Shown here in pieces: positions 1-64,000 of a DNA stretch of 64,000 nt. A model generated the notes under the pieces. The model searched no databases, had not been told where the DNA came from, and saw nothing but the letters and a program-made list of their open reading frames with translations. The stretch covers positions 1-64,000 of the forward strand of contig CAZALK010000021.1 in NCBI GenBank assembly GCA_964486045.1, read 5' to 3'. Position 1 is the first letter of the stretch, and every line of letters begins with the position of its first letter. The position numbers and the translations under genes were made by a program. This DNA comes from an uncultured archaeon. Its GTDB lineage: Archaea > Asgardarchaeota > Lokiarchaeia > Sigyniarchaeales > SOKP01.

Positions 1-54
1 ACTTTTTGTTCTTAATAGATTCGATTTGAGATATTAAAGTCCACTGATTATAAT

Positions 55-234
55 TTAATTCTTTCTTATCGTATCTATTTTTTTACGCTTTTTATGTTTC
101 TCATACATTCTAATATTAAATTCCATATTAGAGAAGACAATCTTAATCTTTTCAGCTTTGCTTAATCGTTTTTCATAATGATATTTGCTTAATTGTCTTT
201 CTACTAACTTTTTTGCATTGATGTTTAAACTCAT
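55..234 (-). CDS. Small basic hypothetical protein (59 aa, MSLNINAKKLVERQLSKYHYEKRL...), possibly frameshifted at an A7 run and continuing off the left edge
   Basis: Manual translation from ATG at 234 to TAA at 55. It is divergent from the ArdC-like gene, and another frame stays open to position 1 after the homopolymer. Confidence 0.35.
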   Translation of the reverse strand: MSLNINAKKLVERQLSKYHYEKRLSKAEKIKIVFSNMEFNIRMYEKHKKRKKIDTIRKN

Positions 235-383
235 AAGACAGTAAAAGAGTATAAGCTATAAGAATGAGAAGAGGCAAACAGTTTATTAATTCCAATTGGC
301 GAATCTATAATTTAAACGCATTACAATTATAATAAATCATAACCCCATTCACAAATATTAATGATAATTTATTTCTAATACTC

Positions 384-794
384 ATGATAGCACAAAGTAA
401 GACCAAAGGAAAAAGAACATTTACACTCCAACAAAAAGAACAATACAAGACAAAGAAGGAAGCACAGAAACAAGACCTTGAAGACCTCTACAAGCAATTC
501 ATGGAGAAAAAAACCATTAAAGATTTTATCGGAATTGTCGCAAATTACAAGCAAATGCACCAATATAGTCTAAAAAACACATGTTTAGTATTGGCTCAAG
601 CAGAAAGAAGAGGAGACAACAGATTTGTTGGAATTCTTAACGGATTTCAAAACTGGAAAAAACAAGACATACAAATCCTAAAAAACTCAAAATCGTATCA
701 AATTTTAATCCCGATGTTTAGAAAAGTTCTAAAAGAGACGCTTTCAAATTATGATCTTACAAAGTTATTTTATGGCTATGATCTTTTTGCTTGA
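384..794 (+). pseudogene. ArdC-like N-terminal ssDNA-binding domain protein, C-terminally truncated (mobile-element type)
   Basis: YSxxNxxLxxxQ...GFxxWKKxxxxIxKxxKxxxIxxP pattern of ArdC-N/DUF1738-like proteins. Similarity ends near 725, and the tail reads out of frame through the MFS gene. Confidence 0.6.
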
Positions 795-1797
795 AATCCC
801 CTCAGGAGCAATTGCAGATCATGTGGGCAGAAATATTGCATTAATTTTATCTGGGTTTTCCATTCTCAGTGCTGCTTTTACATATAGTATTACACCTAAT
901 GTTATTTTGTTTTTTCTAGCTGAAACATTGTGGGCGTTCGGTGCTGCTCTCTTCTCAGGAACAGATGAGGCTTTCCTTTTTAACACACTAAAAACAATGA
1001 ATAAAGAAGATAGCTTAGCTAAAACTTTAGGTAGAACCCAAACCATAAATTTAATTGCCCTAACAATATCTGCACCCCTTGGTTCAATTATAGCGGAATA
1101 CATTTCACTTCAGTTTACAATGGTTTGCCTAGGTTTTATATACACTGGAGGGTTTCTTGTCTCTCTAACTTTTAAAGAGCCTAAACTGGAAAATAAAAGA
1201 AAAAATAAGAGTTATTTATCAATTCTAAAAGATGGTTTTAGAGAATTAGCTACTAACAAGATACTAAGAATTTTATGCTTTGATAGGGTATTTATTGGGG
1301 TGTTAACTTATTTTCTATTTTGGACATACCAAATTTACCTTGGAAGTGTAGGGATCCCCATCTTGTGGTTTGGTTTTATTGCAGCATTATTAAATGTAAT
1401 AAATATGATTTTTACGATTTTAATTCCTATAATTATAAAACATTTTAAACACAAACTAATTCTTTTAATTTCTATAGATTCTTTAATCGGACTTGCATTC
1501 ATATTATTAGGACTCACTACAAATGCAATATTAGGTATTCTTTTATTATTATTAATTGTAGCATTTGGGTATCCAAGATTTTTAATTTACATAAATGGCA
1601 TCAATCGACAAATAGCTTCAGAAAATAGGGCAACAATTCTTAGTACTATCAACATGTTTGGAAGTTTTCTTATGGCAGTATCTTACCCATTTATAGGACT
1701 TTTAGTCGAATTAAATCCCTTTTTTGTGTTTATTTTGATTGGAGTTTTGATTCTTTTTTTCACAGCTTTAACACGCGTCAAAAGCGAATATCTATAG
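751..1797 (+). CDS. MFS transporter lacking its first transmembrane helix (probably 5'-truncated)
   Basis: EIPSGAIADHVGR (MFS motif A) only about 14 aa from the start, SGTDEAFLF, RATILS, many hydrophobic helices. In-frame TAA at 730-732 blocks any upstream extension. Confidence 0.85.
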   Translation: MILQSYFMAMIFLLEIPSGAIADHVGRNIALILSGFSILSAAFTYSITPNVILFFLAETLWAFGAALFSGTDEAFLFNTLKTMNKEDSLAKTLGRTQTINLIALTISAPLGSIIAEYISLQFTMVCLGFIYTGGFLVSLTFKEPKLENKRKNKSYLSILKDGFRELATNKILRILCFDRVFIGVLTYFLFWTYQIYLGSVGIPILWFGFIAALLNVINMIFTILIPIIIKHFKHKLILLISIDSLIGLAFILLGLTTNAILGILLLLLIVAFGYPRFLIYINGINRQIASENRATILSTINMFGSFLMAVSYPFIGLLVELNPFFVFILIGVLILFFTALTRVKSEYL

Positions 1798-1947
1798 AAG
1801 AGGTTATGAAATTTTCTGGAACTTTAGTTTCAAAACTTCCTTTCTATTAATAAAATTTTACATAAAAAGAAAATTTTTAATCATATCCATCAATTATACT
1901 AATATCCTAATCTAAAGATAGGATAAACAGAATTTGGTTGTTATAAT

Positions 1948-2520
1948 TTGACAGAAGAAGAAATTAATGAAGTCTTTTCTTTTATTAAGGGGGAAAGAAT
2001 CGATTTAGTAGCAAATAATTCTAAATGGATTAGTTTAATCTGTAAATGGCAAAATGATCCTATAGTACGTAGGTATTCTCGAAGTGTAATGCCACGAACA
2101 GTTGAAGAAATAAAGAAATGGTTTGATTCTCCTCCCGAAAGAGGTCAAAAAGATCACATAAATTTTGTAATTTATCATAAAAATGATAAATGTCCGATAG
2201 GTATTGCTGGATTTGGACGAATCAACTGGATAAACCGCAATGCAAATATTTATGGGACAATTGGGGAACCCGAATATTGGGGAAAAGGTATTATTGGTGA
2301 AGTTGCTAAATTAGTGATAAATTATGGATTTACTGAGTTAAACTTTCACAAAATATATGCAGGGATTTTTGATCCAAATAACAGGTCGCTTCGTGCTGCC
2401 GAAAAATTAGGTTTTAAAAAGGAAGCTGTTCTTAAAGAACAGACGTACGTTGATGGAGAATACGTCGATGAACATAAATTTGCATTATTCAAAAAGGATT
2501 GGAGAGAAAAAAACAAATAA
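1948..2520 (+). CDS. GNAT N-acetyltransferase, RimJ/RimL family
   Basis: YWGKGI, NNRSLRAAEKLGFKKEA motifs; TTG start. Confidence 0.9.
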   Translation: MTEEEINEVFSFIKGERIDLVANNSKWISLICKWQNDPIVRRYSRSVMPRTVEEIKKWFDSPPERGQKDHINFVIYHKNDKCPIGIAGFGRINWINRNANIYGTIGEPEYWGKGIIGEVAKLVINYGFTELNFHKIYAGIFDPNNRSLRAAEKLGFKKEAVLKEQTYVDGEYVDEHKFALFKKDWREKNK

Positions 2521-2564
2521 CTGCTAAAATGAACTCCAAAATCATTGGGTTTTTTCGAAGTACT

Positions 2565-2999
2565 TTAATATCCTATTAATGAGGTTAATTTCTCATATTG
2601 TTCTCCTCCAGAACCCTTTCCTTTCTTGAACTCAAAAAGCTCCAAGAGGACATTATCTGGAGCAACAGCCATAACGTATTTCAGGTATCCCAAATTGCTA
2701 ACGGGTTTTCTGAACTCGAAACCTTTTGATTTCATATGAGATATAAGTGCGTCGATATCGTCTGTTTCGATCCCTAAGTGATGCACGGGGCCACGAGTCT
2801 TGTCTTTAGGAGGCTGGTCGTAAAAATTTATTTTTGACGAACCAATAGCGATCATCACGTTTCGAGCTCCTCCAACGTTTAGATCGAAGATGACATCAGC
2901 TCCAAACATTTCCTGGTAAAAACTTATGCTTTCGTCTAAATTAGAAGCAAAAAGATGGGCGTGATGTATGCTAACTTTCATGCTGTCTCTTAGTAACAT
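2565..2999 (-). CDS. VOC (glyoxalase/bleomycin-resistance) family protein
   Basis: IHHAHL, SISFYQEMFG, VHHLGIETDDID, APDNVLLELFE; likely start at the second Met (MKVSIHH). Confidence 0.88.
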   Translation of the reverse strand: MLLRDSMKVSIHHAHLFASNLDESISFYQEMFGADVIFDLNVGGARNVMIAIGSSKINFYDQPPKDKTRGPVHHLGIETDDIDALISHMKSKGFEFRKPVSNLGYLKYVMAVAPDNVLLELFEFKKGKGSGGEQYEKLTSLIGY

Positions 3000-3127
3000 T
3001 ATTTTAGAAGCAATTAGATAAATACATGAACCTATAAATATATAATTTACATTTTGATATAGAAAAGGGATTTTAAAAAGTATAATAAAGCTTTTGTAAT
3101 TCTAATCTAATAACCTCATATTACATA

Positions 3128-3910
3128 ATGAATTGCTTATCAAATGAGTTCACCATCGGAAATTACGAAAATATATATGAAGATGCCAAAAAAGATCCAA
3201 ATATTGTAGGATTTTTCTTAGGTGGTTCTAGAGGAAAAGACTTCCAAACCAGGTTTTCAGATTACGATACGTATATAATCGTTAAAGATAGTGTTGTTAA
3301 AGAGTTTAAAGAAAGATATCCCTTTCGAAAATATGAAGGTATAGATCTAATTGTATTCTCGTTTTCTGATTTTAAGAAATATGCTCCATGGGGAAGCCCT
3401 GATGCCTGGGATAGATATAGTTTCTCTCATGTGAAAACATTAATTGATAAAACTGGTAAAGTACAAGAACTAATAGATGAAATGGCAAAAGTGCCGAGAA
3501 AATACCTCTCAAAATTCATAGGTGGAGCATTAGATGGGTATATAAACTTCCTTTATCGTTCTTTAAAATGTATTCGGGATGGAAATATTGAAGCAGCCCG
3601 TTTAGAAGCAGCTTTATCCATACCGGCTTTACTTGATGTAATTTTTTCTATACATAATGGTAGATTAAGGCCCTACTATAAATATCTTAAATGGGAACTA
3701 GAGAAATTCCCTCTAACTAAAATTCCTTTGACCCCCAAAGAAATTGTTAATAATTTAATGAAAATTTTAGAGAATGCTGATTACACAACTCAACAGAAGT
3801 TCCTTAATATTACTGAGGATGCCCTTAGAAAAGAAGGATTTGGGAAAGTGTTTGAAAGTTGGGGAGACGATTTCCATTGGATGAAATTTTTTAAACCTTT
3901 AAAAGAGTAA
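3128..3910 (+). CDS. Pol-beta-type nucleotidyltransferase domain protein with helical C-terminal domain
   Basis: LGGSRGK...SDYD (GS..DxD) signature, later IDL and RPYYKYL. Confidence 0.8.
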   Translation: MNCLSNEFTIGNYENIYEDAKKDPNIVGFFLGGSRGKDFQTRFSDYDTYIIVKDSVVKEFKERYPFRKYEGIDLIVFSFSDFKKYAPWGSPDAWDRYSFSHVKTLIDKTGKVQELIDEMAKVPRKYLSKFIGGALDGYINFLYRSLKCIRDGNIEAARLEAALSIPALLDVIFSIHNGRLRPYYKYLKWELEKFPLTKIPLTPKEIVNNLMKILENADYTTQQKFLNITEDALRKEGFGKVFESWGDDFHWMKFFKPLKE

Positions 3911-3914
3911 TAAG

Positions 3915-4019
3915 CAGGCCCGGGGGGAATTGTTCAGGAAATGCGAAGTACATTTCATATTGAACCCCCGATCTTCAGCTTAGGAGGCTGCCGCCCTATC
4001 CGGACTAGGCCACGGGCCT
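3915..4019 (-). tRNA. tRNA-Arg (anticodon CCT) with a 30-nt intron in the T-loop; CCA not encoded
   Basis: Acceptor stem AGGCCCG/CGGGCCT, anticodon arm CAGC-CTCCTAA-GCTG, T-stem GGGGG/CCCCC. Removing 3930-3959 gives T-loop TTCAATT and a 75-nt tRNA. Confidence 0.95.
3930..3959 (-). other. BHB tRNA intron at non-canonical position 58/59
   Basis: Central helix GTTC/GAAC, two AAT bulges cut after the second base, internal hairpin GAAATG/CATTTC. Confidence 0.9.
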
Positions 4020-4028
4020 TATTAATAT

Positions 4029-4184
4029 TTATAGGTTGAGCTTACTTCTATAGAACGCAACTCCACATATTGGACAAAAGTATTTATCATTAATTATGAT
4101 TGCCTTGTTAAGAGGTATTTTCAATTGACAGTTCATAACGCAACATGTTACTTCTCTTTGTTCTCCCTTTTCCTCATTCGACAA
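4029..4184 (-). CDS. Small zinc-finger-like protein (51 aa), not in ORF track
   Basis: Manual translation from TTG: MSNEEKGEQREVTCCVMNCQLKIPLNKAIIINDKYFCPICGVAFYRSKLNL. Has a CCxxxC...CPIC Cys pattern and ends 9 nt before the tRNA. Confidence 0.7.
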   Translation of the reverse strand: MSNEEKGEQREVTCCVMNCQLKIPLNKAIIINDKYFCPICGVAFYRSKLNL

Positions 4185-4440
4185 TTTAATCGTTTATTTT
4201 TATATGAGTTTTTGTGTATTGGATTTTAAAAGTAATATCATTTTTATTAATTTTTTGATTAAAAGTAAATCGTTGCTTCTATATTCGTAAACTAAAAGAG
4301 AAAATTTCATTGTAATCCTTAATTGTCTAGAAAACCCAATCCCGAATTGAACTTATTCTAATAAATTTGAGACTCAACTATTTATTAATTCCTAAGTCAA
4401 TAAACTAATATAAAAGAAAGTAAATAATCGTCCATATTTG

Positions 4441-4704
4441 CTAGCTGCTTTCCGCGAGGTTCAGAAATATTACGTTATCTCCACGAACAACTATGCTTCC
4501 TAATTCCTCATGTTCTTCGCGGATATTACCTTCTTCGTCTTGATATTCAAAAAGTTGGCTACTCTCTTCCAAGTAAAGGTTTAGGTGTTCATCGAAGCCA
4601 GCTAATATACCCCTCAAGAGCCTATTACGTTTAACCTTTATGAGAATTACCTTATTAATTGAAGATTTCAAATAGTCTATTGGTCTATTCGGACGTCTTT
4701 CCAT
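4441..4704 (-). CDS. Sm-like archaeal protein (SmAP/Lsm)
   Basis: Sm1 motif GILAGFDEHLNLYL and Sm2 motif IVVRGDNVIF. Confidence 0.95.
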   Translation of the reverse strand: MERRPNRPIDYLKSSINKVILIKVKRNRLLRGILAGFDEHLNLYLEESSQLFEYQDEEGNIREEHEELGSIVVRGDNVIFLNLAESS

Positions 4705-4957
4705 ATTAAAAACTCGAAAAAAGAATTTTAAAAATAAACTTTTATAACTAGAATTAAAAACAATCTGAATTAAAACCTTTCTAGATTAAAAAGCTAATTT
4801 AGATTCGAGTGTAAAATTAGTTGATAATAATTATTTAATAATTTTCATAGAGAAGATCCTAAAAAATATACTTTTAAATCACTAATAGTTTGTTATTATA
4901 GAAGAGTAATTGATGTTTTTTATCCAAAGATTAATATTTTGAAAGAGTTCTACAAAA

Positions 4958-7054
4958 TTGAATCCTGAAAATAAAGAAAATACCAGTCAATCATTAATTA
5001 TCAATCCAAATTTAGGGCGTCCCGTATTTTTAACAATTGATCCTAGTTTAAAAACGAAGGAATTTCAAACAGAGATACTTATTATTAGCAATGTAAAGGA
5101 TCCAAAAGAAATAGAAATTAAAATAAAAGGAAAAATAAAGCTGGTTCCAGTTTTAGATTATATATGGAAATTCAGAAATATATTTAAAAAAAAAGAACTA
5201 GAAATCTTTGATGATTTGAAAAAAAAGAATTTCTGGACTAGAAGAAAGGAGAAGAAACTAGAGAGAAAGAAGTTAAAAGTTATTGAAAAGGAAACGAAAG
5301 ATGATGAGGAGTTTTATGAATTCAAATTTTCTGATGTGAACTACCAATTAAAAAAATTGAGTTCTCACCCCTTTCGAGGAAAGCCCATTAATACATCCAA
5401 TACTAGAATTGAAGTAGTTACAATAATCCCAATTTCTGAAGTCTCTTATTTAGATGGTCTTAGCCCGCAGGACCATATTTTAAAATATCAAATTTTTGAG
5501 AACCTTAGCACTTTCTATAGAGTTATAATCAAGTTTTCAATTAGCAAAGATGTAAAAAATTTTCTGAATGATAGAAATTTTGTTATGTTTGATTTATCCC
5601 TCTCACAAGAAAGAATAAATTATCACTCAATTGTGATTTCCAAACAAAAATGGGAAAATTTTCAATTTATCCATGCGACTGATTTACATTTAGCAGATAG
5701 AAATGATAGAATTTATAATATCGTTAAAAATTGGACAGAATCATCAATTAAGAGAAGCGTAGATGATTTTGTAAGTACAGTCGTTAAAAAATTAAAACTA
5801 AAACAGAAAAGCAAGAACAAAGATCAATCTTTATCTGAAATGAAAATTCCATTAAGAAAGCGTTTGATAAATCCAAATAACCAATTTAGAAAGTTTATCA
5901 AGTTAATGAACAAAAAAGTGTTTAAAAATGAGTTAGATTTTATCGTTTTAACCGGCGATCTAGTTGATTATACCGTTTTAAGTAAATTCTCAAAAAAAGC
6001 TCGAAAATTAAATCAATTTAAATATGAAGAATCTAATTGGAAAATCTTTAAGGATATAATTATTAATTCCAAATCTCAAAAGAATATAAAAGGAATAAAG
6101 AAGGGAAAAGAATTGCTCTGTCCGATATTCACTATAGTAGGGAATCATGATTATAGACCTTATCATTATGATCTTACTTGGGCGGAAATGTATAAAAAAA
6201 TTGGATTGAATTCAGCTGAAGCCCTTGCTTTAAATGAACTTTTTTCGGCCTCTCCTATAACTGCTATAATTAAATCTACTTCTGCCCTTAAAGGTTATTT
6301 AGCTGAAATTAATCCCTCTTTTGATTTTTCATTAAGACTCGGTGATAACAATTTTATTTTTTTAAATTCAGGCTCGGATTCTTTTAAAAACCTCAGAGAC
6401 TTAATCAGAGGTCATCCTTCTGTAACAGGTTTAGCTGGCAAACAAATAAAATATTTAGAAAACCTCATAAATCATAAAATCAAAGATAATTCCAATACCT
6501 TTTTATTTTTACATGGTCCTCCAATAAATACTGGGGCAAAAAAAATAAGAATTAACATCTTTGAAAAAAAAGGGCGAAGATTCATAAAAGAAAAAATTGA
6601 GGATTTTAAGGAATCGTTACTTCGTAAATTAGGACAACCTTCTTCTAAAGCCAGGTTAGATAAATCTTTTAATGTAAAGTATGGGACAGTTTCATCAAAT
6701 TGGGAGAAAATCATAAAATTTTGTAAAGATTATTCTACACTTGTATTATCTGGACACACACATATGCTACGAGAATTTAGATTAGAAGATCCCATAATTA
6801 AAACGAGAGTCTATGATTCTCCTCCATTTAGCTTGAAGAAAATAGAAAATCCTGCAGCGGTCTATTATGATAACTATTCCGAACTCTATACTGATGCTGA
6901 AAGCATAGAAAAATACGGACCTTTTGTAGTTCAGACTCCTGCTTTAGGATTAGGCGGATATAATAATCCAAACACAGCGGGAGCATACAGGGAAGTGATT
7001 GTTAAAGATGGAAAATTGCACTCATTCAAGGTAAAATATATAAATCGAGAATAA
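4958..7054 (+). CDS. Calcineurin-like metallophosphoesterase with long N-terminal region and Lys-rich insertions
   Basis: All five motifs in order: TDLH, TGDLVD, GNHD, LHGP, GHTH. Confidence 0.85.
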   Translation: MNPENKENTSQSLIINPNLGRPVFLTIDPSLKTKEFQTEILIISNVKDPKEIEIKIKGKIKLVPVLDYIWKFRNIFKKKELEIFDDLKKKNFWTRRKEKKLERKKLKVIEKETKDDEEFYEFKFSDVNYQLKKLSSHPFRGKPINTSNTRIEVVTIIPISEVSYLDGLSPQDHILKYQIFENLSTFYRVIIKFSISKDVKNFLNDRNFVMFDLSLSQERINYHSIVISKQKWENFQFIHATDLHLADRNDRIYNIVKNWTESSIKRSVDDFVSTVVKKLKLKQKSKNKDQSLSEMKIPLRKRLINPNNQFRKFIKLMNKKVFKNELDFIVLTGDLVDYTVLSKFSKKARKLNQFKYEESNWKIFKDIIINSKSQKNIKGIKKGKELLCPIFTIVGNHDYRPYHYDLTWAEMYKKIGLNSAEALALNELFSASPITAIIKSTSALKGYLAEINPSFDFSLRLGDNNFIFLNSGSDSFKNLRDLIRGHPSVTGLAGKQIKYLENLINHKIKDNSNTFLFLHGPPINTGAKKIRINIFEKKGRRFIKEKIEDFKESLLRKLGQPSSKARLDKSFNVKYGTVSSNWEKIIKFCKDYSTLVLSGHTHMLREFRLEDPIIKTRVYDSPPFSLKKIENPAAVYYDNYSELYTDAESIEKYGPFVVQTPALGLGGYNNPNTAGAYREVIVKDGKLHSFKVKYINRE

Positions 7055-7164
7055 TGAGGGCAGAACTCTAATCTTTGGTACAACATTTATGATTTTTCTT
7101 TAAAATTTTTGGTTTAAATAACTATGAATAAAACCCAAATTTCGATGAAAGATTTATATCTCAT

Positions 7165-8646
7165 TTATTGATGGAAGGGTCTTCCTTTTTTATGAATTGA
7201 TTTACCCACAACTGCTTCACTTCCTTCAAGAACCATTTCTGATATTGTAGGATGGCTGTGTATAGTTTCTGATATGTCATGGATGGTTAAACCATGCTTT
7301 ATTGCTAAAGTAAGCTCAGCAATTAGCTCAGAAGCTTCAACACCAATACAAGAAGCCCCAATAATTCTAAACGTCTCTTTTTCAGCCAAAATAATTATGA
7401 ATCCTTCATCCTCACCCATACACTTAGCTTTTCCAAGAGATTTATATGGAAATTGCCCCATCAATACATCTATTCCGCGATCTTTCGCTATTTTCCTTCT
7501 TAATCCAACAGATCCGATATTAGGAGATGTAAAAATAGTTGAAGGGACTACCTTATAATTAGTTTCGGTTTTTTTTACAGGAAAACCCCCTATGCTAGAA
7601 AGAGCATTAGCCACTGCTACATCTGCTTCATAATATGCCACATGAGCCAGCATTAAACCACCAGTAACATCCCCTATTGCATAAATTCCCGGAACAACGG
7701 TCTCTAAACTATGTGAGTCGCATTTAATTGCCCCTCGTTGAGTTTCAATATTTAAATCTTCTAATCCTAGGTTTTTTGAATCTTTGTCTCTCCCTATAGA
7801 AACTAAGCAATAATCTGCTTCAAATGTAAATTTTTCTTTATTTTCACTTTGGTCTCTAGGAATAGAAGAAGAGATAGTGGTTACCCTTACTTTTGAACCA
7901 TTATTTTCTACAGAGAGGACATTTTGAGATGTCTTTAACTCCACTCCCATGGTAATAAATTTCTTTAGTAGTTCTTTGACAATAATTGGTTCCTCTGTAG
8001 CTATCGGAGATGATAAGTATTCAAGCATTGTTACTTTACACCCAAATGACGCAAAAATGTTTGCAAATTCACATCCGATAACTCCTGCTCCTATAATTAT
8101 TAGTTTTTCAGGCATAATTGTAAAGTTTGGATTTAAAATATCATCACTCGTTAAAATCCTATCATGATCAATATTAAAAGCAGGTATTAATGCTGGAGAC
8201 GAACCTGTTGCTAAGATTACTCTTTTTGCTTTAATTGTTTGATTCTCTGTCCCCTCAATTGAGATTTCAAATCCTATACTATTATTTCCTCCTACTACTT
8301 TGCCATGCCCATAAAAAAGATCATTTCTCCAGGCTTTTTCTAGAGCCTCAATTCCACCTACTAATTCCTCAACAACTCTATTTTTTCGTTCTACAGCTTT
8401 TTTAAAATTAAGCTTATAGTCTTCAAATTCTATTCCAAACTTATCAAAGTCTTTAATTCGTTCAATAGATTTTACGGATGCAAATAATGCTTTAGTAGGG
8501 ATACACCCACGATTTAAACATGTTCCCCCTAATTTTTTTTTCTCTATTAAAGCAACCTTAGCTCCGTATTGAGCTGCTCTTATGGCCGCATGGTAACCAC
8601 CAGGACCCGCTCCAATAATACCTAGATCATAAAAAATCTCAGACAT
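7165..8646 (-). CDS. lpdA: Dihydrolipoyl dehydrogenase
   Basis: GAGPGGY, GGTCLNRGCIP redox disulfide, GAGVIG, HPTISE. Confidence 0.95.
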   Translation of the reverse strand: MSEIFYDLGIIGAGPGGYHAAIRAAQYGAKVALIEKKKLGGTCLNRGCIPTKALFASVKSIERIKDFDKFGIEFEDYKLNFKKAVERKNRVVEELVGGIEALEKAWRNDLFYGHGKVVGGNNSIGFEISIEGTENQTIKAKRVILATGSSPALIPAFNIDHDRILTSDDILNPNFTIMPEKLIIIGAGVIGCEFANIFASFGCKVTMLEYLSSPIATEEPIIVKELLKKFITMGVELKTSQNVLSVENNGSKVRVTTISSSIPRDQSENKEKFTFEADYCLVSIGRDKDSKNLGLEDLNIETQRGAIKCDSHSLETVVPGIYAIGDVTGGLMLAHVAYYEADVAVANALSSIGGFPVKKTETNYKVVPSTIFTSPNIGSVGLRRKIAKDRGIDVLMGQFPYKSLGKAKCMGEDEGFIIILAEKETFRIIGASCIGVEASELIAELTLAIKHGLTIHDISETIHSHPTISEMVLEGSEAVVGKSIHKKGRPFHQ

Positions 8647-8807
8647 TTTAGTTTCTTTCTTGTTTATAATCTGATTTGAAATGTTGAATCATGTTAAAGA
8701 TGTAAATAGTTCAATATGTAATAAATTTAATCACACAAAATTATAAAACTCAATAAAAACTTTCTTAATATTGTATTTTCAAATCGAAATGAAATATTAG
8801 AATCTCT

Positions 8808-10238
8808 GTGTTTTTATTGTTTATAAAAAATGTTTCTAAACTATTAAGAAAAGATTTAGACGAAGAAAAAATTAACTTAAGAAAGTTAGCAATAGAAGCG
8901 ATTGAGAAGGCTATTAATTCAGTTAACCCTCAACGCTTAATTGAAAAATCAATAAGCATCCAAAATAACATATTAACAATCCAAGATGATGATTATGATC
9001 TCAAAAAATTTAAAAAGATTTCCTTTATTGGAGGGGGAAAGGCAACTGCTGAAATGGCATTTTCTCTAGAGAAAATCCTATTAAACTATTCAGATATAGT
9101 TTATGATGGAATAATTAACGTTCCAAAAGGGACAGTAAAATCTGAACTAATAGAGAAGAGTAAAATAAAAATAAATTATGCTTCTCATCCTGTTCCTGAT
9201 ATATACGGATTGAAAGGAACAAAATTGATGATAGATATTATTGAATCATCAGATAAAGATGATTTGATTATTATATTAATCTCTGGTGGAGGATCTGCTC
9301 TATTACCTCTACCAAAACAAAGTATTAGTCTTCAAGATTTGCAGTTGGTTAATTCTCTTCTTTTAGCAAGTGGTGCATCTATTCACGAAATCAATGCCGT
9401 CCGTAAACATTTATCTGATTTTAAAGGTGGCAATCTTGCTAAAAAAGTCTATAATGCAAGTAACGCAACCTTAATTTCTCTAATTATCTCAGATGTTGTT
9501 AAAGATAAATTAGATACTATCGCGTCTGGACCTTCTGTGCCAGATACTACTACTTTTAGTGATGCCATAGAAATTCTTAAGAACTATAGTATTTATGAGA
9601 AAATTCCCATTTCGGTCATAAACTTTTTGGAAGAGGGTTTGCTAGGACATAATCTAGAAACCCCCAAACTTAATAATGTGTGTTTTAATAAGGTTCATAA
9701 CTATATAGTAGGTAGCGTTAAGACTGCTGTAGAAGAAGTCGTCTCCTTCTTGGATACGCAAGGATTTGAACCATTTTATTTTTCGAGTGAAATAGTTGGA
9801 GAAGCAGAAATATTTGGAAAATCGTTGTTTAATACTATATCTCAAAAATTGAAGGAAACTTCCAAAGGAAACACTCCTAGTAAATTTGCCTTAATCGGGA
9901 CTGGAGAATTAACTGTAACAATTAAAGGTAAAGGTATTGGGGGTAGGAATCAAGAAATGTTGTTAGGGTTTTTAGACGTTATAAAGGAACGGGAACTCCC
10001 TTTTGATTTTTTGATTATGGGCGCCAATCTTGATGGCATTGAAGGAAATAGCGAAGCAATGGGTGCTCTTATTGACAACTTCGTGCTAACTCAAATTAAA
10101 AAAAACAATATTAATATAAGTAACTACCTGGAAAATAATAATTCGAATAGTTTTTTTAAACTTGTTGAAACTGAAATAGTGACTGGACCAACAGGATGTA
10201 ACGTAAACGATTTGCTCATAATTTTACTACAATTTTAA
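8808..10238 (+). CDS. Glycerate 2-kinase (DUF4147/MOFRL family)
   Basis: GGGKA, ASHPVP, LISGGGSAL, IASGP, GGRNQE, TGPTGCNVND. Confidence 0.92.
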   Translation: MFLLFIKNVSKLLRKDLDEEKINLRKLAIEAIEKAINSVNPQRLIEKSISIQNNILTIQDDDYDLKKFKKISFIGGGKATAEMAFSLEKILLNYSDIVYDGIINVPKGTVKSELIEKSKIKINYASHPVPDIYGLKGTKLMIDIIESSDKDDLIIILISGGGSALLPLPKQSISLQDLQLVNSLLLASGASIHEINAVRKHLSDFKGGNLAKKVYNASNATLISLIISDVVKDKLDTIASGPSVPDTTTFSDAIEILKNYSIYEKIPISVINFLEEGLLGHNLETPKLNNVCFNKVHNYIVGSVKTAVEEVVSFLDTQGFEPFYFSSEIVGEAEIFGKSLFNTISQKLKETSKGNTPSKFALIGTGELTVTIKGKGIGGRNQEMLLGFLDVIKERELPFDFLIMGANLDGIEGNSEAMGALIDNFVLTQIKKNNINISNYLENNNSNSFFKLVETEIVTGPTGCNVNDLLIILLQF

Positions 10239-10270
10239 ATATTATTACTAATTTTTACACAGAAAAGTAA

Positions 10271-10348
10271 ATTAAAGTAAATATTGTGTGTCCAAAGTGT
10301 GGTCATAAATTTATTGAATCTTTTTTTATTACTACGAAATCAAATTGA
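10271..10348 (+). pseudogene. Short remnant of a Zn-ribbon-bearing C-terminus (IKVNIVCPKCGHKFIESF...)
   Basis: CPKCGH motif in a 25-codon frame with a stop immediately upstream and no convincing start. Confidence 0.3.
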
Positions 10349-10532
10349 AGTGTTAACAAATACTCAAATTTCTATAAGAATATAACACACTGAATTTTGG
10401 TTTAATTGCTATATCTTAAGTATGAAAAATTTTTTAAGGGGTGTAGTAGATTTTATTTTATCGAGTTAACTTTTATTAACTCTTAAATAAATTTTCAATC
10501 TAACTAAAAAAATTAAACACTGGTAAGGAAAA

Positions 10533-12674
10533 ATGGGAAAAAAAGATAAGAAAAAGGTAAAAAAACCATCGCGCATGGGATGGGATGATTCTGAGAAAAA
10601 AGAAGAACTGGTAGCAGACGGATTAAAAAGAACAGATAAAGATGAGGGAAGAGTTGCATTAGTTGACAGAGATACTGCAACACCTGTTATTGAGACATAC
10701 GATGAGGATACTGGACAACTTGAAGGGAGTATTCTCTTGAAGAATGGTAATCGAGAGGGATTATTAGCATTAGTAAAAATCATTGAGGATGTCCAAGTAA
10801 AACAAGATCATGAGGCGAATGTTGAATCTTTTAGCTTTGGTGGAAAAATTAGTATTGAAAATCCAAGTAAAACAGATCGTTTATGGGACATTGACATTTC
10901 CCTAGAAAATATAGGTAGTACGAATTTAAAATCGAAGGATATATCAATAAGGGAATTAGGGTCTGAATATCCAGATAACGTTGATACCAGAGAATTTGAA
11001 TTAAAAAAGGACGTGCAAAATCTCTTTCTAGTTAAAGAATTTATCAGTACTCTTTCAGAAGCTAATCAAATCTTAAATATTAATGATATTGAAAGAGAAT
11101 TGTTAAATATTAAAGAAAAATCAGGCAAAATAAAGAAGAAAGTTGTCGTAACCATACCACCAACTACAAAAGAAGATGAAGATGATGATGGAGAAACATT
11201 GGAAGATGGTGGAACTGCTATTGAAACCGGTTTAGAGACTTTTGGTATTTCTATTGATAGAGAGAATACAATTACATTCGCAATTGCATTAAGGAATATG
11301 TTTGATAAACCTATTTCCGATATTGAAGTAATTAAAACTATACCAGATGATTTTACAAATCCTGTGGTGCAAGATACAACCGAAGGAAGAACAGAAATCC
11401 AAGGAGATAAAATAATTTGGAAGATAGATAAATTACGACCAGAATATACCGTTTTACTTAAATTTACATGTAGTATTACAGTAAATGACATCGCTAGAAG
11501 AAAAACAGGGACTATTGATGTTTCATATAAGGCTGCATCTTCTTTTGCCGAAGGCTTAGCAATTGATAAATTTGAAGCATATACACGAAACAAATTTTAT
11601 ATTGATACGCTTGAAAGAGACGAGGAACCAAACATTTGGGATAATAAATTAATCTTTGATAACTCATCTGATTTCATTATTCAGCTTTTCAATGCTGATG
11701 TATATTCTCCGGATGAGGAGACTAAAAAATTCGTTGATATTGATCCTAATGATGTTCCAATGTTACCATCAGGTGCCCAATGGCATTCGGTTAAATGGCA
11801 ATATGAAAGTTCCGATTATCCAACATTTAGGAAGAAACTTGAATTTAGAGTTGTACCTGACTATCAGTATAATGTTAACGTCACAGTTTCAATATCAGAT
11901 GTAATCTTAGAAATAGCAAGTATAACCGGGGAAATGGCTTATAATAAGGTTGAAACTCCAACATATAAAGCTCAAGATGTTATAGCTACTCTTAAAATGG
12001 CAAATAATGGTTCTGCTCCGTTGAACGAAATCGCAGTTATTCAACAAACTTTCACTGAAGAATACCAACCACCTAAAGTAAACGAGATTAAATTAACCTG
12101 GGATGGAGATGAAGTCGAACTCTCTTCAGGTGCGGTTAATTTTGAAATGGATGTTTTTACCATTTCTTTAAAAGATCTTAAAGGCACTAGTACGGGAATG
12201 CTTAAACCAGATTCAACTTTAGAATTTCAATACCCAATTCATTGTGTAAATCCGGTACGAGATTCAACATTTGGATCGGAAATTCTATTTCACGCAAATA
12301 CATTTCCTGTCAGCAACGAATTAGAATTTATACCTAAAGTTCCTGTAATTGAAGCTCTTCACATCAGAAGGAAATTCCGTTCAAGTAAAGAAGTTGTTCC
12401 AATTGGAGATCTTGGTAATTATAGAATCATTTTAACCATCGAAAATATTGGTGAATCGAATTTGCATGACCTTGTGTTACTAGACAAGGTTCCTGATTCA
12501 TTTGAGTATACACTAGACAATAGCGCATTAAAACCAAAGATCACTGATGAAGTAGGGCAAGATACCTTAAAATGGGAAATTGACGAACTGGAAGTTGGAG
12601 ATACTCTAGAGATCTCATATGAGATTAGTGGTACTGGTGAATATAGTCCATCAGATGCTCAATTAGCACTATAA
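10533..12674 (+). CDS. Acidic cytoplasmic beta-sandwich protein with mu-homology (adaptin mu/delta-COP)-like and DUF11-like repeats
   Basis: VKIIEDVQVKQDHEANVESFSFGGKISI and DIEVIKTIP...EGRTEIQGDKIIWKI resemble MHD strands by eye. C-terminal TIENIG...DKVP...LKWEI...ISY is Ig-like. No signal peptide. Confidence 0.5.
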   Translation: MGKKDKKKVKKPSRMGWDDSEKKEELVADGLKRTDKDEGRVALVDRDTATPVIETYDEDTGQLEGSILLKNGNREGLLALVKIIEDVQVKQDHEANVESFSFGGKISIENPSKTDRLWDIDISLENIGSTNLKSKDISIRELGSEYPDNVDTREFELKKDVQNLFLVKEFISTLSEANQILNINDIERELLNIKEKSGKIKKKVVVTIPPTTKEDEDDDGETLEDGGTAIETGLETFGISIDRENTITFAIALRNMFDKPISDIEVIKTIPDDFTNPVVQDTTEGRTEIQGDKIIWKIDKLRPEYTVLLKFTCSITVNDIARRKTGTIDVSYKAASSFAEGLAIDKFEAYTRNKFYIDTLERDEEPNIWDNKLIFDNSSDFIIQLFNADVYSPDEETKKFVDIDPNDVPMLPSGAQWHSVKWQYESSDYPTFRKKLEFRVVPDYQYNVNVTVSISDVILEIASITGEMAYNKVETPTYKAQDVIATLKMANNGSAPLNEIAVIQQTFTEEYQPPKVNEIKLTWDGDEVELSSGAVNFEMDVFTISLKDLKGTSTGMLKPDSTLEFQYPIHCVNPVRDSTFGSEILFHANTFPVSNELEFIPKVPVIEALHIRRKFRSSKEVVPIGDLGNYRIILTIENIGESNLHDLVLLDKVPDSFEYTLDNSALKPKITDEVGQDTLKWEIDELEVGDTLEISYEISGTGEYSPSDAQLAL

Positions 12675-12683
12675 AATTTAACA

Positions 12684-12706
12684 TTTTTTTTTAATTTTTT
12701 TTTTTT
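12684..12706 (+). terminator. Oligo-T archaeal terminator
   Basis: T9-AA-T12 tract about 10 nt after the stop at 12674. Confidence 0.6.
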
Positions 12707-12813
12707 CACAATGGTTTAATAAATCTTAAGCAAATTATTAAAGGAATAAACAGAAAAGTTTATTTTACTTATTATCAAAAAATTCTATAGTCTATAGGAA
12801 CTTTTTAGAAATT

Positions 12814-14505
12814 ATGATAAGGAAACGATATCAACTAAATTGGACTTTTGAATGCCCCGATGCGGTTCTTACATGTTCTGTTTTGAAATGTAGAGATAAA
12901 AATTTCTTAGCCTTTGGTGGTCACGATAAAAAATTATATTTAATGGATGAAAAAATGAATATAATTGATGACAGAGAATTTGATGGATGGTGCCGATGTA
13001 GTTACCCAATTGATTTAGATGGAGATGGCTGTGATGAGGTGCTAGTAGGTGCGGGAGATGGAAATTTCATGGTATTGAAATTGAATGTAGAAAAGAAAAA
13101 ACTCGTCGGATTAATGAGATATAAATCTTCTAAAAAAGTTAATTGTTGTATCGCAGGTGACCTAACAAGGGATGGAAATAACGAGTTAATAATTGGAAGT
13201 GAAGATAAGACAATCAAGATTTTTGACAATATTAAAGCAAAGGAACCAAAATTCATTTTCTACTATGATTCTTGGGTTACATCATGCACTCTAGGGTTTA
13301 TGCAATTACCAAATGAAAAAGAACCTCTTTATGGATTGTTAGTTGGTACGAAAAATGGAATGCTTCAGTTAATACGCTTCAAAGATTATCAGCCTGAAAT
13401 TGTATGGAATAAGAATTTCTCCTCCCAGATTAATACAATAAAGATTGGGGATGTAATTAATGACGGATTGAATGAAATTATCTTAGGGAATGATGATTCT
13501 ACAATGAAAATTCTTAATAGTGAAGGAGAACTACTAAAGGAAATTGAATTGGAAGAAGGACGCCCACTTACTCTATTAATTGAGGATATAGACGGAGATA
13601 AAGCCAACGAAATTGTTGCAGGATGTTCAGATGGTTCATTAAAGGTATTCCATAACCCTGCATTAGATTCAAAAGATATCGAGTTAAAATGGAAAACAAA
13701 AGTTCCAACTTCGATTAAAGATGTTTGTTTTCTTATAAGCGATGAACCAGATTTAAAACATATAGTATTTGGGGGATACGACCGTACAATTCGGAATGTA
13801 ACCGATTTTGAATGGGGTAAAAAACAAATTCTTAACATCACTCAAAAGATCCAAGCACCAGATATACAAGAAAGTAAGAAAAAATTAGTTGTTGATGATT
13901 TCACTAAAGTAAAAGAAGTTCCTTCGAATATTCGAGAATATATTTTTAAAATTTTAAAAGAAAAAGGATATATTAAAGAATTAGTAAAAGAATTAACAAA
14001 ATTAGGATATTCCCAGGAAGAAATATCTGAACAATTGGAGATAATGAATATTCAGAAATCTATACTGTATGAGAAAGTAATCTATCCTGTTTGGAGTCTC
14101 CCGGGTGAAGAAATAGAAAAGAAGGGAGAAATTGAGTTGCCTGTTGAAGAAAAGAAAGTATCAGTTAAACACATGGTAATCGAGGAGCCAATCAAAACAG
14201 GTAAAGAAAAATTAAGAGTAGCCCTAAATACAGAATCTGAAAAGGTTAAATCCTCAGAAAAGATAAAAGCTGAAGAGAAGGCAATTCCAACTAAAAAAGT
14301 CAGCACTGGGGAATCATTAAAAGAAATTATCATCCAATATTTAAATGAGAATAAATTGGTTGCCACTAAACCTAAATTTATAAACGATATAATTGCCAAA
14401 GGTTTCCCTAAAAATAGTATTGAAAAAGAAATTAATTCTTTAAAAGAACAAGGATTAATTATTTACTCAAGAGCAAAACCAAAAGGTTGGAGTCTGGGGA
14501 ATTGA
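12814..14505 (+). CDS. FG-GAP/WD40-like beta-propeller (BBS2/ITFG2-like) with C-terminal winged-helix-like domain
   Basis: Four DxDGDG/NE-type blades (DLDGDGCDEVLVG, DLTRDGNNELIIGSED, DVINDGLNEIILG, DIDGDKANEIVAG). C-terminus EKEINSLKEQGLIIYS..GW. Confidence 0.7.
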   Translation: MIRKRYQLNWTFECPDAVLTCSVLKCRDKNFLAFGGHDKKLYLMDEKMNIIDDREFDGWCRCSYPIDLDGDGCDEVLVGAGDGNFMVLKLNVEKKKLVGLMRYKSSKKVNCCIAGDLTRDGNNELIIGSEDKTIKIFDNIKAKEPKFIFYYDSWVTSCTLGFMQLPNEKEPLYGLLVGTKNGMLQLIRFKDYQPEIVWNKNFSSQINTIKIGDVINDGLNEIILGNDDSTMKILNSEGELLKEIELEEGRPLTLLIEDIDGDKANEIVAGCSDGSLKVFHNPALDSKDIELKWKTKVPTSIKDVCFLISDEPDLKHIVFGGYDRTIRNVTDFEWGKKQILNITQKIQAPDIQESKKKLVVDDFTKVKEVPSNIREYIFKILKEKGYIKELVKELTKLGYSQEEISEQLEIMNIQKSILYEKVIYPVWSLPGEEIEKKGEIELPVEEKKVSVKHMVIEEPIKTGKEKLRVALNTESEKVKSSEKIKAEEKAIPTKKVSTGESLKEIIIQYLNENKLVATKPKFINDIIAKGFPKNSIEKEINSLKEQGLIIYSRAKPKGWSLGN

Positions 14506-14508
14506 TCC

Positions 14509-14952
14509 CTAATCTGATTTTTTTATGAAAAAATCTTCTACAATCTTCTCAAAATGCTCAAATTGATTTAATTCAGAAAAATTTACCCCACTAAACTTTT
14601 GAACGAATAGTTGTAATATTGGATCTATCCTTTCAAAAAATTTCCTGACTAGTTTATCTGATTTTTTTTTAGACTTATCAGCCAGACCATACAATATTAA
14701 AGATTCTTTCATAGTATTATCGCTGGATTGTACGTCAGCCATTCTAAAGATAAATAATATATTTCCTGACTCCAAATACTCAATTGAACTATTACTGAAA
14801 GCAGTATCAGCAAATGCATTTATAGCAGATATAAAGGCTCCTCTGAGATCTTTACTTACTCCAAGTTCCTTCTGATCGGGTAGACTCTTAAAATCGTGAC
14901 TAACAAGGACAAATCCTCTAAATACAAAGCCAAGTTCGTAAAGCTCCTTCAA
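14509..14952 (-). CDS. Longin-like domain protein
   Basis: beta-beta-alpha-beta-beta-beta-alpha pattern, GFVLVSHDF...GAFISAINAFA...IEYLESGNILFIF; 147 aa. Confidence 0.65.
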   Translation of the reverse strand: MKELYELGFVFRGFVLVSHDFKSLPDQKELGVSKDLRGAFISAINAFADTAFSNSSIEYLESGNILFIFRMADVQSSDNTMKESLILYGLADKSKKKSDKLVRKFFERIDPILQLFVQKFSGVNFSELNQFEHFEKIVEDFFIKKSD

Positions 14953-15116
14953 TTTAAGATCAAATCCTTTAATTTCATATAGTTCCTATTACTAAATTAG
15001 AACGATTTTATATATTTAACTTTAAACTAAACTTTAATTAAATTTAAATGAAAACTATTTTAAGGATCATGTAAAATTATTGATCATAAATATTTAATAT
15101 AAGAAGGGAAAATTAT

Positions 15117-16331
15117 ATGAAAGTATTAGCTTTGGGAGGAACCGGGGACATGGGAAGAATGGCTGTAGCTATACTACTTGAATCTCCAAATGTAACTTCA
15201 ATAACAGTTGCAGATAAAAATTATGAACGGGCACAATATCTTGTCGATTTAGTTGGTTCTGAAAAACTAAAGGTGGTAGAAATAGATGTTACTCAGAAGA
15301 CTGACCTTATTAAACTCATTTCATCTCATGATTTAGTCATGAACACTGTTGGTCCTTTTTATAAATTCGCAACCGTAATTCTAGAAGCTGTTATAGAAGC
15401 TAGGAAACCGTATGTGGGTATATGTGATGATTGGAAACCTACATTAGATTTACTCGAAATGGATAATAATGCAAAAAATGCGGGAATCACTGCAATTATC
15501 GGAATGGGTGCAAGTCCGGGAATCACCAACCTAATGGCTGTTATAGCCTGCTCCAAACTTGATAAAGTTGATGAACTTATTACTGCTTGGGGTTACGGTA
15601 TTGGAGAAAGAAGGGGAAATAAACCCAAATATTTTATTGAACCGAAGAAATTTTACAATAAATTTAAAGATATGCCAGTGATTGCTAATGCTGCTATTAT
15701 GCATTTATTTTATGAAACTGCTGAAATTATCCCAACCTTTAAAAATGGTAAGATAATTGAGATTAAACCTCTTACAGATGCGAAACCACTTCAATTTCCT
15801 GGCTTTAAGGATACTTATGTTTGTCACATCGGTCATCCAGAACCTGTGACATTATCAAGAGTGTTAAACGTAAATTCCGTTTCGAACTTGATGTATATGG
15901 GTAAGACCATAACGGATATAGTGCGTAAATACACTCTACAGATATCGAATAAAGAGCTTACAGTTGTTGAAGCATCCATTAAATTTGGAGAGGAAGTAAG
16001 AGAAATGAATAGAAATGAAGAAGTCATCAAAGAATTCATAGATATGCCCCCAGGTTTAAGTGTTATTGCAACAGGAATAAAAGACGGAGCTCGAAAAAAA
16101 GTTGCAATAGCAAATAATCGTGTTCCATTTGGGGGGATGGCAGGGGTAACATCAATACCACTAGCAATAGTGGTAGAAAAGGTACTTAATGGTGAAATAA
16201 CAAAAAAGGGGGTTCTTACACCAGAAGAAGCAATCTTAGATCCTATAGACTTTTTCGATAGATATGCAAAATATTGTGGAGATAATCTAACAAATGAGGA
16301 TGTTTTGCTCATTAGAGAGGAAGATCTTTAG
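15117..16331 (+). CDS. Saccharopine dehydrogenase-like NAD(P)-binding oxidoreductase
   Basis: LGGTGDMG, NTVGPFY, GMGASPGITN, GHPEP, GVLTPE. Confidence 0.88.
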   Translation: MKVLALGGTGDMGRMAVAILLESPNVTSITVADKNYERAQYLVDLVGSEKLKVVEIDVTQKTDLIKLISSHDLVMNTVGPFYKFATVILEAVIEARKPYVGICDDWKPTLDLLEMDNNAKNAGITAIIGMGASPGITNLMAVIACSKLDKVDELITAWGYGIGERRGNKPKYFIEPKKFYNKFKDMPVIANAAIMHLFYETAEIIPTFKNGKIIEIKPLTDAKPLQFPGFKDTYVCHIGHPEPVTLSRVLNVNSVSNLMYMGKTITDIVRKYTLQISNKELTVVEASIKFGEEVREMNRNEEVIKEFIDMPPGLSVIATGIKDGARKKVAIANNRVPFGGMAGVTSIPLAIVVEKVLNGEITKKGVLTPEEAILDPIDFFDRYAKYCGDNLTNEDVLLIREEDL

Positions 16332-16440
16332 TTTGACTAAAATTATTGATTTTATACTTTCTCGATGACAAAACTATAAAATTAGGTAAAAATATTTCAT
16401 AAATATTCAAAACAACTACATTGGTGGGTGTGACAAAATT

Positions 16441-16950
16441 ATGGATAACGATTTAGATGCAAAATTTGATGAGAAGATAAAAGAACTAAAAGAAAAACTA
16501 CCACATAATGTTTCAGGTGCAAATTGTGCTGAATTAACACTAACTAGCGTTCTAGAAGTTCTTGGTCTCCAAGATTACGTTTATAACAACCTTATTATTC
16601 CATTTGGTGTCGGATTAGGTGGCTATAAATCTAAGAAAGGCTGGATGGGCCCATGTGGATCAGTAAGTGGAGGATGTGCAGCCACCGGGGTCATTTTGGC
16701 GGGAAAGGAAAGAATGACAAGCGAATTAAGACCCATGGCATATTATAAATCGGCAAAATTTGCCACAGAATTCGAGAAGGAGTTTGGATCTGTTGTATGT
16801 TCAGAATTATGTGGGTATGATTTGAGCGACCGAAATAATTTTGTTGAATATCAAAAAAACAATACATGGGCTAAAACGTGTAATTACTTTGTTATCTGGG
16901 CAGTTGATGCAGTAAGAAAAATAATGCAAAAAGAGTTAAGCAATTGGTGA
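16441..16950 (+). CDS. C-GCAxxG-C-C family putative redox protein
   Basis: NCAE, GPCGSVSGG, FGSVVCSEL and a terminal Cys. Confidence 0.85.
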   Translation: MDNDLDAKFDEKIKELKEKLPHNVSGANCAELTLTSVLEVLGLQDYVYNNLIIPFGVGLGGYKSKKGWMGPCGSVSGGCAATGVILAGKERMTSELRPMAYYKSAKFATEFEKEFGSVVCSELCGYDLSDRNNFVEYQKNNTWAKTCNYFVIWAVDAVRKIMQKELSNW

Positions 16951-17177
16951 CAGGAAAATTTCTGTCCATATTATGTTGTTACCATATACCATACATAATT
17001 TAATTTTTATTTCGTTTAACACTAAATGGTTTTTTTAATCTTATCTAAACTTTTTTTGAAATTTTATTTTTGTTTGAGTTTTTCTTTTCGAAATTAAAAA
17101 TTTTTTATACTAATAATTGTATATTAGAATTATTCAAAACTAAAATTTTAATTTTGTAAAGTGAAGGAGAAATAAAA

Positions 17178-17468
17178 ATGAGCGATACAGATGAGGATCG
17201 TTTCTGTCCCTATTGCGGAGTGGCATTAAAGTTTTCAGAGTTTCTGGAAGTTGTGTAAAATCACCCGTATTGGCAGCATATTCAAACAAAACACCCAGAT
17301 AAGTATTCTCAGAAGGAAACATGGGTACAGTTATATCAAGATTATTCTTCCCTTGGAATGGACATATCTACGTCAATATTAGTAATCTCTGAATTGTTTA
17401 ATGCCACGCCAGATGAAATAAAGTCGTTTTTAGAAAATGCTAATGTAAATTTTGAAGTTAATGATTGA
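17178..17468 (+). CDS. Small C2H2-like zinc-finger protein (86 aa if spliced; exons 17178-17228 and 17259-17468), interrupted by a stop-containing 30-nt insert
   Basis: SD-like GAAGGAG at 17163-17169, ATG 17178. Spliced product MSDTDEDRFCPYCGVALNHPYWQHIQTKHPDKYSQKETWVQLYQDYSSLGMDISTSILVISELFNATPDEIKSFLENANVNFEVND. In-frame TAA at 17256-17258. Confidence 0.75.
17229..17258 (+). other. Candidate BHB/BHL-type intron in mRNA
   Basis: Central helix GCAT(17223-26)/GTGT(17253-56), bulges TA^A and AA^A, 10-bp intron stem 17230-39/17243-52, exon-exon helix 17214-22/17262-69. Confidence 0.65.
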
Positions 17469-17537
17469 ATTTAGAATTAATGCATATATAACTCTTATAC
17501 TAGAGAATGAAACAACAAACATCTAAATAAGCATTTT

Positions 17538-17624
17538 ACTTCATTAATGGTTATTTCAGAATTATTTTATGCAACTAAAGAAGAAATAAAGTTGTTTTTA
17601 GTAAACGCCAAAATTATTAAGTAA
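17538..17624 (+). pseudogene. Diverged duplicate of the 3' end of the upstream zinc-finger gene
   Basis: Translates TSLMVISELFYATKEEIKLFLVNAKIIK*, versus TSILVISELFNATPDEIKSFLENA in the upstream gene; stops upstream in frame. Confidence 0.8.
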
Positions 17625-17899
17625 CTTTTTGGTGTTAAATATTTTCATCAACCTTCACTTTTAGAACAAAAATAAATAAGAATAGAGAGAAAAAATTTTC
17701 CATTTGTTGATTCAACTCATCTTTTTCATCTACACTAGTTAAGTATCAGATTACTCACAAATTTAAATTTAAAAGCAAAATTATTGAGGAAATAGTAAAC
17801 AAGATTGAATTATTGCCCTTTATATTAAAGCTGGGATTTACCACATCACTAATCAAACTATTATATTTTAAATGTCTAAAAAATAATAAAACTATAAAT

Positions 17900-19798
17900 C
17901 TAAGTAGCTTTAGGAATGATTAAGATAAAATTACTTCCCTTAGAATAATCCCCGGTGATTCTATCCTCAACCCAAATTTGTCCATTATATGTTTCAATTG
18001 CTTTTTTTACTAGCGTTAACCCAATACCCATTCCCTCAGATTGTTTTTCCTCCAAAAAACCTTTATGAAAAATTATTTTTTTTATGGAATCAGGTATACC
18101 TCTCCCATTATCTCTAAATTCCACTTTTATATAATTAATCTCTTCTTTTTTTTCCTCGGAAAATCTAATCAGAAGTTCTACTGTAGAATTCTTGTTATAT
18201 TTTACAGCGTTAACTAATATATTTTCAAATATTTCTCGTAAGATATTATTAGCTTTAACTAAATAGTCTTTCCTGGGAGTATCCACTTTTACATTTATCT
18301 TTTTTAATGTAAAACTTTTTTTCAAGAAATTTATTGAAACCTTCAAAACATCATATATAACTACATTTTTTAAATGTTTTTGAGATTCTTCAAGCTGGGA
18401 TAATTTTTGAACGTTTGAAATTAGTTTGGATCCTCTGTGGACTTGATTTTTTATTGACTCAAGCGATTCTTTCAAGTCTAGAGAAATATCCTTATCTAAT
18501 GAGTTTATCTCTAAAGTTAACTGAATTACTTGAAGAATATTATTCATATCGTGAGTTATAAGATCTTTATAAAAAGTTGTCCTCCTAAATGCTTCACGAT
18601 AATTTTGTTCAGATTCTTTTAATTTCTGTTCTGCTTCCTTATTATTAATATATCCTTTTAAACGGTTTCCAATATCCTTTATTAAAGATCTTTCTTCTTC
18701 AAGAAAAGGCTTATCCTCAAGGTAATAAACCTCAATCTCCAACACTTTTTCATGTATATTTACACTAGAGGACAATTTCCACTCAGTTATTTTAAAGTTC
18801 TCAGTTTTATATTCAACGTTATTTAGAGTTATTCTTGCGCAAGTTATAATGGGAAATTGCCAAGCAGGAGGAATTAATGCAAGAACACCTTGAAGTAATT
18901 CACCAGTCGAAGTGTCTGGATTTTCTGCTAAATCAGAAATTCCATACAAACATGTGAGTTCTTTCACCCGTTCCTTAAGATTATTTTCGGATTCTTTTAA
19001 TAATGCTTCGGCTTTTCGACTATCTGTAATATCAATCCATGAAACTAAATCAGCGAATTTACCTGCGTAAGGGGTAGAATGGGAATAATTTTCAATCCAC
19101 TTTATATTACCCGTTTTCGTTATTATTCTAAACTGGTAATTACGAACTATATCTTCTTCCCCAAGTTGTTTTTTTTTAGCTTGTTCCATAACAAATTCTA
19201 CAGATTCAGGATGAAATAATTTTCTAAATTCATTTTCAGACCAATTCATCATTTCTTTAGTAGAATAACCAATTATTTTTGCTAAAGTTTCATTTGCATA
19301 TTTGATTAATCCATCTTGGACTACACCGATTCCCATGAGAGATTGTTCAGAAATATTTCTAAATTTATCTTCCGATTCCATTAATTTCTTTTCTATTAAT
19401 TTCCGTTCTGTAATATCTACGAATTCCAAAAAAATACATATTGGTTCGTTTTCAGCGTTTTTTATGAGTGTTCCACTCATTTGTCCCATAAAAAGCCCCC
19501 CTTTTCTTGTTCTAAATCGATGTTCACCAACCGAAGAACCCTTAGCTACGATTTTTGAGAGAACGGCGTGAGATCTTTCTATCGTTCCTCCCCCAAGTTT
19601 TAATGAATTTTCCCCAATAAGTTCCTTAAAATTATTATAATTCCAAAATTTTAATAACGCTTTATTAACATAAAGAAAATCCCAGTTTAAATCTATAATA
19701 GCAATAGCATTGATGGATTCATCTAAAACTTTGGATTTTAAATAATCAATATCCAGCTTTTGCTCAATGGAACTTTGTTCATTCATTTTTCGATTCAT
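17900..19798 (-). CDS. PAS-domain sensor histidine kinase
   Basis: Two PAS/PAC units, ERVKELTCLY domain, H-box THDMNN, N-box NAVKY, DNGRG, GMGIGL. Confidence 0.92.
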   Translation of the reverse strand: MNRKMNEQSSIEQKLDIDYLKSKVLDESINAIAIIDLNWDFLYVNKALLKFWNYNNFKELIGENSLKLGGGTIERSHAVLSKIVAKGSSVGEHRFRTRKGGLFMGQMSGTLIKNAENEPICIFLEFVDITERKLIEKKLMESEDKFRNISEQSLMGIGVVQDGLIKYANETLAKIIGYSTKEMMNWSENEFRKLFHPESVEFVMEQAKKKQLGEEDIVRNYQFRIITKTGNIKWIENYSHSTPYAGKFADLVSWIDITDSRKAEALLKESENNLKERVKELTCLYGISDLAENPDTSTGELLQGVLALIPPAWQFPIITCARITLNNVEYKTENFKITEWKLSSSVNIHEKVLEIEVYYLEDKPFLEEERSLIKDIGNRLKGYINNKEAEQKLKESEQNYREAFRRTTFYKDLITHDMNNILQVIQLTLEINSLDKDISLDLKESLESIKNQVHRGSKLISNVQKLSQLEESQKHLKNVVIYDVLKVSINFLKKSFTLKKINVKVDTPRKDYLVKANNILREIFENILVNAVKYNKNSTVELLIRFSEEKKEEINYIKVEFRDNGRGIPDSIKKIIFHKGFLEEKQSEGMGIGLTLVKKAIETYNGQIWVEDRITGDYSKGSNFILIIPKAT

Positions 19799-21278
19799 TT
19801 TCTATCAATTGTTTAATCATATTTTGCCATACCATACGTTTTTTACTTCGCATTTGTTGATTATTTTTTGGTTGAAATAATTTTGAATTCATATTTGAAT
19901 GCATGTTTAACAGATCTTTAGTTTGCCAAATCCCTAACCCTAAACCAGTTAAATATCCAGTTCCAATACTAGTCATTTCACTTTCAGAGGATCTTCTAAC
20001 GGGAATGTTTGAAAAATCACAAATCAATTGATTTACAATATTTGATTGTGATACTCCTCCATCAGTATTTATAGAGTGGAAGGTAATGCCAGTTTCTTTT
20101 TGTATTCCGTCAATAACATCTGTAATACGCATGGCAATTCCTTCAAATATAGCCCGTGCAATGTGAGCCTTTCCTGTAGTCGAGGACATTCCTTGTATAG
20201 AGGCGATAATAGAACTATTAAAATACGGATATTGGATCCCAACTAAGGTGGGTAATATTAATACTTTTTCTGTATCTTGAATTTGATTTGCTAGTTTATT
20301 TAAACTCTCTAGATTCTCTGTTAGTTGAAATATTTGGTTAAACCAGTCAATAAAAGTTCCTACGGTTGCAACAAATCCCTCTACGAGATAAGTTGGTTTA
20401 TTATCAATCACCCATGCTAACGCTGTAATTAATCCAGTTTTTGACACATTTGCACTTTTACCGACATTCATATCAATAAAAGCACCAGATCCTAGTGTGA
20501 TTTTCGCATCTCCCGATTCAAAACAACAATGTCCAAATAAAGATGACTGTTGATCACCTATCACAACTTTTATTGGGATATTTAAGCCTAATAAATCGAT
20601 ATTTGTTTGACCGTAATCATCAATTGTATTCAGTAACCGAGGAAGTATTTTTTCTGGAATATTGAAAATTTCTAATAGGCCATAATTCCATTTTAAATTA
20701 TAAGGATTTAATAAACCAGTAGATGCATTTGTATAATCTGTTGCATGAACCTCTCCTCCAGTTAATTTATAAATCAACCATGTATCTAATGTTCCGAATA
20801 ATATTTTTCCTGCTTCACATTTTTCTTGTAGTCCATCAATATGTTCCAAAAGCCATTTTAAACGAACAATTGTTAAAAATGGATTAAATTGAATTAAAAT
20901 GCCGGTGGTTGATAATAAAGTGAGAGCTTTTTCATTTTTGTTCATTTGATCACTTGTTTCTGCTGACCTTGTATCTGCCCAGCTAATAAAATTGATTATA
21001 GGTTTACCTGTTTCTTTGTCCCAAAGTACAAATGTAGCTCGTTGGTTGGTAATTCCAATTCCTTTTACTTTATCTGGTGAGGTAATATTTTGGATGACAT
21101 CCTGAATTACAGATTGTGTCGTAAACCAGATTTCTTCAGGATCATACTCAATGTATCCCGTTTGAGGTTGTAATATAGAGATAGTTTTGTATTTATGAGC
21201 AATTTTCTTTCCTTCTGAATCAAAAATCGTTGCTCGAATACCTGAAGAACCACAATCAATTATAAGAATAAATTCCAT
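19779..21278 (-). CDS. FGGY-family carbohydrate kinase, glycerol kinase-like
   Basis: IDCGSS, GITNQRAT, FGTLDTWL, TDYTNAS, GDQQSSLFG, DGG; overlaps the kinase start. Confidence 0.9.
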   Translation of the reverse strand: MEFILIIDCGSSGIRATIFDSEGKKIAHKYKTISILQPQTGYIEYDPEEIWFTTQSVIQDVIQNITSPDKVKGIGITNQRATFVLWDKETGKPIINFISWADTRSAETSDQMNKNEKALTLLSTTGILIQFNPFLTIVRLKWLLEHIDGLQEKCEAGKILFGTLDTWLIYKLTGGEVHATDYTNASTGLLNPYNLKWNYGLLEIFNIPEKILPRLLNTIDDYGQTNIDLLGLNIPIKVVIGDQQSSLFGHCCFESGDAKITLGSGAFIDMNVGKSANVSKTGLITALAWVIDNKPTYLVEGFVATVGTFIDWFNQIFQLTENLESLNKLANQIQDTEKVLILPTLVGIQYPYFNSSIIASIQGMSSTTGKAHIARAIFEGIAMRITDVIDGIQKETGITFHSINTDGGVSQSNIVNQLICDFSNIPVRRSSESEMTSIGTGYLTGLGLGIWQTKDLLNMHSNMNSKLFQPKNNQQMRSKKRMVWQNMIKQLIENESKNE

Positions 21279-21576
21279 TTTTTACATATCACGTCCTTGA
21301 GACAGGTATAAAATCTTTTAATACCATTTTTATAAATAAATTTCAAATATTTAAATATTTTTTAATGCGAAAAAATCATAAATTTTCTTTCCATCTTTCT
21401 TGGAGGGTTTATGGTCCTGAGATTCAAATACACTATAATTTTATATCCACACAACTAAAGAGGAAATCAACCCATTCCTAAAAAACACTAGTGTTTTAAA
21501 ATAGAATCTTTTAGTTTTTGATTGTTAAAAATAACAGTTGATAAAAATAAGGGTTAAAAATGATCTAAAAATTCTG

Positions 21577-21864
21577 TTAAAACTCTTCTTCCTCATCGCT
21601 TTCTTTGAGCAAACCAGCTTGCTTTAATAAATCTTCTACACTATCTCGAGCTTTTATAACTTGCTCATTATCTTTAAGCTTTAATTGGTCAATCATAGAG
21701 TCAGAAAATTCCATGAGTTTACCTATTGCATCGTTTGAAAATTCTTTTACTTTCTCAGAAGTTTCCTCAATAAAATCTTTCCCGGATTCTCCAAAGACAC
21801 TACCAACAAAATCTACGAGAGCCTTATTCATTTTATCAATGAAATTTTCTCTTTCTTCACTCAT
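21577..21864 (-). CDS. Small acidic helical hypothetical protein
   Basis: 95-aa ORF with GAGGT SD-like sequence upstream. Confidence 0.7.
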   Translation of the reverse strand: MSEERENFIDKMNKALVDFVGSVFGESGKDFIEETSEKVKEFSNDAIGKLMEFSDSMIDQLKLKDNEQVIKARDSVEDLLKQAGLLKESDEEEEF

Positions 21865-22081
21865 TTTCTCTTACCTCGTTTTTTAATTATTGAGTATAAT
21901 CTTTTTAAATATTAAAATTCATATGATATTTATTATAAATCCAATCTAAATGTAATATTTTACGGTTTGGATATATTATTATTATTAAAGCCAATTTTTT
22001 TAACAAGCCCTAAATAGAAAAACCTTGCTTCTTATGGCACTTTTACTTGTAAGATTTCTTACTTTCTCAGAAATGGATAAA

Positions 22082-23533
22082 TTAATCAATTTTTATGGAT
22101 TTAAAACGGTGAAATGGTGGTTTATGACCTTCTGGGAAAGGAGATTCATAAACTTTGTCTTTAAATGTATTTTTAAACTCATTCCGTGCGTTTGTTATTA
22201 ATTCGGGGTTACTAAGAAATTCTAAAGCAGATAAACAGATGATCTGGGCAGCTTTAATCATACCTCTATGTCCAATACCCATTCCAGAGGTCGCTACATT
22301 TTGCCAAGAATGACCCGGAGATCCCACTACATGGCATGCAGTACCAAACTCTCCTAACGGAGTATTCCATGAGACATCTGCAACATCCGTAGACCCAGCT
22401 GCGACTTTTCCTTTTCCTAAAGGCGGAGCTATTACGGGATAGAGTGGTTCCGAGAGAAATTTCAATGCTACATCTAACATCTCCGGAGGGACTATCTTTT
22501 TTATAGAAGTAACATCTAGTGGAGGTAAAGTCTTTTTTAATTCTTGAGCAAATAGTTGTTCCTCTCTGTTGAATCTTGGGGGCCCCAATTGTCTCATTTT
22601 TTCATAAATTACATTATTCACAACCTCATTACGTATTGGGTTATAGGTTCCATCAATAAAATCAATTTCTAATCGAGTTTCAGTCATTAATACAGCCTCT
22701 TCTGCTACTTTTATTAATCGTTTATATAATTCATCAACTTGGTATCGTTCAGGAGCTCTAACAAAGTAATGTACCTCAGCTTCAGCGGGAACTATATTCG
22801 GAGCAAATCCACCATTTGTAATTACATAATGAAGTCGAGCATCAGATATTATATGTTCTTGAAGGTAATTGGCACCGACATTCATCAGCTCTACTGCATC
22901 GAGTGCACTACGGCCATTATAAGGGTCTACAGCAGCATGAGCAGTTTTTCCGTAGAATTTAAAGAAGATTGAGTTCAAAGCAGTGTTAGATTGGACTGCA
23001 ATGTTATTAACCCAACCGGGATGCCATGTTATAGAAATATCAATATCCTCAAAAAGACCACCGGGACTTATCATATATCCTTTTGCATTAAAATTTTCCT
23101 CTGCAGGACAACCATAATATCTTATTGTTCCTTTTACGTCTCCGGCATCAATTGCTTTTTTAACTGCTAATACACCTGCTACTCCTGCGGTTCCTAAAAG
23201 ATTATGACTACATCCATGACCTGGAGCACCTTCCTTTAAAGGTTTTCTTATCTCCCCCGCAACCTGACTTAATCCAGGTAAAGCGTCATATTCACCTAAT
23301 ATCGCGATAGTTGGTTTACAACTACCATAAGATGCAACAAATGCGGTAGGCATTGCTGCAACTCCCATCTCAACATTAAATCCATTTTCTTTGAGAGTTT
23401 TTGCTAATAACTCAGAAGATTTATATTCATAAAATCCCAGTTCAGCAAAACCCCATATTTTATCGCTTATTTCTGTGAAAGTATGTTGATTCCTCTTTAT
23501 CCATTTTGAATATTCACTAAATTTCCTTGCCAG
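22082..23533 (-). CDS. M20 amidohydrolase, AbgB (p-aminobenzoyl-glutamate hydrolase B)-like
   Basis: EYDALPGL, GHGCSHNLLG, GCPAEE, WHP, GSTDVADVSW. Frame extends 55 codons upstream of the track start (IWGFAELGFYEYKSS) to CTG at 23533. Confidence 0.88.
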   Translation of the reverse strand: MARKFSEYSKWIKRNQHTFTEISDKIWGFAELGFYEYKSSELLAKTLKENGFNVEMGVAAMPTAFVASYGSCKPTIAILGEYDALPGLSQVAGEIRKPLKEGAPGHGCSHNLLGTAGVAGVLAVKKAIDAGDVKGTIRYYGCPAEENFNAKGYMISPGGLFEDIDISITWHPGWVNNIAVQSNTALNSIFFKFYGKTAHAAVDPYNGRSALDAVELMNVGANYLQEHIISDARLHYVITNGGFAPNIVPAEAEVHYFVRAPERYQVDELYKRLIKVAEEAVLMTETRLEIDFIDGTYNPIRNEVVNNVIYEKMRQLGPPRFNREEQLFAQELKKTLPPLDVTSIKKIVPPEMLDVALKFLSEPLYPVIAPPLGKGKVAAGSTDVADVSWNTPLGEFGTACHVVGSPGHSWQNVATSGMGIGHRGMIKAAQIICLSALEFLSNPELITNARNEFKNTFKDKVYESPFPEGHKPPFHRFKSIKID

Positions 23534-23676
23534 TTTCCTTCACATTTTTTATTGTTAGTATAATTTAATCATAAATAATTGAGATTATCTTTAAAAACTT
23601 TACAACCGATAATTTTTTTAGATAGATGTGATAGATAGAAGTATCTTTTATTCAAAATCTTTACAATTTATGCTAA

Positions 23677-25680
23677 TTGTGTGAACTAATTATGAGTGAC
23701 GAGAGAAAAAAACTTTGGGAGCCTTCAAAAAAATGGATAAAAAATGCAGAAATAACGCGTTTCATTGAATATGTCAACAGCATATATAAAATGAAAATTA
23801 AAGGAGCAAAAGAATTATATCAATGGTCGATCGATTATATTGAGAATTTTTGGGAAGCTATGTGGGATTTTGGTGGTATAATTGCTTCAAAGAAATATGA
23901 TAAAGTTGTTGAAGACTTAAATGTATTCCCCGGCACTAAGTGGTTCCCAGGAGCAATGCTCAATTTTGCTGAGAATCTATTAAGATACAAGGATGACCAA
24001 TTTGCGTTTATATTTCAAGGTGAATCTAAAAAGACCGAACTAATCACATATGAAAATTTAAACAAACAAGTTGCGAGATTAGCTCAATCTCTTCGGGAAA
24101 CTGGGGTGAAAGTAGGAGATAGAGTGGTATCTTATATTCCAAACTTAATTGAAACGCCTACAGCCATGCTAGCCACTACAGCAATTGGTGCTATCTGGGC
24201 TTCTTGTGGAGCGGAATTACAAGCCAGTGCTGTGATAGATCGATTTGGACAAATTGAGCCAAAAGTACTATTTACTGTCGATGGGTACTATTACAGAGAT
24301 AAAGTTTTTGATATTATCCCTAATGTTAAAGAAGTAGTGAAAGCAATTCCTTCGATTGAGAAGGTTGTCGTAGTTTCGTATGTATCTGATGGAAAACCAG
24401 ATATTACCAGTATTCCTAATAGTATTCATTGGGATGAATTTCTTTCTCAAGAAGAAGATCCTAACCTAAATTTTGAACAATTACCCTTTAATCATCCTGT
24501 ATATGTCATGTTTTCAAGTGGAACTACCGGAAAGCCAAAATGTATGGTCCAAGGAGCAGGAGGAGTATTAATTAATCACTTAAAGGAACTTATTTTAGCA
24601 ACAGACCTTAGACGATCTGATGTAATAAATTACATAACTGCGCCATCTTGGATGATGTGGAATTGGTTGATTAGTTCTCTGGCTGTAGGAGCAACTATTT
24701 TTATTTATGATGGAAACCCCCTATACCCAACTCCTCTTAGAATGTTTGAACTCATAGAGAAATATAAAATCTCTATTTTCGGCACAAGCGCATCTTACTT
24801 ACATCATCTAATGGGGATTGATGCTAAACCCTCTGAAAAATATGATATAAGTTCCCTGCGAATAATTTCACAAACCGCGTCTACTCTTTCTCCTGAAGGA
24901 TTTGAATATGTGTATAAACGAATAAAACAAGATCTTTTTTTTAATTCTATCAGTGGAGGTACTGACTTTAACGGATGTTTTGCTTGTGCAGTACCTATTC
25001 TTCCTGTATATTCCGGTGAAATACAAGGGAAATCATTAGCTATGAAAGTTCAATCTTATAATGATGATGGTGAAGTAGTTGAAGATGGACAAGCCGAACT
25101 CGTATGCGAAATGCCCTCTCCTTCAATGCCTATTTATTTCTGGGGGGATGACGACAACATGACAAAATATAAAGCTGCATACTTCGATTTTTTTAAAGAA
25201 AAGGGTAAGAATGTGTGGCGCCATGGTGATTATATTGTAATTCATAGCGATACTGGAGGTATTACATTCTGGGGTAGATCTGATTCTGTACTCAAACCAA
25301 GTGGAGTAAGAATTGGTACAGCAGAAATTTATAATGTGGTTGAACAACTTCCAGAGATAGCAGATTCGCTTGTAATTGGCCAGAAAATCAGTGGGGATAT
25401 CCGAATAGTTATGTTTATTTTACTGAATGAGGGATTTAAGTTAACAGATGAATTGAAATTAAAAATTAGAAAAACATTGAGAGAGAAAACTTCCCCTAGA
25501 CATGTTCCCAAGCTTATAATACAAGCACCCCCAGATGGTATACCCTATACATTTAGCAATAAAAAAGTTGAGATTGCAGTGACCAAGATAATTCATGGAA
25601 TGACAGTAGCCAATAGAGGTGCTTTAAGAAACCCAGAATCATTAGATTTCTACAAAGAAATGAAGTCCAAACTTCAATAA
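23677..25680 (+). CDS. Acetoacetate-CoA ligase
   Basis: WFPGAMLNFAENLL, SSGTTGKPKC, WMMWNW, SISGGTD, WRHGD, GVRIGTAEIY; probable start MSDERK at 23692. Confidence 0.92.
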   Translation: MCELIMSDERKKLWEPSKKWIKNAEITRFIEYVNSIYKMKIKGAKELYQWSIDYIENFWEAMWDFGGIIASKKYDKVVEDLNVFPGTKWFPGAMLNFAENLLRYKDDQFAFIFQGESKKTELITYENLNKQVARLAQSLRETGVKVGDRVVSYIPNLIETPTAMLATTAIGAIWASCGAELQASAVIDRFGQIEPKVLFTVDGYYYRDKVFDIIPNVKEVVKAIPSIEKVVVVSYVSDGKPDITSIPNSIHWDEFLSQEEDPNLNFEQLPFNHPVYVMFSSGTTGKPKCMVQGAGGVLINHLKELILATDLRRSDVINYITAPSWMMWNWLISSLAVGATIFIYDGNPLYPTPLRMFELIEKYKISIFGTSASYLHHLMGIDAKPSEKYDISSLRIISQTASTLSPEGFEYVYKRIKQDLFFNSISGGTDFNGCFACAVPILPVYSGEIQGKSLAMKVQSYNDDGEVVEDGQAELVCEMPSPSMPIYFWGDDDNMTKYKAAYFDFFKEKGKNVWRHGDYIVIHSDTGGITFWGRSDSVLKPSGVRIGTAEIYNVVEQLPEIADSLVIGQKISGDIRIVMFILLNEGFKLTDELKLKIRKTLREKTSPRHVPKLIIQAPPDGIPYTFSNKKVEIAVTKIIHGMTVANRGALRNPESLDFYKEMKSKLQ

Positions 25681-25816
25681 TAAAATTTTTTTATTTCTTT
25701 TTATCTGAACCTCATTTTCTGCATAAAAAAGAAATATATGTCAAAAAGTAAAAAATATAAGGCTCTTTAACCATAAGTATTTTGAATTACTTAAAAATTT
25801 AAAAATATAGCGAATT

Positions 25817-26011
25817 ATGACTCTAAAACCTATCAAAGAAGATATAATAAAACTCATACAAGAGTTACCCGATGATGCAACATTAGAGGATATTCAATAT
25901 CATCTCTTTGTAAAACAAAAGCTTTTAAGAGCAGAAGAACAAATGAAAGAAGGAAAAACAGTTCCACATGAACAAGTCATGGAAAAGGCTAGGAAGAAAT
26001 GGTTCAATTAG
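25817..26011 (+). CDS. Putative antitoxin of a RelE/ParE module
   Basis: 64 aa, LPDDATLEDIQYHL...GKTVPHEQV, overlapping the downstream toxin-like ORF. Confidence 0.75.
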   Translation: MTLKPIKEDIIKLIQELPDDATLEDIQYHLFVKQKLLRAEEQMKEGKTVPHEQVMEKARKKWFN

Positions 26012-26205
26012 AATGGGCTGAAGAAGCTGAAGAAGATTTAGATGATATACTTTCTTACCTTTCAAAAAGCTCATCTCAATATGCTAATTTAAGAGACAGG
26101 GAATTATTCATTCAAAAATATAGACTAATTTATAGGTTCCTAGAGGAGGATGATAAAATCTTAATAATGATGATAATTCATGGAAGTAGATTATTGAAAT
26201 TATAA
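25999..26205 (+). pseudogene. RelE/ParE toxin with in-frame internal deletion
   Basis: WAEEAEEDLDDI..Y and RELFIQKYRLIYR...IIHGSR are present, but the central helix/FPxxGR segment is missing (68 aa). Confidence 0.7.
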
Positions 26206-26350
26206 GATTATCAAACACCTCCTAATGAATTTCCTTATACATTTAACAACAAACAAGTTCAGATTATTGTGACTAAAACTCTCCTTGGTATGTTAGTTGA
26301 TAATTGTGGAGCTCATAGGAATCCCGATTCTCTTGATTTTACATGGAAAT
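26204..26350 (+). pseudogene. Diverged duplicate of the 3' end of the acetoacetate-CoA ligase gene
   Basis: PPNEFPYTFNNKQVQIIVTKTLLGMLVDNCGAHRNPDSLDF versus PPDGIPYTFSNKKVEIAVTKIIHGMTVANRGALRNPESLDF (about 25510-25670). Confidence 0.85.
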
Positions 26351-26435
26351 AGAGAATAAACTTTATAGAGATTAAGTATAAAAAAGTCTAATCTAATATA
26401 TGTTATAAGAACTAAACCTAAATCTTTAGCATAAA

Positions 26436-27884
26436 ATGCCTATATGCCCTAGATGTAGAACAAGAAATAAATCTACATATAATTTTTGTCGAAATTGTGG
26501 GAAAAAGATTAAATATTCAATTAAAGACTATAAACCAATAAAAAAGCAGATATCTGAATATAAAATAAATGAATTCATCACACTAAAACTTGAAAATGGG
26601 AAAACTGTAATCTATATTAAAGGAAAAAAATTCATTCAGTGTAAATATTTATTAATAGAAATTCCAAAAGAGAACATTGAAGATTATGATGAATTCATAT
26701 CAATTGATGACATCAGCGAAACCCTCGATCATACCTTTGAAAAAACTATGAGTTATAATCAAATAAAACCAGAAATCGAATTTTGGGGTCATTGTTCTAA
26801 TCTACAAGCCTGGTCTGAAAACACCTATGACACAAGTTTACTCCATAGTAATTTAGCTTTTCCTCTACTAAAAAAATTGACGGATGTGGGAGATCCCAAA
26901 GCGAAAAGCGTTTTCAAAGATGAAATTGCTGAGAGGTTAACTAATGTTTACACAAATGTTGCTCAATATTTAATTCAAGAGAACTATCTTGAATATTTTG
27001 ATAATGAGGAACTGGAATTATTAATGGAAATATTTTTTGAGCAAATTGAACAGAAATTTAAAGAAAAACAAGGCTTTCTCCTTGATAAAAGCGAAATGGA
27101 TATGGTTTTGAATATCATTAAACCTAATTTAAAGAATTCAAAGACTTTTTTACTTAATCATCTAAAACCTGTTGAGAAAATTAATAAGGAAACTCATTTG
27201 GGTTTTTCTCACAAAGGAAACCGAATTATTGTTGTAGGTTTTAATCGATGTGGATTAAAAATCCTGCCCCCTTCCATAGGATATCTAAAACAGTTAGAAG
27301 AACTCTATTTAACCGAAAATAAACTTAAGAATCTTCCAGAATCGATAGGGAATTTAAATTCTCTGAAAAAGCTCGATTTAAGTGATAATCACATAATAGA
27401 ACTTCCTAGTGAAATTGAAAACTTAACTAACCTTAAAGAATTATATTTAGACCATAATATCATTACTTCTATATCTGGTTCGATTGCTAAATTAAGAAAC
27501 CTAGAGGTTTTATCAATATGGGGTAATCAATTAAGGAATTTACCAAAAAACATGAATAACTTGGATTCATTAAAAGTTTTAGGTCTGAGCTATAATCAAT
27601 TGGAAGAATTTCCCAATCTTACAACAGGCTTTAAAAATCTCGAAATTTTAGATTTAAGTAATAATATAATTAAAAAAATACCAGAAACTATTTACAATTT
27701 AAAATCGTTAAAAGTTCTATGGTTAAATAATAATCCAATTAATAAAATTACAGAAAGTTTATTGGATCTTCAATCTCTCTCAGATTTGTATATCGTAAAC
27801 ACACCGATAGCTTCCAAAGGGGATAATGAAATTAAAAAAATCTTTAGACTTTTGGAATCAAAAGATATTAATATCTGGAAATAG
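26436..27884 (+). CDS. Leucine-rich repeat protein with N-terminal zinc ribbon and Lokiarchaeia-type conserved domain
   Basis: CPRC..CRNC; EFWGHCSNLQAW...LLHSNLAFPLLKKL; about 8 LxxLxLxxNxLxxLP repeats. Confidence 0.9.
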   Translation: MPICPRCRTRNKSTYNFCRNCGKKIKYSIKDYKPIKKQISEYKINEFITLKLENGKTVIYIKGKKFIQCKYLLIEIPKENIEDYDEFISIDDISETLDHTFEKTMSYNQIKPEIEFWGHCSNLQAWSENTYDTSLLHSNLAFPLLKKLTDVGDPKAKSVFKDEIAERLTNVYTNVAQYLIQENYLEYFDNEELELLMEIFFEQIEQKFKEKQGFLLDKSEMDMVLNIIKPNLKNSKTFLLNHLKPVEKINKETHLGFSHKGNRIIVVGFNRCGLKILPPSIGYLKQLEELYLTENKLKNLPESIGNLNSLKKLDLSDNHIIELPSEIENLTNLKELYLDHNIITSISGSIAKLRNLEVLSIWGNQLRNLPKNMNNLDSLKVLGLSYNQLEEFPNLTTGFKNLEILDLSNNIIKKIPETIYNLKSLKVLWLNNNPINKITESLLDLQSLSDLYIVNTPIASKGDNEIKKIFRLLESKDINIWK

Positions 27885-27910
27885 AAAAATTATTTTTAGT
27901 TTACATTTGA

Positions 27911-28597
27911 TCATTTCATCTTTGTTCGAAAACTCTCAAATATTAATAACACTCCAATGATTAACGAAGAAGGCGCAGCAATTATAGTTACGTTTAACAA
28001 TAGATCTGTTGTTCCAGTAATGACAGGATAGCCCGCTAATATTTCTGGTCTTATAATGCATCCCAACCCAATAAATATTGCACCAATAATTATTTTTATT
28101 GTCGTCTTTTTAGTTGCATCTGAATTTCTCAAAAATATTACTAGAAATATATAGGGAATGAACGATGTTCCAAAGAAAATCATTATGAGAACAAATACAG
28201 GCAAACTGGTAAAACCTAGCAGTATTACTATAATGAAAGGAATTACTCCTGCAAAATAATGTCTTTCATAAGTTATCTTATTCATAACTTTTTCTAAATG
28301 GATGATTTTGTTCCAAAAAGGGAAAAATAGTATCATTATTCTAATTCTAAGCAGTAAATTCGAAATTTCAATATTAGTCAAAAAAAATACTGAAAGAATG
28401 TTTATTATATTTTCGAACCCAATAAAAAAATAAAACATTTCCCATGAAAATAAGTCATTATAGAAATGGAAATCTCGCTCTTTTGTAAACCTTTTAGAAA
28501 TGTATAGTTTATTTATGATCAATAATGCAAACATAATTGATAAAAAAGCACTTACGGTGAATAGTATCACACTTATTATTACTAGGCTCATAATCAT
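27911..28597 (-). CDS. Multi-pass membrane protein of unknown function
   Basis: About 6-7 hydrophobic segments in 228 aa. Confidence 0.75.
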   Translation of the reverse strand: MIMSLVIISVILFTVSAFLSIMFALLIINKLYISKRFTKERDFHFYNDLFSWEMFYFFIGFENIINILSVFFLTNIEISNLLLRIRIMILFFPFWNKIIHLEKVMNKITYERHYFAGVIPFIIVILLGFTSLPVFVLIMIFFGTSFIPYIFLVIFLRNSDATKKTTIKIIIGAIFIGLGCIIRPEILAGYPVITGTTDLLLNVTIIAAPSSLIIGVLLIFESFRTKMK

Positions 28598-28618
28598 CTC
28601 TCTAGGTGAAATTAAAAA

Positions 28619-29914
28619 TTATTTAAGGTAAAATAATAGAACTGGCACTAGATGGCTTTTTAGTGATAATCGTTCATTTTTCACCTGATTTACTAATCTT
28701 CCAGCCATCATATTAATAGAATCTTCAGCTAAATCGAGATTAAAGATTTTTCTGTAGCTAGGTTTATCTGGGTTTATAATAATTTTTTTTTGCCACTGAA
28801 GACCCACGGCATTAGCTTGGAGTTGTAATCCAGCTAAAGCCATCCCGGCTTCAATTTCTGCCCAGTATCTCGGATTCATAAACGCCTTCCCTATTTTACT
28901 ATGCATAAAACCTGAACATGGCGCTTTACGATCAATACACAGTAAAATTAAGCAGTTTGATAAATCAATTCCAAATTCCTCTTCAATTTCAGTTTTTGAA
29001 TTGTCGGTAGTAAATTCTTGGATAAAATGATCATAATTCACCTCCGTATTTACCCGAACCCATCTATTTAGCGCGGAAAATCCTACAGGATTATAAATAT
29101 AACCTCCTTTTGGTAGATCGGCAAAATTTTCTACAAATACCATTGGATAAACAGAATAACCAGCACAACCTGAAGCATGAACTCGCCCATAACCAAATTT
29201 TTCTATACCGTCTCGATTACCATGAGTTGTATGATCAGTTTCCCCTTGGCATGCCCAGAGTAATTGGGATAGATCATGCATTGATATGTTATTAGGAATC
29301 CGTTTTTCAATTTTATCATAAATTACAGAATCTAAAGGCACACCTTCATAAGATCCATTATATATCCCGCGATTTTTATAACAATCTGGAGTATCAAGGA
29401 GAAATGTTCCTTCTTCCAACTCGCTTTGGTACGGTTTTGATGAATCTTCTACTAATTCACCACGATCTCTGCCTCGTACTGCAACCGAGTATAGCCATAC
29501 ATGATTTTGATTTGTAACCTTATTTATGAGTTTATTTAATTTTTTTGGTGGTCTTGCACGTTGGGAGATACCAAGCCCCAAACTTCCTACTTTTAATGAA
29601 AGATATTGCCAGCATAGTCCTACGCGAATTAAATCCTCCAAATCTATTGTATCTTTCCAAAATAATTCTGGATAGAGTTCCATACTATGAGTAGTTTTCT
29701 CCTTATCTGTAACTAATGTAAATTCTTTACTATTATATTTGTATATACCACCAGTATAATCATCCCCATCGGGAAGCACAATAAATAAATTATTTGCTTG
29801 CGCAGCTTGAAGTGTCGATTTACAAATCTTTAAAATGTCTTGTAACGGTAAGGGTTGACCTTCACCAGAAGAATCTTTACGACTTGCTAGACAACCTTGT
29901 AGACTCATTTTCAT
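28619..29914 (-). CDS. Divergent tandem nitroreductase/SagB-like protein
   Basis: DLSQLLWACQG...GRVHASGCAGYSVYP...GGYIYNP...IEAGMALAGLQLQANAVGL, with a degenerate N-terminal copy. Confidence 0.6.
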   Translation of the reverse strand: MKMSLQGCLASRKDSSGEGQPLPLQDILKICKSTLQAAQANNLFIVLPDGDDYTGGIYKYNSKEFTLVTDKEKTTHSMELYPELFWKDTIDLEDLIRVGLCWQYLSLKVGSLGLGISQRARPPKKLNKLINKVTNQNHVWLYSVAVRGRDRGELVEDSSKPYQSELEEGTFLLDTPDCYKNRGIYNGSYEGVPLDSVIYDKIEKRIPNNISMHDLSQLLWACQGETDHTTHGNRDGIEKFGYGRVHASGCAGYSVYPMVFVENFADLPKGGYIYNPVGFSALNRWVRVNTEVNYDHFIQEFTTDNSKTEIEEEFGIDLSNCLILLCIDRKAPCSGFMHSKIGKAFMNPRYWAEIEAGMALAGLQLQANAVGLQWQKKIIINPDKPSYRKIFNLDLAEDSINMMAGRLVNQVKNERLSLKSHLVPVLLFYLK

Positions 29915-30269
29915 AATATTTTGTTTTCAAACTTTGAAATTAAAGACAAAATAAAGCGTTTATCATCTTTTTTTAGTGAAAGAAAATAATTTAAGACTTT
30001 CTAATTTGATAAAGTGGTAACTTTTCGAATTAAGTTATGGATTGACTAAACCTCGTGAAGATTATATAAAATTTCCTAAATTTTCCCATACTCTATTAAC
30101 GAGAGAAGATTTTATTTGAAAATAAAATGTCTGAAAAGTAAATTAGAAAATTCTAATAATTAAAAAAAAAGATAAGATTTGATAACAATTGCAAAACAGA
30201 TTTTTACTATTATTATTTTTTTCTTACAATAATTTATTCCTTTTTGTAGCTTTTTATAGATTCATAGAA

Positions 30270-30542
30270 CTAAAAGCGGAAATTTCCTCTACCGCCTCTA
30301 TTATATGGGCTAGGAGGTGCTTTTTCAGTGACAACAACGTTGCTTGCTTGAGGTCCTTTTTGACCATCAACTACCTCAAACTCAACTTTATCATTTTCGT
30401 TCAAAGTTTTATATTCGTCATCTCTTCCACTTAATGCGCTGTAATGAACAAATACATCAGTTCCTTCCTCACTGTTTATAAATCCATAACCTTTTCGGCT
30501 ATTAAACCATTTTACTGTTCCTTTTACCAATTTCAAAACCAA
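30270..30542 (-). CDS. Cold-shock domain protein with short RGG tail
   Basis: GTVKWFN, RNP1 KGYGFI, RNP2 DVFVHYS, KGPQA. Confidence 0.95.
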
Positions 30543-30884
30543 ATTTTTAATTATTGATACAGTACTTTAATTTTCAAGTACTGATTTTGTAAAGAAACAA
30601 GGAATAATAAAGTTTGACTTTTTTGAGATATTTTAAGAAATAATCTATATAAGTTCTACATTAATGGTTGTGAGAAGTAAAAAGTTGAGATTTGATTTTC
30701 TGAAAAATAAAGATTCCTTTGAAAATAAAACCCGATGATCGATCTCACATAAATATTTCACAAACCTCGTTAAAAAAATTACTCGAAGATGGTTTAGAAA
30801 TAAAAAACTTTAAGTCCAAAAAAGATAATTTTTACTCAAAAATTTTGAGTAGCATTATTAGTAGGCATATAGTAATAAAGAGAA

Positions 30885-31292
30885 TTAGTAACTTCTTCTC
30901 CCTTTTTTGTTAATGCCACCACTACGGCCTTTTCCACCTCCAGGACCGCCTTTACGACTGCCTCCACCACGACCGCCTCCACCACGACCGCCTCCACCAC
31001 GACCGCCTCCACCACGACCGCCTCCACCACGACCGCCGTAACTACCACGTGAGCTTAGTTGTGGGGGGGCTTTTTTAGTTACAACAACATTATTTGCTTG
31101 AGGACCTTTTTCACCTTGTACTACATCAAATTCGACTTCGTCCCCTTCATTTAATGTTTTATACTCATCCTCATCTCCAGCTAATGCTGAAAAATGTACA
31201 AAAATATCATTTCCATCCTCCGAATTTATAAATCCAAAGCCTTTACCGCTATTAAACCACTTTACTGTTCCTGTTACCAATTTTTTTACCAA
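30885..31292 (-). CDS. Cold-shock domain protein with long Gly/Arg (RGG) tail
   Basis: GTVKWFN, KGFGFI, DIFVHFS, then (RGGGG)n. Confidence 0.95.
30961..31035. repeat. Five perfect 15-nt tandem repeats (cctccaccacgaccg) encoding RGGGG
   Basis: Read directly from the sequence. Confidence 0.97.
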
Positions 31293-31556
31293 TTTTATTT
31301 TAATTTTTTATATGTGTGACAGAATCAATCAAAAGAAATAAATGAATGTTTTTGAAATTGAAAAGATTCAAGTAATGTTGAAATTGTTTTAGACCTTGAA
31401 AGTAAAGAGCAAATCAATAAAATCTATAAGAAGGTCATAACCTAATTTAATTAATCAACTCTAATTGGGAGCCTGGTTTCGTTAGTTTTACATTAATGGG
31501 ATTAATATAAAAAATTAAACTTCAAGAAGGTATATAAAGCCTATATTTTTTCTCGT

Positions 31557-32975
31557 TTATTTTCGAAGACTTGAAATCTCCTTTGAATATACCTTGAAAA
31601 ACCATTTTATTTGGTTTTGAAAGAAGAATCTCTCTCGTAAAACATCATAATGAGATTTTTCCCTTAAACTTGTTAATTTAGCTATATCTTCAGATTTAAT
31701 ATTACCCTCTTCAATTAGATTCATTCGGCATTTAAACTGATCTACCATCTCTATTGGTCTGAGGATAATTGTAATTGCTTTTGAAATTTTGGTTAACAAT
31801 TTTTGAAGCTCCTTCTCTTGAAAATCAGGTAGATTTTGAATTTCCTTTAGAAATTCCCTAATTCGATTTAGCAATATTTTTGTTTTGAAATAGCTTATTA
31901 ATTCTTTTGGTTTCAATATTTCTGAGAGGAATTTTAATATCCTAACAATTGCGTTCTTTTCTATGTTATTATTCTTCAACTCAATATTTAATTTCGTCAA
32001 AAATTGCTGTTTTAGAAATTCCTTATATTTTATTATAATAGCTTTCGTTTCTTTTCGGTCACTACAAATTTCTAGTATCTCACCCTTGGGGGTGGAATAT
32101 GTAAATCCATTTCCTTCTGGTCCCAATCCTCCGAACAATACCATTGATAAGTTATAAAATTTGTAATGATTTTTTACCGACATGAGTTTAATCAAGTTTT
32201 TTTCAAGGTTATTTATTGATACCAAATGAGTTCTTTGTTTAAATTCAATTTCAACAAACTTCTTATTATTTTTATTTCCTTTATTTTCTAATCTCGAATA
32301 CTCCTTTTGGAATGCATCAAAAAACTCCTCTATTCTTCCTAAATTCTCAACTCTCAAACCATATATTGTGTAATTATTAAAAAACCTCATAAGTTGATCT
32401 TCATTATAAAAAAAATCGTATCCTTCTTCAGTGGACATTGATGACTTAAATAATTCTAATATGTTCTTCAACATTGAATCATAAACAAAATAAATTAAGG
32501 AATCTGAAACATTACCAAATAAATCCCGTAAATTACTTACAATTAAGGTATTTTTTTTAATTTCTTCCATAATTTTGAACTTTTTAAGGGGAATATCCCT
32601 TTTGAGTAAATTATACTCGTTAAAAATTTTTAGTACTTTAAAGATATCCCCAATCTGACCTCTTGTTATTCCATTTAGATGTATGGTAGATAGGTGTTCA
32701 AATCGCTTTGGGATTTTGGTGACATCAATAAAAATGTCTAGATTAACAGAAGAATCAAGTAAAAGTTTAAAAAGTTCAAATTTCCTTGTTCTAAGCAACT
32801 TTGATAATACTTTATAAAAATTTTGATCCACGATTTTATGAATTCTCTCATTTAATTCTATTTCTGAATCTTGAATTGGATTATTTTCTGAAATATAATA
32901 GAGAGCTCTTTTAATTTCAAGAATATTCCCCACCTTAAGAGAATCTATTATCCTCTGTATTTTCAAAGAGATCAT
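31557..32975 (-). CDS. Hypothetical protein (probable start MISLKIQ at 32975)
   Basis: Long ORF with conserved-looking core GGLGPEGNGFTYSTPKGE; the track start would overlap the divergent gene head-to-head. Confidence 0.7.
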   Translation of the reverse strand: MISLKIQRIIDSLKVGNILEIKRALYYISENNPIQDSEIELNERIHKIVDQNFYKVLSKLLRTRKFELFKLLLDSSVNLDIFIDVTKIPKRFEHLSTIHLNGITRGQIGDIFKVLKIFNEYNLLKRDIPLKKFKIMEEIKKNTLIVSNLRDLFGNVSDSLIYFVYDSMLKNILELFKSSMSTEEGYDFFYNEDQLMRFFNNYTIYGLRVENLGRIEEFFDAFQKEYSRLENKGNKNNKKFVEIEFKQRTHLVSINNLEKNLIKLMSVKNHYKFYNLSMVLFGGLGPEGNGFTYSTPKGEILEICSDRKETKAIIIKYKEFLKQQFLTKLNIELKNNNIEKNAIVRILKFLSEILKPKELISYFKTKILLNRIREFLKEIQNLPDFQEKELQKLLTKISKAITIILRPIEMVDQFKCRMNLIEEGNIKSEDIAKLTSLREKSHYDVLRERFFFQNQIKWFFKVYSKEISSLRK

Positions 32976-33140
32976 GATAGCTTGAAGTACATATAGGTAA
33001 CAATCAGAAATTAAATTTACTATATTATTATGAATAAAGGAAGGATCAGTTTTATAATGACTAATTAACTTTAATATCCAGAGACTCAAGACCTCCGTAA
33101 TACTCGTATGACTAAATTTGAATTTTATAATATCGTAAAA

Positions 33141-34061
33141 ATGGATGATATACAGGTGTCGATACCTCAATCTAGTCATTTTACTATAGGCTCTTCTCCT
33201 TATTATGCTCATCAACATGCCTTGGGAATTGATATTTACCAATCTCTGTCTTTAGACGAATACGAAGTACTTAGTCCAATCTCGGGAGAAATATTAAAGG
33301 TAAAAATTTTGTTAGCCCCGCGACCTAAATTTATTGGGGGAATCGATAAAGATTATCTTATTTTAGTCAGCAATCCTCATAATCGTAAAATTACTTATAA
33401 AATCATGCATGTTAAACCTTATGATATTCGATCTGGACAGCAAATAAGAGTAGGAGATCCAATAGGAAAAACGATTCGAAATGGTTACTTTGCTTATTGG
33501 TCAAGTCCTCACTTACATTTAGAGATTAGACCCTCTAATGATGCTATTCGTGCTAGTGGTGGGAGAACCTTTTCATTAGCGTTTAATAAGAATAAAAGTA
33601 GAAATAATATTGAAGAACGTAAATATGAAAAAATACCTATAAAAGTCCATTCGGTTTATCCTGAATTTTACCTGGCTAGATTTTCAGAAAGACTATATAA
33701 ATTTATAGATCCTATTTATGGTGTTAAAGTAAGGGTAAATAAAGAGGAATGCATACTAGATGGAGGTATACCTCATTATAAAAATGGCACACTTATCTCC
33801 TATGGTTGTTTTGAAAGAGAAAAAAACAAATCAATTTATTTTGAAAATCAAATAATTGGAAGATTGAATGATTCAAGGGCTCAATTTGGTTTTTTTAAAT
33901 TTGATTCTTCACTAAAATTTTGTCTAAATGGGGAGGAAATTCGCGGAATTTCACTTTATTTAGCGAATTTCATACCGTTAATAAAGATTATACCATATAA
34001 AGATAACAATATTGCCTTAAACACTAACTCTACCTCACTATTAACCATTTTACCTCCTTAA
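33141..34061 (+). CDS. M23 peptidase-like protein
   Basis: HALGIDI (HxxxD), SPISG, GDPIG, PHLHLE (HxH). Confidence 0.75.
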   Translation: MDDIQVSIPQSSHFTIGSSPYYAHQHALGIDIYQSLSLDEYEVLSPISGEILKVKILLAPRPKFIGGIDKDYLILVSNPHNRKITYKIMHVKPYDIRSGQQIRVGDPIGKTIRNGYFAYWSSPHLHLEIRPSNDAIRASGGRTFSLAFNKNKSRNNIEERKYEKIPIKVHSVYPEFYLARFSERLYKFIDPIYGVKVRVNKEECILDGGIPHYKNGTLISYGCFEREKNKSIYFENQIIGRLNDSRAQFGFFKFDSSLKFCLNGEEIRGISLYLANFIPLIKIIPYKDNNIALNTNSTSLLTILPP

Positions 34062-34096
34062 GAGGGAAAATAATAGAACCAATAATATATGAGGGT

Positions 34097-35566
34097 TTAA
34101 TACGCGTTAATTTTTTTTAATGATGCTTTTAGGACACTTTCGAATTTATTGCAAATAAAATCAGCATCTTCATCCGAAATACCGAGTGGAGGTTTGATCT
34201 TTATTAAATTCCGCATTAGAATCTTTCCAGAACCACTAAGATATGGCATACTAGGACCAAAGAAGATATTTTGTCTTTCTCCCTCATGTAATACTTCTTC
34301 CATTAAATCTGTAAAAGGTTCCCTTGATTTTTGATCCTTTACTAGCTCAATACCAATAAACAATCCTGGACCTCTTATATCACCAATAACATTATAACTT
34401 TCCTGAAATTCTTTTAATCTCTTAGTAATTTGTTGTCCTCGCTTTTCACAGTTTTCCCCTAGTTTTGCCCTTTCAATGACCATGAATGATGCAAGTCCTC
34501 CAGTACAACCAATTGGTGTATTACAAAATGTTGTGTGATCTTCAGCACCAATAAATCTTTTTTTAATTTTTGTAGATGCCACCATGGCTCCTAACGGAAA
34601 TCCTCCACCAAGAGCTTTTGTAAAACACATCATGTCAGGCGAAACATCAATTTTTAGCTCTTTTTCATACTTTTCTGTGAGGGTAAAATATTTACCACAT
34701 CTCCACACAGCGGTCTGAGATTCATCATATATTACAAATATTTTTTCTTGTTCACAGGCTTCTCGTAATTTTATAAGGAAATCTGGTGGAAATGGGATGT
34801 GACCTCCTGCAGCCTGCCAAGGTTCGAGTATTACACCAGCAAGCTTTCTCGTGGTTAAGCCCATTAAATATTCCTTAACTAAATCAAAACATTCTAAATT
34901 ACATTCAGGATCCTTTTTACCATAAAACCCATTTTTATATCTCCATAAACATCGATAACAATAGGGTTGTGGCACTCTAGTAAAAAAGTCAATTCCAAAC
35001 GGTCTAAATCTTGTTATAGTGTGGAATGGTTGAGAAGCTGTTAACATAGCGAGTGTATTGCCGTGATACCCTCCCCGAAAAGTAAGAAAATGATCACCTC
35101 CCTTTGATGCTATTAGAGCAAGTTTTACAGCAGCTTCAATTGCCAAACTACCCCCTTCATTATTAATATGAACTCTACCGCCTTTTAATTTCCCAGGGGA
35201 TAGATCAGCTAACTTGTTGACAAACTTAGCTCGTGCTGGAGATACTACATCTGATTTGACATGAGTTAATCTGCTCATTTGTTCAGCGACAGCAAAATTT
35301 ACATCTGGGTTAGCAAACCCTAAAGCTAATGTCCAATTCTGAGATGTACAATCAATCATCTCGGAAGTTTCTCCTGTTTTAAAATCTCTTACTACAACCC
35401 AAGGAGAACCAGGTTCTTTAGCTTCAATCAACACTTTATTTCCATAATAATTGTTCAAACAGTGGTTATCAAAAAGTAGTAATTCTTCTTCATTTACACC
35501 AGCAGATATTGCGCGTAATTCCTCCTTACTTAAAACTTTTGGATTAAAATCAACCATTTTAGACAC
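34097..35566 (-). CDS. Class III PLP-dependent aminotransferase
   Basis: YHGNT, ILEPWQ, YDESQT, PDMMCFTKALGGG, RGPGLFIG. Confidence 0.92.
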   Translation of the reverse strand: MSKMVDFNPKVLSKEELRAISAGVNEEELLLFDNHCLNNYYGNKVLIEAKEPGSPWVVVRDFKTGETSEMIDCTSQNWTLALGFANPDVNFAVAEQMSRLTHVKSDVVSPARAKFVNKLADLSPGKLKGGRVHINNEGGSLAIEAAVKLALIASKGGDHFLTFRGGYHGNTLAMLTASQPFHTITRFRPFGIDFFTRVPQPYCYRCLWRYKNGFYGKKDPECNLECFDLVKEYLMGLTTRKLAGVILEPWQAAGGHIPFPPDFLIKLREACEQEKIFVIYDESQTAVWRCGKYFTLTEKYEKELKIDVSPDMMCFTKALGGGFPLGAMVASTKIKKRFIGAEDHTTFCNTPIGCTGGLASFMVIERAKLGENCEKRGQQITKRLKEFQESYNVIGDIRGPGLFIGIELVKDQKSREPFTDLMEEVLHEGERQNIFFGPSMPYLSGSGKILMRNLIKIKPPLGISDEDADFICNKFESVLKASLKKINAY

Positions 35567-35685
35567 TAATTTAATGATTAAATTAAGTAGATATTATTTA
35601 TAACAACATATACAAAATTAATATTATGAATCACGCATTAATATTTAAAAGAAGATATTAAATTTCATATTCTACAAAATCTTGC

Positions 35686-37200
35686 TTATTTATTTTGTTC
35701 TATGTTTATTGGAAGGGTAAAATAAAAGGTAGAACCTTTATTTCTTCCTTCAGATTCGACCCATATCTTTCCTCCATGTAATTCTACAATCTTTTTTGAA
35801 ATGTATAATCCAAGACCAGACCCATCGGATACTATATTTAATCCTTGCCCATACCTTTCAATTTTTCCGAATTGCTCAAACAACCTCCCTTTTTCCTCCT
35901 TAGTGAAACCGATTCCATTATCCTTAATTGAAACTAAAAAAGAATTATCCTGAATTTCAGATTTAATATCAATTCTGCCATTTATTGGAGTATACTTAAT
36001 TGCATTAGTAATTAGGTTCGATAACACTTGATGAATTTGTTCCTTTTCAAAGTTAGATATTAATTCTTCATGAATTTGTAAATCCACTGAATGATTACGT
36101 AATTTTATAAAACCACGTAATTCGTTGACGCAAAATCTGATTAAGAAAGATAAGTCTTCTTCTGTTTTTTTTAATTGAACAGATTTAGTATCAAGTTCTG
36201 CTGTTTTCAAAATATCTCGAATCAAATTCTCCAATCTGACGCATCCTTGATTAATTTCTCCAATTGTACTTAGGATATAATCATCAAGATTATCACTATA
36301 TAATTCTAATAAAAGACTTGAGAAACCCTTGATAGATACTAAAGGAGTTTTTAACTCATGAGAAGTTCTTCTTAATAATTCAGATTTTATTTTATTTAAT
36401 TTTTTTAATTCTTGTTCTGCTTCTTTAATTGTCGTAATATTTTGGCTGATCACTTGAATTATTACTTTATCACCTAATTTAATTAGAGAAGCATACAAAT
36501 AAATCCAAATTAAACTTCCATCCTTGTTGTAAACTTGGATTTCCTGTGGTTCTGAAGTACCATTTTTTATTAAATTTTTAAATCCTTTTGCGACTATAGG
36601 TAAATACCTTTCAGGAATAGCAGAGAGTTCTGTAAAGGGTTTACCAATAAGATCCTTTTTACTATATCCTGCTCCTACTTCATGAGCACGATTTACATCT
36701 ATTATCTTTCCAGTCATATCAACCAAACCAACAGCGAATGGAGAATTATCAAAAAGTGCCCGGTATTTTTGTTCTGACTCTCGTAATGCATCCTCCGCTT
36801 GTTTTTTTGTTGTAATATCCGTAATAATATGAACTGCTCCTATGAGCTGACCTTCTGTATCACCAAAAACAGGATCTACAGAAATTTCGAGCCATTTTCC
36901 ATCCAAATTTTTGATAGAAGTTTCTTTGTGACCTGAAGTCCGCATCTGTGACATAGGACACCAATCAACTAGTTGGTTAGTACCATGAACGAGTTCCCAA
37001 CATTTATGACCAATTATTTCATTAAAATCTGATATCCCTAAGAACTCCAAGGTTGCATTATTACATAGTAGAATTTTATGATCCATATCAATAAGGAAAA
37101 CAACTTCACTCATAGCATCAATAGTAGTCCTCCATTGAGTTATATTAAGTTTTAGCGATAATATTTTATAATTATTAGACTTATCTTCTGAATTTTCCAC
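35686..37200 (-). CDS. PAS-domain sensor histidine kinase
   Basis: Two PAS domains, SHELKTPL, NAIKY, DNGIG, GSGLGL. Confidence 0.93.
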   Translation of the reverse strand: MENSEDKSNNYKILSLKLNITQWRTTIDAMSEVVFLIDMDHKILLCNNATLEFLGISDFNEIIGHKCWELVHGTNQLVDWCPMSQMRTSGHKETSIKNLDGKWLEISVDPVFGDTEGQLIGAVHIITDITTKKQAEDALRESEQKYRALFDNSPFAVGLVDMTGKIIDVNRAHEVGAGYSKKDLIGKPFTELSAIPERYLPIVAKGFKNLIKNGTSEPQEIQVYNKDGSLIWIYLYASLIKLGDKVIIQVISQNITTIKEAEQELKKLNKIKSELLRRTSHELKTPLVSIKGFSSLLLELYSDNLDDYILSTIGEINQGCVRLENLIRDILKTAELDTKSVQLKKTEEDLSFLIRFCVNELRGFIKLRNHSVDLQIHEELISNFEKEQIHQVLSNLITNAIKYTPINGRIDIKSEIQDNSFLVSIKDNGIGFTKEEKGRLFEQFGKIERYGQGLNIVSDGSGLGLYISKKIVELHGGKIWVESEGRNKGSTFYFTLPINIEQNK

Positions 37201-37771
37201 GTTATGTTTACCCTAATATATTTCCAATCAAAAATTTAATCAAAAAGTATTAAAAATATAAGATATATCATATTTAACCGTTTGTACTTTACTCTATAAT
37301 AATTTTAAAGATTTCTAAAACCAGCTCTAAGGAAATATACAAATGTGTCATAATTTAGAATAGAAATCTGTTTAAATAATCAAATGATAATAAATGGTGT
37401 AGATTTGAAAATTACCTAAAATTTATTAAAAAAGATAAAGAATCTAGTATTATGGTTTTAAATAAAACTACGACCGTTCTAACAATAAAGACATCATTTT
37501 CTTTATTAGATCTGCTGGCAGTTTTATTATTATAAGCGAAATAATCCATGTTATCTCGTTCTTTTAAATTTTTCATGGGTTTTTACGCTAAGAATCAAAC
37601 GTTTAAATGAACGTGATAAAAGGTGTTGAAATTAATCCAATAACAAATACTAAAAATAATGAGAATAACCTTAACGAGGGAGTAGAAAAATGTATAATCC
37701 TCAAGAAAAAAAACCAAAGGTAAAAAAAATGGGAACATGCGAAAACAAGCAAAAAAGGAGCGCAAACTTAG

Positions 37772-40627
37772 ATGAATCAAAGCACATACAATTATAAGAA
37801 AAGTGAGAAAAAATGGCAGAAAAAATGGGCCGAAGCAGGTCTATTTGAGGCAGATAAAGATGATAGAGAAAAATATTTCATCAATTTCCCTTTCCCTTAT
37901 TTGAATGGAGCTCCGCATTTAGGTCATGGTTATAGTTTACTGAAAGCGGAAGTAATGGCTAGATTTCAAAGAATGATGGGGAAAAATGTATTGTTTCCAT
38001 TCGCTTTTCATGCAACTGGTGAACCCATCGTAGGTGTTGCAAAAAGAATCAAAGCAGGTGATGAATCTCAAATTAGAGCTTTAAAGATATCAGGAGTCTC
38101 TGAAAAAGAAATTCTAAAATTTAAAGATCCCGAATACATTGTTAATTATTTCAAAAACAAATGGATTGAGGCAACAACGACATTAGGATTGGCTATCGAC
38201 TGGCGCAGGCAATTTGTAACAACACAATTAACTCCAACATTTTCAAAATTTGTAGAATGGCAATATAGGAAATTAAAAAAAGATGGTTATGTAGTTCAAG
38301 GATCCCATCCTGTAATTTGGTGTCCAGCAGATCAAAATCCAACCGGAGATCATGATCGATTGGAAGGAGAAGGGGCTCGTGTAGTGGATTTTATTGTTAT
38401 TAAATTTTATTCTAAGGAACACGATGCTTTTTTCCTACCTGCTACTTTGAGACCTGAAACAACTTATGGCGTCACTAATATGTTTGTGCATCCTGAAGCG
38501 TCATATGTTAAAGTAACCATCAATGGTGAAAAAGTTATTATATCAAAAGATGTTGTAATTAAGTTTAAAGATCAGCAATTTGAAGTTGGAGATATTGAAG
38601 AAGTAGCAACTAGCGAACTAATTGGGACATATCTTACTAATCCAGTTAATAATGATCAGGTTATAGTCTTACCTGGTGATTTTATAGATACAGCTGGTTC
38701 AACTGGGGTTGTTATGTCAGTACCTGCGCATGCACCTATGGATTGGATTACTTTGAAAAATTTACAGGATAATCCTGATAGTTTGAAAATTTGGGGTATT
38801 GGTCAGGATGAATTGACATCAATCAAACCAATTGCCTTGATCAAAGTAGAGGGATATGGTGAATTTCCTGCTGGTGAGGAAATCGAAAATCGTAATATCA
38901 CTTCTCGTGATGATCCGGATGTAAAAGAAGCAACTAGAAAAGTTTACCGAAAAGAACATAATTCTGGGAAACTGCTTGCAATAACTGGAAAATACAAAGA
39001 TATGACGGTAGAGTCAGTAAAAGACAAGATCATTGATGATTTTATTAACGATAATTTTGCATTCATTTTAAAAGAACCCGGAGAACCTGTTGTTTGCAGG
39101 TGTGGTACTAGAAATCATGTTAAATATCTAGAAAACCAGTGGTTTTTGAAATTCTCAGATACTGAGTGGAAAGACAAAACTCACAAATTGTTGGATGAAA
39201 TGGATGTTTTCCCAACTGAAGCTCGAAAAGCATTCCACAATACAGTTGATTGGTTAGAAAATAAAGCGTGTGCCCGCAGATCTGGTTTAGGAACCCCCAT
39301 GCCCTGGGATACTGGTTGGATAATAGAAACTTTGTCAGATTCAGTCATCTATATGGCGTATTATATCATTTCCAAATATGTCAATGATGGACGGTTCACA
39401 TTAGAATACTCAACTGATGAGGTATTTGAGTTCATATTATTGGGTAGTGGTGATCCAAAAATTATTAGTGATGAAGTTGGTATTAATCACTCATTGTTAG
39501 AAGAAATTCGAGAAGAATTAGTTTATTTCTATCCTTTTAATTTAAGAACATCAGGTAAGGATTTACTAACAAATCATTTGACTTTTATGTTAATGCATCA
39601 CACCGCAATTTTTCAAGAAGAGTTTTGGCCGTTGGGTGTTGCTGTTAATGGTTATGTAGCAATCGATAGTGTAAAAATGTCTAAAAGGCTGGGAAACTTC
39701 AAAACTATTGAAGATATTGTCAAAGCATTTGGAGTAGATGCAACAAGATTGGGGTTCTTGATCGCTGGAGAGGGATTAAAAGATGCTTCTTTCTCTTTAG
39801 GTGAGGCTGAAAGTTATGTCAAATGGATCCAGAACTTGTATGAAATGGCTTTAGAGGATGTAGACGATGAAGAAGAAAAACAAATTGACCAATGGTTAGT
39901 TTCACGTATTCAAAAACAAATTGGGACAACTCTAAATTCCCTTTCCAAATTGAACACGAGAAGTGCTTTTCAATCAGCATATCATAAAACTCTGCAGGAT
40001 ATCCGTTGGTATTTGAAAAGGCGAGGATCAAAAGGTCCAGCATATTCATATGCCCTGGAAACTATTATTTTGCTAGTTTGTCCTTTCATTCCCCATGTCG
40101 TTGAAGAAATTTGGGCTATTAAAGGAAATTCAGGTTTTGCATCAAATGCTTCATTTCCTACTGTTGATAAAACTAAAATCATCAAGGATTCAGAATATGC
40201 TGAAAAATTCTTAAGTTCATTTATTGATGACATAAAAAATTTGAAAAGTTTCTTGTTAGAAAAGGAAAATAAACAATTGGAAAAAATTGAAGTGTTTATT
40301 GCTCCAAAATGGATGTATCCAATTTACTCTGAAGCACGTGAAAATGGGTTGAATGACTTAGTTAAGCGAATAATGCAAAATCCTAACATACGAAAAATTG
40401 GAAAAGGTGCAGTTAAATATGCTCAAGATTTAGTGAAAGATGGAGCACCTCCTGATTTTCCATGGAGCCATTCAGCTGCAATCCAAATCCTGAATGAAGC
40501 AAAAGAATACATTGAGAAGCAAGTAAATGCATCAATTGAGATTTTCGAAGCTGAAAATTCATCTCATAGAAAAGCAAAAGCAGCAATACCTAGGAGACCA
40601 GGTATCAACTTTATTTTGAGGTTATAA
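37772..40627 (+). CDS. leuS: Leucine-tRNA ligase, archaeal/eukaryotic type
   Basis: FPFPYLNGAPHLGH (HIGH), TLRPET, GVVMSVPAHAP editing domain, ETLSDSVIYMAYY, SGKDL, KMSKR. Confidence 0.97.
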   Translation: MNQSTYNYKKSEKKWQKKWAEAGLFEADKDDREKYFINFPFPYLNGAPHLGHGYSLLKAEVMARFQRMMGKNVLFPFAFHATGEPIVGVAKRIKAGDESQIRALKISGVSEKEILKFKDPEYIVNYFKNKWIEATTTLGLAIDWRRQFVTTQLTPTFSKFVEWQYRKLKKDGYVVQGSHPVIWCPADQNPTGDHDRLEGEGARVVDFIVIKFYSKEHDAFFLPATLRPETTYGVTNMFVHPEASYVKVTINGEKVIISKDVVIKFKDQQFEVGDIEEVATSELIGTYLTNPVNNDQVIVLPGDFIDTAGSTGVVMSVPAHAPMDWITLKNLQDNPDSLKIWGIGQDELTSIKPIALIKVEGYGEFPAGEEIENRNITSRDDPDVKEATRKVYRKEHNSGKLLAITGKYKDMTVESVKDKIIDDFINDNFAFILKEPGEPVVCRCGTRNHVKYLENQWFLKFSDTEWKDKTHKLLDEMDVFPTEARKAFHNTVDWLENKACARRSGLGTPMPWDTGWIIETLSDSVIYMAYYIISKYVNDGRFTLEYSTDEVFEFILLGSGDPKIISDEVGINHSLLEEIREELVYFYPFNLRTSGKDLLTNHLTFMLMHHTAIFQEEFWPLGVAVNGYVAIDSVKMSKRLGNFKTIEDIVKAFGVDATRLGFLIAGEGLKDASFSLGEAESYVKWIQNLYEMALEDVDDEEEKQIDQWLVSRIQKQIGTTLNSLSKLNTRSAFQSAYHKTLQDIRWYLKRRGSKGPAYSYALETIILLVCPFIPHVVEEIWAIKGNSGFASNASFPTVDKTKIIKDSEYAEKFLSSFIDDIKNLKSFLLEKENKQLEKIEVFIAPKWMYPIYSEARENGLNDLVKRIMQNPNIRKIGKGAVKYAQDLVKDGAPPDFPWSHSAAIQILNEAKEYIEKQVNASIEIFEAENSSHRKAKAAIPRRPGINFILRL

Positions 40628-40725
40628 GGTTTAAATATTCGAAGGCTGTATTCTCAAAAATTCTTAGGAAATCCTTAAAAGCTGATTAATCTTTAGAAGA
40701 ACATAACATAATCTAATGAGTCTAC

Positions 40726-41919
40726 TCACAACTTATTTTTTTGTATAGTCTTTAAAATATCTAAGTATTTAATAACATCTCTCGTATCACTTTTACCTAT
40801 ACAGAAATCTAATTGTTTAGTAAAATAATTGTTAATAAGTTTCAATTGGGGGCTTGAAATTATAAATTTTGAACCATCTTCTATTTGTTTGTCTATTACA
40901 GAATCTTTTTCTGCCTCAATATTAGTGTTGATAATTTGAAGAGCGATCCACTCAAAAACACTCTCAATGTTTTCATTGGTTTTAGCTGAAGTCTCCATAT
41001 AATAAACCTCTAATTCTTTAGCTAAATCCATTCCTTCTTTGGCAGAAACTTCTCTAATATCACTTAAATCTACCTTATTTCCTACAAGGATTAAAATAGT
41101 TTTGGGTAAAGCAACCCTCTTTATAATATCATACCATTTTCTTACATTTTCAAATGATTCTCTGCTTGTCATATCATAAACAATTATTCCTGCGCGTGAA
41201 TCAGTTAAATAATCCGGCCACAAGCGTTGGAATTGGTTTTGTCCTGCTAAATCCCATATCATGAATTTTACAGAAATTTTTAATTCCTTGAATTCACATT
41301 CTTTTTTAGTTATAAACGTTCCGATTGTTGCTTTATAATCACCTTTAAATATATCATGGACATATCTTTGAGCCATACTTGTTTTTCCTACTCCTCCATC
41401 ACCGATAAGGCTAAGTTTGTAAACATAGTCAGGAGAATGTGATTTTTTCTGATAATAGTCTAATTTATGTTTTAGTTTTTCCACTTCTGTATCCCTTCTA
41501 ATTTTAGGAATGACGGGACTAACCGGTAATTCCCCATCAATAATCCGTGCTACTTTGTCGGCTGCTAAATATGTATACGGAAAAACATCATCAATGAAAG
41601 TTGCTGGGCTTAGAATTGAAACCAACACATTCTCTGAGCCGGCTTCGCAAAATATAAAACGATACTTGTCTGTATCAAATGTTCCTGCTCCAAAAGTTCC
41701 TAAATCAAAATCTTGAGTGATTTTTTTAAGAATTAATTCAACCAAAGAGCTAAATGCTCCTACAAATTTTTTTTCATCTATTTCTTCAGAATCTCTTGTT
41801 AAAATATCAACAACTAGACCTTCATTCCCTACGACTAAAACTGAGATTAAAGACTCTCCCACTTCTTGCATATACCATTTAAATAGAGCTAATAGTTTCT
41901 CTTTATCGATGTAAGTCAT
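40726..41919 (-). CDS. Roadblock/LC7 domain fused to a Rab-like small GTPase
   Basis: N-terminal VLVVGNEGLVV roadblock-like domain; G1 GDGGVGKT, G2 YKATIG, G3 WDLAGQ, G4 NKVD, G5 ETSAK. Confidence 0.9.
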   Translation of the reverse strand: MTYIDKEKLLALFKWYMQEVGESLISVLVVGNEGLVVDILTRDSEEIDEKKFVGAFSSLVELILKKITQDFDLGTFGAGTFDTDKYRFIFCEAGSENVLVSILSPATFIDDVFPYTYLAADKVARIIDGELPVSPVIPKIRRDTEVEKLKHKLDYYQKKSHSPDYVYKLSLIGDGGVGKTSMAQRYVHDIFKGDYKATIGTFITKKECEFKELKISVKFMIWDLAGQNQFQRLWPDYLTDSRAGIIVYDMTSRESFENVRKWYDIIKRVALPKTILILVGNKVDLSDIREVSAKEGMDLAKELEVYYMETSAKTNENIESVFEWIALQIINTNIEAEKDSVIDKQIEDGSKFIISSPQLKLINNYFTKQLDFCIGKSDTRDVIKYLDILKTIQKNKL

Positions 41920-42115
41920 TATACTATGCCCAGTGGTTTTATAAGTTTCTACATTGTCTTACAAAAAACAGTTTTTATTTTAATTAGAATAATAATAAAG
42001 TTTGAATATTTTAATTCTTTTAAATGGAAAATGACAAAAAAAGTTAAAAACAATTTATACAGCAAGGACTTTAAACCGTAATTTACATTTCTTAAACAAT
42101 TGTTTAATATTAATT

Positions 42116-45100
42116 CTATAGTATTGGTAAAGAGAAAAAAAACGTGCATCCTTTATTCTTCCCTTCAGATTCCACCCAAATGTTTCCTCCATGAAGCTCA
42201 ACGATCTTTTTAGAAATATAGAGGCCCAACCCGGAACCTTCGGATATCACATCTAATCCTTTTCCATATCGTTCTATTTTACCAAATTTCTTAAAGATTT
42301 TTGTTATTTCCTCTTCAGTTAAACCTATACCATTATCTTTCACTGAAATTATATACAAATTTTCCCTTATTTCTGAGTTAATTTTAATTATGCCTTTAGG
42401 TGGTGTATATTTAATTGAGTTGCTCAATAAATTCATCAGCACCTCGTAGATTCTTTCTTTTTCAAATCGAGTTATCATCGAGTCTTGAATTTCTAAGATT
42501 AGTTCATGATTTCTATTAGCTACTAATCCTTGTAAATCATTTAAACAAAACCTTATTAAAAAAGATAAATTTTCTTTGGATTTGTTTAACCCCATTTCTC
42601 CAGACTCTAACTTAGAAGTCTTTAAAAGATCCTTTATTAAAGATTCAAGTCGAAAACACCCTGATTTTATCTCATGTAAAATAGAGATCGTATAAAAATC
42701 AAATTCTTCTAATCTTTGTTGTAACAACAAATCTGCATAACCCTTTATTGAAACTAATGGTGTTTTTAATTCGTGTGAGGTTCTGCTAAGAAGGTCTGAT
42801 TTAAGTCTATTTATTTCTTTTAAATTTTCTTCCACTTCCTTTTGATTAGTAATATCTACCATTGACGATAGTATGGCCTTCTTATTTAGATAAATTATTG
42901 GTTTTGAATGAATTTCAACCCATTTTATTTTCCCTGATTTAGTCAAAATTCTACAGCTATACTTAAAAGCAGTATCATAATCACCAAATTGTCTTTCTCT
43001 TAGTAATTTCATTATAAATGGTAGATCATCTTGGTGTATAATTTTTGTAGCTTCTTCAGCAGACCAGGAAAAAATTTCTTCAATAGAATATTCAATAATA
43101 TTTGATACGGCTAAATTTGAAAAAATTATTTTTCCATCAAAAGTAATTGTAATACCTAATGATGATTGTTCAGCGATTGTTCTGAATTTATCTTCTGATT
43201 CGCTTAATTTTTCTTCAGCTTTCTTGCGTTCGGTAATGTCTTGAAACGAATTAATATACTTTACTTCCACTCCTATGGTTTGAGCTGCAGAACTCATGGA
43301 AAGCCACATCCTGGAACCATCAGTGCGTTTTGAAAGGAATTCAAAGTCTTTTACATACCCATTCTTTTCAAGTAATTTAACGAAAAGGTCTCTTTCTTCT
43401 TCATAATAATAGAAATCTCTTGCGGGTGTTTGTAACATTTGTTCTTTAGAGGTGTATCCAAACATTTTTACTGCTTCTGAATTGGTTTCAAGAATCTTTC
43501 CTTCAGGACTACTAATAGAAATACCAACAGGTACTGCTTCCATGAGAGTCTTTAACTTATGCTCAGATATACGAACTTCCTCTTCCATATTCTTCTGTTC
43601 AGTTATGTCGTTGGAAAAACCAATAATTCCGGAAACATTTCCTTTTTCATTCATGATAGGAATCTTACTAGTTAGAACCCACTTTCTTCCTTCAGCTGTA
43701 TCCCATGGTTCAACAATGTTTAGTTTAGATTTACCTGTTTTAATAACCTCTAAATCATCATCCCAATATGCTTGAGCTTCCTGTTTTGGATAAAGATCGA
43801 ACAAACTTCTGCCCATTAACTCCTCTTTAGATTTATTGTGCGCATCAGCTAGATATTTATTTACTCGAATGAAATTATTTTGAGAATCTTTATAAAATAG
43901 CAGTCCAGGGATATGATCTAAGATCATTTCCATTTCTTTGCTTAATTCTTTATATTTCTTTTCTGAATCTCTTAATTTTTGTTCTGATATTTTTTTTTCA
44001 TTAATATCTTCGATTATCGCTATAAAATATTTCGGCTCTCCCGAAGGTTCTCTCACAAGAGATCCAGTAAGATTAATCCATACTATAGAGTTATCCTTAC
44101 AAATATATCTCTTTTCCATTGAAAATCTCTGGATTTTATTATCTAAAACTTGGGAAACGTATTCTAAATCTTCATCAAGGTCTTTTGGGTGGGTTATCTC
44201 TTGAAAAGTTAAATTAATCAGTTCTTCATATGAATATTTTACAATGTCACAGAGCCGTTGGTTTACTCTTAGAAAAGTACCATTTATAGTAGTGTGTGCA
44301 ATACCAACGGGAGCTAGTTCAAAGGTTGATCGAAATCGTTCCTCACTTTCGATAAGGGCTTTCTCAGATCGTTTTCTTTCGGAAATCTCTCGTACTATTG
44401 TTAAAGCCATGTTCTTACCATTAAGCCAAAAAAGATGAGAACTTGCTTCTACGTCTATTTTTTCACCATTTTTTTTTATATCCACCGTCTCGAAAGTTAG
44501 ATCTCCTTTTTCACGAAGTGTTTTGGGTACTTTTAAGGTTTTATTTAAATGAGTTGGTTCATTTAAATCGTACGGAGTCATTTTTAGTAGTTCTTCATTA
44601 TTGTAACCAAACATTTGACAAGCTTTTTCATTTACTTTAATGAACTTTCCCAGATTATTATCATCATAAATTTCATGCAAAAAAATAGCATCATTAGCGT
44701 TCTCAAAAAGCATCCGGAATTCTTCTTCTGATATTTCTAATTCTTCCGTTCTTTCTATTATTTTTTGCTCTAGGTTTTTATTTAAATGTTGCAGTTTTTC
44801 TTTCGAATCAATTAACTTCTGCTCTGCATTTTTACGAGAAGTTATATCTTGGACTTGAACAAGGTAATTACTAATGGTCTCCATGTTGTTGAGAAATAAC
44901 GGAGTGATTAATACATCAAGATAAATCTTGCCCGATTTAGTAGTGTTGTATAAATTCTGACTTTTTACTAAATCAAAATCAAATATACTTTCATATCTTA
45001 TAGTTTTATGTTGTTTCAATTTAAGAAGATATTCAGGAGGTATATTTGGGTCACTAAATAAATCAAATCCCTTTATTTTATCCTTATTTTGAACACCAAA

Positions 45101-45238
45101 TAATTCCATACATGAGTGATTCACATCAAATAATTTTCCATTAGAATCAAAGAGTTCAATCCCTATTGGAGAATCATCATAAATAGCTTCAAATATATTT
45201 TTAGCTCTTTTTCCATCATACTTGTTTGATTCAATCAA
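42116..45238 (-). CDS. Multi-PAS (about 6) cytoplasmic histidine kinase
   Basis: Repeated PAS/PAC modules, SHELKTPL, NSIKY, GSGLGL. Confidence 0.93.
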   Translation of the reverse strand: MIESNKYDGKRAKNIFEAIYDDSPIGIELFDSNGKLFDVNHSCMELFGVQNKDKIKGFDLFSDPNIPPEYLLKLKQHKTIRYESIFDFDLVKSQNLYNTTKSGKIYLDVLITPLFLNNMETISNYLVQVQDITSRKNAEQKLIDSKEKLQHLNKNLEQKIIERTEELEISEEEFRMLFENANDAIFLHEIYDDNNLGKFIKVNEKACQMFGYNNEELLKMTPYDLNEPTHLNKTLKVPKTLREKGDLTFETVDIKKNGEKIDVEASSHLFWLNGKNMALTIVREISERKRSEKALIESEERFRSTFELAPVGIAHTTINGTFLRVNQRLCDIVKYSYEELINLTFQEITHPKDLDEDLEYVSQVLDNKIQRFSMEKRYICKDNSIVWINLTGSLVREPSGEPKYFIAIIEDINEKKISEQKLRDSEKKYKELSKEMEMILDHIPGLLFYKDSQNNFIRVNKYLADAHNKSKEELMGRSLFDLYPKQEAQAYWDDDLEVIKTGKSKLNIVEPWDTAEGRKWVLTSKIPIMNEKGNVSGIIGFSNDITEQKNMEEEVRISEHKLKTLMEAVPVGISISSPEGKILETNSEAVKMFGYTSKEQMLQTPARDFYYYEEERDLFVKLLEKNGYVKDFEFLSKRTDGSRMWLSMSSAAQTIGVEVKYINSFQDITERKKAEEKLSESEDKFRTIAEQSSLGITITFDGKIIFSNLAVSNIIEYSIEEIFSWSAEEATKIIHQDDLPFIMKLLRERQFGDYDTAFKYSCRILTKSGKIKWVEIHSKPIIYLNKKAILSSMVDITNQKEVEENLKEINRLKSDLLSRTSHELKTPLVSIKGYADLLLQQRLEEFDFYTISILHEIKSGCFRLESLIKDLLKTSKLESGEMGLNKSKENLSFLIRFCLNDLQGLVANRNHELILEIQDSMITRFEKERIYEVLMNLLSNSIKYTPPKGIIKINSEIRENLYIISVKDNGIGLTEEEITKIFKKFGKIERYGKGLDVISEGSGLGLYISKKIVELHGGNIWVESEGKNKGCTFFFSLPIL

Positions 45239-45305
45239 AATTTCTCATCCCCTTTTCAATTTTGAATTGAAGGAGGTACTATAATTGCAAATCTTATACC
45301 AATAT

Positions 45306-45338
45306 CTAACAAAAGAAGTTGTATTTAATCGTTTGGTT
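45306..45338 (-). promoter_or_regulatory. BRE/TATA promoter conserved between kinase paralogs
   Basis: Minus strand AACCAAACGATTAAATACAACTTCTTTTGTTAG; near-identical copy at 50274-50306. Confidence 0.6.
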
Positions 45339-45543
45339 TACTAAACTATCACATTATGTTTAAAAAATGTTTAATTTATTCTTTAACTCTTAATAGTGAA
45401 AATTCAATACAAATAATTTAGAAATGAAAAAATGGAATTGAGCTTGTAATTAAATTAAAATAAAAAAAACCTACCATGATTGTTTAAAGAGTAGAAAATT
45501 TATCTCATTCTAATGAAATATTTTTGTAATAATTATCCATTTA

Positions 45544-48500
45544 TCATTTTCTGCTTATAATCGGTAAAGAAAAGTAGAATGTAGATCCTTCATTTCTACC
45601 TTTAGATTCCACCCATATTTTTCCACCATGAAGTTCAATCATTTTTTTTGAGATATAGAGACCTAAGCCAGAGCCCTCAGAAATCACGTCTAGACCTTTA
45701 CCGTATCGTTCCACTTTCCCAAATTTTTTGAAAATTTTCGATTTTTCATGCTCCGTTAAACCAATTCCATCATCTGTTATTGAAATTATATACTGATTAT
45801 CTCTAATTTCTGAATTAATTTTGATTTTCCCATTTGAGGGAGTATACTTTATAGAATTGCCTAAGAGATTTATGATTACTTCATAGATTTTTTCCTTTTC
45901 AAATTGCGTAACCATGTTCTCTTGAATTTCTAAAATTAACTCATGTTTTCTAGTTTCTATTAACCCTTGTAAATCTTTAACACAAAATCTTAACAAAAAT
46001 GATAGATCTTCTTCTGATTTACTTAATTTAATATCTCCAGATTCTAATTTTGAAGTTTCTAAAAGGTCCTTTATTAATGATTCAAGTCGGGAACATCCCT
46101 GCTTAATTTCATGTAATACTGAGATTGTGTAGAAGTTAAGTTCATCATAATGTTGACTCAAAAGTAAATCTGCGTAACCTTTTATTGAAACTAATGGTGT
46201 TTTTAATTCATGTGATGTTCTAGTAAGTAGGTCAGATTTTAATTTGCTGACTTCTTTTAACTCTTCCTCCACTTGTTTTTTAGAAGTTACATCTATTAAG
46301 GTTGATAGAGTTGCACTCTTTCCAAGATATATAATGGGTTTTGTAAAAATTGAGACCCATTTAACTTTCCCTAATTTTGAGTTTATTCTTAATTCTAATT
46401 GACCTACAGAATCATAAAAACCGGGTTGTCTCCCTTTAATTTTTTCAAGCATAAATGGTAGATCCTCTTTATATATGATTTTAGTTAAATTTTCTGCTCC
46501 CTGGTTGTAAATTTCTTCTATAGAATATTCAATAATTTCTGAAACGGCTTTATTTGCGAATTTTACATATCCGTCTTGTTGGATAATTACACCAATCGAA
46601 GATTGTTCAGCTATAGTTCTAAATTGTTCTTCTGATTCCTTCAATTTTTGTTCTGTTTTTTTTCGGGTTGTTATATCTAAAAGAGAAGTTATAACTTTCG
46701 ACCAAGTTGTTTCGAAACCTGGAATAATCAAAGTCCTCATATAAATGTATATTGTATCTCCTGTGAGAGTTTTTGTAACAACTTCAGATTCGTAGGTTGT
46801 ATTTCCCCCTATCAAAGATAATAATTCTAGTTTATTGGTCGTGATTGCTTCTGGATTTGTAGAATGAAATGAGTCTTTTTCAAATTGATTTTTCAAATCA
46901 AAAATTTCTTTCTTGCTTCTGGATTTGTATAACTCAACAATTTTATTATTAACATCTATTAATTTGATCTTAGAGAGACATTTAATAACTACTTCAGGAT
47001 TTTCATCAAAATATTTCTCAAAAGATTTTATTCCTGAAGCTTTTAATTTATCTACATAATTTTTCATATCAGAATAATCTTGTTCTAATAAGGCAATAGG
47101 AGAATTTTCAAATAATTCTCGATATCTTTTTTCTGAATCTTTCAGTTTTTCCTCAATTTCTTTCTCTTCGGTAATATCTTTAGCGATACAGAGAATTCCT
47201 TCATTTATAGGGTATACACTCACTTCGTAATAAGCCCCACGACCATCTGGATGCGTAAAAAACTCAGTTACACGTTCAGCATTCCTATTGTTTATCACTT
47301 TTTCATATGTCTTGAAAAAAAGGGTTTTTTCAATACCAGGAAAAACATCGAAGATTTTTTGACCTAATAAATTCTCAACAGGCATATGGACAATTTTCTC
47401 AGCGTTATTATTTACAATTATATATTCCCAATCTCTATTTAAGGCATAAACAGCATCTGTAATAGATTCGAGTAGCATTCTATATTGATTTGAAAGGTTC
47501 CTATATTTTTCTTCTGAGTCTTTTAATTCCTGTTCAGCTTTTATACGATCAGTTATATCAACAGCTAATGCGATTATTCCTTTTACAATTCCATTTTCAT
47601 CAATATAGGGGATTTTACTAGTATTAGCCCACTTTCTACCGCTTGATGTTTCCCAAGGTTCAATGATATTAAGTTTCGGTTTTTTATTTTTTATAACTTC
47701 TAAATCATCTTCCCAATATGTTTGAGCCTCATCATAAGGATAAATTTCAGAAGCACTCTTACCTTCAATTTCTTCTTTTTTTAAGTTATGACCATCAGCC
47801 ATAAATTTATTAATCCGTAAAAAATTATTTTCAGTGTCTTTATAAGCAATAACCGCTGGTATGTGATCAAAAATCACTTCTAATTCATTAGCGAGATGTC
47901 TATACAGTATTTCTGATTCTATTAGTTTTTGCTGAGCTTTCTTGCGTTTGGTGATGTCAGTATTTACTGAAACAAGAACTTTGCCATACTCGGGATGATC
48001 AAAGACTGAAACATTAACATAGCTCCAAAATAACGTTCCGTTTTTCTTAATATTTTTAATTTCCCCATGCCATTCTCCTGTTTCTGATAATATTCCCATA
48101 ATAGTTTTTTTCGTTTCCTCAGGATTTTTGTCTGTGGGTGCATTAATAATTGCGATATCTTTTCCAATCAGTTCTCCGGGATTATAACCAAACATTTCCT
48201 CTAATGCAGGATTAGCATAGACAATTATCCCATCATCGATTCGAGCAAGTTGTACACCCTCACTGACATTTGTCATGATTTCACTATGTAATCGTAATTC
48301 TTCCTCTCTTTCCTTGCGTTCTGTAACATCTTGGAAAGAATTGATATAAACTGTTTGATCTTCGGTTTTTTGTTCAATAGAAGTTATTAAACCCCAGAAA
48401 ACTTTGCCATCCTTCCGCGTAAATTTGGCTTCAAAATCTTTTACTAGCCCTTGTTCATGTAATATAATAAATCTTTCTCTATCCTTTGGATCGCTATACC

Positions 48501-50205
48501 GAGTTAAAACGGGTAATTTTAGGAACTCTTCCTTTGAATTTATACCGAAAACCTTGAAAGCTTGTGAATTACATTCAACGACCCTTCCTTCGGGCGTGGT
48601 GATGGAAATTCCAACGGGAACGGCTTCAATCAAATCTATTAATCTTTTCTCCGACTCTCTGATCTTATCTTCGGCTTTTTTCTTCTCAGTAATATCTCTA
48701 TTGGTAGCTACAATGCCAATTCGATTCCCGTCATCATCTTTAATTAAAGAAACAGATGATAGAATATCAATAAGTGTACCATCCTTATGTTGTTGAATTA
48801 CTTCACCCTTCCAAAATCCTTCCTTAAGAATTCGGTTCAAATTAACCTCTTTATTACCGTTTGGGTATGCTAACGGAATTATTTCTGATAAGGTCTTCCC
48901 AATTACTTCTTTTGCCTTCCAGCCATATATTAATTCAGCAGCTTTATTCCAAGATACTATTTTAAAGCTTAAATCAGTAGAAATAATCCCATCAGATACA
49001 TTTTCAACAAGTTTTGCTTGATATCTTAATCTCTCCTCTGATTTTTTACTCCATGAAATATCTGACCAAAAACCGACTAATTCAACCGGATTTCTTTTTT
49101 CATCAGTAATCAGTTTAATCTCATTTCGCATCCAATGATGGTTTCCATCTTTAAACTTGAATCTATATTCAAACCCTAAATTTTTCTCCTTTGATATTTT
49201 TGAAAGTCTTAACAGTACGAAATCTTTATCATCTGGATGAATATTCTTTAACCATAATTCAGAATCCTCAACAAATTCTTCAGCTGAATACCCAGTTAAA
49301 TTCTTTACATTTTTACTAAAAAAAGTTCCACTATAATCCCCTGATGGTTTGGAAGTGTAAAAAATTGTAGGTCCCGATGATGTCAAATAATCTAATTTAT
49401 CCTTTAAATTTTTTAACCTTAGCTCAGCCGTTTTACGTCTTGAAATATTCACAACTATAGAACGTGACTCTATTAATTTATGTTCTTGATCCAGGATTGG
49501 ATTCACTGTTAAACTTATCCAAACAAGTTCACCATTTTTTTTTTGCATTTGGAGTTCTTCATCTTGAATTATTTCCCCTTTTAACAAGCCATTAAATAAT
49601 CTTTTAGCTTTAGAAATGCCATTGGCATTTTTTCCATATAAGTCTAGGTCTTTCATTTCTAATAATTCTTCTTTTGAATAACCTAAGAGATTCTCGGCTG
49701 CTTTATTAAATCTTTGAATTGATTTATCAGCACCTATGGAGAAGTAGGCATTTGGAGCATTTTCATACAAATCCTGATAAAGCTCTTCTGATACTTTTAA
49801 ATAATTTTCCATTTTTCTCTGCTCAATGATTTCTGTAAAATCTTTTAAAATTATCAAGAATTTAACGGTTCTGTTATAATCGACGGTTTTTTGTACATAA
49901 AATTCAAAAATCTTGACAACCCCAAGTTTATGTTTGAATTTTAACCGAGTCGAATCTGTTTTATTATCAGGACAATTCTTTAACGTATAAATAGCTACTT
50001 CGAGATCTTCCTCATATATAAAATCTAATAAAGAATTTCCTTGTAATTCATCATTAGAATATCCCAGCAACTTCAAAAGAGGTAATTGACTCGCGTATTC
50101 GACCACATAATCCTGATTTATAATAAAAAGTGGTTCATCTATACTTTCTGTTATCATTTCAAAAGATTCTTCAAAAATCCTTAATTTTTCTTGTACTTCG
50201 ACCAA
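45544..50205 (-). CDS. Multi-PAS (about 10) cytoplasmic histidine kinase
   Basis: Repeated PAS/PAC modules, SHELKTPL, NSIKY, DDGIG, GSGLGL. Confidence 0.93.
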   Translation of the reverse strand: MVEVQEKLRIFEESFEMITESIDEPLFIINQDYVVEYASQLPLLKLLGYSNDELQGNSLLDFIYEEDLEVAIYTLKNCPDNKTDSTRLKFKHKLGVVKIFEFYVQKTVDYNRTVKFLIILKDFTEIIEQRKMENYLKVSEELYQDLYENAPNAYFSIGADKSIQRFNKAAENLLGYSKEELLEMKDLDLYGKNANGISKAKRLFNGLLKGEIIQDEELQMQKKNGELVWISLTVNPILDQEHKLIESRSIVVNISRRKTAELRLKNLKDKLDYLTSSGPTIFYTSKPSGDYSGTFFSKNVKNLTGYSAEEFVEDSELWLKNIHPDDKDFVLLRLSKISKEKNLGFEYRFKFKDGNHHWMRNEIKLITDEKRNPVELVGFWSDISWSKKSEERLRYQAKLVENVSDGIISTDLSFKIVSWNKAAELIYGWKAKEVIGKTLSEIIPLAYPNGNKEVNLNRILKEGFWKGEVIQQHKDGTLIDILSSVSLIKDDDGNRIGIVATNRDITEKKKAEDKIRESEKRLIDLIEAVPVGISITTPEGRVVECNSQAFKVFGINSKEEFLKLPVLTRYSDPKDRERFIILHEQGLVKDFEAKFTRKDGKVFWGLITSIEQKTEDQTVYINSFQDVTERKEREEELRLHSEIMTNVSEGVQLARIDDGIIVYANPALEEMFGYNPGELIGKDIAIINAPTDKNPEETKKTIMGILSETGEWHGEIKNIKKNGTLFWSYVNVSVFDHPEYGKVLVSVNTDITKRKKAQQKLIESEILYRHLANELEVIFDHIPAVIAYKDTENNFLRINKFMADGHNLKKEEIEGKSASEIYPYDEAQTYWEDDLEVIKNKKPKLNIIEPWETSSGRKWANTSKIPYIDENGIVKGIIALAVDITDRIKAEQELKDSEEKYRNLSNQYRMLLESITDAVYALNRDWEYIIVNNNAEKIVHMPVENLLGQKIFDVFPGIEKTLFFKTYEKVINNRNAERVTEFFTHPDGRGAYYEVSVYPINEGILCIAKDITEEKEIEEKLKDSEKRYRELFENSPIALLEQDYSDMKNYVDKLKASGIKSFEKYFDENPEVVIKCLSKIKLIDVNNKIVELYKSRSKKEIFDLKNQFEKDSFHSTNPEAITTNKLELLSLIGGNTTYESEVVTKTLTGDTIYIYMRTLIIPGFETTWSKVITSLLDITTRKKTEQKLKESEEQFRTIAEQSSIGVIIQQDGYVKFANKAVSEIIEYSIEEIYNQGAENLTKIIYKEDLPFMLEKIKGRQPGFYDSVGQLELRINSKLGKVKWVSIFTKPIIYLGKSATLSTLIDVTSKKQVEEELKEVSKLKSDLLTRTSHELKTPLVSIKGYADLLLSQHYDELNFYTISVLHEIKQGCSRLESLIKDLLETSKLESGDIKLSKSEEDLSFLLRFCVKDLQGLIETRKHELILEIQENMVTQFEKEKIYEVIINLLGNSIKYTPSNGKIKINSEIRDNQYIISITDDGIGLTEHEKSKIFKKFGKVERYGKGLDVISEGSGLGLYISKKMIELHGGKIWVESKGRNEGSTFYFSLPIISRK

Positions 50206-50273
50206 GATTTCTCAACCTCAACTAATTTCAATAAAGATAGGTAAAAAATGATATCTGATAATTATATCAATAA

Positions 50274-50306
50274 CTAACAAAAGTATTTGTATTTAACACT
50301 TTGGTT
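50274..50306 (-). promoter_or_regulatory. BRE/TATA promoter conserved between kinase paralogs
   Basis: Minus strand AACCAAAGTGTTAAATACAAATACTTTTGTTAG, matching 45306-45338. Confidence 0.6.
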
Positions 50307-50361
50307 AAAGGCTTATCTAGGTAAAAGCTATTTAAATGGATATTCAAAAGTGTATTAATCT

Positions 50362-51297
50362 TTATTCTATGCCATAAACTTGGTGAGGTACGAGATATTT
50401 TGGAAATTTATCAATTAATCTTAGTCTGGTGGTAAAACATAGATGACATTCATCAACATACTTTTTTTCATGTTCTATATCATATTCTCTAACTAATTGA
50501 GCTGGACCTCCTCTAATTAGGGGTCCGCATATCGGGTGAGACTCAGCATCATAACCATCAATCAAATCTGATAGTGGAGTCTTCCAAAAGTTTCCAATGC
50601 TTAGACCTTGACAAATATGTGCATTTCCAAAAGAATCTAAATGAATTCTTCCGAGTTCCTTAAAATCTTCATGTGGGCATTCAATTAATTCATCCCATGG
50701 TCTCTTGGGTAAACCTTTAATCAACTTTTCAACGGATCTTCCTTTAAACATCGCTCCTCCACCTATTACAGGATTTCCTTTTACTTGATCCTTTTCAGTT
50801 TTAACTGTAGGTTTATCAATACAAATTGTTAAAACAGGTAATTTAAGATTTTCAGCTGCCTTTTTTGCATTTTTCGATAAATTTTCTTTTTCATTTTCGT
50901 AATGGAATGTGTCATCGCTTACACTAAAATCATCTATGCCAGATTCTGAAAAAGATTTAAGCCAGATTTCTGCATCCTCAATACTAGTTGCCCAAAATGA
51001 ATTGGTTACTATTCCGGTTTTAAATCCATGTTTTTTTGCAAGCTTCACCCCTTCGATCATTATAGGATAATACAGAAATGGTTCATCTCCTTCGAAATAA
51101 ATCCACTCAACTGTCCCAATTTTCTTCACTTCATTGATAACACTTCTAATTTGTTCTAAAGTGAACGTCCCTTTAGTACTTGGACTGCAGTATAAAAAAC
51201 AATGATCACATGCATAATTACATGCATATATTAATAAAAAATGGATACCTTTCAACATTTTTGCTTTCACGAATGATGTTATTTTTATGTCAATCAA
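50362..51297 (-). CDS. Radical SAM protein
   Basis: CNYACDHC (CxxxCxxC), EGDEPF, VTNSFWA, C-terminal Cys cluster (C..., CQG, CGP, CHLC). Confidence 0.88.
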   Translation of the reverse strand: MIDIKITSFVKAKMLKGIHFLLIYACNYACDHCFLYCSPSTKGTFTLEQIRSVINEVKKIGTVEWIYFEGDEPFLYYPIMIEGVKLAKKHGFKTGIVTNSFWATSIEDAEIWLKSFSESGIDDFSVSDDTFHYENEKENLSKNAKKAAENLKLPVLTICIDKPTVKTEKDQVKGNPVIGGGAMFKGRSVEKLIKGLPKRPWDELIECPHEDFKELGRIHLDSFGNAHICQGLSIGNFWKTPLSDLIDGYDAESHPICGPLIRGGPAQLVREYDIEHEKKYVDECHLCFTTRLRLIDKFPKYLVPHQVYGIE

Positions 51298-51387
51298 TTT
51301 TCATTCTTAAATAAAATTATTTAATTAATTTTCATTAAGTCTCATAGAATTAAAACTAAAAAAAATGATTTTAATGGGATCAATAAT

Positions 51388-52578
51388 ATGATAGAATTTA
51401 CAGAAGAGCAAGAATTAATACGAGAAAGTGTAAAAGAATTTGCTCAAAAGAAAATTGCTCCAATCGCACTTGACATGGAGAAGAACAAAAAAATACCAGA
51501 TGATATTATCAAAGGTATGGCAGAATTAGGTTTACTTGCATGTACAGCTGATCCTGCTTATGGTGGCTCTGGATTAAATGCCGTTACTGCTGGAGTAATA
51601 GCCGAAGAATTAGCTAAAGGAGACTGTACTGGTTCAACATGCGTATTTTACTTAGTTCAAGCCGCATGGGGATATCTACTTAACAAATATGGCACCGAGG
51701 AAGCTAAAAAAGAAATATTTCCAAAGGCAACTAGCGGTGATTGGTTTCTCGGAATAGCTACAACAGAAAGTGGCGGTGGTACTGATGTTGTTGGGGGAAA
51801 GACTACCATAAAGAAAGATGGGGATTCATTTATTGTTAATGGAGAAAAAATGTATATTAGTGGTGTTAGAGAAGCTGTAACCAATGGTGGAGGGCACATT
51901 ACTATTGCTCATCAATCTCCGGAGTTGGGTTCAAGGGGTATGACGGTATTCTACCTACCTTTAACAGTTGAAGGAATTACACCTACCTACATTGATGATT
52001 TAGGTCGAGAAGGAATCTCTTGTGGTGGGTTTTCAATTGATAACGTAAAAATCCCTCAACATTATATACTCGGTGAAGAAAATAAGGGTTTCTATATTAT
52101 CCATGAAGGGTATGAATATGCGAGAGCTTTGATTGCAGTTATTTGCGCTGCTGCTGGATTGAAATCACTAGAAAATGGAATGAATTATGTGAAAGAAAGA
52201 AAGGTGTTTGGAAAACCTTTGGCAAAATTCCAAGAAATAAACTTTAGATTAGCAGAACACTATACAAAGTTAGAAATGCTGAAAAGGTTGGGCTATGAAG
52301 CGTTAAGAGCTATTGATTTGGAACAAGAAGGAAAAGGAAATAGGTTTGAAACAAGTAAAATTGTAGCAATGTCAAAAATGTTTGCTTCTGATTGGGCCTG
52401 TGAAGCAATTAACGATGTTATTCAATGGCAAGGAGCTTTTGGATATTCTAGAGAATGCCCTGATCAAGCAGCTTGGCGAGCTGTTAGGTCGTTTTCATTA
52501 GCTGAAGGCACGCGTGAAGTTATGAAAATGATTGTAGCAAGAGAGCTTCTTGGAAAGGAATTGACATCATATAAATAA
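51388..52578 (+). CDS. Acyl-CoA dehydrogenase
   Basis: TESGGGTD, NGEKMYIS, RKVFGKPL..FQ, GAFGYS, EGT. Confidence 0.93.
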   Translation: MIEFTEEQELIRESVKEFAQKKIAPIALDMEKNKKIPDDIIKGMAELGLLACTADPAYGGSGLNAVTAGVIAEELAKGDCTGSTCVFYLVQAAWGYLLNKYGTEEAKKEIFPKATSGDWFLGIATTESGGGTDVVGGKTTIKKDGDSFIVNGEKMYISGVREAVTNGGGHITIAHQSPELGSRGMTVFYLPLTVEGITPTYIDDLGREGISCGGFSIDNVKIPQHYILGEENKGFYIIHEGYEYARALIAVICAAAGLKSLENGMNYVKERKVFGKPLAKFQEINFRLAEHYTKLEMLKRLGYEALRAIDLEQEGKGNRFETSKIVAMSKMFASDWACEAINDVIQWQGAFGYSRECPDQAAWRAVRSFSLAEGTREVMKMIVARELLGKELTSYK

Positions 52579-52664
52579 TATCAATAACTTTTTTTTATAT
52601 TTTTAATAGTATTTAAATTAATCTTGAAAAGATTAAGTGTTTCTAAAAAGAAATTTTCATAATT

Positions 52665-53450
52665 ATGAGATTTATTGTATGTGTTAAGCAAGTTCCTGAA
52701 ACAAACGACCTTAAATTTGATCCAGATACAAATAAAGTATTGCAAGAAGGAGTGTCAACAATTATCAACCCGTTCGACCAGTTTATTTTAGAGGAAGCAA
52801 TTAAAATAAAACAGGAAGGAGATGAAATTATTGCCATTTCTATTGGGGATGCTGAGACAAAAAGTACATTAATGAGATGTTTTGCATTAGGTGCGGATAA
52901 GGGGATCCTACTAGATGATGATAATTTTCAGAATTCCGATACTTTTGCTACAGCTAATATCCTAGCAACTACGATAAATAAAATCGGTGAGTATAATATT
53001 ATTTTTTGTGGGAATTCATCTTTTGACACTGGATCAAGCCAGGTTGGGCCTGAATTAGCTGCAATATTAAATATTCCTCAGGTAACCTATGCCGAAAGCG
53101 TTGAGAATGTTGAAAATGGGAAGATAAAAATAAAAACCCAAACAGATGAGGGTTATAGGATAATAGAAGCAGAGCTTCCATTAGTTATTGCTGGGATTCC
53201 ACCTTCGTCATTTCAACCTCGCATCCCACCATTACCAAAAATATTAGCTGCTCGGAAGAAACCATTTGAAGTTTGGAAATTGGAGGACATCGAAGCTGAC
53301 AAAACTAAATTTGGTTCAGATGGATCGTTAATCAAGATAATTAAACTTTATAAACCCCTGAAGCGAGAAGAAGGGATAATTATTACCGATGAACCACAAA
53401 CCGCTGTAGAGAAGTTAATGGATTTATTAGGCAAGGATAAGGTGATCTAA
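52665..53450 (+). CDS. etfB: Electron transfer flavoprotein beta subunit
   Basis: VCVKQVP, INPFD, ALGAD, DTFATA, SQVGP. Confidence 0.95.
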   Translation: MRFIVCVKQVPETNDLKFDPDTNKVLQEGVSTIINPFDQFILEEAIKIKQEGDEIIAISIGDAETKSTLMRCFALGADKGILLDDDNFQNSDTFATANILATTINKIGEYNIIFCGNSSFDTGSSQVGPELAAILNIPQVTYAESVENVENGKIKIKTQTDEGYRIIEAELPLVIAGIPPSSFQPRIPPLPKILAARKKPFEVWKLEDIEADKTKFGSDGSLIKIIKLYKPLKREEGIIITDEPQTAVEKLMDLLGKDKVI

Positions 53451-54454
53451 TTATCACAAAAAGTAAAGATATTTGGGTATATGTAGAAATTAAGAAATCA
53501 AATATTAGGGGAGTTACCTTTGAATTATTGGGGAAGGCTAAAGAATTAGCAGAAAATTCTGTCAATAAAGTATGTATGATTATTCTTGGAAGAGATTGTT
53601 CAAGGTTCTGTGAAGAACTTTCTTATCATAATATAGATAAAATATATTTATGTGAAAATGAAATATTGGAGGATTACCTAACTGAAACATATTCTCCTAT
53701 TCTAATTAACCTAATTAAAAAATATACACCAAATATACTATTATTTCCAGCAACCAAAATTGGGAGAGATTTAGCTCCAAGAGTTGCAGCATCATTGGAA
53801 ACAGGCTTAACAGCAGACTGTGTTGACTTGAAAGTTCAAGATGGAAATTTAGTGCAGACTCGTTCTGTTTATGGTGGTAATTACTTAGCAGATATAATCT
53901 GCCCAGACAGAAGACCTCAAATCACATCAGTAAGACCAAATGTTATGGAAAAATCTGAACCAACTGAGAAGAATCAACCTGAAATTATAAATTTTCCATT
54001 GGAATTAGATTTAGACCAGCTTAAAACAAGAGTAATTGAAGAAATCAAAACAACAACATTAGATGTAAAACCTATTGATGAAGCTGATATTATCGTATCT
54101 GGGGGTAGGGGTATCGGGAGTAAAGAAAATTTTAGATTAATTGAGGAATTAGCAGAAGTATTAAATGCAGCAGTTGGTGCTAGCAGAGCATCTGTAGATG
54201 CAGGATGGATTTCAAAATCATGTCAAGTGGGACAAAGTGGTACAGTAGTTTGCCCTAACATCTATATAGCATGTGGTATATCAGGAACAACTCAACATTT
54301 AGTAGGTATGAGGAGTAGTAAGAGGATTATTGCCATAAACAAGGACCCCAATGCTCCTATATTTGATGTGTGTGATTATGGTATTGTAGGTGACTTCAAA
54401 GTTATTGTCCCCCTATTAACTGAAGGTTTTAGAAAAAAATTAGCCAAAGATTAA
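53450..54454 (+). CDS. etfA: Electron transfer flavoprotein alpha subunit
   Basis: GRDLAPRVA, GLTADC, VSGGRG, GASRA, QVGQSG, GISG..QH. Frame extends 26 codons upstream of the track start (DIWVYVE) to ATT at 53450, after a GGTGA SD. Confidence 0.93.
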   Translation: MITKSKDIWVYVEIKKSNIRGVTFELLGKAKELAENSVNKVCMIILGRDCSRFCEELSYHNIDKIYLCENEILEDYLTETYSPILINLIKKYTPNILLFPATKIGRDLAPRVAASLETGLTADCVDLKVQDGNLVQTRSVYGGNYLADIICPDRRPQITSVRPNVMEKSEPTEKNQPEIINFPLELDLDQLKTRVIEEIKTTTLDVKPIDEADIIVSGGRGIGSKENFRLIEELAEVLNAAVGASRASVDAGWISKSCQVGQSGTVVCPNIYIACGISGTTQHLVGMRSSKRIIAINKDPNAPIFDVCDYGIVGDFKVIVPLLTEGFRKKLAKD

Positions 54455-54480
54455 TTCAGATATTACTAAATCTAATTAAA

Positions 54481-55713
54481 TTGTTTATTATGAATAAAGT
54501 TGCTATCATAGGGGTTGGACATACTAAATTTGGCCGAATAGAAGATAAAGGATTGATAGATTTATTATCTGAAGCATCTTTAGGTGCGTTAGAAGATTCT
54601 AACACTAATGATATAGATTTTGATTCTGTTTTTGTGGGATGTATGGGTTCAGATGCATTTAATCAAATTACTGGGGTTGCTAGTGCTCTCGTAGATAGAA
54701 TTAATCTAATTCCCGCTGCCGCAGATCAGATTAAAAATGGCCCTGCAAGTGGTGGCTCAGCTGTTAAGGCAGGTTTTCAAGCAATTGCATCGGGAATGAG
54801 TGATTTAGTATTAGTCGTGGGAGGTGAAAAAATGACCCATATTAAGACACCTGGGTTTATTACTTCATATGTGGCTACTATTACCCATCATCAAGCTGAA
54901 AGACGTCATGGAGTTTCAATTCCCTCACTAACAGGAATGTTGATGAGAACTTATATTGAAAGGTATAACGCAAAACTTGATTGGTTTTCAGACATCGTAA
55001 TAAAAAATCATAAGAATGGTGCTTCAAATCGGTTTGCTCACTTCCAAAGGACTATCGAAGATTTTATGAAAAATAGCATTCAGAAAGGAAAAGGAAATTG
55101 GGAAAATGTTTATGATTTCTTAACTGATGATAAGGTTAATCCAATAATTGCTGATCCCATAAGACTTTTTAATAGCTGTCCTATCTCAGATGGAGCTGCC
55201 GCGTTAGTACTATGTAATGCTGATATAGCGAAGAAATATTGTGATACTCCTATATTAATTTCTGGTATTGGTCAAGCAACAGATACGCATATCCTTTATG
55301 AACGCGATGATATTTTAACGTTAAAAGCTTTGAGAATTTGTTCCGATAAAGCATATCGGATGGCAAAAAAGTCAGCTCAAGACATAGATGTATGTGAAGT
55401 ACATGATGCGTTTACCATATTAGAAGTCATCCAAAGTGAAGATTTGGGATTTTTCAAAAAGGGTGAAGGTGCTAAGGCTGCGCATGAAGGTTTAACGGAA
55501 ATTGGTGGTAAAATTCCAATCAATCCATCCGGAGGCTTGAAAGCTCGAGGACATCCTTTAGGTGCTACTGGTGTAGCTCAAGTTGTTGAGTTGGTATGGC
55601 AATTGAGAGGAGAAGCGGGTAAGAGACAAGTAGATGGTGCGCAATCAGGAATAACTTGTAATTTCGGAGGATTCGGCAACAATATTATCTCCATACTCGT
55701 AGAAAGGCTATAA
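54481..55713 (+). CDS. SCP2/archaeal-type thiolase-family protein lacking the N-terminal catalytic Cys
   Basis: SDGAAA, EVHDAF, NPSGGLKARGHPLGATG; NGPASG where ACASG is typical; probable start at 54490. Confidence 0.88.
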   Translation: MFIMNKVAIIGVGHTKFGRIEDKGLIDLLSEASLGALEDSNTNDIDFDSVFVGCMGSDAFNQITGVASALVDRINLIPAAADQIKNGPASGGSAVKAGFQAIASGMSDLVLVVGGEKMTHIKTPGFITSYVATITHHQAERRHGVSIPSLTGMLMRTYIERYNAKLDWFSDIVIKNHKNGASNRFAHFQRTIEDFMKNSIQKGKGNWENVYDFLTDDKVNPIIADPIRLFNSCPISDGAAALVLCNADIAKKYCDTPILISGIGQATDTHILYERDDILTLKALRICSDKAYRMAKKSAQDIDVCEVHDAFTILEVIQSEDLGFFKKGEGAKAAHEGLTEIGGKIPINPSGGLKARGHPLGATGVAQVVELVWQLRGEAGKRQVDGAQSGITCNFGGFGNNIISILVERL

Positions 55714-56460
55714 AATTCTTTTTATTCTTGTTAAGTCATCAATCGTTAAATTTAAAGTATTATCACCTTTCCTAAATTGCATTACTCCCTCATGATTAAT
55801 TCCTTTACAAAAATATCTCTTTGAATCATCAAGAATGACTTCCCTTTCATAAATTCTCAAATATTGATTATATTCCTGGATTAATTGTTGAGTTTCTTTT
55901 TCATTGTGTTCCGTAATTGGTGAAAAGTAGTGCTTTACGCGAGAACGTATCTGTTGAGCAAATTGATCTAACGAAACTTCTTTTTTTATTATGTCTTTGA
56001 TGGATATTGTAATCGATTTTAGATTATTTGGCATCGCATTACTTGAGTTATTTAAATTTACTCCCATTCCAATCAAAAGATAATTTCTTCGAGGACTTAC
56101 AATATAATCAATTAGGATTCCTGCAAGTTTTTTATTTTCATACAATAAATCATTTGGCCACTTAATTTGAACTACTAAATTATATTCCTCTTTAATAACT
56201 CGTGTTAGCATGATAGCAGTAAAATAATGAAATAGAGCTAATTGTGATTTATTTAAATCTAATGAAATAGAAATTCCAAGAGTTGCCCAAAATCCCCCCT
56301 CCGGGGAAACCCAATCATCTTCTCTCCTTCCACGCCCTTTAGTTTGGATTTTAGCAATTAATAATATTGATGGGTAATAATCATTTTTTAGGTATTCAAC
56401 TACAGCATCTTGGGTAGAGCTTGTTTTATCAATGTGAATAATCTTTATTTTAGAAAGCAT
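55708..56460 (-). CDS. birA: Biotin-protein ligase (no N-terminal HTH)
   Basis: SSTQ, QTKGRGR, WVSP, IKWPND, KKLAGIL, GMGVN. Confidence 0.93.
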   Translation of the reverse strand: MLSKIKIIHIDKTSSTQDAVVEYLKNDYYPSILLIAKIQTKGRGRREDDWVSPEGGFWATLGISISLDLNKSQLALFHYFTAIMLTRVIKEEYNLVVQIKWPNDLLYENKKLAGILIDYIVSPRRNYLLIGMGVNLNNSSNAMPNNLKSITISIKDIIKKEVSLDQFAQQIRSRVKHYFSPITEHNEKETQQLIQEYNQYLRIYEREVILDDSKRYFCKGINHEGVMQFRKGDNTLNLTIDDLTRIKRIL

Positions 56461-56783
56461 TTCAAATCGAATTTATTGTACAAGTTATTAATTAATTAGC
56501 TAGTTATTATTGAAAAGTGTATCCATTTAAATATCTTTAACTTTCAAATCTCAACATCATAAACATTTTTGCTTAAACTTGAAACTCCCTTATTCTACAA
56601 TATTTTTTTTTATTTTTTTCCAAACGATTATCTCGGTCATTGAACTTAATAAAAATCCGAGGAAATTTTAATAAAGCCATGTAAAATTTAATACTTTTGA
56701 TAGTGTGTTATCATGTAAAAATTTTATAAATTAATCTTTGATAAAAATAATAATTTGTTTAATTAAATAGTTGAAGAATTAAG

Positions 56784-58355
56784 ATGATTCTAAAAGATAA
56801 CGAGTCAAAAGACAACTTCAAAATTACTGAAAAACTGCAAGAGTTGAGAGAAGAATCCCGAATTGGAGGCGGAAAAGAACGTATTGATACTCAACATAAG
56901 AAAGGTAAGCTAACAGCTCGAGAAAGGATTGAATTGTTAGTAGACTATGAGTCATTTATCGAAATTGGCTCGTTGGTTAAGCATCGCTCCTACAAATTTG
57001 GATTAGAGAATAAAAGATTTCTTGGAGATGGAGTTGTCACTGGTTATGGAACAATAAATGGCCGAAAAGTGTTCATTTATAGCCAAGATTTTACAGTACT
57101 TGGTGGAACTATTGGAAAAGCTCATGCTCAAAAAATATGCAAAATTATGGATTTAGCATTAAAAATGGGATGTCCTGTGATCGGTCTAATAGATTCGGGA
57201 GGTGCTCGGATCCAAGAAGGCGTTGATGCATTAGATGGATTAGGAGATATATTTTATCGAAATGTACAGGCATCAGGAATTATTCCTCAAATATCTGTAG
57301 TTTTAGGTACTTCTGCTGGAGGAGCTGCCTATAGTCCAGCATTAACCGATTTTCTTATTATGGGTGGAAAAAACGCCTTTATGTTTATCACAGGACCTCA
57401 AGTGGTTAAATCAGTAACGGGAGAAGATGTGTCATTTTTGGGATTAGGAGGCCCTGAAATTCACTCAACAATTTCTGGTGTTTGTCACAGAGTTGCGGAT
57501 ACTGAAGAAGAAGCACTAGAACTCGTTAGGAAATTATTAACTTACTTGCCATCAAATAATTTAGATGATCCCCCGTCCCCTTTAGAAAAATTTAATGCAA
57601 TGGATCCTTATCTATTAAATAAAGTTGTGCCCGAAAGTGAAAATGAACCGTATGATATGGAAACATTAATTAATTTAGTTGTTGATCAAGAATCATTCTT
57701 CGAAATTTTCCCTAATTGGGCTAAAAATATCGTTATTGGGTTTGGAAGGATAGAGAATCAAACAGTGGGTATTATTGCTAACCAACCGCTATATCTAAGT
57801 GGTGCAATTGATTATAATGCATCTGATAAAGCCGCTAGGTTTATTCGATTTTGTGATTCATTCAATATTCCTCTAATAACACTTGTTGATGTTCCGGGAT
57901 TTATACCAGGGATAAAACAAGAAAATTCAGGAATTATCAGACACGGCGCCAAATTAATTTATGCTTATTCTGAGGCAACTGTAGTAAAAATTACGGTAAT
58001 TATCCGTAAAGCTTATGGAGGAGCATATATTGTAATGAACTCAAAACAGTTAGGTTCAGATATCAATTTAGCTTGGAATTCTGCTCAAATTGCTGTTATG
58101 GGTGCAGAAGGAGCTTGCAAAATTCTTTTTCGAAATCATTTAAAGGAGACAGAAGATCCTGATAAAATGTTAAAAGAATTCACAGAAGAATACAGGAAAG
58201 AATTTTCTAATCCATATCATGTAGCTGAAAAGGGACAAATAGACAAAGTAATTTTTCCACATGAGACTCGTCTTGAAATCGTTAAAAGCTTGAAATTTTT
58301 TGAAACAAAACGTGATCAGTCTCCTAAGCGAAAACACGGGATTTCTCCTGTTTAA
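56784..58355 (+). CDS. Acyl-CoA carboxylase carboxyltransferase subunit (PccB/AccD-like)
   Basis: GKLTARERI, QDFTVLGG, DSGGARIQEG, DVPGF, RKAYGGAY, KHG..P. Confidence 0.95.
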   Translation: MILKDNESKDNFKITEKLQELREESRIGGGKERIDTQHKKGKLTARERIELLVDYESFIEIGSLVKHRSYKFGLENKRFLGDGVVTGYGTINGRKVFIYSQDFTVLGGTIGKAHAQKICKIMDLALKMGCPVIGLIDSGGARIQEGVDALDGLGDIFYRNVQASGIIPQISVVLGTSAGGAAYSPALTDFLIMGGKNAFMFITGPQVVKSVTGEDVSFLGLGGPEIHSTISGVCHRVADTEEEALELVRKLLTYLPSNNLDDPPSPLEKFNAMDPYLLNKVVPESENEPYDMETLINLVVDQESFFEIFPNWAKNIVIGFGRIENQTVGIIANQPLYLSGAIDYNASDKAARFIRFCDSFNIPLITLVDVPGFIPGIKQENSGIIRHGAKLIYAYSEATVVKITVIIRKAYGGAYIVMNSKQLGSDINLAWNSAQIAVMGAEGACKILFRNHLKETEDPDKMLKEFTEEYRKEFSNPYHVAEKGQIDKVIFPHETRLEIVKSLKFFETKRDQSPKRKHGISPV

Positions 58356-58376
58356 TATTTATAATTGTTGATTTTT

Positions 58377-61300
58377 ATGAAGAAGAGAAAAGATGTTTTA
58401 GATATTTTAGGCAAGGGAAGGATTCCCATATGGGGTTATTCGCCAAAGGGTATAACTGATCCTGCACTTTCAATTGAAATTTGCCGAATGGGAGGTGTTG
58501 GTTTAGTTGATCTTGAAGGATTGAACATAAATCAATGCCAAACACTTCTTAATAAGTGTTTTACGTTAATGTCTTCTGATCATTTATGGGGAATTAGAGT
58601 ATCTACCAATGAAATTCTTAATTATCTTGAATTTCAAGATGTGGTCCCAATTATTATCTGTGCGTTTTCACCAGATTCAAAAGATATTGCAAAGTTGAAA
58701 AAAACCTCAAATTTACTCCTTTCTGAAGTTTCTTATTTAGAAGAAGCTTATAAAAATGCAGATTGGGCTGAATTATTTCTTGTAAAAGGAAGTGAAGCAG
58801 GGGGAATGGTTGGTGTAAAAAATAGCTTTATTCTTATTCAAGAATTTTTTAAAGCTGGACTCTCTTTTGTAATCCAAGGGGGATTTGGAGTATTCAATAT
58901 CTCCTCAGCCTTTATTGGTGGTGCTTTAGGTGTAGTTGTAGAAAGCCAGCTATTTCTTCTTCCTGAATGTCCGCTAAGTCCTGAATTTAAAGATTATATC
59001 AAGACCATTGAAGAGACCGATTTTTACATTTTTAAAGAAACATCACGGTTTAATTACCGTTTAATTGGAAAGTTAGCTAATAAATCTATTCGCTCATTAA
59101 AAGAAATTGAAAAAAAAGAATTTTCAAAACTCAATGAAGAATTCCATGCAGAACTTGGTAACCTAAAAGAGAAGCTTAAAACGAAAATAAATGAACTCGC
59201 AAATAATCAGAAAATTTATTCTGATCTTGAACCAAAACATTCTTGGCTACCTAGCGACCAAGGTATTACTTTTGCGAAATTTATTCTCGATTCGTTCAAT
59301 AATTTAGAAAATTTTTTACAGAGTATACCAAAGATAATTCAGAAACAGTTAGAAAGTGTTAAGGAACGGTGGCCGTTTGCGAAAAATTCTGATTTTGCCA
59401 AGAATTTTAATATCATTTATCCTGTTATTCAAGGTCCGATGGCGAATGTTTCTGATCACATTGCTTTTGCTACAAAAATTGCTGAAAATGGGGCACTTCC
59501 AATATTCGCTCTCGGTGGTTTACTGGAAAATGAAGCTTCTGCTTTATTGAGTGAAGCTAAATCGAGTAAATTATCTGAGACCTCATATGGATCAGGGATC
59601 ATTGGCCTAGAGGCAGTTAAAGCTCGTAGGGAGGAGCATCTTAAGTTAATTTCTAAATTTGGCCCTAAAATCACACTAGTCGCGGCTGGATCCGTCGATT
59701 TAGGTTTACGAGTCAAAAATCTTGGAAATACCGTATTAATTCATACACCCGCTTTATCAATGTTCAAGGATGCCTTAAAAAAACACCTTGATTTTATGAT
59801 TTTAGAAGGGAGTGAGTGTGGAGGTCATTTTGGGATTCTTTCTTCTTTTATTTTATGGGAATGTATTTTGGAATATTTATATATAAGCAAGCAAGAGAGA
59901 AAAGAAAAAGTCAATCTTATTTTCGCCGGTGGTATCATAAATGATATAAGCACCGCGATGCTTGCTGGCATGATTGGAGAGCACCTTGATATTATTAACC
60001 CTGGAATTCAAATGGGTACTGCTTATTTATTGAGTGAAGAGATTGTTAACACTCAAGCATTATCACCAGTTTATCAAGCACTATTATTGAATAATTCATG
60101 TACAACCGTAATTGGAACGAGCGTAAATACTCGTGCAAGAGTAATCCCTTCAGAATTTGCGTTTAATACTATAAAAAATGAAAATTTACGGAAAACTCAA
60201 GGGATTTCTATTTCAGAACGAAAGGAAATGTTCGAAAAAGATAATTTAGGAGCATTAAGAATTGCTACAAAAGCAGAAATTTGGAATGAAAATCACATTG
60301 AAGGAAGTGGTACTACGCAATTTATTCCTACATCTAATAAAAGACAATTAACTGATGGGGCTTTTATGACAGGTGAATCAATTGCACTACAAAAAACATT
60401 AAGAAGCATATCTCAAATTCATTACGATGTCATAGAGGGAGGTAGAAAATCCTTTAATATAAAGGTATCTCAACTTTTTAATGAAATCTTGGAATACAAA
60501 CCAAAGAAAAGTGAAAAAAAAATGGGAAGTGGTGTATCTTTTGGAAAAAAAGTTGCTATTATTGGGTTAGGTGGGATTTTTCCGGATGCTGAAAACATTC
60601 CAAAATTCTGGGAAAATATCAAAAATAAAAAATACTCAATTATAGAAGTTCCAAATGAAAGGTGGGATCCTGAAATATTCTATAATAAAGATCACTCCGT
60701 CCCCGAAAAAACCTACACAAAAATCGGTGGATTTATCAAAAACTTTGAATTCAAGTCAATTAAATATCGCATCCCTCCAAAAATGGCAGAAAGGATGGAT
60801 TTAGTCCAAAAATTGGCTGTTAAAACTGCAGAAGAAGCACTTATCGATGCGGGGTATCCTACTAATGCGAAACAACGGTTACCTATTGCAACTATAGTTG
60901 GTAACTCCTCTGGAGGAGATGCTCAACGTCTCAGTAATAAACGCATAATTTTTAGTGAGATTAAATACAGAATTAACGAAGCTAGTTCTCAAAAGATTCT
61001 AAACCAAGATCAAAAAAATAATCTTCTAAACTTCCTTGAAGAGAAAATTGTAAAACAAATTCCAACGATTAATGAAGATTCCATGCCCGGTGAATTATCA
61101 AATATTATTGCAGGCAGAGTAGCAAATGTATTTAATCTAACAGGCAAGAGTATGTCAATAGACGCTGCTTGTGCTTCAAGTTTAGCTGCTATCGATACTG
61201 CTATTAATGGGTTACTTGTGAAGGATTATGACGCTGTTTTAGTAGGTGGTTCAGATAGTTCAATGGATCCACAGACTTTCATAAAATTCTGTAAAATTGG

Positions 61301-64000: not shown

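What the first reader, a model, noticed from the sequence alone, without database searches (positions are those of the whole stretch)
17178..17468. Candidate tRNA-type (BHB) intron in a protein-coding zinc-finger gene
Seen in the sequence: an SD-preceded ORF stops after 26 codons at TAA 17256, yet the same frame continues for 69 more codons. The 30 nt at 17229-17258 (AAGTTTTCAGAGTTTCTGGAAGTTGTGTAA) fold into a 10-bp stem. The stem sits on a 3-nt bulge (TAA), a 4-bp helix GCAU/GUGU and a second A-rich bulge, and is closed by an 8-bp exon-exon helix (UGCGG-A-GUG/CACCCGUA). Established: archaeal EndA cuts after the second base of each bulge. Applying that rule joins TTA to AAT, removes the stop, keeps the frame and brings CPYC next to HIQTKH, forming a C2H2-like finger (Cx2C-x10-H-x4-H) followed by a helical C-terminus. 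The rule was checked on the 30-nt tRNA intron in this same window. mRNA introns of this type are rare in archaea; cbf5 of Crenarchaeota is the classic case. Inference: this Asgard archaeon may splice an mRNA with its tRNA-splicing machinery, possibly as an on/off switch for a small nucleic-acid-binding protein, conceptually like non-spliceosomal HAC1/XBP1 splicing. Caveats: the central helix has two G-U pairs, and the 3' bulge is 5 nt (relaxed BHL form).
Basis: partly seen in the sequence, partly recalled or inferred. Interest (0 to 1): 0.93.

Follow-up and report, generated by a model that had tools for sequence, protein, structure and literature searches.

The report
tRNA-type intron in Asgard protein gene
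A 30-base insert with a stop codon inside a small zinc-finger gene of an Asgard archaeon has the shape of the introns that archaea cut out of tRNAs, and relatives show that it must be spliced out of the mRNA; in the papers I could search this is reported only for the cbf5 gene of another archaeal phylum.

Summary
The ORF 17178-17258 stops at TAA, and the same frame stays open to 17468.

- About 76 of 80 homologous loci lack exactly these 30 nt (CPYCGVAL|NHPYW).
- Other Asgard genomes and metagenomes carry inserts of 24-53 nt at this site and at about five other sites in the same 81-codon gene. Many inserts are not multiples of three.
- One copy has four inserts.
- At the only cuts that restore the frame, every insert has a 4-bp central helix, a 3-nt 5' bulge and an intron hairpin.
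- Compensatory changes keep the helices paired.
- Genes that share an intron show dN/dS of 0.02-0.09.
- The genome has two EndA paralogs and RtcB.
- Its single-copy RNA polymerase A' gene carries the same kind of 30-nt stop-bearing insert.

The pseudogene, readthrough, bypass and assembly-artefact readings are disfavoured.

Earlier notes of this scan describe similar introns in this genome and in other Asgard genomes. The papers I searched report coding-sequence BHB introns only for crenarchaeal cbf5.

The parts
17166..17169 (+). Shine-Dalgarno-like GGAG, 8 nt upstream of the ATG
   Evidence: Sequence read
17178..17228 (+). Exon 1: 17 codons, MSDTDEDRFCPYCGVAL. It holds the CxxC zinc knuckle.
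17214..17222 (+). 5' strand of the outer exon-exon helix h (UGCGG, bulged A at 17219, GUG)
   Evidence: MFE fold; scanner (h 3 bp + 5 bp)
17223..17226 (+). 5' strand of the central 4-bp helix H (GCAU, exon). It pairs with 17253-17256.
   Evidence: H is 4/4 paired, and it covaries with L127 (GCGU/GCGU) and L081-85 (CCAU/GUGG).
17227..17229 (+). 5' bulge B1 (UA|A). The predicted cut is after 17228.
17229..17258 (+). The 30-nt BHB intron, ending in the in-frame stop TAA
   Evidence: Absent from 76 of 80 homologous loci. Top-ranked blind BHB prediction. Single copy in the genome.
17230..17252 (+). Intron hairpin h': a 10-bp stem (17230-17239 with 17243-17252, three G-U pairs) and loop GUU
17253..17256 (+). 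3' strand of the central helix H (GUGU, intron)
17257..17261 (+). 3' bulge B2 (AA|AAU). It is 5 nt, so relaxed. The predicted cut is after 17258.
17262..17269 (+). 3' strand of the outer helix h (CACCCGUA, exon 2)
17259..17468 (+). Exon 2: 69 codons plus TGA. It begins NHPYWQHIQTKH (the His ligands), followed by a helical domain.
17541..17624 (+). Orphan diverged copy of the gene's last 27 codons (SLMVISELFYATKEEIKLFLVNAKIIK*). It looks like the displaced ancestral 3' end and is not part of the intron.
   Evidence: ORF 17547-17624. (second match, 17532-17621). (a relative's contig joins 17345 to 17541).
3914..4019 (-). tRNA-Arg(CCT) with a 30-nt BHB intron (3930-3959) at T-loop position 58/59. 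It is an in-window substrate of the same splicing machinery.
   Evidence: miss the unspliced gene.

Best explanation
Window 17229-17258 is a bulge-helix-bulge (tRNA-type) intron inside the coding sequence of a small zinc-finger gene specific to this group of Asgard archaea.

Proposed mechanism. The pre-mRNA folds so that exon bases GCAU pair with intron bases GUGU, forming the central 4-bp helix. A 10-bp intron hairpin lies on one side and an exon-exon helix on the other. The archaeal splicing endonuclease cuts two nucleotides 3' of each strand of the central helix, that is, after 17228 and after 17258. This genome has two EndA paralogs, consistent with the broad-specificity (alpha-beta)2 type. 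RtcB then joins the exons (...GCA UUA|AAU CAC...). This removes the TAA and gives an 86-aa protein with a Cx2C-x10-H-x4-H finger and a helical tail.

Basis. Shown by comparison: the insert is absent from homologs at exactly this point; the geometry and compensatory changes are conserved in relatives; and selection has kept both exons intact while the intron was present. Inferred: that EndA and RtcB are the enzymes, and that removal happens in RNA. Splicing is most likely constitutive. The intron was inherited from the ancestor shared with metagenomic relatives L081-L085.
For: 1. Exact absence. 76 of 78 scored genome loci have the intronless spacing. The alignment shows CPYCGV-xL-xHPYW with no residues at the insert. 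The close relative P0001 is intronless in DNA.

2. Recurrence.
- Inserts of 24, 25, 30, 30, 30, 31, 31, 32 and 53 nt lie at the same codon boundary.
- Other inserts lie within or after the Tyr codon, after or near WQHxQ, between DYT and SMGM, and before VISELF.
- Lengths that are not multiples of three rule out any in-frame reading.

3. Geometry.
- At the frame-restoring cuts, all 16 loci in the table have a 3-nt 5' bulge.
- The central helix is paired 4/4 in 12 loci and 3/4 in 4. In nearly all loci an intron hairpin directly abuts the helix.
- The background rate of this geometry at a given cut and length in this genome is 3.1e-4.
- Scanning without protein information puts the ORF-restoring cuts first in the window and in L081, L082, L084 and L085.
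- L082 and L084 are fully canonical (3-nt bulges, 6-bp outer helix).

4. Compensatory changes.
- Central helix pair 1: G-U versus C-G.
- Central helix pair 3: A-U versus G-C.
- Site B hairpin pair 3: G-U, C-G and U-G.
- Site D hairpin pair 2: A-U versus G-C.

5. Selection. All 15 intron-bearing genes splice in silico to intact ORFs of 80-86 aa. dN/dS is 0.02-0.09 at dS 0.7-2.5 between genes that share an intron. These genes form clades in the tree.

6. One metagenomic homolog (L174) has four such introns (34, 31, 32 and 38 nt). The cut rule alone rebuilds an intact 80-aa ORF.

7. Machinery and precedent in the same genome.
- Two EndA paralogs and RtcB are present.
- A tRNA in the window has a 30-nt intron that obeys the same rule.
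- Single-copy rpoA' is interrupted inside GHFGH|IELARP by a 30-nt BHB insert ending in TAA.
- A BcrAD_BadFG gene matches its Pfam model end to end across a stop-bearing 27-nt insert.

8. The genome has no intact second copy of the gene. Two assemblies carry the insert.
Against: There is no RNA evidence, because no RNA run holding this DNA was listed.

The window's 3' bulge is 5 nt rather than 3, and the central helix has two G-U pairs. Cleavage of this particular substrate therefore rests on analogy with broad-specificity EndA enzymes.

The fold energy alone is not significant (z = -1.55).

The window's copy also has a replaced or duplicated 3' end and an atypical C-terminus (ENANVNFEVND). This copy could therefore be less constrained than its relatives.

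Only about 4% of species genomes with the gene carry any insert.
Confidence: 0.87

Rival explanations
1. The gene is a decaying pseudogene. A 30-nt insertion brought in a nonsense codon, and only a 26-aa fragment, or nothing, is made.
For: There is an in-frame TAA. The 3' end of this copy is rearranged and has an orphan tail. Most relatives lack any insert.
Against: Relatives that share the same-site intron have diverged to dS of about 1 with dN/dS of 0.06-0.09 and no other lesions. The insert boundaries coincide with BHB cut sites in all 16 tabulated loci. Helix pairs covary. An essential single-copy gene, rpoA', carries the same kind of insert in this genome. There is no second intact copy of this widely conserved gene.
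Confidence: 0.04
2. The insert is handled during translation. Either the stop codon is read through, keeping 10 extra residues, or the ribosome bypasses the hairpin as in phage T4 gene 60.
For: The window's insert is in frame and 30 nt long. It has a stop inside a stable hairpin, superficially like gene 60. Some public gene calls read such inserts through with TAG=Q.
Against: Orthologous inserts of 25, 29, 31, 32, 34, 38 and 53 nt shift the frame, so readthrough cannot be the general solution. The take-off and landing codons do not match: UUA versus UAA in the window, CUA versus UAA in L005. Ten extra residues would lie between the Cys and His ligands of a finger whose spacing never varies in 46 homologs. 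The BHB geometry and the covariation have no role in bypassing.
Confidence: 0.03
3. The insert is a small mobile DNA hairpin (MITE- or REP-like), or an assembly artefact, with no RNA-level removal.
For: It is a short, AT-rich, hairpin-forming insert with patchy distribution among species.
Against: It is single copy in the 5.18-Mb genome, with no other match longer than 14 nt. Two assemblies from two samples are identical across it, at depths 259 and 77. Half of the structure is made of exon sequence and tracks exon changes.
Confidence: 0.02
4. The intron is real, but its splicing is regulated. It would act as an on/off switch for the zinc-finger protein, analogous to HAC1/XBP1.
For: The relaxed 3' bulge and the G-U pairs could make cleavage inefficient or dependent on conditions. 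The stop yields a defined 26-aa product when the RNA is unspliced.
Against: No regulator or sensor is linked to the locus. The same kind of intron sits in housekeeping genes such as rpoA'. Sister sequences have fully canonical motifs. Most species manage without the intron.
Confidence: 0.04

Closest known systems
BHB intron in the cbf5 pre-mRNA of Crenarchaeota (Watanabe 2002; Yoshinari 2006; Yokobori 2009, PMC2738675)
   Same: It is a short intron inside a protein-coding sequence, recognised through a bulge-helix-bulge motif by the tRNA splicing endonuclease of a hetero-oligomeric (alpha-beta)2 host. It is patchily present among relatives, which implies gain and loss.
   Different: The phylum (Asgard), the gene and the intron positions differ. 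Here at least five or six positions are used in one 81-codon gene, with up to four introns in one copy (L174). The same genome carries such inserts in several unrelated genes. Splicing of cbf5 was shown experimentally; splicing here was not.
[quoted passage not shown]
   Same: The motif geometry and cut rule are the same. The typical length of about 30 nt matches the tRNA-Arg intron in this window. The presumed enzymes are the same. The pattern of repeated, lineage-specific gains is also shared.
   Different: The host RNA is an mRNA, so splicing must restore a reading frame. The exon half of the motif is under protein-coding constraint. The preprint does not mention mRNA or cbf5 and treats only tRNA genes.
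HAC1/XBP1 unconventional mRNA splicing (IRE1 cleavage, then ligation by Trl1 in yeast or RtcB in animals)
   Same: Removal of a short mRNA intron from stem-loop sites is independent of the spliceosome and based on an endonuclease plus a ligase. It changes the encoded protein.
   Different: IRE1 is a stress-activated kinase-RNase unrelated to EndA, and it recognises loop sequence motifs rather than a BHB. HAC1/XBP1 splicing is regulated, and no regulation is evident here. This is an analogy only.
Translational bypassing of phage T4 gene 60
   Same: An in-frame stop and a hairpin lie within a short non-translated gap in a coding sequence.
   Different: Bypassing needs matched take-off and landing codons and acts on the ribosome. 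Here the codons do not match, and the conserved features are those of a BHB.

Membership tests
Archaeal BHB (EndA-type) intron | A central 4-bp helix formed between exon and intron, with the intron hairpin directly abutting its 3' strand | tested here: met
   GCAU/GUGU is paired 4/4 and h' is 10 bp. The same register holds in all 16 related loci.
Archaeal BHB (EndA-type) intron | Two 3-nt bulges on opposite strands flanking the helix | tested here: inconclusive
   The 5' bulge is 3 nt (UAA). The 3' bulge is 5 nt (AAAAU) in the window, so it is a relaxed form. Sister introns L082 and L084 have both bulges at 3 nt.
Archaeal BHB (EndA-type) intron | Cutting after the second nucleotide of each bulge yields the functional mature RNA | tested here: met
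   In silico, the cuts restore the frame and the conserved sequence in the window and in 15 further loci. They do so in all four introns of L174, in rpoA' and in the window's tRNA-Arg.
Archaeal BHB (EndA-type) intron | Base pairing is maintained by compensatory substitutions | tested here: met
   Double changes occur in central-helix pairs 1, 2 and 3 at site A and in hairpin pairs at sites B and D. The set is small (8, 4 and 2 sequences).
Archaeal BHB (EndA-type) intron | The host encodes the splicing endonuclease and an RtcB-type ligase | tested here: met
   There are two PF01974 matches (C7 and C10) and one PF01139 match (C1) in the own genome.
Archaeal BHB (EndA-type) intron | Excision and exon ligation are observed in RNA (junction reads, circular intron) or in vitro | not testable with these tools
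   No RNA run holding this DNA was listed.
C2H2-type zinc finger | Two Cys and two His ligands with fixed spacing on a beta-hairpin plus helix | tested here: inconclusive
   C10, C13, H24 and H29 are invariant in 46 homologs. The AlphaFold2 model has strands at 8-9 and 16-17 and a helix at 21-28, with pLDDT about 80. No Pfam family passes its cut-off, the PDB profile hits have E of 0.5 or more, and the x10 spacing is shorter than the classical x12.

The most novel reading that the evidence does not exclude
This Asgard order (the Loki-type group that holds the gene) may run routine, genome-wide mRNA splicing with its tRNA-splicing enzymes. Introns of about 30 nt appear to invade coding sequences repeatedly. 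Five or six positions are used in one 81-codon gene, and one copy has five exons. Essential genes such as rpoA' depend on removal. That would make these close prokaryotic relatives of eukaryotes organisms with interrupted protein genes and obligatory pre-mRNA processing.
Probability: 0.7. Interest if true: 0.9.

Novelty: new member of a known kind. Interest (0 to 1): 0.8.

Why it matters
In the papers I could search, splicing of protein-coding transcripts by the tRNA endonuclease is documented in archaea only for cbf5 of Crenarchaeota.

Here a different gene in an Asgard archaeon shows the same mechanism, supported by strong comparative evidence. The same small gene has gained such introns at several positions in different lineages. 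An essential polymerase gene in the same genome carries one as well.

If RNA data confirm it, three things follow:
- Gene calling in Asgard genomes is systematically wrong at such sites. This search already met truncated calls, calls with 10 extra residues, and calls that use a wrong genetic code.
- The substrate range of Asgard EndA includes mRNAs.
- Intron gain, intron loss and the coupling of transcription to translation can be studied in the prokaryotes closest to eukaryotes.

Tried and rejected
- RNA evidence: no RNA holder was listed for this DNA. The only runs that could be laid were DNA contigs.
- ARAGORN and Rfam on the window found no tRNA at all. The tRNA-Arg had to be shown by removing its intron first. 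ARAGORN with introns allowed gave mostly spurious calls on the genome.
- Genome-wide census: I paired a vectorised BHB scan (182,886 raw motifs) with an ORF-fusion test. It showed no enrichment over decoy cut positions. Hairpins between tandem genes swamp the signal, so I give no count of mRNA introns for the genome. Individual candidates were instead checked by eye and by Pfam. One of them, the PurF-like C20 candidate, got no Pfam match.
- The simple blind scanner ranked the true cuts first in only 5 of 16 loci. It demands uninterrupted hairpins and outer helices. The geometry table at the known cuts is the fairer test.
- Function of the protein: there was no Pfam family above cut-off, no Foldseek PDB match with E of 0.001 or less, no PDB sequence match, and only unnamed Promethearchaeota clusters in the ESM Atlas.
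- Fold energy of the motif alone: z = -1.55, not significant.
- Search for further copies of the intron in the genome: none found. This argues against a repeat family, but it also gives no donor.
- First attempt to solve the four introns of L174 automatically: it failed because it required a contiguous hairpin. I solved them by hand from the folds and then verified them.
- Literature searches for BHB introns in Asgard protein genes: these found only work on tRNA introns, on EndA and on cbf5.

Full report
**1. The observation**

The window has GGAG at 17166-17169, then ATG at 17178, 26 codons and TAA at 17256-17258. The same frame stays open for 69 more codons, to TGA at 17466-17468.

- an outer helix UGCGG-(A)-GUG / CACCCGUA;
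- a central helix GCAU/GUGU;
- a 3-nt 5' bulge;
- an inner stem of 8-10 bp with loop GUU;
- a 5-nt 3' bulge, AAAAU.

The fold energy alone is unremarkable (z = -1.55). I wrote a BHB scanner that knows nothing about the protein. It ranked cuts after 17228 and after 17258 first among 178 candidates in 17101-17500.

Two contig sets from two samples (depths 259 and 77) carry the stretch unchanged, so it is not an assembly artefact. One of these sets may be the source of this genome.

**2. Homologs lack exactly these 30 nt**

A read-through translation found 78 relatives. Most are 80-83 aa, and all come from Loki-, Hod-, Thor- or Hermod-type Asgard bins. In the alignment the full-length relatives have nothing between CPYCGV-xL and xHPYW, where the window has KFSEFLEVV*.

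Of 80 genome loci, 76 have the intronless spacing of 81 nt between the CxxCG and ETW motifs. Two (L005, L055) have 111 nt, and two more are intronless with QTW in place of ETW. The close relative P0001 is intronless in DNA (...CCA CTA|AAT CAC...).

Among 400 species of the phylum, the gene occurs in 136 genomes of one order. It is interrupted in five of them. The window's genome has no second intact copy.

**3. The same gene is interrupted elsewhere, in ways only excision can mend**

The short or odd database proteins turned out to be miscalled intron-bearing genes.
- Site A is the window's codon boundary. Inserts there are 24 nt (L082), 25 (L084), 30 (window, L005, L127), 31 (L081, L085, L177), 32 (L169), 34 (L174) and 53 (L083).
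- Site B lies inside the Tyr codon of HPYW: 30 nt in L086-L090.
- Site C lies one base further on: 30 nt in L091.
- Site D follows WQHVQ: 30 nt in L055, L092 and L093.
- Site E lies between DYT and SMGM: 29 nt in L129.

One metagenomic copy (L174) has four inserts of 34, 31, 32 and 38 nt. Many of these lengths are not multiples of three, so neither stop-codon readthrough nor a tolerated 10-residue insertion can explain them.

**4. Geometry at the frame-restoring cuts**

For 16 loci I fixed the cuts by the protein alone and then read off the RNA geometry.
- In all 16, the last two exon bases and the first intron base form a 3-nt bulge.
- The four bases before that bulge pair with the four bases that precede the last two intron bases. 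Pairing is 4/4 in 12 loci and 3/4 in 4.
- In nearly all loci the intron hairpin starts right after the bulge and ends right before the helix.

L082 and L084 are fully canonical, with 3-nt bulges and a 6-bp outer helix GGUGUU/AACACC. The window's 3' bulge is 5 nt because its exon reads GUG GCA rather than GUU CCA.

In this genome, a 4/4 central helix plus at least 5 bp of hairpin at a given cut and length occurs at a rate of 3.1e-4. Run blind, the scanner's top hit restores the ORF in the window and in L081, L082, L084 and L085.

For L174, applying the cut rule to four motifs rebuilds an intact 80-aa ORF with every invariant residue. It even picks Met at a position where a naive join would give Val.

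**5. Covariation and selection**

The central helix at site A reads GCAU/GUGU (window), GCGU/GCGU (L127, same genus), GAGC/GCUU (L005), CCAU/GUGG (L081-85) and AAGU/GCUU (L169). Pairs 1, 2 and 3 each change on both sides. Hairpin pairs at sites B and D also change on both sides. The numbers are small but consistent.

All 15 intron-bearing genes give intact ORFs of 80-86 aa once spliced in silico. Between genes that share an intron, dN/dS is 0.02-0.09 at dS 0.7-2.5.

In a gene tree, the window is sister to L081 (support 97) within a group of site-A sequences. Site B (support 98) and site D (support 96) each form one clade. The introns therefore persisted through long divergence while both exons stayed under purifying selection. 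This excludes a pseudogene.

The gene is short and the tree is weakly resolved. I claim only that there are several independent gains, at five or six positions.

**6. Machinery and precedent in the same genome**

The genome is 5.18 Mb and 99% complete.
- It has two EndA paralogs. This is consistent with the (alpha-beta)2 type that Kaneta et al. (PMC5829648) assign to Asgard archaea and link to broad specificity.
- It has RtcB.
- The window holds tRNA-Arg(CCT) with a 30-nt intron at position 58/59, which obeys the same cut rule.
- Only 29 tRNA matches are found genome-wide, many of them 99-115 nt long. This fits the preprint on heavily interrupted Asgard tRNA genes.

It has one TAA inside the Pfam match. 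The blind scanner's top hit there is a 30-nt intron at C13:44101-44130 (GGAC/GUCU, 9-bp hairpin), and removing it restores GHFGH|IELARP.

A BcrAD_BadFG gene matches its Pfam model end to end (E = 7e-57) across a stop-bearing 27-nt insert. Two AIR-synthase-family genes and a LURP-one-like gene carry similar inserts. An organism whose only RNA polymerase A' gene needs this excision must perform it.

**7. What the protein is**

The spliced product has invariant C10, C13, H24 and H29 (Cx2C-x10-H-x4-H). The AlphaFold2 model has mean pLDDT 80. It shows a beta-hairpin plus helix, followed by three helices.

No Pfam family passes its cut-off, no solved structure matches, and the Atlas clusters are unnamed. 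'Small C2H2-like, probably nucleic-acid-binding protein' is therefore an inference only. The intron sits between the Cys knuckle and the His helix.

**8. Rival explanations**

- Pseudogene: excluded by section 5.
- Readthrough or bypass: excluded by the frameshifting lengths, by the unmatched take-off and landing codons, and by the fixed ligand spacing.
- Mobile DNA hairpin: the insert is single copy in the genome, and half of its structure is exon sequence.
- Regulated switch: nothing supports it, and housekeeping genes carry the same kind of intron.

**9. What is missing**

No RNA run holds this DNA, so excision in RNA is inferred, not shown.

My attempt at a genome-wide count failed, because motif plus ORF fusion was no better than decoy cuts.

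**10. Novelty**

The searched papers report BHB introns inside coding sequences only for cbf5 of Crenarchaeota. None reports them for Asgard protein genes.

Earlier notes of this scan describe similar introns in this genome and in other Asgard genomes. I verified two of those claims myself (rpoA' and tRNA-Arg).

The mechanism is a known kind. This is a new member in a new phylum and a new gene. It shows an unusual density of independent insertions.

Noticed in passing
window 17541-17624 (and 17346-17540): An orphan, diverged copy of the gene's last 27 codons lies 72 nt after the stop. It is closer to relatives' C-termini (...FLVNAKIIK) than the gene's own tail (...FLENANVNFEVND). A relative's contig joins 17345 directly to 17541. 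The current 3' end therefore looks like an inserted replacement of about 195 nt.
   Followed up: partly
window 3914-4019 (minus strand): This is tRNA-Arg(CCT) with a 30-nt BHB intron at T-loop position 58/59 (3930-3959). ARAGORN and Rfam both miss it until the intron is removed.
   Followed up: yes
own genome G000 (whole): RF00005 finds only 29 tRNA matches in a genome that is 99% complete. About a dozen of them are 99-115 nt long. Most tRNA genes are therefore probably interrupted, some beyond recognition.
   Followed up: partly
G000:C13:44101-44130 (L160): The single-copy RNA polymerase A' gene carries a 30-nt insert ending in TAA inside the conserved GHFGH|IELARP motif. Its geometry is canonical BHB (GGAC/GUCU, bulges AU|U and AA|A, 9-bp hairpin).
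   Followed up: yes
G000:C7:54809-54835; C1:759271-759300; C5:195271-195300; C18:43552-43581; C3:187694-187725: Further stop-bearing or frameshifting inserts of 27-32 nt with BHB geometry occur in five other genes. They lie in a BcrAD_BadFG ATPase gene (the Pfam match spans the insert), two AIR-synthase-family genes, a LURP-one/scramblase-like gene and a MoxR-like AAA gene. The last was judged only by eye.
   Followed up: partly
L174 (metagenome contig SDBV01014081.1), minus strand 3065-3320: A homolog of the zinc-finger gene is split by four BHB introns (34, 31, 32 and 38 nt) into exons of 48, 28, 66, 27 and about 71 nt. Spliced in silico, it gives an intact 80-aa protein.
   Followed up: yes
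public proteins P0011, P0015, P0022, P0024, P0061, P0074-P0078, P0066, P0072: Database gene calls for intron-bearing copies are wrong in systematic ways. Some are N-terminally truncated ORFs that start inside the intron. Others are full-length calls that read the intron through as 10 extra residues using TAG=Q.
   Followed up: yes
G000:C13 about 46,700-46,900 (end of rpoA'): The 3' end of the rpoA' reading frame runs into a (KKASST)n repeat and then a run of N. This looks like an assembly gap in a repeat.
   Followed up: no
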